Both the position numbers and the translations under genes were made by a program. Positions 1-64,000 of a stretch of 64,000 bases of DNA are shown in pieces. Position 1 is the first letter of the stretch; every line of letters begins with the position of its first letter. Under the pieces are notes generated by a model. It worked only from the letters and a program-made list of their open reading frames with translations, was not told where the DNA came from and did not search any database. Origin of the DNA: Candidatus Heimdallarchaeota archaeon (GTDB taxonomy: Archaea; Asgardarchaeota; Heimdallarchaeia; JABLTI01); contig JABCTZ010000046.1 in assembly GCA_018238155.1 (NCBI GenBank), positions 32,001-96,000 on the forward strand, written 5' to 3'.

Positions 1-792
1 CAAACTATCTCGAGTAAGAGTTCCTTCTTTTACAGCCATTTCAACTGCTTTTGATATCATTGCTCCCGAGGATAATTTGGCATGATGGAAATAGACTCTT
101 TCGGTGAGAAAATATCGTAACCGTAATAGATGTAAAATTTCTGATCGAGCATCAGATCGTTCCATTCGGTTTTTAACAAAATTTAGTACAAGCTTTCCTT
201 TTTCTACTATGAAATAACTTAGTACACGATTATCATAGTCTTTGTTAATACCTGTATGATAACAATCTCTTCGAATATAATCTAAGAGATCGGAGCAAAT
301 AGTATCGTTGATTATTTGGCTCATCCAACTCTCTCCTCCTGTATTGATTGTTGGATCTTTATTTGTTAATATTTTAACTAACTTGTTTTTTATTCCCATA
401 CTATTTAATTCATCACCTAACATTCCAACAGATAAATTACGCTTGAAATTTTCATCTTTATCATGTTTTTCGAAAATCTTCCGTTCATCTTCGAAAGTAT
501 GGCCATATGGAACGTGACTAATATCATGAACTAAACCTGCAATAGCAATCAATTCTTCTCTATCAGAACCAATTTCATAGCCATTCAATCGCAATGTTTG
601 AACTATTTTTTTAGCCAGAAAACTTGTTCCTAAGCTATGATCAAATCTGGTATGAGTTGCTCCTGGATAAACAAAGTGTGCTGTACCTAGTTGTTTTATT
701 CCACGTAATCTTTGTACTTCGGGGCAATCAATGATTTTTCGTTCATTTTCTGTGAATGACATATCACCATGAACTGGATCTCGAACAATCAA
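1..792 (-). CDS. HD-domain phosphohydrolase (SAMHD1/dNTPase-like), 3' end runs off the window
   Basis: Not in the ORF track. Manual minus-strand translation from TTG at 792 (AGGAG upstream) gives LIVRDPVHGDMSF...QRLRGIKQLGTAHFVYPGATHTRFDHSLG...GLVHDISHVPYGHTFE...DLLDYIRRD, the standard motifs of this family. Confidence 0.9.
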   Translation of the reverse strand, partial: MIVRDPVHGDMSFTENERKIIDCPEVQRLRGIKQLGTAHFVYPGATHTRFDHSLGTSFLAKKIVQTLRLNGYEIGSDREELIAIAGLVHDISHVPYGHTFEDERKIFEKHDKDENFKRNLSVGMLGDELNSMGIKNKLVKILTNKDPTINTGGESWMSQIINDTICSDLLDYIRRDCYHTGINKDYDNRVLSYFIVEKGKLVLNFVKNRMERSDARSEILHLLRLRYFLTERVYFHHAKLSSGAMISKAVEMAVKEGTLTRDSL

Positions 793-956
793 TTTTTCTT
801 TACTCCTTAAACTATTTCATTTTAAAATGGAAATAAGCGTAGCACTTTACTGTTTTTCAGCTATTAATCAATTGTTATTATATAATTTTCTTATTACTTT
901 ATTATTTTACCTTAATCGAAAAACAAAAATAGTATTTTGCATAGATTACATTCATT

Positions 957-1799
957 ATGAGAAAATTGCAGATTGCTGTAATAGGAAGCAAATCACTTGA
1001 TTTAAATATTGAATATGATAAAGCAGCTTGGGATTTTGCTTATAAAATCGGCTTTGCTCTTGGAAGAACAATTAATGTTGCTGTGATTACTAGTGGAAAT
1101 AAAGGTGTAACAGAAGCAGTAACCAAAGGAGTAAATGATGCAGGTGGTGTCTCAGTTGGAATTCTTGCAGGTAACTATAAAGAACAAGGAAACCCCGATT
1201 CTCATGTAAATATTGTAACAACTTTTGATGGACACAAACATTGTTGGCCATTGATCTATTCAAGTGATTGTGTGATATCTATTGGTGGAGGAGAAGAGAC
1301 AGGAATTCAAATATCTTTAGCAGTAGATTTGGGAATTCATGTGGTAATTTATTCTAAAGCAGGAGGGATTTCCTCAGAAGTATTTACTTCGTTAGAACCA
1401 ACTTTTCAAAAAATGCGCTCATCTCAGCTGGTCTATCTAGTAGATGATGAGGAAGAAGCTATTGACAGAGCTAAGAAATTTGCTAAAGAGCGAGCAACCA
1501 AAGAAATATATGTAGATGATAAAATTAGTGTTGATATTTCCCCTCAAATGATAACTTTGTGTAAAAAAGAAACCATTGCTATTCTCTTGCTTCTTAAGAA
1601 AAAGAAAACCTTGTCACCCCAAGAAATATCTGATGAGCTTAAAATCCCATTTATGATGGTTCAATCTTATATGCAAGAGCTTGATAGTCATGAAATTGTT
1701 CTAGCAAAAAAAACCATTGCAGATGAGCACTTATTCTCCATTAATCAAGACAACGAACAAGTTCGTAAATTTTTACTCTTACTCGATCTTGAAAAATAA
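957..1799 (+). CDS. SLOG/LOG (TIGR00725-like) nucleotide-binding domain fused to a C-terminal winged HTH
   Basis: IAVIGS...VITSGNKGVTEAVTKG...GGVSVGIL...SDCVISIGGG in the N-terminal part. The C-terminus (LSPQEISDELKIPFMMVQSYMQELDSHEIV) is ArsR-type wHTH-like. Confidence 0.75.
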   Translation: MRKLQIAVIGSKSLDLNIEYDKAAWDFAYKIGFALGRTINVAVITSGNKGVTEAVTKGVNDAGGVSVGILAGNYKEQGNPDSHVNIVTTFDGHKHCWPLIYSSDCVISIGGGEETGIQISLAVDLGIHVVIYSKAGGISSEVFTSLEPTFQKMRSSQLVYLVDDEEEAIDRAKKFAKERATKEIYVDDKISVDISPQMITLCKKETIAILLLLKKKKTLSPQEISDELKIPFMMVQSYMQELDSHEIVLAKKTIADEHLFSINQDNEQVRKFLLLLDLEK

Positions 1800-1872
1800 T
1801 TTAGAACAAAATTATGAAAAAAATTGACAATTAAAAAGAGAAATACTAATACTATTTACTTTTGAGAAAGTA

Positions 1873-2571
1873 TCAGCTGTGTTCTCGTAATGAATTGACA
1901 GTATAAATTAAATCATCAGGATTGTCTAAAAGCTCCTTCAGAGCTTTTTCTGGATTTGTTTGTTCCTTCAAGTAACGAGTTGTTAGCAGTAGAAGGTCGC
2001 CTTTAAAGCCAATTACACCATGAATTGGCAATCCACCTACACGAGATACTTCCTTTACAGTAATATGGTCTGCTGGTAGTGTAATAACATTAGCAGAATC
2101 TGATAGATCAAATGCAATTGTTTTACAAGGAAGCTTTTCATCCCATTTTCCTAAAGCAGTTAGATAATTCTTACCAAGAGCCAAATAAATCAAATCGGGT
2201 TTTTCCTTATTGATAATTTCTTGGTAATCCTCAGGAATATTCAATAATTCTGCCCGATCTATGATTTGATCTTTACTCATATCAGAAAATGAACAGTTAT
2301 ATGGAGGTAAAAGATCATTCTCACCTATTATTCCAAAGCCGGCTGATACTATATAATAACAAACCTCAAAATGATTTCTTAACAACCTCACTGCAGAGTT
2401 TGTACTTAAATTTAAAGCTCCTCTATACAAATCCTTGGCAGTTTTTTTCATTGGAAATTTAAGTAATATTTGTTCACGAGACTCTTTTGATGGTATTTCG
2501 CTACAGATTGGTTGATGTGGATATTGAATAGATTTTGTTTTACTACAAGAAGCAAGAACTAATATTTTCAA
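1873..2571 (-). CDS. DUF6884/YaaA-like protein
   Basis: SCSKTK...AKDLYRG...YIVSAGFGII...PPYNCSF pattern. Confidence 0.6.
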   Translation of the reverse strand: MKILVLASCSKTKSIQYPHQPICSEIPSKESREQILLKFPMKKTAKDLYRGALNLSTNSAVRLLRNHFEVCYYIVSAGFGIIGENDLLPPYNCSFSDMSKDQIIDRAELLNIPEDYQEIINKEKPDLIYLALGKNYLTALGKWDEKLPCKTIAFDLSDSANVITLPADHITVKEVSRVGGLPIHGVIGFKGDLLLLTTRYLKEQTNPEKALKELLDNPDDLIYTVNSLREHS

Positions 2572-2809
2572 GTAAACACCCTGTGAAATTGTTAGCTTAA
2601 ATATCTTTTACAAAATAGATAACTAAATACTTTTTCCCTTAGAAAAGGGTTATTGGAAATTTACACTATAAAGTATTTATTTTTTCCACATATGCCTCAA
2701 GAGTCAACTATATATTTGAATAGTATACCAAAAAAGTGTTTAAATAAATTGATATTAGATATTTAATAGTAACGACTAAAAATTGTTCCAATAAATCTGA
2801 GGTTCGATT

Positions 2810-3361
2810 ATGTCTGATAAAGAATTTATTAACATAGAAAAACGCGGAATGATCAAAGTTGGTATCGCCCGTATGGCTTTATTTCCAATAAGCGATCTCA
2901 ACGCATTGTATGACAAACTTGTAGAACTCATCGGTCCTGTAGCAAATAAAGCATTTTATTTAGCGGGAGTAGAAGGAGCAACGACATTCGGAAATCCAAT
3001 GTTTGATAGAGATATCTTACAGAAGAACGAGTCAGGTTACAATGCAGCTGTGGAAGCTTATTCTCAAGCGGGATTTGGTAACTTCTATGTTAAGGAATTT
3101 AATTTTGATGAAGGCACTGCTTTTGTATCAGGAACGGAAACTTTTGAAGCTTCAGATGGGCAACGACAAATTGTCGCTCAAATAAGATCAAATGGTCACT
3201 GTAATCACTCAAGAGGAGTTTTCGCTGCATTTATGAGACTTGTTACAAATCGCAAAGATATGGAATGCGTTGAAGTTAAGTGTGAAGCTTTAGGAGATGC
3301 AACTTGCGATTTCAAAATTGCCCCAAGAAAGGTATTAGAGAGAGAAGATTTCATTTTCTAA
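2810..3361 (+). CDS. V4R (4-vinyl reductase) domain protein
   Basis: AGFG...CNHSRGVFAAFM...CVEVKCEALGDATCDF motif. Confidence 0.85.
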   Translation: MSDKEFINIEKRGMIKVGIARMALFPISDLNALYDKLVELIGPVANKAFYLAGVEGATTFGNPMFDRDILQKNESGYNAAVEAYSQAGFGNFYVKEFNFDEGTAFVSGTETFEASDGQRQIVAQIRSNGHCNHSRGVFAAFMRLVTNRKDMECVEVKCEALGDATCDFKIAPRKVLEREDFIF

Positions 3362-3375
3362 GGAGATTTTCAAAA

Positions 3376-3741
3376 ATGTCAAAAACACGCCAAAAATTAG
3401 AAGGTATTTTGGAAAGGCTCGGACAAAGAACAGATATTACTTCTAGCGCTATTGTAACAATTGATGGTTTGATGATGGCTTCTGTTCTTCAAAATAAAAT
3501 TAATTCAGATGCTGTGTCCGCAATGTCAGCAGCAATGATTGCTCTTGGTACAAGAGTAGGGAAAGCTTTGAATCAGGGTTCCATTGAACAAGTTATAGTC
3601 AAAAGTGAAAAAGGTTATACCATTGCTGTTGAATGTGGAAGTACTGCTGCATTAGTTGCTTTAACAAATAAAGATGCTCAATTAGGGTTAATATTCTTTG
3701 AACTTAAAAAATCGGTTTTAGAAGCTCTTTCAATGCTTTAG
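3376..3741 (+). CDS. Roadblock/LC7 domain protein
   Basis: SAIVTIDGLMMAS...AVSAMSAAMIALG...IEQVIVKSEKG...AQLGLIFFE. Start moved to ATG 3376, which follows AGGAG. Confidence 0.9.
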   Translation: MSKTRQKLEGILERLGQRTDITSSAIVTIDGLMMASVLQNKINSDAVSAMSAAMIALGTRVGKALNQGSIEQVIVKSEKGYTIAVECGSTAALVALTNKDAQLGLIFFELKKSVLEALSML

Positions 3742-3849
3742 AAGCATAATTCATTTTCCATTTTAAAGTGAGTTCTTTCTAAAACATTTCAATTCAATTT
3801 TTAAAAAGCAAATAGATAAATAAAAAGAACAAAAGAGATATGGATCTCT

Positions 3850-6339
3850 CTATTCTTCAATTTCTGCAGTAACTTCTTCTCCAGCAGTAATTATTATTTC
3901 ACCAACATGTACTGGTAATTTTATTAAATGCTCAAATTCTTTGATTTGATCGATTTTATCACCTGGAACAGTCACTGTTGCAGATTTTATTGATTGATTC
4001 AAAGCTATTCTCTTTGTAGCTTTACATTGACGTATCTGTGCAATTAGCTCAATTAGTAATCCACCAAGCTCTGCTTTTTCTGGATCGAGTTTTCTTCGAT
4101 CCTTTGCAGGCCAAGAAGTTGCATGTATTGATATATCACCTATTTTATCTTTGAACATTTTCAAATAGATTTCTTCCGTTATATGCGGACAAAATGGAGC
4201 AAGTAATCGTAACACAGTCCATAGGGTATCTCGTAAAATACGCTTAACTGTTGCAGATCTAACAGTATCATCTGTTTTGAAGAACGATTTTACGCTCTCT
4301 AGATAGTTATCACAGAGTTTCCTCCAAGTGAATTCATGGATTTGTTGTAAACTAATATTAAATTCAAATTTGTCCAAGGCAGTAGTTATTTCTTTCCTTG
4401 TTTTTTCAAGTTCAGTTAATAACCAAATATCAATTGGTGAGTAATTTGATTTGCCATCTGGAACATCATCAATATAGATACTAAGATATCTTGAGACTGA
4501 CCAAAGTTTTTGTAAGAAGGATTTACCATATTGAGCTTTATCCCATTGAAATGGAAAATCATAGCCAACTTTCTTTCCTAAGATTGTCTGTCTAATAGCA
4601 TCTGCACCATATTTTTCTATTCCATCTCGAGGGTCAACTACATTTCCTTTCGATTTTGACATTTTCATTGAATCAGGACCCAGAACATGACCATTAATTA
4701 GAACACTGCCATAAGGCATCTTACCACCAGTTAATTTCAAAGTTCTAAACGTAGTGTATGTGTACCAAGTTCTGATTATATCATGCCCTTGCAATCTTAT
4801 GATATCATTTGATTTATTTGATATCCATCGCTTAGCAAACTCAGGTTCTTCATAATATCTTGTGATGGTTAAAGGCGTTAGACTCGAGTCTACCCAACAA
4901 TCACAAACATCTGTAGTTCCTTCAATATTCTTTGATCCACATTTTGGACATTTGGATACAGGTGAATCTGTTACAGAAGTATCAATTGGCAGCTCCATAT
5001 CCTCTGAAGGAGCTATAACTTCATTACAATCAGAACAACTCCAGAATGGTATTGGTGTTCCAAAAAGTCTTTGACGAGAGATTATCCAATCCCACTCCAA
5101 AGCTTGAATCCAATCTGTAGCTCGTTTTAGATACAGAGAAGGATACCATTTCATTTTCTTTGCTGCTTTGATTAGCTCTGGTGCAAATTCTTTCAATTTA
5201 ATCATGTATTGCTTCGTTGTGAGAAATTCCATAGGAGTTTCACAGTCACCTCGTTCGGTATGACAAAGAACCCTGTGTTTAATCCGTTCTTGTTTAGTGA
5301 TATAACCTTTCTCTTTCAAAGCGATGGATATTTCTCTTTGGGCATCTTTAAGCAACATCCCATCATATCGGAATCCTGTGCCAACTATTTTACCTTCAGG
5401 AGATACAATGCTTTTAATTGGCAAATTATGTCGTTGTTGCCATTTGATGTCTTGTTCATCACCGAAAGTACAATTCATTACTGCACCTGTGCCAAATTCC
5501 ATATCAACGTCTTCATCACTAATTATTGGAATGGTGCGACCAAAAATTGGTATGACTGCTTTTTTACTAAGATATTTTTTGAAACGTTTATCTTTTGGAT
5601 GAATTAAAATTGCTTGACAAGCAGGAATGAGTTCGGGACGTGAAGTGGCGATTTCAATAAAACTTTCTTCATCGTCTTCTATAGGGAATTTAACCCAATT
5701 CATAAATCCTTTTTTCTCAATGTAACCAGTTTCAGCTTGAGCAATGGTTGTTTCACAATGTGTGCACCACATATTTGGAAAGTTATCAAAATACACATCA
5801 TCCTTTTGATGCATTTCTAGAAGAGAATTTTGAACACGTTTTTGATAGGATAAATCCATCGTTCGATATTCAAATGCTTCCCAATCAGGACGATAACCAA
5901 TCTTGGCGATGACATCCTTCATATCTTGAATCATTAACTCAGTCCATTCTTTACACTTGGCTTTAAAATGAGCACGATCATCTCGAGAGATATTCCATTT
6001 ATATTGTACCTTTAGCTCAGTAGGTAATCCTTGAGTATCCCATCCTTGAGGAAGAAGCACATTATATCCTCTCATACGTTTGTATCGTCCGATTAAATCG
6101 GAAATGCTGCACCAATAAACGTGACCCATGTGGAGCAATCCACTTGTGAAGGGGGGAGGAGTATCAATAGCAAAAAGTGGTTTTTCAGTATCTTTAAAAT
6201 CAAATCCATATACTGCCTTATAATGCTCTTTTGTAGTCCACAAATCTTGTATTCTTTTTTCAGCTTCAGCTATTTTATAATGTTTTTCAAGTTTAGGTTG
6301 AGGACCATCACCATTTGTTTTCTGTTTTTTAGCATTCAT
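3850..6339 (-). CDS. valS: Valine--tRNA ligase (archaeal type)
   Basis: DTPPPF..G.LHMGH (HIGH), GWDTQGLPTE, DWIISRQR.FG.PIP and KMSKSKGN motifs. Confidence 0.95.
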   Translation of the reverse strand: MNAKKQKTNGDGPQPKLEKHYKIAEAEKRIQDLWTTKEHYKAVYGFDFKDTEKPLFAIDTPPPFTSGLLHMGHVYWCSISDLIGRYKRMRGYNVLLPQGWDTQGLPTELKVQYKWNISRDDRAHFKAKCKEWTELMIQDMKDVIAKIGYRPDWEAFEYRTMDLSYQKRVQNSLLEMHQKDDVYFDNFPNMWCTHCETTIAQAETGYIEKKGFMNWVKFPIEDDEESFIEIATSRPELIPACQAILIHPKDKRFKKYLSKKAVIPIFGRTIPIISDEDVDMEFGTGAVMNCTFGDEQDIKWQQRHNLPIKSIVSPEGKIVGTGFRYDGMLLKDAQREISIALKEKGYITKQERIKHRVLCHTERGDCETPMEFLTTKQYMIKLKEFAPELIKAAKKMKWYPSLYLKRATDWIQALEWDWIISRQRLFGTPIPFWSCSDCNEVIAPSEDMELPIDTSVTDSPVSKCPKCGSKNIEGTTDVCDCWVDSSLTPLTITRYYEEPEFAKRWISNKSNDIIRLQGHDIIRTWYTYTTFRTLKLTGGKMPYGSVLINGHVLGPDSMKMSKSKGNVVDPRDGIEKYGADAIRQTILGKKVGYDFPFQWDKAQYGKSFLQKLWSVSRYLSIYIDDVPDGKSNYSPIDIWLLTELEKTRKEITTALDKFEFNISLQQIHEFTWRKLCDNYLESVKSFFKTDDTVRSATVKRILRDTLWTVLRLLAPFCPHITEEIYLKMFKDKIGDISIHATSWPAKDRRKLDPEKAELGGLLIELIAQIRQCKATKRIALNQSIKSATVTVPGDKIDQIKEFEHLIKLPVHVGEIIITAGEEVTAEIEE

Positions 6340-6899
6340 TTCTATGCACCATTTCTATTTATTAGTTGAATTTTCAACCAATATTTCTAATTTGCCGAGT
6401 TGGAATATTTTAGTTTCAATCATGAAACGACTATGTCTTTTAATTTCGAGAAGCAAAAGTAATTATAAGCTTTTTTGCTTGTTCTGTGAAATCTTATTTG
6501 GTAGTAAAAATCTATTATAGACCTCGAAATAGAAGATTTGAGAAACCAAATATCTATTGTATTCTAAGATTTTCAACTTTATTTGAAAATGGTTTACAAT
6601 GAGTAGATCTAATTGAGCAAATTGATAAAAAAATAAGTCATTGAAAAAGGTACCATTTAATTCCAACTTGAAAAGACTCTTAGAAATTGATGTTTTTAAA
6701 ACCGACAGCAATACTTTGCTCCTCGAGTGTGCTCACTTCTTATCCTCCAAGAAGTTAATTTTCCTTAAAATCTCAGATTCAATGATTTTTTCTATATTAC
6801 TAATTTATAGCTTCTTAACTACTTCATTCTAAGTAAAAATTATTCAAAATTATTAATTAATATTTTATCCGTTAGGAAAGCAAAAAAAGAGGAATATAG

Positions 6900-6916
6900 G
6901 AAACGATTATCGTTTC
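6900..6916 (-). terminator. Inverted repeat directly after the stop of the TM2 gene
   Basis: GAAACGAT-T-ATCGTTTC, followed by a T-rich tract on the minus strand. Confidence 0.5.
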
Positions 6917-7117
6917 TTATTTACTCCAGAACCAGTTGGTACTGTTCTTTACAAAGAAAGTGTAGAGATCAATTATCCAACCAATTAAGAATAATCCAGC
7001 AGTAAAGAACCTGAGAATACCTGATAGCCATTTACCATGATACATACGGTGGAAACCACCTAAACCAATTAACTGTATAAGTAATAAGATAGTTGTTACT
7101 GTTTTATCTTTAGCTAT
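6917..7117 (-). CDS. Small TM2-domain membrane protein (missed by the ORF track; probable ATA start)
   Basis: Manual translation IAKDKTVTTILLLIQLIGLGGFHRMYHGKWLSGILRFFTAGLFLIGWIIDLYTFF...WFWSK* shows the TM2 signature G.HR.Y.G...G.....T.G.F.IGW.ID. It is a paralog of 7641..7868. Confidence 0.85.
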   Translation of the reverse strand: MAKDKTVTTILLLIQLIGLGGFHRMYHGKWLSGILRFFTAGLFLIGWIIDLYTFFVKNSTNWFWSK

Positions 7118-7236
7118 TTTTTTTTCACCATATTCTTATTTTAATATTGACAAAAATCAGTCAATAATCTATTTTTGTGGTTGTAATCATTTAGTATAAA
7201 TAGTAGAAAAACATAGTATATTGTGGAAGTATTAAA

Positions 7237-7584
7237 ATGAGTAAAAGTATTAATACATTAACTCGACAACTTAGAGATCTTAACGCAGATACACGTAGCA
7301 AAGCAGTGATGAATCTTGGAGAAATGGGAGCAGATGAAACTGTACCATCTATAATTAGTGCATTTAAAAAAGAACAAGATGAAAATGTTCGTTCTGTTTT
7401 TGCGGAAGCTTTTGCTCTTTTTGGACACTTTGATTCTGTTGTTAAAACATTGATTACCACTAAAAATAATGACGAAAGTGAAAAAGTAAAAATTTCTGCA
7501 GAGTGGTCTTTGGGACAAATTGCAAAGAAGCGCGGTTTTACAAACGTTCAAGAATTACTTGAAGATATTAATTCTCAAAAATAA
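7237..7584 (+). CDS. HEAT/PBS-lyase repeat protein
   Basis: D.NADTRSKAVMNLG...DENVRSVFAEAFA...EKVKISAEWSLG repeats. Confidence 0.8.
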   Translation: MSKSINTLTRQLRDLNADTRSKAVMNLGEMGADETVPSIISAFKKEQDENVRSVFAEAFALFGHFDSVVKTLITTKNNDESEKVKISAEWSLGQIAKKRGFTNVQELLEDINSQK

Positions 7585-7614
7585 CTATTCTTTATAAAAA
7601 AAGAAAAAATAGAA

Positions 7615-7635
7615 TCAATGATTATTTATCATTGA
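7615..7635. terminator. Inverted repeat between convergent genes
   Basis: TCAATGAT-N5-ATCATTGA. Confidence 0.45.
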
Positions 7636-7640
7636 ATCGT

Positions 7641-7868
7641 TTACTTTTGCCACATTAGTGGCTTATCCATTATTACATAAATAAGGTCGACTAAAACACC
7701 TATTCCAAAAAGTCCAACAGTGCACAGATATACTACACCAGATAAGTTGAAGCCTTTCATGAATCTATGAATTCCTAGGAAACCTAATAACCAGGTTATT
7801 AAAATATCTTTTACTTTATTTTCTTCAGCTATTTTTTTTACCTCATAAAATTGACTATCTGTAGTCAA
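7641..7868 (-). CDS. TM2-domain membrane protein (true start possibly ATA at 7832)
   Basis: LLGFLGIHRFMKG...GVVYLCTVGLFGIGVLVDL TM2 signature. Confidence 0.85.
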   Translation of the reverse strand: MTTDSQFYEVKKIAEENKVKDILITWLLGFLGIHRFMKGFNLSGVVYLCTVGLFGIGVLVDLIYVIMDKPLMWQK

Positions 7869-8335
7869 TGCCTTATTTATTATTTCATTATATAATAGTA
7901 TTTTCCTTCAATAGAAAAATAAGAAAAGGAAATTTTTCTTAAAGAGGGGTTTATGAAAAACACTTATTTTTATTGAAAGATATTGTAAATTCATTTTTTC
8001 AAAAATAACTAATATGAAGTTAATGATATAGTCTATATCAAAAAGTTTAGCTATTCATAATTAGACAGTTACTGAAAAATATCAACTTTGATATTGGATG
8101 TATAATATAATTTCATCAGTATACTTCAAAGGTAATTATAATTTCATCATTTTCTCTTGTAATTATTCTTTACTTCAACGATTTTACAATTTGGGTAATG
8201 AGTTTTTTGCGAATTAGATTAGATATTTCTCAGTGACTTTCTTACGAATTTATTATTTAGTATTCAACTACTTGGCACAATTAAACCCGAAATCTTATTT
8301 ATTATAGGATACTAACATTAAAATCAATTGAGAAG

Positions 8336-8644
8336 TTGATAAATATGGTTAAAGAACGAGATCCAATTATGGTAATTGTTTACACATTGTTAACTAGTGG
8401 TTTATACATTTATTATTGGTTTATTCAAACAAAAAATGAGATCAATGAACTGGGAGGAGAAATCCCTACAGCTTGGTTACTTCTTTTGCCTCTTGGCAAT
8501 ATTTACTGGATATGGAGATATCTTGAGGATTGGTATAAATTGACTAAATTTGAATATGAACATATTATTGTCTTTTTAGTTTTTATGACTGTCTCTCCAT
8601 TAGCTATTTATTGGATTCAAATTGAACTCAATAAACTTGCATAA
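8336..8644 (+). CDS. DUF4234-like small membrane protein
   Basis: R.P......LLTSGLYIYYWF....EIN...GNIYWIW pattern. Likely start is ATG 8345. Confidence 0.7.
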   Translation: MINMVKERDPIMVIVYTLLTSGLYIYYWFIQTKNEINELGGEIPTAWLLLLPLGNIYWIWRYLEDWYKLTKFEYEHIIVFLVFMTVSPLAIYWIQIELNKLA

Positions 8645-8877
8645 AACATCCAACCCTTTTTTTTACTTAATTCAAGAATATGCTAACATTTTTTTTCTGA
8701 ACAACTTCTATGTTTACATTGATAAATTAAAAAATTAGTCTATAAAAAATTCTATTTCTTATTGTCAATATTTTTGGATTGAGTAAGCATCTATATCATA
8801 TAGACCTCAGCAAACAAAAGGGGAGGCGAATCTTCCTCAAATCTTCTCTTAATCTCAATATGTCATTCTCTTGAAAT

Positions 8878-9834
8878 TCACTCATTTTCAATCCTTAGAA
8901 TTGGTTTTGCCTTGTTCCATGTTTTGTTAAATGTAGAATGAGCTTTTTTAACCATTTTAGAATCTCTAATCTCAATGATTAAATAAGTTCTAGGGTTTAA
9001 ACCTCCTATACCAATTGGGAACAGAATCTTATCATCACTGATTACGAAACTAGACAAAGTAGTAATGGGTTCTCTCAGTTCATAATTGATCATTTGAAAA
9101 TATTTTTGATAAAAAGCAGGTATTTTATTTATTTGAGTGAAATTGGCTACTTTTTTACTCTTGACATTAGAAAGCACTTTGAGAGTTATTTTTCCGTTTC
9201 TCTCATAATTTTTTTGCATGATTGTGGAAAATGATTTGAAATTTTCTTTTTGAAATTGTGCTTTAATCGAATCGAAGCTTAGCAAAGTTTCGAGGTTTGA
9301 GTTAGAAATCATAATAGATTTTGATTGAAATACTCGTTTCATATATCTCTGCAATCCCTCTGTATCAGTTTTGAAAATATCTACTATTGGATAAGGATTA
9401 AAGTTAATTATTGGAATCTTCGAAAGGCTAGTAGAATCTTGCCTTTTTTTCAGAAATTCCGGTAAGAAAGGATACGAAGCAGCCCATCGCCTCAGAAGTT
9501 CTTCTCGTGTATCCATAAAGAATTTACTTGCAAGTTCTTCTAAATTTTCTCTAGCCAAATTGATGGTATAGACTGGAGGTCTTTTAGAAACTCTGTCAAT
9601 CATTCCTTTCGCAAGCAATTGTGATACTTCTTCATAAACACGTGTTTTTGAAGCTTTCATTCCTTTTTCTTGCAAACTCTCAACTAATCCTGCTACAGTA
9701 TTCCCTCCATCCTCAACAAGTTGATTAAATATAGCAACAGCTAATTTTGATTGGAAAAGTTCCATTAAGAAATTATTTAGTTCTTTATTTGAATACGATA
9801 TCCCAGGCATGTTTTGCAGCTCTCTTTTCTTCAA
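8878..9834 (-). CDS. TrmB-family transcriptional regulator
   Basis: wHTH SKTRVYEEVSQLLAKGMIDRVSKRPPVY plus a C-terminal effector-type domain (SSFVISDDK...F..TW..A). Confidence 0.75.
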   Translation of the reverse strand: MKKRELQNMPGISYSNKELNNFLMELFQSKLAVAIFNQLVEDGGNTVAGLVESLQEKGMKASKTRVYEEVSQLLAKGMIDRVSKRPPVYTINLARENLEELASKFFMDTREELLRRWAASYPFLPEFLKKRQDSTSLSKIPIINFNPYPIVDIFKTDTEGLQRYMKRVFQSKSIMISNSNLETLLSFDSIKAQFQKENFKSFSTIMQKNYERNGKITLKVLSNVKSKKVANFTQINKIPAFYQKYFQMINYELREPITTLSSFVISDDKILFPIGIGGLNPRTYLIIEIRDSKMVKKAHSTFNKTWNKAKPILRIENE

Positions 9835-10087
9835 ACAAATATTCTATTATCACCAATGTGTATCATTTTCCTTTTAAAAATTCCGAAAAAAAGCGGAAAT
9901 TTTCTCTGGAAACCAAACAAAAAGAGTTCATTTCGAACTTCGATGTTTATAATTATATACGTTTTTCAATACTTGTAAATTAGTATCTAAACAAAAAGGA
10001 AGAAAAAATCTCAAAATATAAGAAAAAACTATTATTAATAGCAAAGATATAACCAAATTAGTTCAAAAATTAATAGGAGAATTTGAT

Positions 10088-10573
10088 ATGGTAAAAGAAA
10101 AACATGATTTAGCTCAACTTAAGAAAAATGCTAAAACCGTGGAAGATTACATGAGCTGTTTAGAGGGAAAGAGTGGAGAAGAAATAAAAGCTAACTGTGA
10201 ATCGTATGAACCAAAACAGGATGTAGTAACGGCGCTTGCAGAAAAAGCTAAGGGATACACTTTTGTTGTTTTTTCTGCTGTTTGGTGTAAAGATTGTAAA
10301 ACGAATGTAGCAGCATTTGCAAAAATATTAGCGCAACAGCCTGATATCGAAGGTATCTTTTTCGGCGGTATTAAAACTGCACCTTTGGATCCAGAAATCC
10401 GTTGGAGAGTTCCACCATCACCTCCAGAAGTAGATGATTTTGATCTTCGTAAAATTCCAAGCTTCTATATACTCAATTCAGAAGGTGTTCAAGTTGGAGA
10501 AATGATAGAAAATCCAGAACACAAAGAAACATTGGAAGAAGAACTACTATATATTTTAGAGAATCTTCAATGA
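10088..10573 (+). CDS. Thioredoxin-family protein
   Basis: WCKDC active site, KIPSF cis-Pro motif, G..IENP. Confidence 0.85.
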   Translation: MVKEKHDLAQLKKNAKTVEDYMSCLEGKSGEEIKANCESYEPKQDVVTALAEKAKGYTFVVFSAVWCKDCKTNVAAFAKILAQQPDIEGIFFGGIKTAPLDPEIRWRVPPSPPEVDDFDLRKIPSFYILNSEGVQVGEMIENPEHKETLEEELLYILENLQ

Positions 10574-10584
10574 TTCTCCTTTTT

Positions 10585-11358
10585 TTATGTTAAAGGGTTT
10601 AACCATTGGAGCCCTAATGCCCAAGAAATTAAAACCATTATTATTGGAACAGTTAAATTATCAAAATCTGAGGGGCTTAAACCTTCTGTAATTGTAGCCA
10701 CGAAAGCAAGTATGAGTATTTTTCCCCAGAGCCAAGGCCAAATTCCTCCAAATAACCAATTCTCACCATGAACTAAACCAAATAAAAAGACAATGAGATA
10801 ACTAAATGCTACAGAAAAAATGAACATAGCAATACTTCCCTCAAGCGATTTTTCTGCTCCACCAATAGAACGATACTTATGTTTTCCAAAATATCTCCCA
10901 GCTATTGGAGCAATGCCATCACCCCAAGCAATAGTCATTATGATGATTAATCCCCATGGTTGATCTTTCCAAATAAAAATACAAATCAAAGCCATTATTA
11001 AAGCATAAAATAGAGTTCCTTTAATTAAATCAAAAGGTTCACCAGTTCGAGACATACTGTCTACCATAAAACGACCTGGTATGACTTTTAATCCAATTAA
11101 GATGAAAATAATAGCAGTAAGAAAAGGTAAAATGGCTCCTACCCATCTTGCCCAGCTATTATCAGAAGCCATAAGCCAAAAGAAAGAATAACACCCCGCA
11201 GAAATATGTACTCCTTTACGAGTAAAGAAAACATCCATACCATTTTTACTTAAGAAATAGAATATAGTAAGAAAAATCATTAATACAAGAAACATACAAA
11301 TAAGCATAATCCAATCTTGATATTTAGTATACCATTCAATGAAGGTCATTTTTTTCAA
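10585..11358 (-). CDS. Phytol/dolichol kinase-family (CTP-dependent isoprenoid alcohol kinase) membrane protein
   Basis: RKGVHI, GDGIAPIAGRYFG, KSLEGS and DNLTVP motifs; multiple TM segments. Confidence 0.85.
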   Translation of the reverse strand: MKKMTFIEWYTKYQDWIMLICMFLVLMIFLTIFYFLSKNGMDVFFTRKGVHISAGCYSFFWLMASDNSWARWVGAILPFLTAIIFILIGLKVIPGRFMVDSMSRTGEPFDLIKGTLFYALIMALICIFIWKDQPWGLIIIMTIAWGDGIAPIAGRYFGKHKYRSIGGAEKSLEGSIAMFIFSVAFSYLIVFLFGLVHGENWLFGGIWPWLWGKILILAFVATITEGLSPSDFDNLTVPIIMVLISWALGLQWLNPLT

Positions 11359-11539
11359 ACCAAAAGATTTGTGAAATTAATAATTAATATTAAAAAACAC
11401 TTATCTTATTTAATTATTTTCTGAGCTTACGAAAGAACAAAATAGTAGTAAATTTGCCGAGAACATTAAGTTCAATATGTGATATTTTTTAAAGTATAAA
11501 GAACAAATAATAAGAAGAAGATATGGAGTAATAAAATAT

Positions 11540-14500
11540 ATGAACTCTAGGATTAAAATTCTTAAAGATATAATGGAAATCGAAAAGCAATTCGCTCTTG
11601 AGAAAATTAATTCTGAAGTTTTCGAAACCAAAATGCATGTATTAGAACAAAAATTCCAACAAGCAAATGCACTAACAGAAGATGAATTACGATTAGCAAT
11701 CGATACAAAAGAAATCCCTCTTAGTGCTAATAGTTTAATTGGTAAAATATCAATTGAAAATTTGATACCAAACAGTAAAGTCCCTCGAACGTTCTTTAGA
11801 CACCTTAAAATTCGAAGAGAAATAAGTGAATTAGAAAGGAATGTAAAAAAATTAAAGCATGATATGCACAAAATAAAGATCCTATTAGCAGAGAAAAAAG
11901 TAAATCAAGATTCTGCTACAAGAAAATTGGAAACGTTAGAGTATGATCTTAGACTAGCTCAAAATCGATTTGGTGCTCGAGAGAAATATCTAAAACGAAA
12001 CCCATCAAAAGGTCACCTACTTAAATTCACTCTGACGAATTTTCTGCAATTCTCCTATGGTCATGGCGTGGAAAACAATGCTGAATTATTAACGATAACT
12101 CAAGAACTAAAGAAGGAAATTAATTTAAGAATTAAATATCGTGATGCTTTAGCAGAGTTACTTGCAACACTAAAAACAACTCAATTGGAAATTCGTTCCT
12201 CTTCAAAAATCGGCTCACTTCCTGACTTTAAAAAATTACGCGAATTTCAACAAACAATAAATGAACTTCATGATTACATAAAATTACTAACTGTTGATAT
12301 AAATGACTTTCAAAATTGTTTAAGCAGATTAGAAAAAAATAATTTAAAAATGGATGAATCACATGAATTATTTGTTGATAATTCATTTGGAATCAATGTG
12401 GATGCCAGTACAGAGAACCTTTCATCACCGATAGAAAATGAAAGTAAACTTAGTGCTTCTGAAGTTGAAACTGATCCGTTACTTAAAACTATAGCTATTG
12501 ATGAAGATAAGTTTGAAAATACTTTCTTTTTAATTGACACATTAGATATTGAAGATACTATTGAAGAAGATAAAGTATCTTTGAAATCAGAAGAAATTGA
12601 TGCGAAATTACGTGTACCTGAAACACCACAATTAACAATTTCAACTGATATTGGTTTAGAAATAGTCGGTATGGAAGATTTCAATTTACAATATAATATT
12701 AAAGGGTCTCCAAAAAGAATGAACGAGCTAACTGAAGGAGTAATCCTCAATTCTTTTGAAGAATTTCTAACTCAACTTTTGGATTCAAAAGAAGTTGAAG
12801 AAGAACCAAAAACGGTAAAAGTAGAAAAACCACAAAGCAAACAAGTGATTGCAAAAGCAACCTTCAAAAGTTTAGCAGAAGAAGTAAAAAAACGAAAGAC
12901 TTCTGATATTCCTAAACCCTCTAAGAGAGATTCAGAACATAGTATTGAAGCTCAAGAAGTAGGAGAAGCTTTTGATGAAATCACTGAAATAAAAGAAATT
13001 AGTGCTTTACAACAAGATGAATTAGAAGCAATTGAAATACATGAGCCCGAAATTCCAGTAAGTGAATCAACAGAAGCAGTTGGAGAGATACCAACAATTC
13101 CGGATGTAGAAAATAGCTCCCTCCCCGAAATTGATTCTTCTTTAGGTGAAGCTTTGTCACCGGAAAAAGCTCAACAAGAGACAAAAGAAATTAGTCCTTC
13201 TCGTCAAATTGTTGAAGAAAATCTGATAAAACCACAAAAAACTTCTATGGTTTCAGAGAAATTATTGGAAGCAGCAACAGAAGCATGGAAATTAACTGGT
13301 AAAGCTCTATTTAATCTCAAAGATGATGGTTCACGTGAATTTTACGGTTACTTGCAAGAAGCAGTAGTTTATGATAAAAATAAATTAGGATACACTTTGG
13401 TAACAGAACCAATTGCAGATCAAACTGTGATTGATAAAATATTCGATCAAATAAAACCTCTCTGGGTTACAGAAGAGCTATTGGAATCAGCAACAAAACG
13501 GAAAGTTTTTCTTATTCAAGAAGTAGTTGACTCTTTACAGATACAGAGAGATGTAGCTTTACATATTTCCAAATTACAAGAATTCTCGAATTTTAGAAAT
13601 ATCAATTTCCCAAGCTCAGATAAAATTGGAAAACCAGAGATTCTTGGCCTGGTGCCAATCAATAAAATAAGAATTAAACGTGGATCGATTATTTGCAAAT
13701 TAGATGATATTGCAGCACAACAACCATATAGAACTGCTCCATGGTCAGCAAATGATTTTGAAAATGAAGAGAATAATCCGATAGGAAAAAACTGCTTATT
13801 ACATCATGGAGTTTCATTTGGTAAAATAATAGCTTCCGTGAAGCATCCACTTATGGGGAATGTTTTTCTTGTAGACACAAATCAACCTGATAAATCAATT
13901 GTCAATTATTTAGTCCAGAGATTGAATATTTCTGAAGATGATAAAACGGAACGACTTTGGCTATTGAAATACCTAATAGCTAAACAGTTGCGGATTCCAG
14001 AAGGTGAAGCTCTTAAACCAAAGACATTAATTAACTACTCATTACAAAGAGGTTTCCCAATACTCCCTAATGAAATTCTCAACTCTTATAGAGTATTTAT
14101 TTCAGGTGGATCTATCAATAGTATCAAAAGAAATAATGTTACTTTAAAAAATTCTGCACGAATTTTCCATCCTTCTGAAGTCATTCCAATAGAATGCTTA
14201 CGTGTTCGAACAACAAATGGTCGGCATTTGGGAACCTGTCTAGGTATTTCCTTATCAGATAAACCCGTTCTTCTTATTTCTGAAAAATTATCTCGAGAAA
14301 TGGTTGCACTTTTCACCAATGCAACTGTAGAAAAACAAATTATGACTGACATTTCAGACTCAGTAATTGGAAGTATTGGAGTAGAGTTACGAGATTCCTT
14401 GTGTCCACATAATATTTTGAAAACACTTATTGTTGGAAGAAAAATACAAACATTAACAGAATATGGTCATTATCTTTCAAAAATGATTGTCACAGGTATT

Positions 14501-14596
14501 GATCTGTCGAGAATTCAAGTCGTAGAGAAAGGAACGGTCTATATTACTGCAATGGAAGTATTTTCAAATCCAAATATCTTTGGACAAGAAAACTAA
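11540..14596 (+). CDS. Large hypothetical protein: N-terminal coiled coil, acidic linker, three C-terminal PRC-barrel-like repeats
   Basis: 1018-aa ORF with a heptad-rich N-terminus, a Glu/Pro-rich middle and three repeats of about 130 aa (see findings). Confidence 0.6.
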   Translation: MNSRIKILKDIMEIEKQFALEKINSEVFETKMHVLEQKFQQANALTEDELRLAIDTKEIPLSANSLIGKISIENLIPNSKVPRTFFRHLKIRREISELERNVKKLKHDMHKIKILLAEKKVNQDSATRKLETLEYDLRLAQNRFGAREKYLKRNPSKGHLLKFTLTNFLQFSYGHGVENNAELLTITQELKKEINLRIKYRDALAELLATLKTTQLEIRSSSKIGSLPDFKKLREFQQTINELHDYIKLLTVDINDFQNCLSRLEKNNLKMDESHELFVDNSFGINVDASTENLSSPIENESKLSASEVETDPLLKTIAIDEDKFENTFFLIDTLDIEDTIEEDKVSLKSEEIDAKLRVPETPQLTISTDIGLEIVGMEDFNLQYNIKGSPKRMNELTEGVILNSFEEFLTQLLDSKEVEEEPKTVKVEKPQSKQVIAKATFKSLAEEVKKRKTSDIPKPSKRDSEHSIEAQEVGEAFDEITEIKEISALQQDELEAIEIHEPEIPVSESTEAVGEIPTIPDVENSSLPEIDSSLGEALSPEKAQQETKEISPSRQIVEENLIKPQKTSMVSEKLLEAATEAWKLTGKALFNLKDDGSREFYGYLQEAVVYDKNKLGYTLVTEPIADQTVIDKIFDQIKPLWVTEELLESATKRKVFLIQEVVDSLQIQRDVALHISKLQEFSNFRNINFPSSDKIGKPEILGLVPINKIRIKRGSIICKLDDIAAQQPYRTAPWSANDFENEENNPIGKNCLLHHGVSFGKIIASVKHPLMGNVFLVDTNQPDKSIVNYLVQRLNISEDDKTERLWLLKYLIAKQLRIPEGEALKPKTLINYSLQRGFPILPNEILNSYRVFISGGSINSIKRNNVTLKNSARIFHPSEVIPIECLRVRTTNGRHLGTCLGISLSDKPVLLISEKLSREMVALFTNATVEKQIMTDISDSVIGSIGVELRDSLCPHNILKTLIVGRKIQTLTEYGHYLSKMIVTGIDLSRIQVVEKGTVYITAMEVFSNPNIFGQEN

Positions 14597-14647
14597 AATA
14601 AGAAAAAAGTTTTTCTAAAAAAATAAGAAAGAAGTCTATGATGACGA

Positions 14648-15025
14648 TTAACCTGGTTTCACTTCAGATGCTAAACGGGCAATATCAACATATGCATGTC
14701 TTACTTGATGAGAAGGTGAACACCAAGCCATCACGAAACCTTGCCAGAAGGGAGTTTTTGCAATAACTATGTGCCCTTGTTTTTGAGTGTTTGTGCAAAT
14801 CATTCGACTATTTGTTATATCAATGGTTGAATATTTTATCCCTTGTATCACTATCCAAGGAGCTTTTTTTGTCCATGAATCAATCATGGTTGGTCCATCT
14901 ACTTGCCAATTTTGTGTTTGCCAATGGACAGCACCATCAGCCCCTATTAAAGCAAGTGCTCCTACTACACCATCATTTTGTAATCTTGCAGCTTCTGATT
15001 CAAATGTCAATTTAGTTATCTCCAT
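14648..15025 (-). CDS. Profilin (Asgard type)
   Basis: ALIGADGAVHWQTQNW...IQGIKYS....NSRMICTNTQKQGHIVIA matches the Asgard profilin pattern; 125 aa. Confidence 0.85.
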   Translation of the reverse strand: MEITKLTFESEAARLQNDGVVGALALIGADGAVHWQTQNWQVDGPTMIDSWTKKAPWIVIQGIKYSTIDITNSRMICTNTQKQGHIVIAKTPFWQGFVMAWCSPSHQVRHAYVDIARLASEVKPG

Positions 15026-15188
15026 CTATTATTTTTCTACAAATGTTAGTTTGACGTTTAATATTGTCAAATCTATTTTAACAACTTATTTATTAAGTCC
15101 TATGGTTGATGTAAAAAAATTTCAATTGCGGCAAATGAGTATCTCTATTAGAAAGAGGCTAAAAAAAACAGCAAAAAAGGAAAAAGAA

Positions 15189-15214
15189 GCGAAATACGAG
15201 ATTTCTCGTTTCGC
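15189..15214 (-). terminator. Hairpin plus U-tract after the protease gene
   Basis: GCGAAATACGAG-ATTT-CTCGTTTCGC, followed by T-runs on the minus strand. Confidence 0.6.
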
Positions 15215-15226
15215 ATCATAGATAGT

Positions 15227-18175
15227 TTATTTCTTTCGTCTTGAAATCAGATAGCTACCTGCTAAACCTAAAATGCTAATTGAAATCAAAATTATTGGTG
15301 TAAATCCAGCCTTAACTGTCTCAGTACATTCAAAGAGCAGATAATCAAATTCATCGACACCTGTTGTTCCACATTCAGGATAGAAATGATAGGTACCAAG
15401 GGATTCACATTCATAAGCAAATGACCACATACCATTAGTTAATTCTACCCAAGTAAGGTTGTGACGTGTATCTTCGGGAGTGATAACATATCCACCAAAG
15501 TCTGCACCAGGACCACTAATGTATTCATAAGTCATGTTCATTACTCCAGCAGTAAAGGAGTAATTATATTGTTTAATCCTATGCTCTGCTGTTGCCCATC
15601 GGACAAGATTTCGACCGAAAACATCATTCTGTGTACCAATGCCACTGTATTTGTTTTTATACCCATCACTATCTAGAGCAAAGTTTGTTGACATAACAAT
15701 AACTCTTCCGCCAGATGGTGCTTGGTAATAAGCAACTGTGGAATAATCATATCCTGCAGCAAATTCAGTGACTTGAACCGCATCACCTGATGTTTCTAAA
15801 GAACATCCATAATGATCAACACCGGTAACTCCAGCTGTAAGAGCATGATTGCCTACTGGATTTACGATGAGTGTAGATGGTGAACCCCAAATATCATCTC
15901 GAACGTGTATACCATATTGATCTGTGAATTCATTGATGTGAGTAACATTTGTTCCATAAACCATTGAGAGTTCATCATTAAAGGCGTTTCCATTGAAATT
16001 AAGGAAAACACTTCCACCTGCAGTGACAAAATTACTTAATGCTGTTAATTCTGCTGTAGAAAGTGGATTATATGTAGAACTATCCAATGCATCATCTATG
16101 AGAATGCTGTATGGATCTGGGAACCACACTGCTTCATAATTGCTTAATATATCTGCAGTAAGAACAATACTTTGTTCACTAATAACCCAACCTCTATTCA
16201 ATAGATCGGCAGTAAAGAATTTATATTGTCCATACATGTGATCATTCATCCAATTTGTTGTCCTATAATTGAGGAGCATTCTATGTTCCCCATGGCTTGG
16301 AACAACTTTGATTTTGACATCAACAGTATCTAAAACGGTTCCTTTGTATTTAAAAGTAAATTCTCCGTTGTAAGTACCAGGCGCAGTGGTTACTGGAACT
16401 GAATAAGTGACTCTAGCAGTTGCAGAGTAGTAGTTACTAACTTCATCTAAATCTAATAAAGCTGCAGCGGTACCTGAAACTTCCAAAGTTAAATTATTGT
16501 CTCTAAATGGTGAGACACAAGTGACAAATTGTTCTACCACTTGACCTTGAAGTAATTCAGCATAAATAGATACTGGATTAGTAAGTGGATTAAGAGCACC
16601 AATGATTGGATAATTGCCTTCTTTATCAGCATTTATTAACAAAGTAGCTGCGGCACCAACGTTAGCCATACCTCTACCTTGTATTAAGTGATCAAATGAA
16701 TGTGTTGGTAATGGTTTTGCTGTGTACATTAAAGCACTTTTAATTGCACCAGGATTATATGAGAGACTTTCTGTTTTACAAACATCAACTAATATAGCTG
16801 CAGCACCGGCTATTTGTGGTGCGGACATAGAAGTACCACTCATTGAAACATATCCAGTATCAGATTGATAACTGCAAGACATGATACCGTAACCAGGAGC
16901 TACTAAATCTGGTTTCATTGTATTATCAGCATTTGGTCCTAGAGATGAGAAATAAGCCATACTTAATGGAAGTGAAGAGTCATCTGCTGCACCAACAGAA
17001 ATAGCTGCGGTAGGAGAATCTGTAGAATAAACACCTTGATCGCCTTCATTACCGTTTGAATGAACAAATTTTACTCCGTTATTATTAACAACGTTCGTAA
17101 TAGCTGCTTCTAGAATATTGATACTTGGTTCCGCTCCACATCCAAAGCTCATATTGATAACATCAGCACCTTGAGCTGATAACCAATTTACACCGGCAAT
17201 CATTGATACCAATGTTGCGGGAGCACCATCTTCGTGATGATCACCAATTTTTGCTGCATAAAATGTTACTCCAGGAGCAATACCAACTCTTTGTGAATTA
17301 GCTGTACCATCACCACCAACTATACCTGCGACATGAGTGCCGTGCCCAACAAAATCAGTGTTGGATGTATCAGTAAAATCATATCCATATCCTATTGTAA
17401 CGAAACTTTGTTGTTTACCAACTCTACCTGATAGGTCTGCATGAGTTGAACGAATGCCAGTATCAAGAATTCCGACATTAACTCCGCTTCCATCATATCC
17501 AGCATTTACCAATAGAGTAGCATTCATTGTATTGGCATTTTTTAAAGTATCAGGAGAAAAGGAATAATCAGTATCATCCTTAACAGTATCAAATGTATAA
17601 TAAATATCAGTTGTATCAGCTATTGTTGAATATGCACCAAGACTTTTGATGTCATTTTCAACACCAGAATAATAAGGTACTAAAGCACAACCTGTTTCCC
17701 AAAATATTTCACTGTTTTCAAAAGCTAACAAAGTGGATAGATCAGAGAAATCAGATCCGACAATTGCAACCATGATAAATCTTATTTCTGCAGTAGTAAT
17801 AAAAACAACATCAGTCAATTCTGCAATTTGATATAATGAATCTTCTGTTGTAGAGATTTTTACTCTTGTTCCTGCATCCCAAATATCGTTAGTGCAAACA
17901 GCACCAAGATTAGTCAATTTTTGCAAATCAAGGGAATCAATGCGATGATTGAATTTGATAGCAATCTCATCTGAGTATCCGTTGGTAAATGCCGTGGTAC
18001 TCAATAATTTATCGTCTATTTTATCTCCATTATTATCAATTGCTTCTTTCATGTACAAAGTTGGTTCTGTAACACTAAAAGCGGACACATTAATATTAGC
18101 AATTATTTTGGGTCCGGCAGCAGATAATATGAATAATGATAGAAGACTTAAACCTAGAATAGTTCCTTTCTTCAT
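15227..18175 (-). CDS. Secreted, C-terminally anchored S8 subtilase with Ig-like and GATase-like domains (Site-1 protease-like architecture)
   Basis: Signal peptide; catalytic motifs ILDTG, GHGTHVAG, SNGNEG and SGTSMSAP; C-terminal TM helix followed by RRKK. Confidence 0.9.
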   Translation of the reverse strand: MKKGTILGLSLLSLFILSAAGPKIIANINVSAFSVTEPTLYMKEAIDNNGDKIDDKLLSTTAFTNGYSDEIAIKFNHRIDSLDLQKLTNLGAVCTNDIWDAGTRVKISTTEDSLYQIAELTDVVFITTAEIRFIMVAIVGSDFSDLSTLLAFENSEIFWETGCALVPYYSGVENDIKSLGAYSTIADTTDIYYTFDTVKDDTDYSFSPDTLKNANTMNATLLVNAGYDGSGVNVGILDTGIRSTHADLSGRVGKQQSFVTIGYGYDFTDTSNTDFVGHGTHVAGIVGGDGTANSQRVGIAPGVTFYAAKIGDHHEDGAPATLVSMIAGVNWLSAQGADVINMSFGCGAEPSINILEAAITNVVNNNGVKFVHSNGNEGDQGVYSTDSPTAAISVGAADDSSLPLSMAYFSSLGPNADNTMKPDLVAPGYGIMSCSYQSDTGYVSMSGTSMSAPQIAGAAAILVDVCKTESLSYNPGAIKSALMYTAKPLPTHSFDHLIQGRGMANVGAAATLLINADKEGNYPIIGALNPLTNPVSIYAELLQGQVVEQFVTCVSPFRDNNLTLEVSGTAAALLDLDEVSNYYSATARVTYSVPVTTAPGTYNGEFTFKYKGTVLDTVDVKIKVVPSHGEHRMLLNYRTTNWMNDHMYGQYKFFTADLLNRGWVISEQSIVLTADILSNYEAVWFPDPYSILIDDALDSSTYNPLSTAELTALSNFVTAGGSVFLNFNGNAFNDELSMVYGTNVTHINEFTDQYGIHVRDDIWGSPSTLIVNPVGNHALTAGVTGVDHYGCSLETSGDAVQVTEFAAGYDYSTVAYYQAPSGGRVIVMSTNFALDSDGYKNKYSGIGTQNDVFGRNLVRWATAEHRIKQYNYSFTAGVMNMTYEYISGPGADFGGYVITPEDTRHNLTWVELTNGMWSFAYECESLGTYHFYPECGTTGVDEFDYLLFECTETVKAGFTPIILISISILGLAGSYLISRRKK

Positions 18176-18310
18176 TTTCTACACCCATATATTATTTCTT
18201 TCTACTAAACATTGAATCTAGAAATGAATCTATCTACTTCTAAATCCAAAACTAAAAGAAGATAAGAAAATTCTTCTAAAAAAAGGTTTCTTCAAAACTT
18301 ATTTTAAATT

Positions 18311-19261
18311 TCACAAACGACTTGCTATTTTAAAGGTAATTTCTATGAGTGCTTGTAAAGAATTGCTGAACAGATATGTAATGGGTTCAATTCCGACTCC
18401 CCCAGTATTTAGTATGGCGAAAATTCCTCCTACTTTAATTGGTTCAATTAGTTCTTTCAATATCACATGCGCTTTTTTCGTTTTTTTCTCCTTGAATAGT
18501 TTTTCAAATTCATTATTTGGAAAAGTATGATATTTGATAGCCAAATTCTCCATTATTCGAAGAACTTTATCATTGTTAACAATATTTATTGTGCTATTAA
18601 AGGAAGGAGAATAAGCATTTATAGTCAAAAGTATTTGAGCCATGTGTTTTGATGCACCAAATTCTGGTGGAAGAAGTGCGCGTACTTTCCCTCTAATTTT
18701 TGTTATTCGTCCAGGAAACGCAGCAATATCATCTATTGTTTTCGGTTCTGGCAAACATTTGCATATATTGAGCAACACTTGGGGCATTACCTTTACAAAA
18801 TCTTCCTTTCTCTCCATTGCGGATAATACTTCCAATAATTCAGTAATAACTTTCTTTCTACTTTCGATTAGAATTTCATCTGTTATCGGTAAGCATCCTT
18901 GGCACCCGGCAGTTATTCCCGGATAACTTTTCACATGCTTTCTACAAGTTAAACCACTTATTCGGAGATTCACACAACTAGAGCAAATTTTTCTGATGAT
19001 TTCTTCAGGTGAAGCATTGTTGATAGAACTAGCAACAATATCATTAACTAGCAGCTTCACAGTATTACTTTCAAGATATTCCTCCTTACCTTCCGCTCGA
19101 ATAGTATCTAATGATTTAAGATAACTACTTATCGTTGGTTGGCTTACACCCATTTTTTCAGCAACTTCACTTTGGGTCATATGATTTATCAATTCTTGAG
19201 CTACCAGCCCACGGACAAGTGGTAAAAAATTCTGAGTTACAATTTCACAAGGAGGACGCAT
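18311..19261 (-). CDS. thiR: HTH plus ThiN (thiamine-phosphate synthase-like) domain regulator, ThiR-like
   Basis: MRPPCE....LP.VR...TQSEVAEKMGVSQPTISSY HTH; IAAFPGRI...PEFGASKHMA ThiN motif. Confidence 0.8.
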   Translation of the reverse strand: MRPPCEIVTQNFLPLVRGLVAQELINHMTQSEVAEKMGVSQPTISSYLKSLDTIRAEGKEEYLESNTVKLLVNDIVASSINNASPEEIIRKICSSCVNLRISGLTCRKHVKSYPGITAGCQGCLPITDEILIESRKKVITELLEVLSAMERKEDFVKVMPQVLLNICKCLPEPKTIDDIAAFPGRITKIRGKVRALLPPEFGASKHMAQILLTINAYSPSFNSTINIVNNDKVLRIMENLAIKYHTFPNNEFEKLFKEKKTKKAHVILKELIEPIKVGGIFAILNTGGVGIEPITYLFSNSLQALIEITFKIASRL

Positions 19262-19341
19262 TTTTCAATACCCAGTAAAGATTGTATTAAGTCAAATAAA
19301 TGATTTTCTATTTTTAACTTTAAAATGGCAAGAAGAAAAGA

Positions 19342-19363
19342 ATGAAAGCTATTTAGCTTTCAT
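19342..19363 (-). terminator. Hairpin downstream of the 19383 gene
   Basis: ATGAAAGCT-ATTT-AGCTTTCAT, followed by TCTTTT on the minus strand. Confidence 0.55.
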
Positions 19364-19382
19364 AAATAACCTTTTTTTGATC

Positions 19383-20678
19383 TTATTTATCCATATTGGC
19401 AAGAAGCTTAGGTTTACGATTTCCATCTGCTTCAAGAATTTTATTGCATTTATTGCAAACTCTTACCTTAACCTTCTCGAAAGTGTATGAAGACAATTCA
19501 TGTTTTGCAAAAGATTCACCACACTCTGCACAAGTTTTAAGATGGACGGTTTCATCAGATGCTAGTTCCTCTTGTTGAGGAGGTAGTGCAATTAAATTTC
19601 TTTGAGAGTCACTGAGCATTGGTTGTTGAGTTTGTTGTGGTTGCAGAGTTTGTTGTGGTTGCTGAGTTTGTTGTTGTGATTGCTGACCTCTAGCAAGTGC
19701 TTTTACCGCATCAAATGAGCTTTTTGGTACTGCAGGTAAGTTAAAATTATCAGTAAAATTAAGAATTTTCTGGTGATCTTTTTCACGACCAACACGCTTG
19801 AGAAAGTCACCAAGTTCAACATCTATCAAAGAAAGCTCTGAAAGTAATGCAGTATTTTGAATGGTTTTTGGATCTCGTTTTTTCAGTGTAGGTTGTTGAC
19901 CGGGTTGTCCTGGAATATATTCAGGAGGTTTATTTAAAACATCTAAATCTACGTTTTTTAATCGTAGGAGGATATCATCAAGGAGTTTATTATAAAGGTC
20001 ATCCCGTTTTTGGCGATTCAAGATTTCAATGTAAGGTTCAATAGCTTGATAATGATAATGATTGAAAATATTATCATAAAAGACATCTATACCAAATTCC
20101 AATATTCCATCCAAAAGCTCTTGCTCAGTGATTTTAAAATTTTCAGATAAATAGCTAACCCAATCAGCAGGTAAATCAAACGGTTGAAGAATCAAAATTG
20201 AAACAATTTGATCAAACAGTGCATCCTGATATTGTGACATATCATCAACTTTGCTCATAGCTTTTAATGCTTGATTGAAGAATATTTTAGTTCCACTAAT
20301 TGCATATCTGGATAAACCAACAAAAACTCGTTGATGAGGTTTGAGATTAGAAATCATCATACGAGTAAGAATGAATGCTGCGAGAAAATTAAGCAGAAAA
20401 GATAATAAGAGTCCATAGAGACCATAAGAAAATCTTGTCATAAGCTTCGTTTCATTAGAAAAAATAATCATTGAAGCAATTAACCAAATAATTCCTGTCG
20501 CACAAGAACCTATCCGGAAGTAGTGATAAAATTTACCAATTTTTGCTTGGCGAGCACATGTTTGACATGCACCACTATTATCAAGTTCTGCTTCAGTTAC
20601 ACAACTTTTACAGATAGAAACATTACAAATAGCACATCTTTCTTCAGATTCTACGATTGGATGATAAACGCATTTCAT
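19383..20678 (-). CDS. Membrane protein with an N-terminal B-box-like Zn finger, two TM helices, a Gln-rich tract and a C-terminal Zn ribbon
   Basis: CVYHP...CAIC...CKSC...CQTC; two hydrophobic segments; CAEC...CNKC. Confidence 0.65.
   Translation of the reverse strand: MKCVYHPIVESEERCAICNVSICKSCVTEAELDNSGACQTCARQAKIGKFYHYFRIGSCATGIIWLIASMIIFSNETKLMTRFSYGLYGLLLSFLLNFLAAFILTRMMISNLKPHQRVFVGLSRYAISGTKIFFNQALKAMSKVDDMSQYQDALFDQIVSILILQPFDLPADWVSYLSENFKITEQELLDGILEFGIDVFYDNIFNHYHYQAIEPYIEILNRQKRDDLYNKLLDDILLRLKNVDLDVLNKPPEYIPGQPGQQPTLKKRDPKTIQNTALLSELSLIDVELGDFLKRVGREKDHQKILNFTDNFNLPAVPKSSFDAVKALARGQQSQQQTQQPQQTLQPQQTQQPMLSDSQRNLIALPPQQEELASDETVHLKTCAECGESFAKHELSSYTFEKVKVRVCNKCNKILEADGNRKPKLLANMDK
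19621..19674. repeat. 3 x 18-bp tandem repeat encoding QQT(Q/L)QP
   Basis: ggttgttgagtttgttgt / ggttgcagagtttgttgt / ggttgctgagtttgttgt. Confidence 0.85.
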
Positions 20679-20796
20679 TGGAATCCCTCGAAGTTACAAA
20701 TAATACTAACAGCGTTAATATATTTTACCAAAATTACTCCTTTTTAATTATTCCTTCAGCTTTTGACAAAAGAAAAAAGAAAGAAACGGGAAAAAA

Positions 20797-21465
20797 TTAT
20801 CTTCCAATTTCTTTTGATACACCAGGTTCTAAAACATAAACATCAATCATTGGACCAGCAATTTCAATAAATTCCTTTGGATCTTGAACTAAAACTGGGA
20901 ATGTTTTGTAGTGTATAGGAACCACTTTTTGAACGCCAAGTAGTTGAAGTGCTTTCGCAGCTTCTTTTGGACCCATTGTGAATAAACTACCAATAGGTAA
21001 GAAAGCAAGATCAATGTCATATAGATCTCCGAGTAGTTTCATATCAGTGAAGATACCAGTATCTCCAGCATGATAAATAGTCATATTCGGAAGCATGATA
21101 ATAAAACCAAGAGGATGACCAATAGTTGAGCTATGTAAAGCAACTGTGAAAACAAATTTCATTCCTGCAACTTCGGCTGTTCCACCAATATTCCCACCTA
21201 AGACATTTTTTACTCCTTCGCTCTGGGCTTTATTTGCTAATTCAAAAATGCTAACAAAAGTTGCCCCGGTATTTTTACAAATCACTACTGCTTCTGCATA
21301 TCCATGATCTCCGTGATCATGTGTCACAAAAACAGCATCTGCTTTCTTAATATCTTCCACTTTTATTGGTGCTACAGGGTTTCCATTTAACCAAGGATCA
21401 ATTAGAATGGTTTTTCCTTCATCTTCAATCATTATTCCTGCGTGCCCAAGCCATGTTATTTTCAT
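20797..21465 (-). CDS. Metallo-beta-lactamase-fold hydrolase (UPF0173)
   Basis: WLGHA, LIDPW, THDHGDH, YHAGDT and PIHY motifs. Confidence 0.9.
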   Translation of the reverse strand: MKITWLGHAGIMIEDEGKTILIDPWLNGNPVAPIKVEDIKKADAVFVTHDHGDHGYAEAVVICKNTGATFVSIFELANKAQSEGVKNVLGGNIGGTAEVAGMKFVFTVALHSSTIGHPLGFIIMLPNMTIYHAGDTGIFTDMKLLGDLYDIDLAFLPIGSLFTMGPKEAAKALQLLGVQKVVPIHYKTFPVLVQDPKEFIEIAGPMIDVYVLEPGVSKEIGR

Positions 21466-21548
21466 TTCGTACTTACCTCTATTATCTCAACATTAATTGT
21501 TTAAATGGGTGCTTTTTACTTTTTTGGAACAAAAAATGCTTTTGATTG

Positions 21549-21620
21549 TAGATTCTAAGGGTGCCAAACGAAAACGAGCGGTGTTCTATATTAGGAGATG
21601 GGGCACCCCTAAAAAATCTA
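21549..21620 (-). ncRNA. Candidate structured RNA (long stem-loop), class unknown
   Basis: TAGATTCTAAGGGTGCC pairs with GGCACCCCTAAAAAATCTA. It is GC-rich against an AT-rich background, and G-U pairing is better on the minus strand. Confidence 0.35.
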
Positions 21621-21760
21621 GGTCTCTAAGTTGTAGTTTTTACACTACATTATTTATAGTCACTGGACTCTGTACTATTTTCTTTATAAGGATATAAATG
21701 ACCCTAATCCTAGAAATTATTTATTAGATACTTCTTTTTTCTTGACTTTTTTTGTTAAAG

Positions 21761-22543
21761 TCATTTTCCTTTCTTTATTGCATTAATTTTCTCGACAACA
21801 AAATCTAATCTAGGATTAATATCAAATGCTCTTTCTAGATATTCTATTGCTTTCTCCCGTTCACCTTTCGTATCATAAGCTAATCCAACATTGATAATTG
21901 CTTTCAGATAATCTTTGTTGAAGTCAATTGCTTTGAGATAATTTTCAATTGCTTTGTCCAATTTCTCTTGGATATGATAAGTACAACCTAAATTGTAGTA
22001 AACCTTTGAATCATCTTGCCACGTGAGAAGAATATCTTCAAAAGTTTTTATTGCTAGAGAATATTGATTTATTTCTCTGTAAGCATTTGCAAGATTGAAT
22101 CGTGCATCCAGAAAGGTTTTGTTTGCTTGAATAGATTTCTTGTACCACTTAATCGCTTCTTCCTTATCAGATAATTGATAGTAACTGTTTCCAAGATTAA
22201 ATGAGCTTTGGAAATAATTTTCATCTACAGTGAGTGCTTCTTTGTAGAATTTTATTGCCTCTTCTAATTTTCCTGATTTATAATATGCAACTGCTATGTT
22301 GTGTAAACTTTCTATGAATTTTGGATTCATTTCTAATGATTCTTTAAAATATTTTATTGCTCCATCAAAATCTTCTTTGATAGTAAATAATTTCCCTAGA
22401 TTGCACTTGCTTTCAAAACAATTCTCCTCCAATGTGCATGCCTTCTTGAAGAGATCTTCTGCTCGAGATAATTTACTTTCTAATAGAGCATAAACTCCTT
22501 CTATATTTAGCATTTCATAATCAAGTTCTTCGTCTTTACTCAT
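21761..22543 (-). CDS. Tetratricopeptide repeat protein
   Basis: About seven 34-aa repeats of the form NLG..Y......EAI..Y.KA...N. Confidence 0.9.
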   Translation of the reverse strand: MSKDEELDYEMLNIEGVYALLESKLSRAEDLFKKACTLEENCFESKCNLGKLFTIKEDFDGAIKYFKESLEMNPKFIESLHNIAVAYYKSGKLEEAIKFYKEALTVDENYFQSSFNLGNSYYQLSDKEEAIKWYKKSIQANKTFLDARFNLANAYREINQYSLAIKTFEDILLTWQDDSKVYYNLGCTYHIQEKLDKAIENYLKAIDFNKDYLKAIINVGLAYDTKGEREKAIEYLERAFDINPRLDFVVEKINAIKKGK

Positions 22544-22706
22544 TTAGCTACCTCTGAAATAAAGCTAAAGTAGTTTGGTATTAAGTTCTTTTTCACCCAA
22601 ACGTTTTTCTCAAGTTGCAAATTCTCTTGTAAATTTATTTATTCTTAGAAAAAATGCTTTCGAGTAAATTGACGAAATGTAATTATATTATGGAAAAGAA
22701 GTCATA

Positions 22707-23552
22707 TTGTCATCTTCTTTGTCAAATTTAGAGATTACAATAAATAATGGAGAACAATCAATGTCAAGTAGTACGAGTCAGCAGTTAACTAAGGAAGAAA
22801 AACAAGTTGAAAAAGATTTGAAAAAGATTTACTCAGAGTCCCCCAATTTATATTACATTGTAAAAGAAGAAGGACACATTATCAGAATTGATCTTGATTA
22901 TGGGGGAAACATGGAACCTGAGGTAGATATTGGCAAACTACCAGAATCTTTCAGACATCTCAAATGGTTGCGAATGTTAAAAATACATGACAATGAGTTA
23001 TGGGAACTTCCAAACTGGCTATGTGAGCTAACAGCACTTCAAACTCTAGTATTAAACGACAACCCAATTTGTAGCTTCCCGGAAACAATAGGCAATCTAG
23101 CTTCTCTACGAGAACTAAGTAAGTATCACCAAAGAGTTTCGAAATGGAGTGATCATCGTTTGACACAGCTCCCAAAATCATTTTGTAATCTAACCTCGCT
23201 TGAAAAACTGGACTTGAGAAGTAATAAGATAAATATGCTTCCCGAAGCTTTCGGTAATCTCAAGTTTCTTCGGATTTTAAATTTAGATAGTAATAAATTA
23301 GTTAGCCTTCCTGAATCCTTTGGGGAGCTGGAATCTCTTCGAGAACTGAGCCTTAGTGGTAATGAATTAACATCCCTTCCCGAGTCTTTTGGCAATTTAC
23401 GTTCGTTAAAAAAATTAGACTTAAGAGTTAACAATTTAACATCCCTTCCTTCCTCAATGAGAAATTTAACTCACTTAGAAGAACTAGAATCAGGGGGAAA
23501 TAACTTTGATGATGATGTAAAAGTGCTCCTTAAAAATTTAGTACCAAAATAG
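22707..23552 (+). CDS. Leucine-rich repeat protein
   Basis: Repeated LxxLPESFGNLxxLxxLDLxxNxL units. Likely start is ATG 22761. Confidence 0.9.
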   Translation: MSSSLSNLEITINNGEQSMSSSTSQQLTKEEKQVEKDLKKIYSESPNLYYIVKEEGHIIRIDLDYGGNMEPEVDIGKLPESFRHLKWLRMLKIHDNELWELPNWLCELTALQTLVLNDNPICSFPETIGNLASLRELSKYHQRVSKWSDHRLTQLPKSFCNLTSLEKLDLRSNKINMLPEAFGNLKFLRILNLDSNKLVSLPESFGELESLRELSLSGNELTSLPESFGNLRSLKKLDLRVNNLTSLPSSMRNLTHLEELESGGNNFDDDVKVLLKNLVPK

Positions 23553-23632
23553 ATAGTTCATGAGAAGGATAAAGTTTAGTATTTGGAGATTATTTTATCT
23601 AAGCTCAGATTATATTTTTTTTGATGCAAAAA

Positions 23633-25294
23633 TCAAATCGGACACCCATCTAAAAGAACTTTAGGAGAAGCTATTTCAATATCTTCACAGGTTGTATCGA
23701 TCAGATTCAAAATTAGTAACCCTTTCACTTTATTTGGGTGCTTACTCAAGCAGTTTAATAATTGTAACCAATAGAATATTGATTCTACTTTTCTAAATTT
23801 GTAGATTTTATTGATATAGGTCCCTTCTTTTAAACCAATAGCCCAAACTCTTGTTTCTCCATTTGATAAAGTTTCAATTAAAACTTCTACGTTAACTTTT
23901 GTTCGCAGTAGTTGTCGTTTCTCCTGTTTCTTAAAATCGAATTTATCCAATAGAACTGATAAATTTTCTTCGGGGAGAATATTCTTCAACTTTATTTGAA
24001 ACTCGATCAATCTACTTTTAGAAACGATAAATCCAACATCCAAAACCTTTTGGGGAAATTTAACGAGTTCCATTGATCGATTTTTCATAGACTTAAATTT
24101 CAAATCCAATATATTCGTTCTAAATTTTTCTAACCATTCTTTATCCAATGAAATATCAACAGATGTATTTGCAATGGTATCTATAGCAATGAGGCTTTTA
24201 CGGAAGAAAGCATTTTTCTTTTTGGATAATTTTTCTTGAAAGAGCCACAGAGATTCTTCAGGGAAAGATTGTTGCTCTTGTTCTTCTAGCAATTGAATTG
24301 AAATAGAACTATCCGCTTGCTCAAGTGTAGTTGCTGACTCATTTAATTCAAAAGATGTATTTGCTACTTCAAAGATCTGTGTTAACTGCCTTTGTTCTCG
24401 TTTACACAGATACTTGTCATACATTCCAACCCAATCAACAAATGTCACAGCTACTACTAATGTCGCAGATATTATCCAAATCGCAATTGATGTCCAAATA
24501 TTATTTCCTGCAGGTAATTTTTGATTAATTAACATCGTTCTTGTTAGACCAAAAAGTGTTTCAAGAAACCACTCACCAATAGCTGTTGTACTAAAAAGAT
24601 TGGCTACGACAGATATACTCAATGTTAAAATTATTTTTCCAATAAAACAATAAATCAACGTCTTTCCCAGTGAATAGCCAATAAGACCAATCATTATTAG
24701 TAATACTTCATCTGGAAGTGGAGTAGCAGCAAAAATGAAAATCATAATTGGAGCTAAACCTCTTTCAACCCATCTTTGTGTTTTTCTTAGTTGTTTTTCT
24801 AGTTTATCTCCAGCAACTTCTCGAGTAGCTCTCCCGACAAACCAGGAAGCTATTTGCCCAATGGAAGCACCAATTCCTGCTGCCAATCCCAATAGAAAAA
24901 CGTTTATCCCGGGCATCACGGCAACAAACATTAAAACAACTGCATAGAGCACTGGTATAAACATCACAAAATTACCAAAAATTGAGATTATTCCTACGCC
25001 TAAATATAATCCCACATCACCTGTTCTATCTTGAAACCAATAGACAAGCTCAAGCATCAATGAAGTTGGATCTTTTTCAAATATACCTAAGAAAATCATA
25101 AATGCAATAAAGAGCAAGAGAAATGCAAGTGAAAGAGTTCTTTGTTTACTCTCTTTCAACCAGAACCAAATTTTTTTAAAAAAAATCCTTGAACGGTTTT
25201 CTTCCGAGTTATAAAGGAGAATATCTTTGTGTTCGTTTTGAGATGATTCGTCATTAAAATTTCTAATTTCTAAACCATCTTCAGAGTTAGACAT
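23633..25294 (-). CDS. VTT/DedA (SNARE-associated Golgi protein) family membrane protein with a long C-terminal soluble extension
   Basis: GLAAGIGASIGQIASWFVGR...IFIFAATPLPDE...G......FIGK motifs. Confidence 0.8.
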   Translation of the reverse strand: MSNSEDGLEIRNFNDESSQNEHKDILLYNSEENRSRIFFKKIWFWLKESKQRTLSLAFLLLFIAFMIFLGIFEKDPTSLMLELVYWFQDRTGDVGLYLGVGIISIFGNFVMFIPVLYAVVLMFVAVMPGINVFLLGLAAGIGASIGQIASWFVGRATREVAGDKLEKQLRKTQRWVERGLAPIMIFIFAATPLPDEVLLIMIGLIGYSLGKTLIYCFIGKIILTLSISVVANLFSTTAIGEWFLETLFGLTRTMLINQKLPAGNNIWTSIAIWIISATLVVAVTFVDWVGMYDKYLCKREQRQLTQIFEVANTSFELNESATTLEQADSSISIQLLEEQEQQSFPEESLWLFQEKLSKKKNAFFRKSLIAIDTIANTSVDISLDKEWLEKFRTNILDLKFKSMKNRSMELVKFPQKVLDVGFIVSKSRLIEFQIKLKNILPEENLSVLLDKFDFKKQEKRQLLRTKVNVEVLIETLSNGETRVWAIGLKEGTYINKIYKFRKVESIFYWLQLLNCLSKHPNKVKGLLILNLIDTTCEDIEIASPKVLLDGCPI

Positions 25295-25529
25295 TTTCGT
25301 TATACTCCAATTAACTATCTTATTTACAACTGAAGTAATGACCTAAAAAGAAATTGTCTTATTTTTTGAGCCAAATATGCATTATCATAAGTGAAAAATT
25401 CTTGAAATGTTATTCATTTTTGAATGATTATTATAGTAGAAACATTTAATTTTATAAATAGATAAAAATAAATTAGAGAATTAATACTTAAAAAAATGTA
25501 ATAAAGAGTGACATAGAAGAGAGAACGTA

Positions 25530-26168
25530 ATGACTCATCAAGATATTATAACTAACCAACAAAAACTTGTAAAGGTGCTATCTGATATTTCTGTTGGAAA
25601 TGTATTAGATGATAATAATCATAGATTTCTTTTGCATTTCTTAGTAAAACAACCTTTAACTGTAGAAGAAATCAAAATTGAATTTCAAAAATCAGGGAAC
25701 GATAAATCAGATAAGACTATTTATCGTTATTTAAAAAAACTCAAAAAAGCAGGTTTAGTGATAGAAGCAGGGAAACGAATTTTTTCTGATAGCAATAACC
25801 AAATCAAAACTCAAACATTGTTCGCACGAGTGGCAAAAATAATCTTTACTCCCCATAGTAAAATAGACAGTAAACCAGAATTAAAAGAAACAGCTTTAAA
25901 AATAACCAGTATGTTGCTTAAAGAACGTCTGAATCTAAAAGAAGATGCAGATTTGTCTTGTATTCAGAAACAAGTAGATAATATTGCTAAAGTCAAAAAT
26001 GAACTAATAGCTGATCATTTTCAAAGCTCTGAGAATCCAGAATTAATGAATCTCATTCAAACTATGGATATCTATGAACTTTACCCTATTTTAGATACAG
26101 TCAGTTGGATTCTACTCTTAAATGAAAACCCAGAAGCAGTAGAAGAAATTATCAAATGCTTCGAGTAA
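25530..26168 (+). CDS. Winged-HTH transcriptional regulator, paralog 1
   Basis: PLTVEEI...KSDKTIYRYLKKLKKAGLV.EAGKR. Confidence 0.75.
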   Translation: MTHQDIITNQQKLVKVLSDISVGNVLDDNNHRFLLHFLVKQPLTVEEIKIEFQKSGNDKSDKTIYRYLKKLKKAGLVIEAGKRIFSDSNNQIKTQTLFARVAKIIFTPHSKIDSKPELKETALKITSMLLKERLNLKEDADLSCIQKQVDNIAKVKNELIADHFQSSENPELMNLIQTMDIYELYPILDTVSWILLLNENPEAVEEIIKCFE

Positions 26169-26185
26169 TAGTTTAATGTTATTAT

Positions 26186-26202
26186 TGTCCCAAATTGGGA
26201 CA
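26186..26202. promoter_or_regulatory. Perfect 8-1-8 palindrome, candidate operator
   Basis: TGTCCCAA-A-TTGGGACA between the two wHTH genes. Confidence 0.5.
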
Positions 26203-26266
26203 TTCAGATAATTTTTTGTGAAAAACATTAAAAGAAGTTAGTACAGTAATTTAATGGGAACTACTC

Positions 26267-26902
26267 ATGAAATTGCAAGATGTAATAATAAATAAAGAAA
26301 AAATCGTCAAAACAATCTATGACACACAAAGTGCAAAGTGCCTTTCTGATGACAAAAATTGCCAACTTTTACTTTCCTTTCTTTTAAGTGGTCCAATGAC
26401 TTTTGAAGACCTCAAACAAGCTTTCAAGAGTGTTCAATCAGAAAAATCAGATAAAACTATTTATGGTTATTTAAACAAATTAAAGAAAGCAGATCTTGTT
26501 ATGGAAACTGGCAAACGTTTTATTACTTATTCTGAAAGCCATATTAAAACATTAGCATTATATTCTCGCACAGCAAAAGTCTTCTACATCGCCATCGATA
26601 TTGATGAAAAGAAGAGTAGTGTTTACTTTGAGCTAGTTGGAGCTCTTCTTTGTGAAATTCTCGGATATGAAGAATTTGATGAAAATTGTTTTAAGAAGAT
26701 TTATGAGGAGTTTAAAGATGAGAAACGAAGTGAAATTTCAAAAATAAACGAAATCACTAACCCAAAAATTATGAAACTTTTAGCTTCTCCAGATGTTTTA
26801 GGAGCAAAATATGTTATTGATACAATGATGATGTTTGCTTTTATTGGAAAACAAAAGAACCTAAACGATGAATTTCTAAAATGTTTTAAAAAGAAAATTT
26901 AA
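26267..26902 (+). CDS. Winged-HTH transcriptional regulator, paralog 2
   Basis: PMTFEDL...KSDKTIYGYLNKLKKADLV.ETGKR; collinear with 25530..26168. Confidence 0.75.
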   Translation: MKLQDVIINKEKIVKTIYDTQSAKCLSDDKNCQLLLSFLLSGPMTFEDLKQAFKSVQSEKSDKTIYGYLNKLKKADLVMETGKRFITYSESHIKTLALYSRTAKVFYIAIDIDEKKSSVYFELVGALLCEILGYEEFDENCFKKIYEEFKDEKRSEISKINEITNPKIMKLLASPDVLGAKYVIDTMMMFAFIGKQKNLNDEFLKCFKKKI

Positions 26903-27016
26903 TACCATCTTTTTTGTTCTTTCATTGATTAGGAGAAAGACAAAAAAATCATTTTATCCAAAAGTCATATAATTAATATTACTATAGTCAATTTAAACTA
27001 TGGAAGTAGACTTCAA

Positions 27017-27370
27017 ATGCCAAATAAACAAGAAGAAAACAGTGATGTAAAAACCAAGAAAATTAAGCCAAAGAGTAAGCACATAATTGATGCTATGCTA
27101 TTTATCGAAGCAACATCTGCAGAAAACCCCTGTCATTTAGAGCAATTGGCATTAGATCTTTCATTGTACGAAAAACGTATTAAACATTTCATCAAAAATA
27201 AAGTAATAATACCTGTATCAGATATCAATGAAAATAACTTTTATTTGGATTATGATTTTTATCTTAAATTTAAGGAACAAGAAGATAAACGTTTTTTCAT
27301 AACCATTGTATCTATAGTTATACCTGGATTTTTACTTCTAGTATTGGGATTTGCTTGGTTAATTATGTAG
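27017..27370 (+). CDS. Small tail-anchored protein with a possible wHTH-like soluble domain
   Basis: Soluble region of about 90 aa followed by a single C-terminal TM helix. Confidence 0.55.
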   Translation: MPNKQEENSDVKTKKIKPKSKHIIDAMLFIEATSAENPCHLEQLALDLSLYEKRIKHFIKNKVIIPVSDINENNFYLDYDFYLKFKEQEDKRFFITIVSIVIPGFLLLVLGFAWLIM

Positions 27371-27377
27371 GAATGAC

Positions 27378-28886
27378 TTATTTCTTAGATGAATTATCAA
27401 TTAGCTCTCCCAATTCATGATAGAATTGTTTTATAGAAATATCAATAAAATTATGAGCAACAATTCGAGCCATTTCATCAACCATGGCAATTGGAAATGG
27501 AACGATCTGTGGTGTTCCGGGTTTTGAATATTCAATTGAAGATAAACTATAAACTAATTGAGCGATTTCATTTCGATAACCGATTGGATCATGTCTACAA
27601 ATAGCCCAAGGAACATCTATTCTCGCCACCCAGGTGAAAATTTTGAGATAAAAACTCATATATGGTACAAGACATTTCCTTTGAGTTTCGTCATAACCTC
27701 GTCCCAATTGAATTATTGGTACGGTTACATCTTTATCTTCTAGAACTTGACTAAGTAATCCAAAATCTGACCAGAAATTTTCAGGAACAGAACCTTTCAA
27801 AATATTTTTGAAAATCACTCCATTTATAAGAGATGTAAGAGCTTTATCTGCAGAATATTTCACATACCCAAAATAGAGGATATTTTTACTCAATGCGATA
27901 TCTACAAGCATTTTCGCTTGAGCTAATGCTTCATAGAATTTAGGATCACGATAACTGTGAGGAACTATAGGTCCATCTCGAATATGATAGTGAGTTGGAT
28001 TTTCTTCAAATCCTATTAAATCGATATCATTATGCATTTTTTCCATTTGGAAATATGATTGAGCAAAATTCTGATCAGCAACAAAATCACTTTGATTTAA
28101 AGTTGTAATCTCTTCAATTGCTCCATATCCATGTGAGTCATCAATATTGACTAAATCAGGTATACTTTCAAATTCCCCTTCAGGTCCCTCTGAGGAAAAT
28201 TTCCCGACCCATCTACAAGCAGATGCAACAGTAAACAAAAGTTGTCTCGAGCGAGTGAGATCATTTGTTGCAATTGGACTTTGAACTGGAACAGTATATC
28301 TACTTGCATCTGAAGCAGAAATTTTCTTTTGATCTGCAAAGTCAAATTTAAGATCCAAGGGTTCTATGATAGCAGTATCATAAATGATTTGAAAATTTGG
28401 ATAAGAATCTATTCTACCAATTAATTCAGCAATCTCTTTGCTTGCATCAATTTCTCTAAGTTCATAGTGATATTCTTGACTCCCGATTGGCGAATGACAT
28501 GTTATTGTGAGAGGGTTGTTAGGTAAGATACAATCAGAGACTTTTTTCCCTAATAGGGCTTCTCTAATTTTATCTCCAGGAATTGTCGAAACAGTTCTCC
28601 TGGCAATCTCTTTTGCTTTCCGAGTGAATCCATTTGAAATAGATTCGGAAATTGAAAGTTTAGCTTTATCAGCTTTTTTGAATTTCTTCTTATTATCAGG
28701 TAAATTATTGATTAATTTTGAATCAATTAAGAAAGCAATTGACTTTACAATAGTTGTTTTTACTTTCTCATTTTCAATACCTGTTTTTTGAAATATGCGT
28801 TCAATAATTTCATCCTCAGAAATTCCACGATTATTTTTAATAAGATTGAAAACTGCAACTATCAAATATGGAGAAAGTTCTAACAT
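27378..28886 (-). CDS. nurA: NurA-family nuclease with an N-terminal wHTH-like extension
   Basis: SASDAS (DGS-like), IRDGPI, GYVKYS, VARIDVP and PFPIAMVDEMAR motifs. Confidence 0.75.
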   Translation of the reverse strand: MLELSPYLIVAVFNLIKNNRGISEDEIIERIFQKTGIENEKVKTTIVKSIAFLIDSKLINNLPDNKKKFKKADKAKLSISESISNGFTRKAKEIARRTVSTIPGDKIREALLGKKVSDCILPNNPLTITCHSPIGSQEYHYELREIDASKEIAELIGRIDSYPNFQIIYDTAIIEPLDLKFDFADQKKISASDASRYTVPVQSPIATNDLTRSRQLLFTVASACRWVGKFSSEGPEGEFESIPDLVNIDDSHGYGAIEEITTLNQSDFVADQNFAQSYFQMEKMHNDIDLIGFEENPTHYHIRDGPIVPHSYRDPKFYEALAQAKMLVDIALSKNILYFGYVKYSADKALTSLINGVIFKNILKGSVPENFWSDFGLLSQVLEDKDVTVPIIQLGRGYDETQRKCLVPYMSFYLKIFTWVARIDVPWAICRHDPIGYRNEIAQLVYSLSSIEYSKPGTPQIVPFPIAMVDEMARIVAHNFIDISIKQFYHELGELIDNSSKK

Positions 28887-29118
28887 CTTAATCTATCGTT
28901 TGAAAATGAACTATATAAATATTGAAGGTAATCAACTAGTTTTATAGCAAAAAAAGGTATCAAATACATGAATTTATAGAAAATCGTCATTCAATAACTT
29001 AAAAAATAATAAAAAGAACGAATAAAATTGAATATTTCACAAAGCTAAAGCTTGCTTAAGATAAAAAAAAGGCTCATAAAGAATCACAATGAAATAAATG
29101 ACATACTCGGTGTAAAGA

Positions 29119-30615
29119 ATGATACGATCCAAAACCCCTAAAGGAGAAGAATTAACAAAAGAAAATCTGGTGGGCAAATCAATTGTTGATTCGGATGGTC
29201 ATATTATTGCCAAATGCGTTAGTTTATTTGAAGATGAAAAAAACAAAATCAGAATGAGAGTCTCAATTTTAACTGAATTAAATAGTGATTTTATTGTAGA
29301 AGAATCCATTCCTCTAAATCTAATAAGTAAAATAGGAGAAGTAATTCTTCTGAAAAAATCATTCAAAATAAAACCAGTAGCAACACGAGATTTAATTCAA
29401 GTGGAAATCCCATCCATAATTGAAACTGAAACAGAAGTTAAACCAGCTACTGAAGAAAAAATAGACTTTAAAATTCAAACTCCAGAAAAGATTCCTGAAA
29501 AATTAAACAAAAAGAAAAATGAATCTAACATAACAAAAGAAAGAAAAATAATACCACAAAAAAGATCTAATAAAAAAACAAAAAGCACTACAAAAGCACA
29601 AGTAAAAAAAATGTATGAAACAATTTTACTAAAAATTTTTGAAACGGCCAATCAAGAAGAAAGAACTGATTTAATTGACTCTCTGATTTTACTCTTCAAA
29701 AAAGAAAAAAACTTTCAAAAGAAGATTCTAACCAATCTCTTGGAATCAAGTAATACACCTGATCAAAATACAAGAATGATTGTTGTAGACGTTCTGGAAA
29801 AAATAGCCGAAGAATTTAGTGAAGAAATAATGACTATTTTTATTCCGAGTCTAAAAGCAACATACAACGAGCCGAATAAATCTTTAGAACAAAAACTTGC
29901 TCAAGTTTTAACTAAACTTGCTTCAAAACATAACTCAGAAATTGTTAATGCAAATTTCCAAAAATTCTGTAAGGATTTACTTGTAAAAAGAAAATTCGGC
30001 AAAAATGTATCACTAAACCGAATCCACAATTTAAATTTAAAAATTTTTGTTAATAATTTTAGCGCACAAGAAATAATCATTGGTACATATATTGCAGAAA
30101 TTATTGCTAATCAAAATGAAGCAATAGAATATGCAGAGTTCTTGAAAGATTTCAATGCAATTATTATCGCTTATTCAATTATTCAAACTATAGAGCAAAA
30201 AAAATGGCCGAAAATAATGAAATGTAAATGCATGACAGAAATACATAACGAAGCTTTTATTGAATCAATAAATTCGATTCTAAATCTATTTCAAGAAGGG
30301 AATATTAAAAAACTAAGTGCCATTTTTGATCCAAAATTAGGAATCAATTTTTCTAACAGGTTATTGAATAAGATGGTAAAAGCAAACGTTGCAACCATTT
30401 TATCAAACGTAACAATAATACCACTGGAAACTTTAAGTGCTGTTTATAATGATGATAACAATCGTATAATACCGATTATTTATGAGCTTATTAATAATCG
30501 TGAAATAAATGCCCAAGTTTCTTTTATTAACAACAAAACTTTCCTCTCTCTTCCTGAAGAAAGCGATTTTGTTTCTTTTAATAAAGTGCAGCCAATCAAA
30601 AGAAAAGAAAAATAA
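29119..30615 (+). CDS. PRC-barrel + Lys-rich linker + HEAT-like helices + C-terminal PCI-like winged helix
   Basis: LVGKSIVDSDGHIIAKC...IPLNLISKIGEVILLK (PRC); DQNTRMIVVDVLEKIA (HEAT); IPLETLS...IIYELINNREINAQV (PCI-like). Confidence 0.6.
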   Translation: MIRSKTPKGEELTKENLVGKSIVDSDGHIIAKCVSLFEDEKNKIRMRVSILTELNSDFIVEESIPLNLISKIGEVILLKKSFKIKPVATRDLIQVEIPSIIETETEVKPATEEKIDFKIQTPEKIPEKLNKKKNESNITKERKIIPQKRSNKKTKSTTKAQVKKMYETILLKIFETANQEERTDLIDSLILLFKKEKNFQKKILTNLLESSNTPDQNTRMIVVDVLEKIAEEFSEEIMTIFIPSLKATYNEPNKSLEQKLAQVLTKLASKHNSEIVNANFQKFCKDLLVKRKFGKNVSLNRIHNLNLKIFVNNFSAQEIIIGTYIAEIIANQNEAIEYAEFLKDFNAIIIAYSIIQTIEQKKWPKIMKCKCMTEIHNEAFIESINSILNLFQEGNIKKLSAIFDPKLGINFSNRLLNKMVKANVATILSNVTIIPLETLSAVYNDDNNRIIPIIYELINNREINAQVSFINNKTFLSLPEESDFVSFNKVQPIKRKEK

Positions 30616-30647
30616 TCACCAAAAATTTTTCTCCTTAATTTTAAGGT

Positions 30648-30884
30648 CTAAATTATTTTTAAAATACTTTGTTGTTTTTTGACTCTCAATGAAGCTGCAA
30701 CCATAGCTAATTGTGTAATTATCATTGATGCATGTTGAATGACCAAATCAGATTGCTGATCTGATTCAGATATTAAATCATTGATTGCATTTTGCAAATT
30801 TCCTTCCATTTCGTCAATTTGTTTTATCTGTTCTATTTCAGAATAATCATTGACTTTATTTGTTTTATTTATCACAATGTTCAC
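30648..30884 (-). CDS. Small helical hypothetical protein
   Basis: 78-aa ORF with GAGGTG near its 5' end; coiled-coil-like composition. Confidence 0.55.
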   Translation of the reverse strand: MNIVINKTNKVNDYSEIEQIKQIDEMEGNLQNAINDLISESDQQSDLVIQHASMIITQLAMVAASLRVKKQQSILKII

Positions 30885-30929
30885 CTCTTATACTCTCAAT
30901 TGTTTTTAGGCAATGAAAGAGTCTAAACT

Positions 30930-30965
30930 ACATATATCTACATACATATTACATATGTCCACATA
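30930..30965. promoter_or_regulatory. Helically phased ACATA direct repeats
   Basis: ACATA at 30930, 30940, (30944), 30951 and 30961, abutting a TTTAAA box. Confidence 0.4.
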
Positions 30966-31081
30966 TTTAAAGGATTGTTTATAACCAAAAATTGAGAGAG
31001 AAAAAAGAAAAGCTTGCAATAAACTTATCAACAAATTGTAAGCAAATAAGCATTTGAGAAAAGAATGTTGGATGTGTCATC

Positions 31082-32344
31082 TTGGGACAAACCGTATTTC
31101 AAAAAATCATTTCCAATGTAACAGGAATAGAAAAACCGGAAGAAGGCTCTATTGTATTTGTAGAACCACACAGGATTTTAACACACGACAATTCTGCCGC
31201 AATTGCAAAGAATTTCAAAGCAATTGGAGCAAAAAAAGTTTGGAATCCTGATAAAATTTTCATTGCTTTAGATCATGCAGTGCCACCACCTGATGAGAAG
31301 AAAGCTCTTAATCATAAAATTATTAGAGAATTTGTTAATGAACAAGGAATCAAACATTTTTATGATTGCGGAGTAGGAATTTGTCATCAAGTGTTGCCAC
31401 AAGAAGGACATGTAATACCAGGGGTAGTTATTTTTGGTTCTGATTCTCATACAACATCACATGGAGCTTTGGGAGCTGCTGGAATACCTATCGGAAGGAC
31501 AGAGGCAGCAAGTATTTGGGCTATTGGTAAAACATGGCTTCGAATACCTGAATCAATAAAAATTAACTTGGATGGTAAATTATCTAAAGATGTTTTTGCA
31601 AAAGATGTTATTTTATCGATTATTGGAAAAATGTATTCCGATGGAGCTAGCTATAAATCTGTTGAATTTCATGGAGAAGGATCTCAAGCATTTTCTATCA
31701 GTGAAAGATTAACGATAAGCAACATGGTAGCAGAAATGGATGGAAAAGCAGGCATTTTTCCAGCGGATAAAGTAACGGATGCTTACCTCAAAGGCAGAGT
31801 AAATGAACCATATAAGAAAATTCAACCAGATGCTGATGCAACATATTATCAAGAAGAAACCTTTGAATTAAGTGAAATCGTTCCTGTTGTTTCCAAACCT
31901 CACAACGTTGACAATGTTTCGCCAATATCAGAAATACCTGAAATAGAAATTGATGTTGGACTTTTAGGAACATGCACAAATGGAAGAATTGATGATCTCA
32001 CTGCTGCAGCAAAAGTTCTCAAAGGTAAGAAAATCAAATATGGAGTACGATTACTAGTTTATCCCGCATCTCAAGCTGTTTTACTTGAAGGAATGAGTAC
32101 CGGAGTTATTCAAACTCTTGTTGAAGCAGGAGGAGAATTAGCAGTTCCCGGTTGTGGTCCTTGTTTAGGTGCTTACGGTGGATGTTTAGCACCTGGAGAA
32201 ACAGCAATATCTTCGGCCAATCGCAACTTCAAAGGACGAATGGGATGTAAGGATGAGACGGGCATCTATTTAGGCAGTCCAGCAACTGTTGCAGCCTCAG
32301 TAATTGCCGGCAAGATAGTTGCACCCCCTAAGGAGGTTTTCTAA
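31082..32344 (+). CDS. leuC: 3-isopropylmalate dehydratase/homoaconitase-family large subunit
   Basis: GICHQV, GSDSHT, GTCTNGR, PGCGPCLG and NRNFKGRMG motifs. Confidence 0.9.
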   Translation: MGQTVFQKIISNVTGIEKPEEGSIVFVEPHRILTHDNSAAIAKNFKAIGAKKVWNPDKIFIALDHAVPPPDEKKALNHKIIREFVNEQGIKHFYDCGVGICHQVLPQEGHVIPGVVIFGSDSHTTSHGALGAAGIPIGRTEAASIWAIGKTWLRIPESIKINLDGKLSKDVFAKDVILSIIGKMYSDGASYKSVEFHGEGSQAFSISERLTISNMVAEMDGKAGIFPADKVTDAYLKGRVNEPYKKIQPDADATYYQEETFELSEIVPVVSKPHNVDNVSPISEIPEIEIDVGLLGTCTNGRIDDLTAAAKVLKGKKIKYGVRLLVYPASQAVLLEGMSTGVIQTLVEAGGELAVPGCGPCLGAYGGCLAPGETAISSANRNFKGRMGCKDETGIYLGSPATVAASVIAGKIVAPPKEVF

Positions 32345-32859
32345 TGAAATTTAAAGGAAGATTGTGGATATTTACAGATAAGAATCTAAATACTGATCAG
32401 ATATTTCCAGGCAAGTATACATATGATCCTCTTACTCTCGAGCAAATGGCAGAGCATGCATTAGAAGATTATTTGCCTAATTTTGCAAAAGAGGTGAAAA
32501 AAGGCGATATTATTATTGGTGGGCAGAATTTCGGTTCTGGTTCCTCTCGAGAACAAGCCGTGAAGTGTTTAAAAGCGGCTGGAATTTCAGCTATTATTGG
32601 AATTTCTTTTGCAAGAATTTATTATCGTAATGCTATCAATGTTGCCTTCCCACTAGTCCAATGCCCAGAAGCGGTTAACTATATCTTTGAAAATCAAGAG
32701 ACTCTTAAAAATGAGGAGCTTACAGTAGATTTAACCAATGGAAAAGTAGCTATTGCCGATAAGTCTTTTTCATTTCCTCCTTTAGACGGAGAAGCACTCA
32801 ATATATTCACTACGGGTGGTTTAATTGAATATACTAAAAAGAAGTTAAGTGAAAAATAA
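32344..32859 (+). CDS. leuD: 3-isopropylmalate dehydratase/homoaconitase-family small subunit
   Basis: NTDQIFP, NFGSGSSREQA and SFARIYYRNAIN motifs; TAATG overlap with the large subunit. Confidence 0.9.
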   Translation: MKFKGRLWIFTDKNLNTDQIFPGKYTYDPLTLEQMAEHALEDYLPNFAKEVKKGDIIIGGQNFGSGSSREQAVKCLKAAGISAIIGISFARIYYRNAINVAFPLVQCPEAVNYIFENQETLKNEELTVDLTNGKVAIADKSFSFPPLDGEALNIFTTGGLIEYTKKKLSEK

Positions 32860-33065
32860 TCCACTTAATTTTCTATCTTTTATTATTATCGCTCTTTTTA
32901 TACGGAAACGTTTACTAGATAATAAGGATACTTTTCTAAGAGATTTTACAGATTATCGAACATCATATATATATTCTATTAATCATATAGAATGGATGGA
33001 TATGAATTTATTGCAATTTAATTGCTAACTATTGAATCTTAGAATTGGAAAGAATGGTTTGATGA

Positions 33066-33431
33066 TTGATGGCTAAAATTATGATTGTTGAAGATATGAT
33101 TGTTATTCAGAAGATGCTTAATGAAATTTTAAGTATAAAAGGTCATCAAGTAATTTTTATTGCGGGAACAGGACAACAAGCGATTGATTATTTTATCAAT
33201 CCAAACAATGAATGTCCAGAGATAGTTATTATGGATCATAGAATGCCCGGTAAAGATGGATTAACTTCTTTCAAAGAAGTTTTAGCAATAAATGAAACGG
33301 TCAAGATAATCTTTGTTAGTGCAGATGAAAGTGTACGTGAGGAAGCTCTAGCCAGTGGAGCTTCTGGATATTTAATCAAACCAATAACAATTAAATCGAT
33401 GTTAAATATAATTGATGATTTAGTAACTTAA
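33066..33431 (+). CDS. Stand-alone response regulator receiver (CheY-like)
   Basis: IMIVED, MDHRMPGKDG, VSA and YLIKP motifs. Confidence 0.9.
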   Translation: MMAKIMIVEDMIVIQKMLNEILSIKGHQVIFIAGTGQQAIDYFINPNNECPEIVIMDHRMPGKDGLTSFKEVLAINETVKIIFVSADESVREEALASGASGYLIKPITIKSMLNIIDDLVT

Positions 33432-33440
33432 TCTTACTTA

Positions 33441-34703
33441 CTAAAATAACACTTCTAATGTAAGATTATTTTCTGAAAAATATCTCAATACTCGAGATAA
33501 TAATTTTGGATTCACATCTTCTATAATGCTGATGATAAGTGAAATCTCACCTTCTGAGGAATTATCTAGAAATTGTTGAACTAATTCTTTGTCAGGTAAA
33601 CTCAATAGAAACAAATCAGAGAGCTGATTGACTCTTTCAATCAAGTGATTTATTTGATCACTAATTAGTTGTATCGCTTTGGAATTTTTTAACCCTAAAA
33701 TAGACTTGGATAATTTTGAGCAGAACTGATTTATTACTCCACCAAAAATTTTCCCTCGAGTAAAATCTATTACAATTTTACTGCTAATTGACAGGTGTTG
33801 AAGAGAGGACATCATATCTTCTGTACAATAATCAAGAACATGATTTGAAGCAGGATATTTTTCCATATCTATTAACTCATAAAAAGTTTCATCCAATATA
33901 CCCAGTACATGGATTATTGTATCTTCAGCAGATTTTGAAAATAATGCTTCTGCATCAGTAATTGGTACAGACCATGGATCACTATAGGTTTCTTTGTGTG
34001 GGAGGAATTCTCTCAGAGTTGCTATAGTTATCATAATTTCTTCTTTTGAACCTACAACTAAAATTCGTTCATTTTTTAGTAGTGCGTGTATAATTCTATC
34101 CATGCAAGTAGGAATTTTTCTAAATAAAAAGTCAAAGTCTGCTTCGTGTTCTATCACATGGGGAACTTCTTCATTACAGGATGAACTAGATACCAAATCA
34201 TTTTCAATTCTTTGCTTAATTAATGCTGTTGATTCAGTTGGATCTCTTGTAGAACTATCCAAAACTTCCATTCGGAGAAGTTTAGACAGACGATGTTTTA
34301 TTTGATCAGGTAGCTGATCCTTTGGATCTCCTTGTGTTAACAGGTCATTTGCAATTTCCTTTACAGATGTAGAGATATTCGGAATGGATTTAAAGAGTGA
34401 CATTTGCTCTGATCGATCAACTAAAGTCACTATCCCTAAAGTCCTTTTTCCACCTCTAGCAGTTTCATCATCTACAAAAAAGAAGGTTGAATAAGCAACA
34501 TAGCCTTCATCTACAAATGGAATAACAGATTCAACAAAATCTTCGTGAATAATACCTGTTTCTGTTGTAAGAGATAATGTACTTAGATGAGATTTCATTG
34601 ATACCTTTTCAGCAAACCTAGTATCCAATCCTTCTGAATATAAGCAACCAGGACCAAATTTATCATCAAATCTAATTAAACAGACGCCACGTTTATTCGA
34701 CAG
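33441..34703 (-). CDS. DENN-domain-like protein (uDENN/longin + cDENN + dDENN)
   Basis: The frame extends 25 codons beyond the track start to CTG 34703, adding RGVCLIRFDDKFGP (uDENN-like). Also DETARGGKRTLGIV and IIHALLKNERILVVG (cDENN-like). Confidence 0.7.
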   Translation of the reverse strand: MSNKRGVCLIRFDDKFGPGCLYSEGLDTRFAEKVSMKSHLSTLSLTTETGIIHEDFVESVIPFVDEGYVAYSTFFFVDDETARGGKRTLGIVTLVDRSEQMSLFKSIPNISTSVKEIANDLLTQGDPKDQLPDQIKHRLSKLLRMEVLDSSTRDPTESTALIKQRIENDLVSSSSCNEEVPHVIEHEADFDFLFRKIPTCMDRIIHALLKNERILVVGSKEEIMITIATLREFLPHKETYSDPWSVPITDAEALFSKSAEDTIIHVLGILDETFYELIDMEKYPASNHVLDYCTEDMMSSLQHLSISSKIVIDFTRGKIFGGVINQFCSKLSKSILGLKNSKAIQLISDQINHLIERVNQLSDLFLLSLPDKELVQQFLDNSSEGEISLIISIIEDVNPKLLSRVLRYFSENNLTLEVLF

Positions 34704-35095
34704 GTTTTGTACCCCACTGAATTAATTTCCTAACTATTTTTATTCGTTTTTTAAATTAAAAAACTTTTAGAAATGAGCAAAAGAAGCAACTTTCATTATC
34801 AAGAAAATAAATTAGCGATTTATTTGAATTCTGAAGACAAAGAGTGTATTATTAACTGGTTATGTGAAAAAGCTTTTCCTATAGAAAAGTCATGGTTATT
34901 AGTAAAGGAAAAAAAGATGACCTTTATTTATTATTGAAATAGTTACGAACAAAAGACTCGCCAAATTCATCTGGTTAGATGTAATTCTTGAAACTTCAAG
35001 AAAATTAGTTAATCAGTCCAATTTTAGAACAGAATTTAAATTTTTTAGAAAGAAAAATAAAAGAGAAATAAAAGCAAATTATTTGCTTCTATTTA

Positions 35096-37561
35096 TTATG
35101 TTTCTGGTAAACCGTCATCCACAACAGCATGAATACTGGTGTGCAATGTGAGCAATATAGTTCCAATCTCGGGACCAATTAATCCATGAGATACGGGTAG
35201 AATTCCAGTGTAAGTTACTAAGACGCCCTTAATACTACCAATTGCTACTTTGAAAGGAGTCATCAGCACCTTGAATGCTGCGACAGGAGTTCCAGGATTA
35301 GCATCTGCGAGTGCAATACCAGAATCGATTTCAGTTTCTGCTGCATTTAATTCAGCATTTGCATTAACTTCATCATCTTGAGAGATATAATATATTGATG
35401 CAAATGTACCATTTACTGCTTTCGTAATGTAATCCATTTCCAAAGCGAATTCTACGGGTTGGAAAGCACTACTAATTGTTTCTGACAGTGCTAGAGCAGC
35501 ATTACTCATGATCGAATAACCCGAGCTATTAGCTTTATCTCCAATTAAAGTTAGTACTGCAGAAGCTTCCGCACCTGCAACAATACCTGCGGTACTATTT
35601 GAAATCGAATAACTCATATTTGCAAATACTTGATCATATTCCATTGTTGGTGAATAGATGTCTTTTGTTGAATTTGTTCCTTCATCATGGAATACATCTA
35701 AAGCTAAAATGATATTTCCAATTGTGCCTCCAATATAACCTTCTTCAGCTATAATTGGTGTGAGCAATGAGAGAGTATCATTTACGAAATCAAAGAATCC
35801 TAAAGCAGACTCAGATTCTTCAACTTCTGCTCTTCTTGTAGAAGTAAATATTGATTTTACAATATCCAATTCTGCAGATGCATTTGTAAGATACGTTTGA
35901 CTTTTGACGAATTGATAACCCAACATCAATCGTACATTTCCTACTAGCATATTGAACATCGCACGAAGTATGTTAGGTGTTGTATCAATTAAATCTAGTA
36001 AGAGCGGGATAAGAACACGATATTCATCTGTTACGTTCATCACCATATCCAAACTATCTGCTACTTGATTCAGTACTTGGGCAATTTGAGCATTTCCTTC
36101 GACATCTCGCATTTCTTCAGGATCAATAGTATTGAGAATTGCATCAGCTGTCACGATATGAGCGAAAACATCATCGAAATACTCATCTAATAAATAATCA
36201 ATATCATTGATTATTCCTTCTACTTGAACTTCTGCTGTAGTTAAATCAGCTTCACTTGGTTTCGCTCCACCAGACATATTGAACATTCCTTGGAATGTAT
36301 CAAAAACTTCCATAAATTCATTATATTGGAAATAAAAACCATCGACTTCTACATCAGAATTATTTGAATTATCAAAGAAGCCATGTCCTAATGGACCAAG
36401 AGCTTGTAAAAGTTCAAATCCGGCAAATATCGTTGCGTTGAAAATGTCAACCACAAATCCATATTGCATTGAAGCAGCTTTCAATAGACGCAAAAATTGT
36501 AAGCGATTTAATCCACGGTAGTTATCATGAGCAATATTGAACCAATAACCTGCGCGATCCAATTGTGCTAATATTGCTTCTGTATCAAGTCCTTCAATAG
36601 AAGAAGAATTACCTTGTACAAATGGCATTGCTATTTCTGCGATATTTGCAGCACCAGCTGCTAGTGAACCACCGATTTGTAATCCACTTGATGTACACAA
36701 GAGTAGCCACGGTATTACTACAAGATTAAGTATAATAGCTATTGCTTGAAATGGTAATAAACACCAGGTCATAAAATTCTTTGCTTTTTTAGTGAGTAAA
36801 TTGGAAAGTAACCAAGAACTTGCAATTACTACTGAAAGCATCATTCCAAACATTATCAATAAATCAAATACCCAAACAAAAGTTGCGTAAACGGCATATT
36901 GCTCGTACATATCAACAAATGTTTGATCTATTGGAATAAAGCTAAATCCAAAAACATCTTCTAACCCCATAGAAATTAATCCTAGTGCATTTAGGAAAAT
37001 CAAGTATGGAGAAAAGAACAAAGTAGGATTTTGTCCTCCTGCGTAAAAGACAATTAATGGTATAAAGAATTGTAAACCAAAAATCAACATTCCACCAAGA
37101 ATACCTTTACCAACCTTTCTAACAAATAAGCCGGGTAAAGTACAACAAATCAATAACAGAACGATTTCAACATAAGCCAACCCAGGATGACTTGATGTAC
37201 CAATAAAGTTGAATATTAACATTACAACGGCTGAAACACCGATTGCAATAAGAACACCAATCCAAAACCATGGACGTTCTTCTTTTGGAGGTCCTCTGCC
37301 TGGAGGTCCATCAACTTGATAATCTTGGTAATAACTGTCACCATAATATTCTTCTTGAGGTGCTTTTACTTCTTGTTGACCTATTTGATATGGATCTTGT
37401 GATTGATAATTATCAGATTGATACGGTTCACTTCCGTATGGGTCTGGTTGTTTCTCTGGAGGAATTTCACTGCCCCAAGAATATTCTTCTTGCTTCTTTG
37501 GGGGGTCTTCATCATCTTCCTCATTATTAAGGATATCAATGTAATAATCTTCTTCTGACAT
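35096..37561 (-). CDS. Multi-pass membrane protein with an acidic Tyr/Gln/Pro-rich N-terminus and a large helical C-terminal domain
   Basis: About 95-aa low-complexity N-terminus, about six TM segments, about 500-aa acidic alpha-helical region. Confidence 0.7.
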   Translation of the reverse strand: MSEEDYYIDILNNEEDDEDPPKKQEEYSWGSEIPPEKQPDPYGSEPYQSDNYQSQDPYQIGQQEVKAPQEEYYGDSYYQDYQVDGPPGRGPPKEERPWFWIGVLIAIGVSAVVMLIFNFIGTSSHPGLAYVEIVLLLICCTLPGLFVRKVGKGILGGMLIFGLQFFIPLIVFYAGGQNPTLFFSPYLIFLNALGLISMGLEDVFGFSFIPIDQTFVDMYEQYAVYATFVWVFDLLIMFGMMLSVVIASSWLLSNLLTKKAKNFMTWCLLPFQAIAIILNLVVIPWLLLCTSSGLQIGGSLAAGAANIAEIAMPFVQGNSSSIEGLDTEAILAQLDRAGYWFNIAHDNYRGLNRLQFLRLLKAASMQYGFVVDIFNATIFAGFELLQALGPLGHGFFDNSNNSDVEVDGFYFQYNEFMEVFDTFQGMFNMSGGAKPSEADLTTAEVQVEGIINDIDYLLDEYFDDVFAHIVTADAILNTIDPEEMRDVEGNAQIAQVLNQVADSLDMVMNVTDEYRVLIPLLLDLIDTTPNILRAMFNMLVGNVRLMLGYQFVKSQTYLTNASAELDIVKSIFTSTRRAEVEESESALGFFDFVNDTLSLLTPIIAEEGYIGGTIGNIILALDVFHDEGTNSTKDIYSPTMEYDQVFANMSYSISNSTAGIVAGAEASAVLTLIGDKANSSGYSIMSNAALALSETISSAFQPVEFALEMDYITKAVNGTFASIYYISQDDEVNANAELNAAETEIDSGIALADANPGTPVAAFKVLMTPFKVAIGSIKGVLVTYTGILPVSHGLIGPEIGTILLTLHTSIHAVVDDGLPET

Positions 37562-37841
37562 AGAGGCGCCAACCTTTTATAAAATCTATATTATTTTAAC
37601 TTATTCTGTGATAAAAACGTTTCAATTATGGCAAACTGAAACGAAGCTAACTAAATATAATAGAATACCTTCTTATTCAAAAAGCATTCTAATTGAGCAA
37701 CAAAATTATTTTCCATTCCAAAATAAATATGAATATTGACTTTATTTTACGAAAATAATAATATTGAATACTTTCACAAACCTAAAGGATTATAAAATAA
37801 TATTTCAAATCAAATAGTAGGAATGCAAAGGAAGACTGTAA

Positions 37842-38759
37842 ATGTCAGACAGAATAGCATATGATAATACTTCTCGGAATAAATATATGAAAGGCATGAT
37901 AATTCAACCTTTGTCATTCAAAATTGGAGCAAATATAACAAAAGCAATTTTACTCGAATCTATTTGTACACCTAAACCAGGTTTAGTAGACAGAAACAAT
38001 TCTGGTGCGCATAAAGATATGAATATTAGCACTTTCATGGTAAGCTCTGCTACAATATCACATTTTATGGTTCTTGCAGCTCAGATAGCTATTGATCATC
38101 GAGGTGAACTAAATGATCTTTTACCAAAATTACGCTCTATTGGTTTATCTGCAGAAGAAGAGATGTTTTTATCAACAAAGAACATCAATACCCAAAAAGG
38201 GTTGATTTTTTGTGGAGTACTAATTGCTGCTGCAGCAGGGTACCTTGCAACGCGTGAAACGGGTTCATTAAAGATTAATAGAATTCTTTCTGTTGTCCAA
38301 GAAATTACAAAAGGCATTGTTGAACGAGAGTTAATACGTATGCCAAAAGATGAGAAAAAAATCACTTCTGGTGAGTGGATTTTTCTTGACGTTGGAATTA
38401 CAGGCATTAGAGGAGAAGCAGAAAAAGGTTTTCCAAATGCTGAGGCAGCATTTCAAATAATAAAGAAAGCACTTGAATCTGGAGTAGAGATTGAACGAGG
38501 GATGATCATGGCACTCCTCTTTTTAATGACTCGAGTAGATGATACAAATATTTTATCTCGGCATGGATCCGAAGTTCTTACTTGGGTTCGACAAGAAGCA
38601 AATAATTTGGTACTTAGTGAAGATGCTTATTCTGATGAGTGGCTCGAGAGAGTTAGAGATTTAGATACTAAATTTATCAATCAAAATATCAGTCCTGGTG
38701 GTTGTGCTGATCTTTTAGCAGTCGCTTTAATGTTATATTACTTGACAGATGTTCAGTAA
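37842..38759 (+). CDS. citG: Triphosphoribosyl-dephospho-CoA synthase
   Basis: TPKPGLVDRNNSGAHKDM, NTQKGLIF, GIRGEA, DTNILSR and SPGGCADLLA motifs. Confidence 0.92.
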   Translation: MSDRIAYDNTSRNKYMKGMIIQPLSFKIGANITKAILLESICTPKPGLVDRNNSGAHKDMNISTFMVSSATISHFMVLAAQIAIDHRGELNDLLPKLRSIGLSAEEEMFLSTKNINTQKGLIFCGVLIAAAAGYLATRETGSLKINRILSVVQEITKGIVERELIRMPKDEKKITSGEWIFLDVGITGIRGEAEKGFPNAEAAFQIIKKALESGVEIERGMIMALLFLMTRVDDTNILSRHGSEVLTWVRQEANNLVLSEDAYSDEWLERVRDLDTKFINQNISPGGCADLLAVALMLYYLTDVQ

Positions 38760-38775
38760 AAAAAAAGGTTTTTTT

Positions 38776-39846
38776 TTAGTGACGAGATAATGAGTTCATT
38801 ATCTTCTTAATAATCGGTTTTGCTTCATCTGATCTCAGAAAGCTATATGTTGTAGTTGGAACTAAATCAGTAATTTCAAACATTTTTTCTTCTCTGATTA
38901 ATGCACGAACTTTTGAAGCACTAATTGGTTCTCCATTCACATCTTTTCTAGGAATTACAGTCAATTCTATCCCTTTTGGAATCAAAATTTCTTTCATAGC
39001 CTGATTGTATGCATTTGTCACTAAATCAAATGGTTCTTCTCCAACAAACCTTCTCGTTATGTTAAGAGCGGGAGCAATGTGTTCGCCAAAAATTCTTACA
39101 TCCAATCTTGCTTGTCTTAATGATATATCATCAAAATCTTTCATAAAATATCTTGGAAAAGTTGCTGGTGAAATAATATAATCTCCTCCCTTCAAAACGA
39201 GAACATTATCAAGATGTTTTGTTCCTGCTTTTACTAATTGGTAACGGACATCGGTTGGAAACACAGAGCGATCTTCTGTGACTACAAAAACAAAAAGATA
39301 AGAGCACTCTTTTGCTGCTGTTTCAATAAGAAATTGGTGTCCTAAAGTAAAGGGATTACAATTTACTACAATTGATCCTATCGGACCTTTCTCTGTTTCC
39401 TCAATACCCCTTGTTTGAAACTTTAAATCATCAAGATATTCTCCAATAGAATTGGATCCCATTTCCAAAAGAACAATATCATCAGTTTTGCTAACAACTC
39501 TAAAACCGGTAAAAACATTTCCGGTAGTTTCTTCAATATTTTTTGGATTTGTAAAGACAAAGATGTGACTATTACCTCTCTTATACTGTTCCTTAACGAG
39601 TTGAGATAGAATATGAGCAGAGAGTCCTTCACCTCTCCTTGAAGGATCAATTGCAATGCACTTCAGAACCTTCCCATCAATGCTTCCAGTGCCAACCATT
39701 TCTCCAGTTGCATTATCAATTACTTTCAAAGTAACTTCAATATCTTCTTCGTATTCTAGGTTTTGTTTCTCGAGAAAAGCTTGAAACACTAGTTTCTGTC
39801 GAGCAGAAGGTTTCTCGTAAAATTCATCCAGATAAATTAATGACAT
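38776..39846 (-). CDS. citC: [Citrate (pro-3S)-lyase] ligase
   Basis: N-terminal GNAT-like (KCIAID...RGEGL) domain; NCNPFTLGH, YIISPATFP.YF, RFVGEEPF and ISASKVR motifs. Confidence 0.92.
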   Translation of the reverse strand: MSLIYLDEFYEKPSARQKLVFQAFLEKQNLEYEEDIEVTLKVIDNATGEMVGTGSIDGKVLKCIAIDPSRRGEGLSAHILSQLVKEQYKRGNSHIFVFTNPKNIEETTGNVFTGFRVVSKTDDIVLLEMGSNSIGEYLDDLKFQTRGIEETEKGPIGSIVVNCNPFTLGHQFLIETAAKECSYLFVFVVTEDRSVFPTDVRYQLVKAGTKHLDNVLVLKGGDYIISPATFPRYFMKDFDDISLRQARLDVRIFGEHIAPALNITRRFVGEEPFDLVTNAYNQAMKEILIPKGIELTVIPRKDVNGEPISASKVRALIREEKMFEITDLVPTTTYSFLRSDEAKPIIKKIMNSLSRH

Positions 39847-39892
39847 GATTTTTCGAACCTTTCACAATGTTATTTTGAAGAACCATAATTAG

Positions 39893-41248
39893 CTATTTAT
39901 TAAAATATTTTTGGAATGTTGGATTTTTATCTATGCATTTAATTTTGCTATCTGCTAGAAAAGACAAAGCTGCTCCTCCACTTAATATTAGATCTATTGC
40001 ATCACCAAAACCACTCGTTCGCATATAAGCAGCAGAATCACCACCCAGAATAGTTATGTGTAAATCTTTTTTCAAGAGTCTAGCCATAAAAGGTAAAGTA
40101 TTCAAACCGTACTCATCAATTTTTCCAAATGGACCTGCAAGAATAAAGGACCAATCGTAGTCTATTTTTCCATTTAAACTATTTATTAAAGGACCAATCG
40201 GTGTGGATAAATATGACAAAATTATATCATTAATAAAATAATTGATTGTGTGATCACCAACATCAAGAATAATTCCATCTTTGTATTTTTTAACATCAGA
40301 GACACTCAGAGTTCGAATAGTCCGTCCACTTTCACCTATTTTAACTGTGAAATCAATAGGTAAATAACAAGCAGCACCATTTTCCATGACCTGTAGAAGT
40401 TCTTTAGCTACATTAATCTCTTTGCAATCGAGAAATTCGTTATTAGCCTTACCAAGTGAAAGACCAGATGCTCGAATAAGAAGTTGAGCGGGGATTCCAC
40501 CAAAGAAAGCAATGACATTTTTCCGTTCAAGAATTTTCTTCATATTACCTAATTTATCAAATTTTGCCCCACCAAAACCAAACATAATCGGTTTAGAAGA
40601 ATACAATCTACTACGAATTTTACTTATTTCATTATATTCGTTGATAAACTCAGGACCAAAAAGTACAGGAGTGGTATCAAAAGTAGGAGCCATTGTTGTA
40701 GTTTCTCTATGAGAAGTTGGAAATGCATCTACAATATAGTAATCTAGAATTGAATCGAATGCTTTATTGAGCTCCTTTCTACCATTTTTTAAATTAGACT
40801 CCATAAAATCACCATTTGAGAGCTTTTCTGTTCGAGTGTTTTCTAACACAATGGCGTCTCCAGGAGCAAAACCAATAAAATCATATTCTGTTAAACTTAA
40901 AATAGGGTCATCTTGAAAATGAACATTGATATTATATAACATTCCATCAAGTAAATCTGCATGTGATTTCAAAGAAATACAAGTATCATCAGGACCATCT
41001 TTGGTCACTCGTCCTTGATGAGCAAAGATGATTGGTACATAACCCATTTTTGTTATACGAATAATTGTCTCTGCACAAACATTCATCCGTGGACTTTTAA
41101 CAACACTTTTGTAATCTTTCCCTTCAAAATGATCGACACTTAATGGACTATTTATGTCTACACGAATCCCAACAAAACCGTTTTTCTTAATCTTCATATT
41201 TTCATAGCTATTTTCTTGAATTATTTTATCGTAGACAGCTGGTTTCAT
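39893..41248 (-). CDS. pgk: Phosphoglycerate kinase, divergent
   Basis: RVDINSP, AHQGR, LENTR, DAFPTSHR, GGAK, GPFG, GGDS and GGA motifs. Confidence 0.8.
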   Translation of the reverse strand: MKPAVYDKIIQENSYENMKIKKNGFVGIRVDINSPLSVDHFEGKDYKSVVKSPRMNVCAETIIRITKMGYVPIIFAHQGRVTKDGPDDTCISLKSHADLLDGMLYNINVHFQDDPILSLTEYDFIGFAPGDAIVLENTRTEKLSNGDFMESNLKNGRKELNKAFDSILDYYIVDAFPTSHRETTTMAPTFDTTPVLFGPEFINEYNEISKIRSRLYSSKPIMFGFGGAKFDKLGNMKKILERKNVIAFFGGIPAQLLIRASGLSLGKANNEFLDCKEINVAKELLQVMENGAACYLPIDFTVKIGESGRTIRTLSVSDVKKYKDGIILDVGDHTINYFINDIILSYLSTPIGPLINSLNGKIDYDWSFILAGPFGKIDEYGLNTLPFMARLLKKDLHITILGGDSAAYMRTSGFGDAIDLILSGGAALSFLADSKIKCIDKNPTFQKYFNK

Positions 41249-41352
41249 AGAAGATTGCTCTCCTTCAGTTATTTGAGATAAATATATTATATGAGTATAA
41301 AATAATCTCTCAGATTATAAAATTTACTTTAGTGAAAAAATTGTTATTGTTT

Positions 41353-41739
41353 TTAAATAAGGAAATGCTGTATTTCGATGACGTATCCTTCTGTATCTTC
41401 GAATAGGAAACAACGGATATTCAATTCCTCAACATTATGAGGTTTCGACAAACATTTAACATTCTTTGTTTGTAATTTCATGAACCACTCATCTACGTCT
41501 TCAACTTTGTGTGTAACCAAAGTAATCATTACTGTTTTGTCCTTTTGCCAATTTAAATGCCCTCGCTTTTCATCCACAAGTCCAAGATGTGCACCTTCAG
41601 CTATTTTGTAAATCTTAGCCCAATCTTGGTCTACTGTTTTTTCCCAACCAAACAACTCCTCATAAAATTCAACAGCTTTCTTTAGGTCTTTATAATAAAT
41701 GAAACTTATTTGTGACTCAAAACTCATTATTCTCACCAA
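41353..41739 (-). CDS. VOC/glyoxalase family protein
   Basis: DLKKAVEFYEELFG...RCFLFEDTEGYVIEI. Confidence 0.9.
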   Translation of the reverse strand: MVRIMSFESQISFIYYKDLKKAVEFYEELFGWEKTVDQDWAKIYKIAEGAHLGLVDEKRGHLNWQKDKTVMITLVTHKVEDVDEWFMKLQTKNVKCLSKPHNVEELNIRCFLFEDTEGYVIEIQHFLI

Positions 41740-41820
41740 TATTTTGTTTGTCTTTTAATTGATTAAAAAGATTTTCAAAAAAAAAGATGAAGGAAATCAG
41801 ATAGCAATTAACTTTGCTAA

Positions 41821-43740
41821 TTACTGATATCTTTCTAATTTTTGTTTTAATTCTTCGATATCATTTTTGATTTCATTCAATTCATCTCTTTTCTTTTCTA
41901 ATTGAGTTTCAGATTGTTTCAATTTATTTAGGAATTCGTTTTTCAGATTCTCATCTTCTTTGATTACTACAAGATTATCTCTGATTCGTTTCTGATTTTT
42001 GAATTGATGCTGAACTTCATTAGTTATAGTTATGTGCTCTCGTTCTTTCTTTTTCACCAATTTAATGAGATCTAGGATTTTTTCCACCTTTCTTTTATCA
42101 GATTGGGAAATTAATCCTGTTTCAAAGTAAGAATCAAATTGACTGTCAGATAAATTTGATATCCAAATAGATTCAAACGTAGTTTTGTGGAATTTGAGAG
42201 TCTTAACAGAGTTTCCAGATTTTAACAGTAAATTGTATTGATAGTAATCCTTTGTTTCAGCATCAGGATCATCATCAGCTTGATAAGAACTCAATTTCGT
42301 TACTTCAAGTATTGTCGGTAAGCTTTCTTTGTTTCTATTTATGAATTTGAAAGTATATTTAAGCTCAGCAATTCTTTTAATTGAAAGGTAAGTGTCTTTC
42401 AGCTCAATTGCTTCAATTTTTGTTTGAGATGTTGTTTCCTTCATTGCAGATATGTCTTGATTTAATCGGAAAGCAATAAAATCTGTTCCGGTTAATATCA
42501 TGGAATCTCCGGCATAATTACCATCTAAGTAAATTGTTGCAGCACCTTTCTCAACATCAAATGGTTTTTTAAGTTTGATAGCATCCATTGCTTCAGTTAA
42601 TCGATCATCTCTTAGAATTACGCAAAGGTCACCATTTACTTTTTCATTAAAAATAGGTATTAGAGCACTTTGAGATCGATTTATTGTAATAGGATAATTA
42701 ACAACATAAGCAATTGCCGAACCTATCTTTTGTTTTTGAGTTTCAATAAATGGTTTAACTTCTTCTTCAAACTTCTTTGGAGGTATGCCTTTTGCTAGAG
42801 AAGCCATAAGCATTTTATCTCTTCTTGGAGCAGAACTAGGAGGAGGGGTCATGATACCCATCTTTGCTTTTCCACCACTTCCAACTTGAGAATATTCAGA
42901 CATAGACTCTTCCATAACATCATCAAAATCATCAAACATTCCACCTACTTCTGAAACTAATGGCGCAACACCTTTGGTATCACGTAGAATAATGGGTCTA
43001 TCAATATGAAGAGGATTAAATAAATCATATCGAAAGCTAACAGGTTTTCCAGTTACAATTCTCAGAACGACTTTTTCCCAATCTATTGATGTGGTATTAT
43101 CAATAATAGAAATGCCAATCATTTCGAGCTCTTTCTTTGCAATATCATAGAAAACACGATAAGACAATCGCCATGAGGACACAGGCATTACCCATGAAGC
43201 CCAAGAATCATTCTTGGCATTAATCTTTAGATTAACAACACCGGCTTTTCGTTTATTTGCTATTAGATTTAGGAAAGTATCTATATCCTTTTGCAATGTG
43301 GAATCAAGAATCTCCAGTTTCTTAATATCTTTTAAGGAGAAGTTTTGAATCTCATTTCCTATCTTCAAAACTAATACTTCATTATTATTGATAGGGATAT
43401 TTTCAGTTTCAGAATCGTCTTCGATTTCATCTACTCCTAAAACAATCCCCGTGTATTTCTTATCAGCTGAAATTATTACTTCCAAACCTACCAGATGACT
43501 GCACAGAGACAACAATGCTCCGTCAGCTTCGAAATCGATGCCAATTTTATCTAGAATCTTATCAATTTCTTCTGCAGAATTAAATCTAGCAGATGTCAAT
43601 CCATTTACTGACAATGACTTTAGTACATCATTGATGTCACTTTCATTAACAGGTAAAGTGAAATTTTTCTTTGGACAATCAGCAATGAAGAAACCAACTC
43701 CACTTTGATACAAAGTTACTTCTTTAATATTCAAGGTCAT
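41821..43740 (-). CDS. DUF4139-family protein, paralog 2
   Basis: VTLYQSGVGFF, INDVLKSL, SWRLSYR, DNTTSIDWEKV.L..VTGKP.SF; C-terminal coiled coil. Start set at ATG 43740 after GGAGG. Confidence 0.75.
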   Translation of the reverse strand: MTLNIKEVTLYQSGVGFFIADCPKKNFTLPVNESDINDVLKSLSVNGLTSARFNSAEEIDKILDKIGIDFEADGALLSLCSHLVGLEVIISADKKYTGIVLGVDEIEDDSETENIPINNNEVLVLKIGNEIQNFSLKDIKKLEILDSTLQKDIDTFLNLIANKRKAGVVNLKINAKNDSWASWVMPVSSWRLSYRVFYDIAKKELEMIGISIIDNTTSIDWEKVVLRIVTGKPVSFRYDLFNPLHIDRPIILRDTKGVAPLVSEVGGMFDDFDDVMEESMSEYSQVGSGGKAKMGIMTPPPSSAPRRDKMLMASLAKGIPPKKFEEEVKPFIETQKQKIGSAIAYVVNYPITINRSQSALIPIFNEKVNGDLCVILRDDRLTEAMDAIKLKKPFDVEKGAATIYLDGNYAGDSMILTGTDFIAFRLNQDISAMKETTSQTKIEAIELKDTYLSIKRIAELKYTFKFINRNKESLPTILEVTKLSSYQADDDPDAETKDYYQYNLLLKSGNSVKTLKFHKTTFESIWISNLSDSQFDSYFETGLISQSDKRKVEKILDLIKLVKKKEREHITITNEVQHQFKNQKRIRDNLVVIKEDENLKNEFLNKLKQSETQLEKKRDELNEIKNDIEELKQKLERYQ

Positions 43741-43755
43741 TTTCTTGTCCTCCAA

Positions 43756-45615
43756 TTAAATCTTCGTTCTCAATTTTTTGATATCTTGAGTGAGTTCTTT
43801 CACTTCACTCTCAAGATCTTCGAGATGCTTTTCAGAAATTTTCAATCGTTCAATATAGCTATTTCGTTCAGCTGCTTGCAAAATTTCTTGTAACACAGTA
43901 ATGTTATCTCTCAAGCGTTCTTGATTAGAATATTCATAATCGATTTCCTTTTCAATTGCAGTGAGTTCATTTTCCTTCTGAGCAATTTTTCTCAGATTAG
44001 CAAAAATCTTCAGTACCAATCGTTCATTTTTATCATCAAGAGTGCCATCTTTTATCATTTCCTTGACAACATCTTCTGAAAGATTACGAACGTAAAGACT
44101 TGTTAAATAGATTTTAGTGAAAGTGAATGTTTTCTCAGAGCTTCCTGGTTCAAGATCAAATTTATAGCGATAGAAATTTGTCGTTTCTTTTATCGGTTTT
44201 ATTTTAGGTTTATACTCCGCCAATTTTCCTATCTCTAAAACAATAGGCATTTTTTTATCAGAAATATTTAGAAACTTGAAATTATAGGTAGCTATTTGTG
44301 AGAATTTTTGATACATTTGATTCTTCTTGACTGACACACTGAGAGTTTTGCTTGTTTGTTCTACATATTTAATTGTATTAATATCTTGATTAATTCTAAA
44401 AGCAAGATAATCCGTTCCTCGAACTATCATTGCATCTCCAGCAAAGATATCATCAATATGTACAGTTGCTACACCTTTTTCTAAGTCTAAATCCTTACTA
44501 AATAGAATTGCATCCATTCCATCCTCAATTCTATCATCTCGAATGACAACACACAATTCACCTTTCATTGATTTATTAAATAGTGGAATCAATGAACTTT
44601 CAGAACGGTTGATAGTAACAGGTTTCACTACTTGATAAGTAACAGTTGCAGCTAATTCATCTTGGGAAGCGGTAGAAACTGTTTTCATAACATCTCTAGT
44701 TATGTCCCAACCTATGCGCCCTTCTAAACTCAAACCAGTAGTAGGTAATGTTTTTGGTGATTGTTTACTATGTCTCAGTCCATATTGCTCAGATTTCTTT
44801 CTCAAGTCATTGCTCCTTACTGCTGCTTGAGCTAATAAGGGGGAGATTCCCGTTTCTTCACGCGAAATCAAAGGTCGGTCAACATAATGAGGGGTATGCA
44901 AATCATGCTTGAAGCTTACTGGTCGACCGGTTACTAATTGCAGTTTAATCTTTTCCCAATCTATTCCTGTTGTATTATCAACTATTGCAATCCCTGTGAA
45001 ATCAGTACTGTTTTTTTCTTGTGAATACTGAACTCTATAAGACAATCTCCAAGCAGAAACTGGAGCAACCCATTGAATATTCGCATCATCTTTTGTTGTA
45101 ATAACGCTTAGATTTGTTACTCCAGCTTTTCTTGTTGATGCCTCTAGCTCTAAAAAAACATCCAAGTCTTTTTGTATCATTTCATCTAATATTTTTATTC
45201 GTTTTATCCTGCTAATTGGTAAATGCTGAATGGTATTTTTCTCTTGAATTATTAATACATCAACGCCACTTTCTTCATCGTCTATATCATCTAGCAATAA
45301 GAAATCAATACCGAGAACTTTCCCCTTGTAAATTTTATCAGTTTCTATTTCAATAGTTAAACCAATAAGATGTTTACTAAAAGAAATAAAAGCAGATTCA
45401 ACTTCAATATCCATTCCGATTTTTCTTTTAATGCAATCTTTCCCTTCTGCAGCACTAAAAGTCACTGATTTCAATCCGTCAACTGAAAGTGATTTAAGAA
45501 TATCATCCACATCATTTTCATTTACTGGTAGTACGAATTCCTTTTTAGAACATTTTCCAATAAAAAATCCTATCCCAGATTTATACAGTGTAATATTTTT
45601 GATTTGAAAGTTCAA
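43756..45615 (-). CDS. DUF4139-family protein, paralog 1
   Basis: ITLYKSGIGFF, VDDILKSL, AWRLSYR, DNTTGIDWEKI.L.LVTGRP.SF. Start set at TTG 45615 after AGGAG. Confidence 0.75.
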   Translation of the reverse strand: MNFQIKNITLYKSGIGFFIGKCSKKEFVLPVNENDVDDILKSLSVDGLKSVTFSAAEGKDCIKRKIGMDIEVESAFISFSKHLIGLTIEIETDKIYKGKVLGIDFLLLDDIDDEESGVDVLIIQEKNTIQHLPISRIKRIKILDEMIQKDLDVFLELEASTRKAGVTNLSVITTKDDANIQWVAPVSAWRLSYRVQYSQEKNSTDFTGIAIVDNTTGIDWEKIKLQLVTGRPVSFKHDLHTPHYVDRPLISREETGISPLLAQAAVRSNDLRKKSEQYGLRHSKQSPKTLPTTGLSLEGRIGWDITRDVMKTVSTASQDELAATVTYQVVKPVTINRSESSLIPLFNKSMKGELCVVIRDDRIEDGMDAILFSKDLDLEKGVATVHIDDIFAGDAMIVRGTDYLAFRINQDINTIKYVEQTSKTLSVSVKKNQMYQKFSQIATYNFKFLNISDKKMPIVLEIGKLAEYKPKIKPIKETTNFYRYKFDLEPGSSEKTFTFTKIYLTSLYVRNLSEDVVKEMIKDGTLDDKNERLVLKIFANLRKIAQKENELTAIEKEIDYEYSNQERLRDNITVLQEILQAAERNSYIERLKISEKHLEDLESEVKELTQDIKKLRTKI

Positions 45616-45802
45616 AGATCTAACTCCTAATACAAGCAAGAGAGATAATATACTAATCTAATTCTCTAACTTTTATTACTATTATTTATCACTCGAATAT
45701 TACTTATAATATTTTTTGAATTAAAAACAAAGAAAATTGTTTCAAAATCATTACTAAAAAATAAAAAAAAAGATTATTGTGCTGAATTCTTTAATGATTC
45801 AG

Positions 45803-46924
45803 CTATTTATTATACTTAATAATAAGCGCATCAGCAGTTGTATTTTCTGTCTTTGCGATTTTCTCAAGCGCTCTTCTACAAGCAATCTTTAAGGTATCTG
45901 TATTATTACTACTAATCATTTCAACCAAAATTGGTATAGACTTCTTGGAAGCAATATCTTCTAATGCTTCTGCAATATTGAATCGAAGAATTTCATTGTG
46001 TTCAATCTTCAAATATTTCTCAAAAATAGCTATAGAGGAATCATCAGCAACATCGCACAAAGCATTGACAATTTCTTCTTTGACCATTTCTTCAGCTTCA
46101 ATATTATACTGGTTGATTAGGATACGTGCAAGAGTTTTATCACCAATTCGTTTTGAAATTCCACCAATTGCAAAAGCTGAATTAGCACGATTAAAAGGAT
46201 TTTTATCACTTAATAGCTCTATTAATTGAGCCAAATCTTCTTCTGTACCATTTGAAATCAACCAATAAGTAGCTCTCTGACGTTCTGCTTCATTTTTTAT
46301 ACCAAGTTTTGTGATGGCCTTTTCGGCACTCATTTTTACTCGCTCATATTTTGTAACATTACCAACAACAGCATATGTTACTAAGCCGATTACAAGAATA
46401 GATGGAATAACGATCCAAAGCCACCAGAGGATGTGTTGATGTTCAACCATAATTACTGCTGATAATTCAGCACCATTTAAATTGAGGAATATCATTGTCC
46501 ATGGTTCCCAATCAGGGATAACAATGTTCTCCCCAACTAATGTAACAAGGATTTCTTTATCTAAAGCAGTAGAATATATTTTTGTTACAGAATCATTATA
46601 AAGGAAGTTCCCAGCAGAAATGTCACTCACAGATAAAGAAGCATTATTACGTATTCTAAACCAATCATAACGTGGTACAACAAAAACGTAAATTGTAGAA
46701 TCATTTGTGACAGTTTCTCCAAGTGTAATTTCTAATGTGAATCTTTGATTTTTATAATTTTCAACGGTATGAGTAAAAGCATCCACATATCCATGTTGCA
46801 ATTGTTTTGACTGATCAAAATCTGAGAGACCCATGACTAAGGTTGAAGAAATAATTGAAGTTGCTAATAATAATGTAAACGCTAACATATTTATTCGTAA
46901 GACTTTTTTCAGCTCAGTGCTCAT
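45803..46924 (-). CDS. Single-pass membrane protein: signal peptide, extracellular domain, TM helix, cytoplasmic HEAT repeats
   Basis: Hydrophobic N-terminus; WWLWIVIP... TM; DKNPFNRANSAFAIG, EEMVKEEIVNAL and NEILRFNIAEAL repeats. Confidence 0.7.
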   Translation of the reverse strand: MSTELKKVLRINMLAFTLLLATSIISSTLVMGLSDFDQSKQLQHGYVDAFTHTVENYKNQRFTLEITLGETVTNDSTIYVFVVPRYDWFRIRNNASLSVSDISAGNFLYNDSVTKIYSTALDKEILVTLVGENIVIPDWEPWTMIFLNLNGAELSAVIMVEHQHILWWLWIVIPSILVIGLVTYAVVGNVTKYERVKMSAEKAITKLGIKNEAERQRATYWLISNGTEEDLAQLIELLSDKNPFNRANSAFAIGGISKRIGDKTLARILINQYNIEAEEMVKEEIVNALCDVADDSSIAIFEKYLKIEHNEILRFNIAEALEDIASKKSIPILVEMISSNNTDTLKIACRRALEKIAKTENTTADALIIKYNK

Positions 46925-47093
46925 TTATTGATATCCTCCTAGATGATCAAATTAGCTTATCTAGTTATTATTATCTTGCACAATTATTCTAACTGCTTAA
47001 GAATATTTCCAAAAAATAGAAAATATCAATTTTATAGCTCCTTTCATTCTATTAGTTTATTTAGCAGCGATACAATGAAATCAAAAAACTACT

Positions 47094-47582
47094 TCAAATT
47101 TCTTTTTTTCGAGAAAAAACTGAATATCCAATTAAAGCAAATGTTGTTACACAGATATGAGAAACAGCTACTAAACCAGTTGATTCTGGTGTAATAGAGG
47201 GATTTTCTGCGACTGTCAAATATTTTGATATAAAACCACCTTGATTACAATAAGCTTTAACATTCAATATATCACCTACTGAACAATTAATACTGTAAAG
47301 TTGTATGAAGTAATTTCCGTTTTGGCTAGTGTATTCATGAGTTTGATTGAGAACAGAGTTCTTCTTTATCTTTATCAAATTAATATAATGAGAATCTCCA
47401 GATATTGGATGAGTAACGGTTGCACTTAATTCTCCTATATTAATATCGTATTCAATGATCATTCCAGAAGGAGTATGGCTTGCAGAAAAAAGCACATTTG
47501 AAGTCGAAAAAATAACAAATAAACTGAAAACTAGGATAGAAATTTTGATTCCGAATTTTGATTTTAAAGACGTGTTTTTCAC
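47094..47582 (-). CDS. Secreted, C-terminally anchored desulfoferrodoxin/SOR-like Ig-fold protein
   Basis: Signal peptide; SHTP, THP, SHYI and AYCNQGG motifs; C-terminal TM helix followed by RKK. Confidence 0.55.
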   Translation of the reverse strand: MKNTSLKSKFGIKISILVFSLFVIFSTSNVLFSASHTPSGMIIEYDINIGELSATVTHPISGDSHYINLIKIKKNSVLNQTHEYTSQNGNYFIQLYSINCSVGDILNVKAYCNQGGFISKYLTVAENPSITPESTGLVAVSHICVTTFALIGYSVFSRKKEI

Positions 47583-47698
47583 AATACTTCACCAAATTAG
47601 CATTTTCTTATTTTATGTGAGAACCTTCAAATAAATCTATCATTGATTTAGGAAAAAAAAAGATGAGTATGTTACTACTCAATTACTGTTGTCTATTA

Positions 47699-48865
47699 TT
47701 AGGCTTTTACTGGAGGAAGAGAAGATACTTTCTTTGGCTCTTTGGAAAGTTTAACATTTTCATCAATGAAAATCTCATGTGTATACAGAATTTCCCCTGT
47801 GACTCTTGTTCCGTCCTCAATAGATATATCTTCACCATAGATGTTTTTGATTCTACATCTTTCTTCAATACGAATATCTTTTCCATAGAGATCTCCAGTT
47901 GAAGCACGGTCAGAGATAACAATTTTCTCAGAATTAACTGTACCAATTACTTCTCCTCTTCGACCGATTTTAACATACTTGCCATTAATTAATAATGCTT
48001 GGAGTTTTCCACCGATTGTAATTTGATGTCCAGTCAATACTTTGTCCACAGAACAAGTGCCACCAACAGAAATATTCCCTGAGCAAGTTAAATTTTTATT
48101 GCAAACAAGAGTACCACCAACTTTCACCTCTTCTCCTTCAGCATTACCTTCAATCTTAATTGAACCACCGACATCCAGAGATCTAAATTCTAGATCTGAA
48201 AGAGCTTTAAAGGTGCCACCAACATCTATGTCCTGAATTTTTGACGCAACCAATAACTTAACAGTACCACCAACATCAATAATTTGGATATCCACTTTAT
48301 CATATGCTTTGAAAGTGCCACCTACTTTAATAGTGCCAAAAACACCACTTTCTGTTTTTAAAGTACCTCCAACATCTATTGAATCAACTTTAGCATTAGC
48401 ACTGAATTTTACAGTACCACCAACAGAAACAGAACCAATATCAGTTTCTCCTAAAACCTTCAAAGTTCCACCAACTCTAATAGACTCTATAGAAGTATCA
48501 CCTATGAATTTCGCAGTTCCACCAACAGTTGCAGAACTAATTTTTGTTATTGATTCTACAATCAATGATCCACCAACAGAAACTTCAGGGCAAAAAAAAG
48601 AACCGTTAATATCAAGTTTTTTATCAACAGATACTATTTGTTCTATTGTTAAATCACCATAAATTTCTGCTGATCCACTTTTTACTTTCAATGTCCTTGC
48701 TTGTAAATTGCCTTCACAAACAAAAGAACCTCTAGAAATAATAGAACCATTAACAACTATTGTTCCGTCCTCTGCAATGAGTGTTGCTTCTTTCCCTATC
48801 CTAAGATTTCCATTTACAACACCTAGTTTTTTTACTTGACCTTTTTCTACTCTTATTTCAGACAT
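47699..48865 (-). CDS. Bactofilin-like (polymer-forming) beta-helix repeat protein, VGG-repeat paralog
   Basis: About 17-aa repeats such as VGGTLKVLGETDIGSVS and VGGTVKFSANAKVDSID; end motif I..G.RVTG.I.YT. Confidence 0.7.
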   Translation of the reverse strand: MSEIRVEKGQVKKLGVVNGNLRIGKEATLIAEDGTIVVNGSIISRGSFVCEGNLQARTLKVKSGSAEIYGDLTIEQIVSVDKKLDINGSFFCPEVSVGGSLIVESITKISSATVGGTAKFIGDTSIESIRVGGTLKVLGETDIGSVSVGGTVKFSANAKVDSIDVGGTLKTESGVFGTIKVGGTFKAYDKVDIQIIDVGGTVKLLVASKIQDIDVGGTFKALSDLEFRSLDVGGSIKIEGNAEGEEVKVGGTLVCNKNLTCSGNISVGGTCSVDKVLTGHQITIGGKLQALLINGKYVKIGRRGEVIGTVNSEKIVISDRASTGDLYGKDIRIEERCRIKNIYGEDISIEDGTRVTGEILYTHEIFIDENVKLSKEPKKVSSLPPVKA

Positions 48866-48916
48866 ATGTTCATCACCAAAACTTATGCACTCTATTTATA
48901 GAGTAGCAATTTTTAA

Positions 48917-48972
48917 TATATAAAGGGAATTCACATTTTGTACTCTCAAGATGAGGTCACTTATTGTGACTT
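48917..48972 (-). promoter_or_regulatory. TATA box plus conserved double-palindrome element, copy 1
   Basis: tatataaa...aattcac-N10-CTCA-aga-TGAG-GTCAC-ttatt-GTGAC-tt. Confidence 0.65.
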
Positions 48973-48985
48973 AAAAGAAAAATTT

Positions 48986-49009
48986 AACTATTCTCTCAAG
49001 AGAATAGTT
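48986..49009 (-). terminator. 10-bp stem hairpin after the 49021 gene
   Basis: AACTATTCTC-TCAA-GAGAATAGTT, flanked by T-tracts on the minus strand. Confidence 0.6.
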
Positions 49010-49020
49010 CGAAAAAAAGA

Positions 49021-50232
49021 TTAGATTTTATGTTGTGGTAGTTTAACGACTTTTTTTGGTTCTCTGCGAATCTTTGCTCCAGCTTCTACATCGATTGAAT
49101 CAGTATATTCTAGGATACCAGTTATTCTTGCACCATCTTCAATTATTAGTCGTTCAACATAGACATTATTAGCTCTACTATTCTCCATCATCTCTAAATC
49201 TAGAGCAATAATGTTTTTAGCTCTTACGTATTCCTTTAGAATAACTTCATCTGCCGAAACATCTGCAAGGAGTCTTCCTCTTTTAGCGACAGTAATCTTA
49301 CGTGCCTTAACGAATTTTGCGATAATCTTTTTTCCGGAAGAAAGTTCATCACACGTGATTTCTTTGGCTGCTTTAACTTTCATCCCAACAGAGATTTTTC
49401 CTTGAACCGTTAGTTCTTGTGCGTATAAACTCATACCAACGCTGATGTTTTCTCCAACTGCTTGACCACGTATTTTAACGGACATTCCTGCAGATACTTT
49501 TTCAAAAGTCAAATCCTTGAAAGCTTTAATACTCATGCCTGCGCTTGCTTCACCGACTACAGCAGTGTCCTTGAATTTCAAACTCATTCCTGCACTAACA
49601 TCATCCAATTTTACAGGTCCTTTTAAAATAACAGACATACCAGCACTTGCTTTTCCAATATCACCTTGTGAAGCTTTGATACTCATACCAGCACTAATAA
49701 ATTCATATTTTCCTGAACCTTTTATTATGATACTCATACCAGCTGAAATTTTACCAATTTGGTTTTCTTTTCCATTTAGAATAGCTTTCATACCAGCACT
49801 CATTTCATCAACTTCAGCACGTCCATTAAGGATAATTTTCATACCAGCAGCAATTTTATCAGCTTTGACAACGCCCTTAACTTTAATTGTCATACCTACT
49901 GCAACATTATCTGCTTTCAAGGTTCCATTTACCGTTAGTTTCTTGTCGACATAAATATCTCTGTCAACTTCTAAATCGCCAAAAATAGTTACAGAACCTT
50001 TCTCACTTTGAATGTCTCGGACTTTTAAATTACCTCTGCACTTAAAACCACCTTTATTCTTAATTTTACCATTAACAACAATTGTATCTTTTTCTGCGAT
50101 AATTGTTGCTCCTTTAGCAATTTTTAAGTCCCCTTCGACAACAGAAAGTTTCGTCCGGGATTTCTTTTTTAGTTTCATTGTTTGTTTCATTGTCATAGAA
50201 AGTTCTCCAAATTTTAGTATCGATTTCCTCAT
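49021..50232 (-). CDS. Bactofilin-like beta-helix repeat protein, AGM-repeat paralog
   Basis: About 17-aa repeats such as SAGMSIIIKGSGKYEFI; ends are collinear with 47699..48865. The true start may be ATG 50196. Confidence 0.7.
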   Translation of the reverse strand: MRKSILKFGELSMTMKQTMKLKKKSRTKLSVVEGDLKIAKGATIIAEKDTIVVNGKIKNKGGFKCRGNLKVRDIQSEKGSVTIFGDLEVDRDIYVDKKLTVNGTLKADNVAVGMTIKVKGVVKADKIAAGMKIILNGRAEVDEMSAGMKAILNGKENQIGKISAGMSIIIKGSGKYEFISAGMSIKASQGDIGKASAGMSVILKGPVKLDDVSAGMSLKFKDTAVVGEASAGMSIKAFKDLTFEKVSAGMSVKIRGQAVGENISVGMSLYAQELTVQGKISVGMKVKAAKEITCDELSSGKKIIAKFVKARKITVAKRGRLLADVSADEVILKEYVRAKNIIALDLEMMENSRANNVYVERLIIEDGARITGILEYTDSIDVEAGAKIRREPKKVVKLPQHKI

Positions 50233-50260
50233 TAATTCCTATGTATACTTGGCGTTTTTT

Positions 50261-50318
50261 TATTTAAAAAGAAAATTCACCTTATGGAGACTCAATTTGA
50301 GGTCACGATACGTGACTT
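50261..50318 (-). promoter_or_regulatory. TATA box plus conserved double-palindrome element, copy 2
   Basis: tatttaaa...aattcac-N10-CTCA-att-TGAG-GTCAC-gatac-GTGAC-tt. Confidence 0.65.
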
Positions 50319-50381
50319 CAAGGAAAAAAAAGGAAAAAAACTAGTCTATACTAAACAAATGCCTCTTTAAACAATCCTTTT

Positions 50382-51254
50382 TTATTTAAATTTAAATTCA
50401 ACAATTTCTTTCAATAGTTTTGGGTTATCTGAGAAAATACCATCCACACCCCAATCCAATAATCTAAACATATCACCAGGTTTGTTTACTGTCCAGACGT
50501 GAATTGCTATATTTAATAAATGAGTTATTTGAAAGAATCTTTCCCCGCTGAAAATTTTTAGTAATAATATTTTTTCAGGAATCTGCAAAGCAAAATATGG
50601 TAAAGTGTATCCTAAGATTTCTTCTTGTTCCAAGCATTCAATATCACTTATAGGTTTGTTGATATTCTTTTTCATCCATTTTTTCACTCTTTGACGAAAA
50701 TGCCACACTTCTTTGGGTCCTGCACTTGTTGGAGCTCCTGATTTTTCTCTAAATCTTTCTAATTGTTTTGTGTGAAATGATCCCACCATTACTCGGTCTT
50801 CAGCATCAAATATCTTAAGTTTATTAGCCAATATTATTGGTGCTTTTGGATCTCTATCTTTAATATCCATATTGAATTTCATTTTTGGAAATAAAGTTAG
50901 AATGTCATCCACAGATTGAATTTTAAAACCTGCACCTCTAAATGGAAAAGTTTTATCGAACTCACCTACTCCTTGGAAATTATGTCCTTGTTCAAACATT
51001 TTGAGCTCTTTTAGAGTAAAAGATTTAACAAAACCTCGTCCATTTGTTGTCCGATTTATAGTAGCATCATGAAAAAAAACAATTTCATCGTCTTTGGTAA
51101 TACGAAGATCAGCCTCAATAACATCCACATCTAAATCAAAAGCATCTTTAACTGCTTGGAAAGTATTTTCAGGAATATTTACACTATCACCTCTATGTGC
51201 CATAACAAGAGGTTTCTTTCCTTTTAAAAATGAGACAGGACTGTTTTTCCACAT
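50382..51254 (-). CDS. Glycerophosphodiester phosphodiesterase
   Basis: AHRG, PENT, IEAD, HD, NMDIK, VWTVN and GVDGIFSDNP motifs. Confidence 0.92.
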   Translation of the reverse strand: MWKNSPVSFLKGKKPLVMAHRGDSVNIPENTFQAVKDAFDLDVDVIEADLRITKDDEIVFFHDATINRTTNGRGFVKSFTLKELKMFEQGHNFQGVGEFDKTFPFRGAGFKIQSVDDILTLFPKMKFNMDIKDRDPKAPIILANKLKIFDAEDRVMVGSFHTKQLERFREKSGAPTSAGPKEVWHFRQRVKKWMKKNINKPISDIECLEQEEILGYTLPYFALQIPEKILLLKIFSGERFFQITHLLNIAIHVWTVNKPGDMFRLLDWGVDGIFSDNPKLLKEIVEFKFK

Positions 51255-51420
51255 GGTTAAACTTTCTATAATAGGTAAGCAAAAAACCTTTCGAAGACAA
51301 AAAAAAGAACAAACCGAATTGAGAGATTATCTGTGAATTATTAGCAAGTTAGATAAATTAATAAAGTACAAGCAAACGAGGTTTATACAAGAACCAAATT
51401 AAATATTCAACCGTGGTGGT

Positions 51421-52668
51421 ATGAAAAAATTGGCAGACTTTTTTGTTGGCGAAGCTCTTCAAGGTAAAGGTAATGAGCTAGCCCATATAGATTTAATGAT
51501 TGGAGACAAGGATGGACCAGTTGGTTTTGCATTTGCTAATGGTATGACTCAATTATCGAAAGGGCATACACCCGTTTTAGCACTAATAAAACCAAACTTA
51601 CAACCACATCCTAGAACGCTAATTGTACCAAAAGTTACAATTGAAAATTTAGACCAAGCAGGGAAAATTTTTGGACCGGCACAAATGGCTGTAGCAAAAG
51701 CTGTTGCAGATGCTGCTGCAGAAGGAGATATCCCCAAAGATAAGCTCATGAACTATGTAGTAATTGTGAGTGTGTATATTCATCCTAAAGCTGAAAGCGA
51801 ATCTAAAATTTACTATTATAATTATGGTGCTACCCGATTAGCATTGAAACGAGCTCTCAGCAACTATCCACCAATGAAGAAACTCATTGCAGAAAAGGAT
51901 CGTGCAAGACACCCAGTGATGAAATTCAAACCTCAAACCCTCTGGAACCCACCTTATGTTCAAATAGCTTTAGATGTTGGTTCATTATCTACAGCAATTA
52001 ATATTGTTGAACAGCTTCCAAAATCTGAAAGAATGATCATTGAAATTGGTACACCATATATCAAGAAATATGGTATCGAAGAAACTGTTGGTAAAATGCG
52101 TGAGCTGAAACCAGGTGGCTATATTATTGCTGATATGAAAACACTTGATGTTGGTAGAGCAGAAGTAAATGCAGCCGCAGATGCAACTGCAAATGCTTGT
52201 GTTGTTTCAGGAATTGCTCCAATAGACACGGTAAAAGAATTCATTCGTGCTTGTAACAAAAGAGGTATTCATGCATGGATTGACTCCCTAAACACAAATC
52301 AAATTAAATTTATCGCTATGCTTGAAGCACTCCCAGAAAAACCAAAAGTAGTCATTTTACATAGAGGTATTGATCAAGAAGTTGCTCAAAAAGAAGGAAC
52401 AACAAAGAAAGAAGGAACTTCTGCATCACGCTCTGTATGGGGTGACATTAAGAAAATCAAAAAAATAACTGGTGGCTTAGTAGCCGTTGCAGGTGGTTTG
52501 AAACCTGGTAAACCACTAGCAGAAGCACTTCGTGCTGGAGCAGATATTATAATAGTTGGAAGATATATTTATCGAGCAAGTGATCCTCACAGAGCAGCGA
52601 TGCGATTCCTTGATGATATGGAAATCGAACCTGATACAATGAGACTCTTCGATAAACTTGATTATTAA
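51421..52668 (+). CDS. fae-hps: Bifunctional formaldehyde-activating enzyme / 3-hexulose-6-phosphate synthase
   Basis: GEAL.G.GNELAHIDL.IG...FGPAQ.AVAKAVAD (Fae); QIALD...EIGTP...ADMKTLD...LHRGID...VAVAGG (Hps). Confidence 0.93.
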   Translation: MKKLADFFVGEALQGKGNELAHIDLMIGDKDGPVGFAFANGMTQLSKGHTPVLALIKPNLQPHPRTLIVPKVTIENLDQAGKIFGPAQMAVAKAVADAAAEGDIPKDKLMNYVVIVSVYIHPKAESESKIYYYNYGATRLALKRALSNYPPMKKLIAEKDRARHPVMKFKPQTLWNPPYVQIALDVGSLSTAINIVEQLPKSERMIIEIGTPYIKKYGIEETVGKMRELKPGGYIIADMKTLDVGRAEVNAAADATANACVVSGIAPIDTVKEFIRACNKRGIHAWIDSLNTNQIKFIAMLEALPEKPKVVILHRGIDQEVAQKEGTTKKEGTSASRSVWGDIKKIKKITGGLVAVAGGLKPGKPLAEALRAGADIIIVGRYIYRASDPHRAAMRFLDDMEIEPDTMRLFDKLDY

Positions 52669-52670
52669 TT

Positions 52671-52690
52671 AGGAAGATTTATTTCTTCCT
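52671..52690 (+). terminator. Hairpin plus T-tract after fae-hps
   Basis: AGGAAGA-N6-TCTTCCT followed by T-rich sequence. Confidence 0.55.
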
Positions 52691-52729
52691 TTGATTTATT
52701 TTTTTTAGATTTCCACAGAATTATTTATT

Positions 52730-53086
52730 TTACTTATCTTCATTTTCAGATTTTTCTAATACTTTTTCTATATTATATTTGCAACTTAAGTCACTGATAG
52801 TTCTTCTAAATTGGAAGAATCGAATTGTACCAATTATTAGTATACCTATCCCAATTGTAATTAGAATCCAACCAAGGACAACCAAAATTAAAGTAGTTTC
52901 AATCAGCTTAATTAACCCAAATCCAACAGCAGCAAATGCTAATGCAGATCTTACATATGCTAGGAACGTTCTTTCATTTGCTAATGCAGTTCTATCTGCA
53001 GCGAGATGATCACGCATTATTAATTCATCTTTCTTCACACTATATACTGATTTATGTTCCGTTTTCCGCTTGTTAGATTTCTTCAT
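52730..53086 (-). CDS. DUF202 (YidH-like) membrane protein
   Basis: RDHLAADRTALANERTFLAYVRS plus two TM helices. Confidence 0.9.
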   Translation of the reverse strand: MKKSNKRKTEHKSVYSVKKDELIMRDHLAADRTALANERTFLAYVRSALAFAAVGFGLIKLIETTLILVVLGWILITIGIGILIIGTIRFFQFRRTISDLSCKYNIEKVLEKSENEDK

Positions 53087-53331
53087 ATCAGTTGACCTTC
53101 AATAGTTATTTTAACATTAACATTAAAAATTTTTACTTTATATTTGATGTGAAACAATCATTTCTGTGTTTATGTAATAATTTTGTTACAAGCCCATTCA
53201 ATGGAAATGGAGGTAAGTTAGTTTTTAACTAGTTCATGTTAATTTTACAAGCAAAAAATGCCGATTAAGAGTGAAAGTTTCTTCTTTGATGTTATTAAAA
53301 CCTATTTTAAAGATAAAGCCTATAATTAAAT

Positions 53332-53488
53332 TGGCGAAGAAAAAGCCTCCGAAAAAGACTAACGATATCTTTAGGATTGAGATAGATATCGGGTAGGATT
53401 TCCGAAGGATAAAGACCACGACAGAATATTGCAAAACTCTTCAATCTATTGGGTCTGCAAAACGCTTGAAATGGTCGTTTTTTCGCCA
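53332..53488 (+). ncRNA. Candidate ~157-nt structured ncRNA (or MITE-like element)
   Basis: 5' TGGCGAAGAAA pairs with 3' TTTTTTCGCCA; nested internal helices; TTTTAAAG about 25 nt upstream and a T-run immediately downstream. Confidence 0.45.
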
Positions 53489-53565
53489 TTTTTTATGTAC
53501 AAAGTTTCAATAAATCTTCTACCAAATAAAATTATTACTCATTTGTTGGAAAATTGAAAAAGATT

Positions 53566-55293
53566 TCAAGCTAATTTTTTTAGCAATTCTTTAGAGGTCA
53601 GAGTATTCAAAATGTTCTTCTTTTCACACCAAGCTCTTCGAGCGATGTTTAATCCATAACCAATATTTTTTAGTTGTTGATGATTGTGGCTATCAGTTCC
53701 AATATAAAAATCAATCTTATTTTTAAAATCAAATACTACATTATCATCTACATCTAAGCGATTAGGGTTAGCATTTATTTCTAGAAATGTTTTCGTTTCA
53801 ATGCATTTTTCAATTATCTTAGAGAAATTTATTGAATATCCATCTCTTCTATCTAGTTGTCTTCCAGTTGGATGACCAATACCATTTACAAATTCATTGT
53901 CCATTGCAGTAATAATTCTCATAGTCATTTCCTCTTCGGACATATTGAAAATCGAATGAACGGATGCAATTACAAAATCTAAGTCTCTCAGTAATTTATT
54001 TGGAATGCTAAGTGAACCATCCTTTAGAATATCACATTCAACGCCTTGCAAAATTTCAACTGAAGAACTTTGGTTTATTTGTTCAATGGTTTTTCTTTGT
54101 TTAGCAATTTTTTCTTCGTTCATTGGATTATAGATTGGGTTCTTTCCGAAGTGATCTGTGATTATTAAATATTCATAATTTCTTTCTGTTGCTGTAAATG
54201 CTATTTCATCAATAGTAGATTTCCCGTCAGACCAGTTTGTATGAACATGAAAATCAGCTTTGATATCGTCTAGAGAAATTAAATCAGGTAAAGAATTCTT
54301 CTGCGCCAGCTCAATTTCTCCTCTATCTTCTCTAATATCCGGCGGAATAAAACTCATACCAATTGCCTTGTAAACTTCCTCTTCAGTTGTACTTGCAATG
54401 AGTGTTTTTCCTTCTTCATCAAATAAACCGTACTCATTCAAAAGTAAATTATTTCTATCTGCAATTGTTCGCAATTTTACAGTGTGATTTCTAGAACCGG
54501 TAGAATGGATTAAACCAGAACCACTAGATTGCTCTTTCAGGATTCTGAGGTCAACATTAATCCCATTAGTAAGTTTAACAGTTGTTTTAAGTGGACCTTT
54601 TACAACTATAACCTCTACACTATCCATTTGAGAGAAAATATCCATAATTAACTCAAAATCTTCTTCTTTTCCTATTGCATGTAAATCAATATCCCGTATT
54701 GTTGATTTTCTTCTTCTAATTGAACCGCCTATTTCTACACTTTGAATTTGATCTATTCCTTCAAGGAAGGTCTTTAAATTTAATGCAATTGGAATGACTT
54801 TGAAAAGAGGTCTCCGTTCCGATTTTACGAATGTTAATGCTCTAGTGATTTTAGCAATTTTTTTTTCAGTGAATCCAGGGAGTTCAGCTAATAACCCACT
54901 TTCGATTGCTTCTTCCAGATCGGTAATAGATTTAATGCCTAATTCTTTGTACAATTTGCCTGCTGTTTTACCACCAATGCCTTCAATTTTCATTAAACTT
55001 GTAACTTGGACAGGCACTTTTTGAGTTAATTTATCCAAATAGATTGTATTTCCATTTACTACTATCTCTTTTATTTTTTCGCTAATTGCATCACCAATAC
55101 CTGGTAATTCCTTAACTCGTTCTTCTTGAACAATAACTTCAATATCCTCTGCTGTTTGCTGTAAAGAATCAACTGCTTTTCGATAAGCCCTTATTTTATA
55201 GACGCTTTCACCAATAATTTCCAAAAGATCTGCTATTTGAGTTAGCTTTTCTATTACTAATTCATTTTTCATTGATATAAAACACTGCTCCAC
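53566..55293 (-). CDS. polX: DNA polymerase X fused to a PHP domain
   Basis: KIRAYRKA, LPGIG HhH, GSIRR, RDID, VDLR, TGS, HVHT.WSDG, TDH and TDSH motifs. Likely start is ATG 55272. Confidence 0.93.
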   Translation of the reverse strand: MEQCFISMKNELVIEKLTQIADLLEIIGESVYKIRAYRKAVDSLQQTAEDIEVIVQEERVKELPGIGDAISEKIKEIVVNGNTIYLDKLTQKVPVQVTSLMKIEGIGGKTAGKLYKELGIKSITDLEEAIESGLLAELPGFTEKKIAKITRALTFVKSERRPLFKVIPIALNLKTFLEGIDQIQSVEIGGSIRRRKSTIRDIDLHAIGKEEDFELIMDIFSQMDSVEVIVVKGPLKTTVKLTNGINVDLRILKEQSSGSGLIHSTGSRNHTVKLRTIADRNNLLLNEYGLFDEEGKTLIASTTEEEVYKAIGMSFIPPDIREDRGEIELAQKNSLPDLISLDDIKADFHVHTNWSDGKSTIDEIAFTATERNYEYLIITDHFGKNPIYNPMNEEKIAKQRKTIEQINQSSSVEILQGVECDILKDGSLSIPNKLLRDLDFVIASVHSIFNMSEEEMTMRIITAMDNEFVNGIGHPTGRQLDRRDGYSINFSKIIEKCIETKTFLEINANPNRLDVDDNVVFDFKNKIDFYIGTDSHNHQQLKNIGYGLNIARRAWCEKKNILNTLTSKELLKKLA

Positions 55294-55423
55294 TTTTCGA
55301 GAAAATCCATTTCTTGTAAAACATTGAAATAGAGATATTATAAAGATAGTGTTTTAAAAATAGAAAAAAATCTTTGAAAATAGATTGTTGTGAGAAAGAA
55401 ATAATAAGAAAAAGGTTATTTTG

Positions 55424-55663
55424 TTATTTTTTTACGTATGATTTCCAACCACCAACAATGTTAACCAACCGTTGGATTTCATTAATTTCTCCTACCAAAT
55501 CAATCAAAACTTTCTGCCAAGTACCAAACTTTTTAACATTAATTTTATCTGTACTAGGTGGTAAACTTAAAACGTAAATAATGGCCTCGTCATGATTGTT
55601 AAAATGCTTTACTTCTTCCTTATATGTAATAGAATATCTATCAACAGCGTTCATTGTAATCAC
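55424..55663 (-). CDS. Small hypothetical protein
   Basis: 79-aa ORF filling the gap between co-oriented genes; no recognised motif. Confidence 0.5.
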   Translation of the reverse strand: MITMNAVDRYSITYKEEVKHFNNHDEAIIYVLSLPPSTDKINVKKFGTWQKVLIDLVGEINEIQRLVNIVGGWKSYVKK

Positions 55664-55812
55664 TTCTAAACTATTAATAGTGGATTGATATATTCTCCTT
55701 CTCCTAAATGAAGATTGTCATCTAATTTAAGAGTGCTTCGTATATACTCAAAAAACATCTAACAAATAAAAACTTTTTTGGAAAAAATTAGCAGTAAACT
55801 AATCTAAATTGT

Positions 55813-56340
55813 TCATTTTGGTATCTTAATTCCATTTTCTTCTGCTTTTCTATTTAATAAACTTTTAAATTCCTTTGCTTTTTGTTTTAAATTTACTTCA
55901 TTGATTTTCTCTCCACACTTCATAAGATCAATTATTGTTTGAATATCAAAAAACAAAAAATGTCGAATTATAAAACTCTTTGATCTTCCTGCATTGTATT
56001 TCTCCAAAGCCTCTTCAAGATACTTTCTCTTATTAGATTGTAATTTATTCCAATTACTATAACCGATTTTTTTAATTTCATCTAAATGTTTCAACCATAT
56101 TTTATTTGTATTAAATCCATTCCAATCTTTCAAATTATTTATCTTTTCGCAAGGTGTATCAGAACAATCCGCACAGCTCTCTAAATTTTTGTTAAAATTA
56201 CAGCACTTGTAAGTAGCACAATATTTGCAATGAGCATCAAGTCCACATCCTAAGCATTTTGACTTCCCATCAATGTGATATCTTGGACAAAGATTGCATG
56301 ACATTCCACAACAACCGATTAAAAAATATTTTTTGCTCAT
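55813..56340 (-). CDS. DUF3795-family Cys-rich protein
   Basis: GCCGMSCNLCPRY...CLGC...C..C....CC...SCADC...PC. Confidence 0.75.
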   Translation of the reverse strand: MSKKYFLIGCCGMSCNLCPRYHIDGKSKCLGCGLDAHCKYCATYKCCNFNKNLESCADCSDTPCEKINNLKDWNGFNTNKIWLKHLDEIKKIGYSNWNKLQSNKRKYLEEALEKYNAGRSKSFIIRHFLFFDIQTIIDLMKCGEKINEVNLKQKAKEFKSLLNRKAEENGIKIPK

Positions 56341-56515
56341 TGCCCAATTACCTTGCCATTCAAAATTCCATTAAATTAAATAGCTTTTAAAATTAAATAA
56401 TTAATATCTTCTTAAACTTATTTGATTTCGTATGTAATTGATTTCAGACTATTATGTGGAAATTTATAAGTGAAAGAATAAAGACTACTATCAAGAAAAA
56501 AAAGAACTGATTTAT

Positions 56516-57220
56516 ATGAATAATGAAAAAAAAAACGATAGAACATCTGAGGAAAACTTCGAAACAGAAGAAGTTACAAGTCCATATATGTCAGAAGAAG
56601 TTATACTTAAGAAGAGAACTCCTTTTCATGCAATGTGGATGATCTTCAGAATACGTGCTTGGAGGATTCTAGGACATCATCCAGCTTGTAGTCGATATAA
56701 AAATCATTACTTCAAAATAGGTTCTTTTATTTTTTGCATCGGTTGTTTAAGCATTTATTCTGCGATATCAGTATATCTTATTTTATTTTTTACTATTCCA
56801 TCCATCTTCAGGTATAATATCACAGTGATAAGCATACTACCTTTTGCAGGCTTTGGTTTAGCAATTAGTCATATTTTTCTAAAAGTCAAAAATAAATGGC
56901 TAAAAGCCGTCTTTCGATTTTCAGCAGGATTTGGTATAGGTGCATTTGGAGCAATTATTATTGCTGTCTTCAAATATTATTGGTGGTTAAGCATTATACT
57001 TTCTGTGTTGTTATTGACAGGTAATCAATTATATGGTATAAGTCGAGGACGTAATGCAAATAGAAAAGAATGTATTGATTGTCCCTTAGCTAACGGTGAC
57101 CCTCCTTGTGAACCGATAAGAAATACAAACATTCGAATTCGAAAAGTACATGAAATCATAGATGAAGAACTTCAAAAAGCACAAAATCCATCTCAAAGCA
57201 AAGGTAAGAAAACCGACTAA
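56516..57220 (+). CDS. Four-TM membrane protein with a His/Cys cluster (DUF2085-like)
   Basis: GHHPAC..YKNH.....FCIGC before TM1; CIDC...C after the last TM. Confidence 0.55.
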   Translation: MNNEKKNDRTSEENFETEEVTSPYMSEEVILKKRTPFHAMWMIFRIRAWRILGHHPACSRYKNHYFKIGSFIFCIGCLSIYSAISVYLILFFTIPSIFRYNITVISILPFAGFGLAISHIFLKVKNKWLKAVFRFSAGFGIGAFGAIIIAVFKYYWWLSIILSVLLLTGNQLYGISRGRNANRKECIDCPLANGDPPCEPIRNTNIRIRKVHEIIDEELQKAQNPSQSKGKKTD

Positions 57221-57338
57221 AATCACCATCGCTAAAGTTCTTACCCATTCAATCAAAATCATTATTAATTATAAAACAATGAAGAGTATAGGTTATTATT
57301 TAAATTAAGAATATTATAATTTGTGGGATGGTAAAAAA

Positions 57339-57827
57339 ATGTCTAAAGAAGAACAATTTGAATCTACTTTTGATGATACTGAGGAAAATTTCAAGGAATC
57401 CTCTGAGGAGCAGAGCTTTACTCCACCAGAAGAACAACAAGAATTTGGTGAGTACAATGAAATTATTGACAGTGAAGAGATACAAAAGAAGAAGAAACGT
57501 AAGAAAATATGGTTACTAGTTATTTTTGCAATCATTTTGCCTATTCTACTTATTGCTGGAATTGTTATTGTTATTATATTAGCAGTGGTTGGCTTAATGG
57601 AAAGCTGCTGTTCTCAATGCGGTCAATCCTGTTGTACTGCTTGTGGTGAGAGCTGCTCAGAGAGTTGTTCTTCAAGTTGTGATAATGCTTGTCAAAATTC
57701 ATGTAGTAATTGTAGCTGTGACTGTAATAACAGCATTACAACAGTATCTCTAAAAGAGACAATTATCAGTCAATTGAAACTTGTAAGATGGTTTTTCACT
57801 TATTTATTAGGGATTTTCAAATTTTGA
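57339..57827 (+). CDS. Cys-string membrane protein, paralog 1
   Basis: Acidic N-terminus, KKKKRKK, ~30-aa hydrophobic stretch, 14-Cys tract, aromatic C-terminal helix. Start set at ATG 57339. Confidence 0.75.
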   Translation: MSKEEQFESTFDDTEENFKESSEEQSFTPPEEQQEFGEYNEIIDSEEIQKKKKRKKIWLLVIFAIILPILLIAGIVIVIILAVVGLMESCCSQCGQSCCTACGESCSESCSSSCDNACQNSCSNCSCDCNNSITTVSLKETIISQLKLVRWFFTYLLGIFKF

Positions 57828-57918
57828 AATCCCTTTTTGATTTCTTTACTGTTGTTAGTAAAAGTTTTTTAATAATATCACACACATTGATTCTAGTTAT
57901 TATTATTGGGGTTAAGAA

Positions 57919-58239
57919 ATGGCAGAAAATTTTGATTCAGAATTAGATCCAGAATTAAAAAAGAAGAAAAAGAAGAAAATTCTCCTAATAATCTTGGCAA
58001 TTGTTTGCCCAGTTATAGTTATTGTTACAATTGTTGTTTTGGTTATACTAGCAATAACTGGTGCAGTCCAGGGATGTTGTTCCTCATGTGGTACAGCTTG
58101 TTGTAGCTCTTGTGGAGAATCTTGTGGCAACTCTTGCTCTTCTAGTTGCAATAGTTCAATTGAAATTTCAATCAGAGAGACTATTATAAATCAAATTAAG
58201 AACATCAAATGGTTTTTCTATTATCTCTTGAATAGGTGA
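57919..58239 (+). CDS. Cys-string membrane protein, paralog 2
   Basis: KKKKKKK, hydrophobic stretch, CCSSCGTACCSSCGESCGNSCSSSC; C-terminus homologous to paralog 1. Confidence 0.75.
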   Translation: MAENFDSELDPELKKKKKKKILLIILAIVCPVIVIVTIVVLVILAITGAVQGCCSSCGTACCSSCGESCGNSCSSSCNSSIEISIRETIINQIKNIKWFFYYLLNR

Positions 58240-58325
58240 TTTTGTAAAAAAATCATCATTTTTCTTTTATTTTTAAAAAACCAGGTATTTATTTAATTTA
58301 ATCAGAAAGTTAAATTAAGAAGAAT

Positions 58326-60059
58326 ATGTTTGATTTATTGGTGGTTAATTCATTGCCAGAACATGCTAAAAAAATCGGATTTGTCTTAGGAGTTTCATCG
58401 GATCAAGAACGAATAATTGTTCGTTTAGATGAAAATGTTGAACATGAAGACATCGTTGAGGGAAATTTCGTAAGCATACCATTAGCAAATGGAAATACAT
58501 TGATTGGCAGGATAATCACAATTCGTGCTGAGAATCCACAATTAAGTGATGAACGATACGCAAAATTCTGGATGGATAGACTTCGACGATCCCTTGAGTC
58601 AAGGTCTATGTTAGAATTTACTGAATATCATGTTGTTGAAGTTATTCTAGTTTCAAATATATCCCATGAAGGAGAACTTTCGACACCAAATGCTTGGGTA
58701 AGCCCTGGTTCAATGGTTTTTGAATGCAGAGATGATTTACTAAAATTGGCAGTATTTGGAAAAGAAAAAGGAGCAATGGATATAGGTTTCTTTGCAGAGC
58801 ACTCTGGAGAAATGGTTGTTAAACTGAATCCAAATACACTTGGTTCAGATGGATTAGCTATTTTTGGTTCAAGAGGTAGTGGAAAATCTTATGCGGCTGG
58901 AGTAATCATAGAAGAGTTTTCAGAGTTTGGTTTACCAACTCTAATTGTTGATCCTCATGGAGAATATTGGGGTCTTTCTCATACGAAAGGTCCAAAAAAG
59001 ACATCTTCTTTACCTAAATATTCCGTCAAAGTATTATATCCAAATCGTTATCTCCCCAGATATTTTAGCTATATGGAAAAAATGTCAAAGAAATTAGGAG
59101 GTAATTTTACTTTTGAGCCTGTTACAATGCTATTTTCAGAAATATCTACTTCTGAAATGTTCAATTTTATGTATGATTTAACTAGCCCACAAAAAGAGAA
59201 ACTTGAAAACACTTGGTATGGTATTCGAGATACTTTCGGATTTGCAGTTTGTTATGATATTGATGGATTCTTAGGATTTGGAATAGAGAACAATATAATT
59301 GATGGCAGTAGTCGAAAACCTATTGTTCGAAAACTTGAAGTGTTTAGAAAAATGGGCTTTTTTACAGAATTGAATGGAGCCATCTGTCATCTCTCGGGTT
59401 CAATCATACAAGAATACGATGCAAGGAATCGTCGAATAGAAAGTCAGGATAAAAAGAAAGATTTGAGTAATCTTAGCAGCGTGAAAAATAATTTCTCAGC
59501 AGAACAAATAACGATTTTAGATGTAAGTCAACCAGGTATGGATGAGCGTGCTCGAAGAATTTTCGTCTCGAGTTACTTAAATCGGTTAAGGAGAACGATG
59601 GAAAATAAGGAAATTCAAAGAGTCTTTCTCTTAATTGAAGAAGCGCATCGATTTATTCCAATAGGAGAATCAATTACAAAACGATCTATAGAATGGTTTG
59701 CTCGAGAAGGACGGAAGATGGGTGCTGGTTTGGGTATTGTAAGTCAAAGACCAAGTGGTCTAGATAGAGATATCCTATCACAATGTAACTCAAAACTCAT
59801 TCTAAGAATTACTGAACAATCAGATATTTTAGTTGCAAAAGATATTCTCGCAGGATTTGCTGAAAGGTATGTCGGATTATTACCGTATCTCGAGAGAGGA
59901 ACAGGCGTTCTTTCCGGAGCAGCTCTCCGAATACCAATTTTAGTTCAATTTAGAGAGAGAAAATCATCTTCGAAATATGGTGAAACTGTTGCTCTAGTAT
60001 CAAATCCGGAAAATAAAATGAAATCAAGAGATACTGAGAAGACTTTCTGGGAAAAATAA
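58326..60059 (+). CDS. herA: HerA-family ATPase with an N-terminal HAS barrel
   Basis: IFGSRGSGKS (Walker A), IVDPHGEY, LIEEAHRF (Walker B), REGRKMG and SQRPS motifs. Confidence 0.88.
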   Translation: MFDLLVVNSLPEHAKKIGFVLGVSSDQERIIVRLDENVEHEDIVEGNFVSIPLANGNTLIGRIITIRAENPQLSDERYAKFWMDRLRRSLESRSMLEFTEYHVVEVILVSNISHEGELSTPNAWVSPGSMVFECRDDLLKLAVFGKEKGAMDIGFFAEHSGEMVVKLNPNTLGSDGLAIFGSRGSGKSYAAGVIIEEFSEFGLPTLIVDPHGEYWGLSHTKGPKKTSSLPKYSVKVLYPNRYLPRYFSYMEKMSKKLGGNFTFEPVTMLFSEISTSEMFNFMYDLTSPQKEKLENTWYGIRDTFGFAVCYDIDGFLGFGIENNIIDGSSRKPIVRKLEVFRKMGFFTELNGAICHLSGSIIQEYDARNRRIESQDKKKDLSNLSSVKNNFSAEQITILDVSQPGMDERARRIFVSSYLNRLRRTMENKEIQRVFLLIEEAHRFIPIGESITKRSIEWFAREGRKMGAGLGIVSQRPSGLDRDILSQCNSKLILRITEQSDILVAKDILAGFAERYVGLLPYLERGTGVLSGAALRIPILVQFRERKSSSKYGETVALVSNPENKMKSRDTEKTFWEK

Positions 60060-60191
60060 CCTCATTTTCCTTTACTCAATTTCTGAGAATGTTCAAACAT
60101 ACATTTAACTTTATCTATTTTTTACCGTTTCATATCAAAAAACTACTATATTTTTTTTGAGAACAAATAGAATGTAAGTTAGTGGTTAACA

Positions 60192-60986
60192 ATGTTATTT
60201 GAATATCCAGCTATAAATCAATCTGCTCTCATTCCTTTATTCGAACAGAATACTTACCTGTTCATTGTCTCGAAAACCATTTTAAGAGAAGGTAATGGTA
60301 GAATATTAGTTGACGATATTGAAAATCCACAAGTTGCATTATTGTCATATAAAGTATTCGAAATTGTAACAGGTAATGTTAAATCATTACACGCAAAAAC
60401 AATACTAGAAAATATACGTGAAAATCGTTTGGTCATTTTTCCAAATGAGAAATGGTCGGAATTTGCAAAGGAACAAATAAATATCACTCCATACCCACGG
60501 ACTAAATTTTCTTCTTCAAAATTAGATATTGAACATCTAAACAAATTACTTGAAAGAAAACTTGTAGAAGGATTTACACTCCACAAAGTAGATGTTGAAA
60601 CAGTTTATAATATGAATATTAAACTAGCACCGGCATTTCTGCCATGGTTTGACTCTCCTGAAGCTTTTGTCCATCGAGGGTTGGCATATTGTATCAAAGA
60701 AGGAGAAAAAGTAGTTAGTATTGTTGCAGCTGCAATGCCTATTTATGATGATGAATTTGAGATTCAAATTTTAACAGATGATAATCCGAAATATCGTCGA
60801 AAAGGATTTGCAACTATTGCAGCTGCAGCCTTACTAAAAGAAAGTTTAGAAAGAGGGTTAACACCTCATTGGGATGCAGACAATGAAATTTCAACGAAAT
60901 TGGCATTAAAACTTGGTTTCACAGATCCAAAATACTATAATGCTTTTATTTGTACAGATATCCAAACAAAAAGAAATGGAAAATAG
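60192..60986 (+). CDS. GNAT-family N-acetyltransferase
   Basis: EIQI.T...YRRKGFAT...PHWDA.N..S..LA.KLGF. Confidence 0.88.
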   Translation: MLFEYPAINQSALIPLFEQNTYLFIVSKTILREGNGRILVDDIENPQVALLSYKVFEIVTGNVKSLHAKTILENIRENRLVIFPNEKWSEFAKEQINITPYPRTKFSSSKLDIEHLNKLLERKLVEGFTLHKVDVETVYNMNIKLAPAFLPWFDSPEAFVHRGLAYCIKEGEKVVSIVAAAMPIYDDEFEIQILTDDNPKYRRKGFATIAAAALLKESLERGLTPHWDADNEISTKLALKLGFTDPKYYNAFICTDIQTKRNGK

Positions 60987-61037
60987 ATTTTTTAAAGTAG
61001 TATTTTAAATCATTTCTTCAGGTCATTTTATTTAATC

Positions 61038-61903
61038 TTAAAGTTTAATGAAGTCTTCAATATCTTGGAAAACTTTTTCTCTGTTTTCAGGTAATTCATT
61101 AAAAAGTTCATGCCAATAATCTTCATAGATATTTAGTTTCATTTTGTTTTTTTGTTTAATAGTTTCAAATTTCTTCATAGTATAGAAAGAATCTACAATT
61201 CGATCATCTGTTCCTACCAGGAATAAAGTTGGAACAGCTAAACTATGAATATTCTTATCAGCATCTTTTTGAAATTTGAGCAACTCTCGACTCCATCGAT
61301 AGGTGAATTTTCCATATATTAGCTCATCTTGTAATCGTCTTTCCAGAATATCTGAATCTTTTATCAATTCTTCAGGTTTGATAATTGAGCTCATGTCATT
61401 TTGGGCACAATTGTCCCTAGAATTCTGACAGCTGTTTTTTGAATAAAATTAGCAATAGGATTCCCCATTAATTTGATACTTGGAGACGATAAAATTAGCT
61501 TATCAACAAGCTCCGGATATCTTATTGCGGTAATAATTGCATTTGCACCACCATTGCTATGTGCAATAAGGTAGATCATGTTTGGAGCTTCTTTTTCTTT
61601 AACAAAATTGATGAATGTTTTAATGTCTTCAACAACGAAATTGTAATCTTTCACATACATCCGTTGCTTTTTCACACAATGTCCATGACCTCTACGGTCA
61701 AAAGCAAAAAAGGGATAACCTCTCCTTGAAAAATATTCAGCAACATTTCTCATATTTTGAGCATGTGTTTCGCCGCCATGAACACCAATTAAAACGATTT
61801 TGGTTCTTTCTGTTTTGGATTTTTTAGGAAGCCAACAATGATAATACATCTCTAAATCATCAAAAGATTGAAAGTAACCATTCTGTTCAGTAATTTCAGA
61901 CAT
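61038..61903 (-). pseudogene. Alpha/beta hydrolase (lysophospholipase/monoglyceride lipase-like) split by a frameshift at about 61392
   Basis: 61391..61903 carries VHG, DRRGHG and AHSNGG. 61038..61394 carries GTDDRIV and WHELFNE. The two halves form one domain. Confidence 0.75.
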
Positions 61904-62120
61904 CTAATAATCATCTCAGTATTAGTACTAAATTATAAATCATTTATTCTTTTTAATCTTAGTGAAGAGAGGTAGTTTCAATAGAGAAATTTTCTGTAGT
62001 AAAATTTAATAGCTAATAATAACTTGTTTATGACTGAGGATGAATTTGAGCAAAGCTTTGAATGCAGGCATTTTATCATTGTATTAAAATCTTGAATCAA
62101 GAAGTCGGAGAAACAAAAAA

Positions 62121-64000
62121 TTGAATAAAAAGGAGCATTCCAATCAAGAAAATGCTGAAGCAATAATTATTCCCAGTGCTCATTGGGATAGAGAATGGTA
62201 CTTGCCTTTCCAATACTTTAGATTTAAGCTTGTTAAATTAATTGATGAATTGCTTGAAATCATGGAGAATAAAGAATATTATTTTATGCTTGACGGACAA
62301 ACAATTATTCTTGAAGATTACTTTGAAATACGCCCTGAAAATAAAGAAAAGCTTCTCAAATTAATACGTGAAAAAAAGATTTCTGTGGGACCTTGGTATG
62401 TTCTCCCAGATGAATGGTTAGTAGGTCAAGAAAGTCTAATCAGGAATCTAGAAATTAGTTTTGATCTCGCATATAGTTTAGATATCCCTCAAATGCAAGT
62501 TGGTTATTTACCAGATCAATTTGGTCATACTCGAGCCATACCACAGCTTTTATCGGATTTAACTAATTTTACTGCTACAGTAATTTGGAGAGGTGTTGGT
62601 CCTGAAATAACAAAGGTACCATTTATTTGGAAAAGTCATCCAAAATCAAAGAATCAGATTTTAGGCAACTATCTTCCGTTTGGTTACGGCAATTTTGCAG
62701 GTTTATCTGATAATATTGATTTAGTTAAAGAACTAATTGATGAGAAAATCAAAGAATTGAAGCCTTATTCACCGTTTCCTTATTATCTTCTGATGAATGG
62801 CACGGATCATCAAATGCCTCAAACATTTTTGATTGAACAAATACCAAAATTATCAAATGACAAATTGAAATTAAAGTTAGGTTTAATGGAAGAGTATATA
62901 CTCAAATTACATGATTTAATTGCACGAGAAAAATACTCTCCGGCAATTTATTATGGTGAATTTCGTTCGTCAGTAAAAGCACCACTATTACAAGATACTT
63001 ATTCTGCAAGAATGTGGATAAAACAATGGGATACAAAAATTGAGGATCTACTTGTTCATCATGGAGAACCTATTAGTACAATTTTACATTTTTATCTAGC
63101 TTATAAATACCCAACGTCTTATTTGAACTTAGCATGGAAATGGTTACTAAAAAATCAACCACATGATTCAATTTGTGGATGTTCTATCGATAAAACTCAT
63201 GATGAAATGAAATCTCGTTATTCATGGGCTGAAGGTATCGTAGAATCAGTAATTCAAGATTCACTTGAAATGATACAAAAAATGGAAACTGAAAAAAGTG
63301 ATTCATCTTGTTTGATTTTCAATCCAACTAATAATTCAAAGATACCAATGTGTGTTGAATTTTCTTTAGACGATAGTGACATTAAATCAATCGAAACAAC
63401 AACGGGAGATAATTACGACATTCAATCCATGACTTCATCAGAAGATATCTTCTTTGAAAGCACAATGAGTCCGTTCATCACTCAAGCGGGTTTGAAAATG
63501 CTACCAGGTAGAAGGTTAATGGATATTTACATTAATGAAGTATCCTTTGCTCCAAGAGATACTGACCCAACAGTACTAGATATTTCATTGATTTGTGGTA
63601 AAGAACCAATTGGAGAATTTGATGTTAAAGCAATGCAACAACAAGCGATTGAAATTTTGGATAGGAAGGAGTACAAAAAGTTTCATGTCAAAGTTTCTTT
63701 AGGAAGTAAACAATCTTACATAGGATTGTTACCTTTGAATCCTTGGTCATTTACAAAAATAACACTGAAGAAAGAAGTAAAGAAAGCTGATACTGATCCA
63801 ATAATAATAACCAATAATTCTGTAAGCAACAAATTCTATGATATTAGATTTAATAAAAATGGTTCTCTGAATTTATTCGATAAAGGATTAGAAAGAGAAT
63901 TTAGCAACCTCCATTATTTTGAAGATTGGGGTGATCGTGGAGATGAATACACATTTGGTCGCTTAGATCCAGTTGCTACGAAGGTTTCAAAGGTAAAAAG
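62121..64000 (+). CDS. Glycoside hydrolase family 38 alpha-mannosidase, 3' end runs off the window
   Basis: Not in the track. From TTG 62121 (GGAG upstream): HWDREWY, FMLDGQT..LEDY, GPWYVLPDE, YLPDQFGH, MNGTDH and NQPHDSICGCS. Confidence 0.92.
   Translation, partial: MNKKEHSNQENAEAIIIPSAHWDREWYLPFQYFRFKLVKLIDELLEIMENKEYYFMLDGQTIILEDYFEIRPENKEKLLKLIREKKISVGPWYVLPDEWLVGQESLIRNLEISFDLAYSLDIPQMQVGYLPDQFGHTRAIPQLLSDLTNFTATVIWRGVGPEITKVPFIWKSHPKSKNQILGNYLPFGYGNFAGLSDNIDLVKELIDEKIKELKPYSPFPYYLLMNGTDHQMPQTFLIEQIPKLSNDKLKLKLGLMEEYILKLHDLIAREKYSPAIYYGEFRSSVKAPLLQDTYSARMWIKQWDTKIEDLLVHHGEPISTILHFYLAYKYPTSYLNLAWKWLLKNQPHDSICGCSIDKTHDEMKSRYSWAEGIVESVIQDSLEMIQKMETEKSDSSCLIFNPTNNSKIPMCVEFSLDDSDIKSIETTTGDNYDIQSMTSSEDIFFESTMSPFITQAGLKMLPGRRLMDIYINEVSFAPRDTDPTVLDISLICGKEPIGEFDVKAMQQQAIEILDRKEYKKFHVKVSLGSKQSYIGLLPLNPWSFTKITLKKEVKKADTDPIIITNNSVSNKFYDIRFNKNGSLNLFDKGLEREFSNLHYFEDWGDRGDEYTFGRLDPVATKVSKVK

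Follow-up and report, generated by a model that had tools for sequence, protein, structure and literature searches.

A membrane-anchored Heimdall-class Asgard subtilase with the ectodomain order and, in a predicted model, the spatial arrangement of site-1 protease

The 64,000-nucleotide stretch of Candidatus Heimdallarchaeota DNA analysed here (the window) carries a single open reading frame at exactly 15227..18175 on the minus strand, where the parts of the frame given below also lie. It encodes 982 amino acids plus a stop codon (P0001), a membrane-anchored subtilase in which the S8 domain is followed by a P-like beta-sandwich and a GIFT domain. The AF2 model of the protein, predicted without templates, has a mean pLDDT of 85 and a pTM of 0.77. 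Residues 1-22 (18110..18175; MKKGTILGLSLLSLFILSAAGP; hydrophobic window 4-22) form a signal-peptide-like segment, as judged from hydrophobicity and conservation: a hydrophobic N-terminus is kept in 36 of 37 alignment rows, the remaining row being without its start. Next comes a two-lobed pro-region (residues ~38-205; 17561..18064), delimited by AF2 secondary structure and VIA superposition. The model places two alpha/beta lobes at 67-187, after the N-terminal hydrophobic helix, and in VIA the second lobe (~130-200) superposes on the propeptides of subtilisin and Tk-SP, with pro-subtilisin E matched to model residues 130-511 and ProN-Tk-SP to 37-617. Residues 199-207 are a linker of low model confidence, and no Pfam family, MBTP1_N (PF23001) included, matches residues 1-229 at E<=10. 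The catalytic domain (Pfam PF00082; residues ~215-515; 16631..17533) leads into a beta-sandwich (~520-627; 16295..16618) that AF2, VIA and hhalign put at the place of the P-like subdomain of site-1 protease (S1P), and then into a GATase-like alpha/beta domain of the GIFT type (~628-865; 15581..16294), recognized by profile search, VIA and weak Pfam matches. The membrane-proximal beta-sandwich that follows, an Ig-like stalk (~866-950; 15326..15580; AF2 strands 866-950), contains the invariant alignment columns E934-C935-G936. The chain closes with a transmembrane helix at residues 958-978 (AF2 helix 959-981; hydrophobic window 953-971) and the basic tail RRKK at 979-982 (together 15230..15307), an ending seen in 30 of 36 relatives. 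The initial annotation had read a signal/pro region, an S8 domain, an Ig-like domain, an alpha/beta domain and a transmembrane anchor from the letters, and the reading frame, Pfam and AF2 bear this layout out; its coordinates for the alpha/beta domain, 15560-16290, cover residues 628-872 and agree with the domain at ~630-865 in the AF2 model.

Peptidase_S8 (PF00082) matches residues 229-496 at E 1.7e-46, with 159.3 bits against a cut-off of 21.8. The catalytic residues occur in subtilisin order, with Asp at D238 (17462-17464), His at H278 (17342-17344), the oxyanion Asn at N376 (17048-17050) and Ser at S449 (16829-16831), and in two alignments all four are invariant, in 37/37 and 36/36 relatives. 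With its triad intact, the protein is apparently an active subtilisin-type protease. By VIA the S8 domain is closer to Tk-SP (32% identity) and to subtilisin BPN' (35-37%) than to S1P (22%, over the whole alignment). Among proteins of solved structure, Tk-SP is also the closest in sequence (E 2e-31), and S1P is absent from the best 60 PDB sequence matches of the protein.

S1P (S1P/SKI-1/MBTPS1; PDB 8UW8, 8UWC, 9CSD) consists, in the parts of PMC11231238 drawn on here, of a signal peptide, an N-terminal pro-region, an S8 domain (D/H/S plus oxyanion Asn), a beta-sandwich wedged on the protease, a GIFT domain, a single C-terminal transmembrane segment and a basic tail. Every one of these elements is shared by the archaeal protein, which differs in its additional Ig-like stalk at 866-950 and in an identity of only 22%. 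In Foldseek with the full model, human S1P ranks first (9csd_A, E 2.6e-37, 758 columns; 8uw8_A, E 2.2e-35, TM 0.64 by target; 753-758 columns across S1P chains), with Vpr (3e-28) and Tk-SP (1e-25) behind it. The beta-sandwich and GIFT module modelled alone (pLDDT 91) again finds S1P first (5.2e-16, 441 columns) in the fold check proposed with the initial annotation. When the predicted model is compared with the solved structure 8uw8_A, VIA places 590 residues in one superposition (model 207-946 on S1P 190-881; Z 42.2, rmsd 3.7 A, 22% identity), against 400 residues at most for other subtilases; for the module, 313 residues superpose (model 8-353 on S1P 478-876; Z 19.1). The order S8, beta-sandwich, GIFT, transmembrane segment, basic tail is thus that of S1P by AF2 and Foldseek, and the three ectodomain parts are arranged in space as in S1P by VIA on the predicted model. 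The S1P-like architecture of the protein is real. As a lead only, the ESM Atlas returns the protein's own cluster and then nine eukaryotic S1P clusters at 0.93.

At the sequence level, comparison was made with a reference eukaryotic S1P (P0214) in which Pfam MBTP1_N, S8, MBTPS1_3rd and MBTPS1_4th are all present. BLASTP gives a single collinear HSP over all three domains (q217-838 to s167-784, 22% identity, E 1e-18). With hhalign, the family profile of beta-sandwich and GIFT matches P0214 at a probability of 97.5% and E 8.4e-12; the match crosses the border between domains 3 and 4 and extends back into the third domain of S1P (P0214 525-585). The relatedness of this module to S1P is statistically supported, and by the hhalign score the match goes beyond chance. 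Most of the motif pairs given in the initial annotation fall together in real alignments: within the BLASTP HSP, NPGAIKSALMYTAKPLP is aligned with NPASMKQALMSSARRLP, VKIKVVP with LRSKIIP, and NWMNDHMYGQY...LLNRGWVI with DWNADHIHTNF...LRSFGYFV, while in the HMMER comparison with human S1P the motifs of the TNVTHINE and GGRVIV types fall on ANIPALNE and GGGRIV. The GCSL/GCSI pair is left unaligned by HMMER. The protein nevertheless fails all three S1P-specific Pfam models (MBTP1_N, MBTPS1_3rd and MBTPS1_4th). MBTPS1_4th (PF23090) reaches 12-12.6 bits against a cut-off of 27 (E 0.09-0.14) and has no match in a search of the contigs of the window's genome (90.7% complete), while MBTPS1_3rd (PF23094, cut-off 27 bits) is absent from 36 module scans at E<=0.1. 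The C-terminal half alone has no sequence match among solved structures, and a word-based protein search with the beta-sandwich and GIFT alignment returned 40 proteins, none of them eukaryotic.

By profile and fold match the alpha/beta domain belongs to the GIFT superfamily, where its profile match to IFT52 is no weaker than that to S1P. IFT52, OST48 and bacterial GldG/DUF4350 share this domain, theirs being without a protease. Against PDB sequences, the beta-sandwich and GIFT profile scores IFT52 at 7e-11 (44.8 bits) and S1P at 1.5e-5 (27.3 bits), and VIA on the module gives Z 22.6 over 203 residues for IFT52, 19.1 for S1P and 18.9 for OST48. In Pfam the domain has weak matches (IFT52_GIFT 0.026, ABC_transp_aux 0.032, MBTPS1_4th 0.093), and IFT52_GIFT matches 13 of 36 family members, at best 6.4e-6. 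A second profile, built from the 19 subfamily B frames described below, scores IFT52 at 60.4 bits and S1P at 54.3, so that with both profiles the IFT52 scores equal or exceed those of S1P.

Of 301 Asgard genomes, 153 carry the module of S8, beta-sandwich and GIFT; the family extends to 37 of the 70 Asgard genera sampled and is divided into deep subfamilies, and all 50 fetched Asgard loci align from S8 through GIFT. As a unit it was found in none of 484 genomes of four other phyla, where the 8 best-match loci that were fetched are all without an S8 domain. Grouping with bacterial DUF4350 subtilases, one outcome on which the initial annotation would have fallen, is therefore not what emerged: among the sampled genomes the unit occurs only in Asgard archaea. 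A profile search of genome contigs with the whole-protein alignment, led by the GTSM motif, returned 78 generic bacterial or archaeal S8 loci and no orthologues. MBTPS1_4th has matches in 51 of the 301 Asgard genomes, 18 of them over cut-off; it matches 0/14 controls, 1/121 genomes in one other phylum (0 over cut-off) and 0/121 in another. All 19 fetched frames that match it are S8, beta-sandwich and GIFT proteins (19/19). Their profile finds human S1P at 9e-14 in a HMMER alignment that crosses the border between beta-sandwich and GIFT, and in a library of 5.8 billion proteins it finds eukaryotic S1Ps at 2e-14, 3e-13 and 2e-9. MBTPS1_3rd is over cut-off in 0/301 Asgard genomes, its two weak matches falling in other genes. 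The frames with a GIFT domain that passes the Pfam S1P model (18/301 genomes) make up an Asgard 'B' subfamily (e.g. L150-L168; P0208 labelled Promethearchaeota), which has the three-domain core in common with the protein of the window and differs from it in this GIFT domain and in its place in the three-domain tree. Several members also have a cytoplasmic zinc ribbon at the C-terminal end, a trait of that subfamily and not of the protein described here. The window's own genome (90.7% complete) yielded no B member.

Trees of the S8 domain, with the 78 generic loci as outgroup, included two eukaryotic S1Ps as their only eukaryotic subtilases; placement was read from FastTree partitions and from counts over bootstrap trees. 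On this sampling, three methods give three placements for S1P. The quick tree puts it inside a 21-row cluster with the clade of the window (SH-aLRT 71), FastTree puts it inside 33 Asgard rows (support 0.94), and the best tree of the careful analysis (LG+C20 PMSF) separates it from the Asgard group by a weak branch (48/86); of 1000 bootstrap trees, 665 give S1P a generic S8 sister, 325 an Asgard one and 10 a mixed one. In the three-domain tree, S1P stands with the B subfamily, and a split of 96/99 separates them from the clade of the window. Of the kinship first proposed, the relatedness of the module stands, the S8 trees disagree on a sister relationship, and another Asgard subfamily is nearer to S1P than the present protein.

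Taken together, these data suggest that the protein is probably a catalytically intact, type-I membrane-anchored Heimdall-class Asgard subtilase, a member of an Asgard-wide S8, beta-sandwich and GIFT superfamily that has the S1P ectodomain order and arrangement. The protein would be related to S1P distantly, at paralogue level, and stand outside the S1P family. Its domain order and fold hint at an archaeal root for S1P. Vertical descent of eukaryotic S1P from the Asgard family is a tentative proposal, which we consider somewhat short of an even chance. A rival reading is convergent assembly, in which an archaeal subtilase of the pyrolysin/Tk-SP type with a C-terminal beta-sandwich gained GIFT in Asgard archaea separately from the S1P fusion, so that parts are shared with no shared descent of the whole. 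Tk-SP of Thermococcus kodakarensis (PDB 3AFG, 9UES) aligns in S8 and beta-sandwich (model 205-617, Z 44.2, 325 residues, 32% identity) and, as ProN-Tk-SP, in the propeptide too (model 37-617), so S8 plus beta-sandwich is nothing special to S1P; the careful S8 tree with its 665 generic sisters, the IFT52 scores and the empty MBTPS1_3rd count point the same way. Solved chains of the Tk-SP/pyrolysin type match only to model residue 617 and thus have no counterpart of the GIFT domain, Ig stalk or anchor. The single BLASTP HSP, the hhalign and HMMER alignments across the beta-sandwich/GIFT border, the 590 residues that superpose as one body, the lack of the unit in the 484 genomes and the nesting of S1P in the quick and FastTree trees all argue against separate assembly, which we regard as unlikely. 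That Asgard archaea recently acquired S1P from a eukaryote is poorly supported and can hardly be entertained: nothing but the resemblance itself speaks for it, and the spread over 37 genera with deep subfamilies, the 22% identity and the prokaryotic look of the S8 domain (Tk-SP 32%, subtilisin 35-37%) speak against it.

If vertical descent is true, a GIFT-gated subtilase anchored in the membrane and facing outwards, on the side that topologically became the ER/Golgi lumen, predates eukaryotes, and S1P would join the Asgard-derived eukaryotic signature proteins, among which it has not been listed so far. The GIFT domains of IFT52 and OST48 may stem from this Asgard GIFT pool too. In the parts of PMC11231238 used here, the GIFT-bearing ectodomain is treated as S1P-only among proprotein convertases. 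A family with the S1P body plan throughout Asgard is a candidate prokaryotic origin of that ectodomain and adds a candidate to the eukaryote-like proteins of these archaea. A literature search covering titles and abstract openings, with most subscription journals outside its coverage, found no report of an archaeal S1P relative. The family could also serve as a simpler model for the effect of GIFT on a subtilase, possibly independent of SPRING, as the SPRING model (Pfam PF10218) has no match in the window's genome (90.7% complete) in a search that had no positive control and was silent in every control genome.

The signal peptide would export the protein, which would use its N-terminal pro-region to fold in zymogen form and then cleave that region off by its own activity. 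The mature protease would stand at the outer membrane surface, raised by the Ig-like stalk, with GIFT presumably packing against protease loops and shaping access to the active site, by analogy with S1P. Most likely it would process, shed or degrade proteins that are extracellular or exposed at the surface. S1P itself controls whether SREBP and ATF6 are activated, is likewise a gatekeeper for several viral glycoproteins, and cleaves at motifs of the R-x-(hydrophobic)-L/K type. That the archaeal enzyme would likewise cut a membrane-tethered regulator first, on its extracytoplasmic side, before an M50 site-2 protease releases it, is quite improbable, even with a body plan and topology like those of S1P and three M50 genes in the genome. 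The search for such genes suggested in the initial annotation did find these three, but M50 also occurs in 14/14 control genomes, and none is encoded in the window's contig. The two membrane-tethered candidates that it had named in the window are rejected as substrates: 19383 is a transmembrane hairpin whose 13-residue outer loop is unconserved in three orthologues, and 27017 is tail-anchored and ends at its transmembrane helix, with nothing outside the cell. The gene order around the protease (MBL-fold, Zn-ribbon transmembrane protein, ThiN-HTH, protease, profilin, 1018-aa protein) is kept in 3/3 loci of the same genus, with two genes unmatched in one, and in 0/2 loci of another family; it says little because it is kept only within the genus. 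Up to three paralogues per genome, with tandem copies in other genomes, fit a broader role. One relative, OLS25986.1, is annotated as 'Pyrolysin precursor', and in a protein cluster look-up 4 of the 20 queried clusters had a named member.

The protease is encoded by a single ORF of 982 aa (15227-18175, minus strand), in which Peptidase_S8 is the sole Pfam family recognised (residues 229-496, E 1.7e-46) and the NCBIfam matches are subtilase families, all sub-threshold. Relatives of the protease carry the labels Heimdallarchaeota, Gerdarchaeota, Thorarchaeota or "Asgard group", which makes the source organism an Asgard archaeon. When 37 close relatives are aligned (A1, 43-83% identity), D238, H278, N376 and S449 are invariant, and the N-terminal hydrophobic segment and the C-terminal transmembrane (TM) helix with its basic tail are also kept. 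In the AlphaFold2 model built from A1 without templates (mean pLDDT 85, pTM 0.77), two alpha/beta lobes (residues 67-187) precede the S8 core, which is followed by a beta-sandwich (~520-625), an alpha/beta domain (~630-865), another beta-sandwich (866-950) and a terminal helix (959-981). Eukaryotic site-1 protease (S1P) has the same layout as described in PMC11231238: pro-domains A and B are followed by S8, then by a "P-like" sandwich (479-616) and a GIFT domain (617-998), with a TM helix and short tail at the end.

When the full model is compared with the PDB by Foldseek, human S1P comes first (9csd_A, E 2.6e-37, 758 columns; 8uw8_A, E 2.2e-35, TM 0.64 normalised by target), followed by Vpr (3e-28) and Tk-SP (1e-25). 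The S1P structures date from 2024-2025, later than the AlphaFold2 training data. Realignment of the 986 alignable chains among Foldseek's top 1000 with VIA-align gives Z 42.2 for S1P over 590 residues (rmsd 3.7 Å, model 207-946 on S1P 190-881, 22% identity), Z 44.2 for Tk-SP over 325 residues (model 205-617, 32% identity), and Z ~40 for subtilisin BPN' over 268 residues (35-37% identity). The latter two scores indicate that the catalytic domain is an ordinary, prokaryote-like subtilase. The beta-sandwich is common to Tk-SP and the 982-aa protease, and among the chains compared by VIA-align a single rigid superposition covers all three parts for S1P alone. With a separate model of residues 515-872 (pLDDT 91), covering the beta-sandwich and GIFT "module", Foldseek again places S1P first (5.2e-16, 441 columns), then IFT52 (1e-10, ~250 columns). 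A Foldseek-independent VIA search of 48,161 chains with this model returns IFT52 (Z 22.6, 203 residues), S1P (Z 19.1, 313 residues, model 8-353 on S1P 478-876) and OST48 (Z 18.9); all three of these best fold matches are eukaryotic proteins.

The protease sequence alone matches the Pfam model MBTPS1_4th weakly (E 0.09-0.14), with IFT52_GIFT and ABC_transp_aux equally weak. Single Pfam scans of 36 modules drawn from across the Asgard phylum find IFT52_GIFT in 13, ABC_transp_aux in 10, DUF4350 in 6 and MBTPS1_4th in 4, none passing the Pfam cut-off. A profile of these 36 modules (A2), run against PDB sequences, reaches IFT52 (7e-11) and human S1P (1.5e-5), and hhalign aligns it with the eukaryotic S1P P0214 (probability 97.5%, E 8.4e-12, 235 columns, P0214 525-828). 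In six-frame searches, the Pfam S1P GIFT model has matches at E<=0.01 in 51 of the 301 Asgard genomes (over cut-off in 18) and in none of 14 control genomes; in two other phyla the counts are 1/121 (below cut-off) and 0/121, and there is no match in the genome of the 982-aa protease itself. All 19 fetched ORFs with such a match are S8+beta-sandwich+GIFT proteins, named the B group; the 982-aa protease falls on the side of the other Asgard subfamily, A. The B-group module profile (A3) detects human S1P at 9e-14 and IFT52 at 1.3e-15 among PDB sequences. Its alignment spans S1P 564-857 and thus crosses the P-like/GIFT border. In a library of 5.8 billion proteins, A3 retrieves the eukaryotic S1Ps P0213 (2.1e-14), P0214 (3.2e-13) and P0215 from Chloropicon primus (1.9e-9). 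P0214 is by Pfam MBTP1_N + S8 + MBTPS1_3rd + MBTPS1_4th, and BLASTP aligns the 982-aa protease with it in one collinear HSP (q217-838 on s167-784, 22% identity, E 1e-18). As leads, ESM Atlas places nine eukaryotic S1P clusters (0.93) after the protease's own Asgard cluster (0.97), and a plant S1P cluster tops the search with the module alone (0.85). Asgard protease-linked GIFT also scores up to 60 bits against eukaryotic IFT52 (A2/A3, PDB), on par with S1P.

Several results argue against close or direct kinship. MBTPS1_3rd, which in Pfam represents the P-like domain, detects none of the Asgard proteases in the 301 genomes; at E<=0.01 it is matched in two of them, both times in other genes and never over cut-off, and a weak match occurs in 1/14 control genomes as well. 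Pfam does not find MBTP1_N in the pro-region of the protease, and of the 144 matches that the whole protein has among PDB sequences, the best 60 do not include S1P. Fold comparison and profile statistics support the S1P-like body plan, and the S1P-like subtilase proposed at this locus by the initial annotation is real. Its description as a prokaryotic relative of S1P stands in a narrower form: the protein is a distant Asgard relative, outside the S1P family. In the part of the literature accessible to us, no report of an archaeal S1P relative was found, and none on site-1 protease in Asgard.

The module query (residues 520-982) finds matches in 153 of 301 sampled Asgard genomes; these represent 37 of 70 genera and include 38 of the 90 genomes of high quality. 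Within the class of the source genome the module occurs in families f1 (9/10), f2 (26/29), f3 (11/11), f4 (19/21), f5 (1/1) and f6 (2/3), with 0/2 in f7; beyond this class, f11 often has it (69/76), and it was not found in f14 (0/68) or f17 (0/19). At all 50 fetched loci, the matching ORF aligns with the 982-aa protease from S8 through GIFT. The C-terminal TM helix and basic tail are present in 30 of 36 aligned members, while members of a 660-740-aa type have an N-terminal TM helix only. The genome itself holds three copies, the others being a 998-aa ORF (C7:192307-193623; 45% identity full length, 49% over the C-terminal module) and a 738-aa ORF (C41:82296-83339). Two adjacent matches in family f2 (L143, G026:C1) are tandem S8-GIFT paralogues, and in L100, L105 and L108 of the same family a further, partial S8 ORF adjoins the first. 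Some B-type proteases of ~1270 aa (L150, L153, L155, L156, L167, P0208, P0158, P0172) carry a cytoplasmic Zn_Ribbon_1 end after the TM helix, a possible connection from the external protease to some component of the cell interior.

Searched exhaustively by profile, 1.84 billion representatives yield 2917 matches with E<=1e-3, of which 614 have E<=1e-10 and 147 have E<=1e-30. Among 150 proteins (P0043-P0192; 145 listed matches of this search and five from another), 118 have an upstream S8 domain, the remainder being fragments or giant multi-GIFT proteins without S8. The named S8-bearing relatives are all Asgard-labelled but for one "Korarchaeota" and one "Bathyarchaeia" MAG label. Seven of the giants (P0116, P0122, P0132, P0135, P0140, P0147, P0168) resemble each other at the C-terminal end and have 2974-4066 aa and 6-8 GIFT repeats; one of them, P0116, bears the label Krumholzibacteriia, DUF4350. 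In the four phyla of the Halobacteriales, Chloroflexi, Planctomycetota and Woesearchaeota loci (121 genomes sampled in each), A2 matches single domains only, in 12, 3, 3 and 10 genomes (E<=1e-5). The eight best loci from these searches have no S8 domain, and the S8+beta-sandwich+GIFT unit was not found among the genomes sampled from these four phyla.

For the S8 phylogeny, domains of the 982-aa protease, 54 Asgard ORFs, three eukaryotic S1Ps and 78 generic loci were pooled. Length filters kept 133, removing a partial Asgard ORF and two generic ORFs whose spans were over-long. Filtering at 62% identity then reduced the set to 92 rows (40 Asgard, 2 S1P, 50 generic), dropping 41, including the partial P0213. 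In a quick LG+C20 tree, the S1P pair clusters with 19 Heimdall-class proteins, the 982-aa protease included (21 rows, SH-aLRT 71), and FastTree nests the pair in 33 Asgard rows with no generic row, beside L154/L152 (0.94). The careful tree, whose likelihood is better (-40529 vs -40592), places S1P outside, with all 40 Asgard and 2 generic rows against S1P and 48 generic ones, on a weak branch (48/86, bootstrap not converged). Of its 1000 bootstrap trees, 665 give S1P an entirely generic sister group, 325 an entirely Asgard one and 10 a mixed one. Thus the S8-only signal fixes no sister group for S1P. The careful method applied to three domains (42 rows, 665 columns, no outgroup) separates S1P and 11 B proteins from 29 A proteins at 96/99, a union that is partly circular in its GIFT columns because the B group was picked by its match to the S1P GIFT model. 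S1P adjoins the Heimdall-class pair L154/L152 (92/72), and the 982-aa protease lies inside a Heimdall-class clade of 18 rows (100/98); branches are long both for the S1P stem and for L152/L154. With FastTree, S1P is still with L154/L152 on S8 columns alone (0.86), and with the B group on module columns (0.77 and 0.97). Descent of S1P from the Asgard S8-beta-sandwich-GIFT family is plausible.

Both its topology and its complete triad suggest that the protein is an outward-facing enzyme that would be made as an autoprocessing zymogen. The GIFT domain of S1P is taken, in PMC11231238, to support the oxyanion-hole loops and to limit active-site access. With S1P as the model, the Asgard GIFT domain probably does the same. 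A site-1-type signalling role is unsupported. The proposed tethered factor at 19383, a 431-aa Cys-rich protein (19383-20678, minus strand) with zinc-ribbon-like ends, a TM hairpin and a Q-rich linker, keeps its cytoplasmic parts in three orthologues and not its outer loop, and the candidate at 27017 does not hold up either. M50 site-2 proteases are present, yet such proteases are ubiquitous, and SPRING was not found in a search run without a positive control. Surface-protein processing or protein scavenging would account for the several paralogues and the tandem copies no less well than signalling.

Conservation of gene order around the protease is confined to the genus. Upstream on the same strand lies an HTH-ThiN (thiamine-phosphate synthase) fusion (18311-19261, minus, E 3.2e-35). 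Directly downstream is a profilin-like gene (14648-15025, minus, 125 aa; PF00235 E 6.7e-5, 23.4 bits, cut-off 25), which adjoins the protease in 2/3 same-genus loci. A 1018-aa protein (11540-14596, plus) has no Pfam family and a faint syntaxin-6 N-terminal match (E 0.057), and is kept in 3/3 same-genus loci. In the ORF list, two adjacent paralogous genes of ~211 aa (25530-26902, plus) have similar N-terminal halves with the motif MxxQD(I/V)IxNxxK(L/I)VK...KSDKTIY(R/G)YLxKLKKA, and from their sequences look like tandem winged-helix-type regulators.
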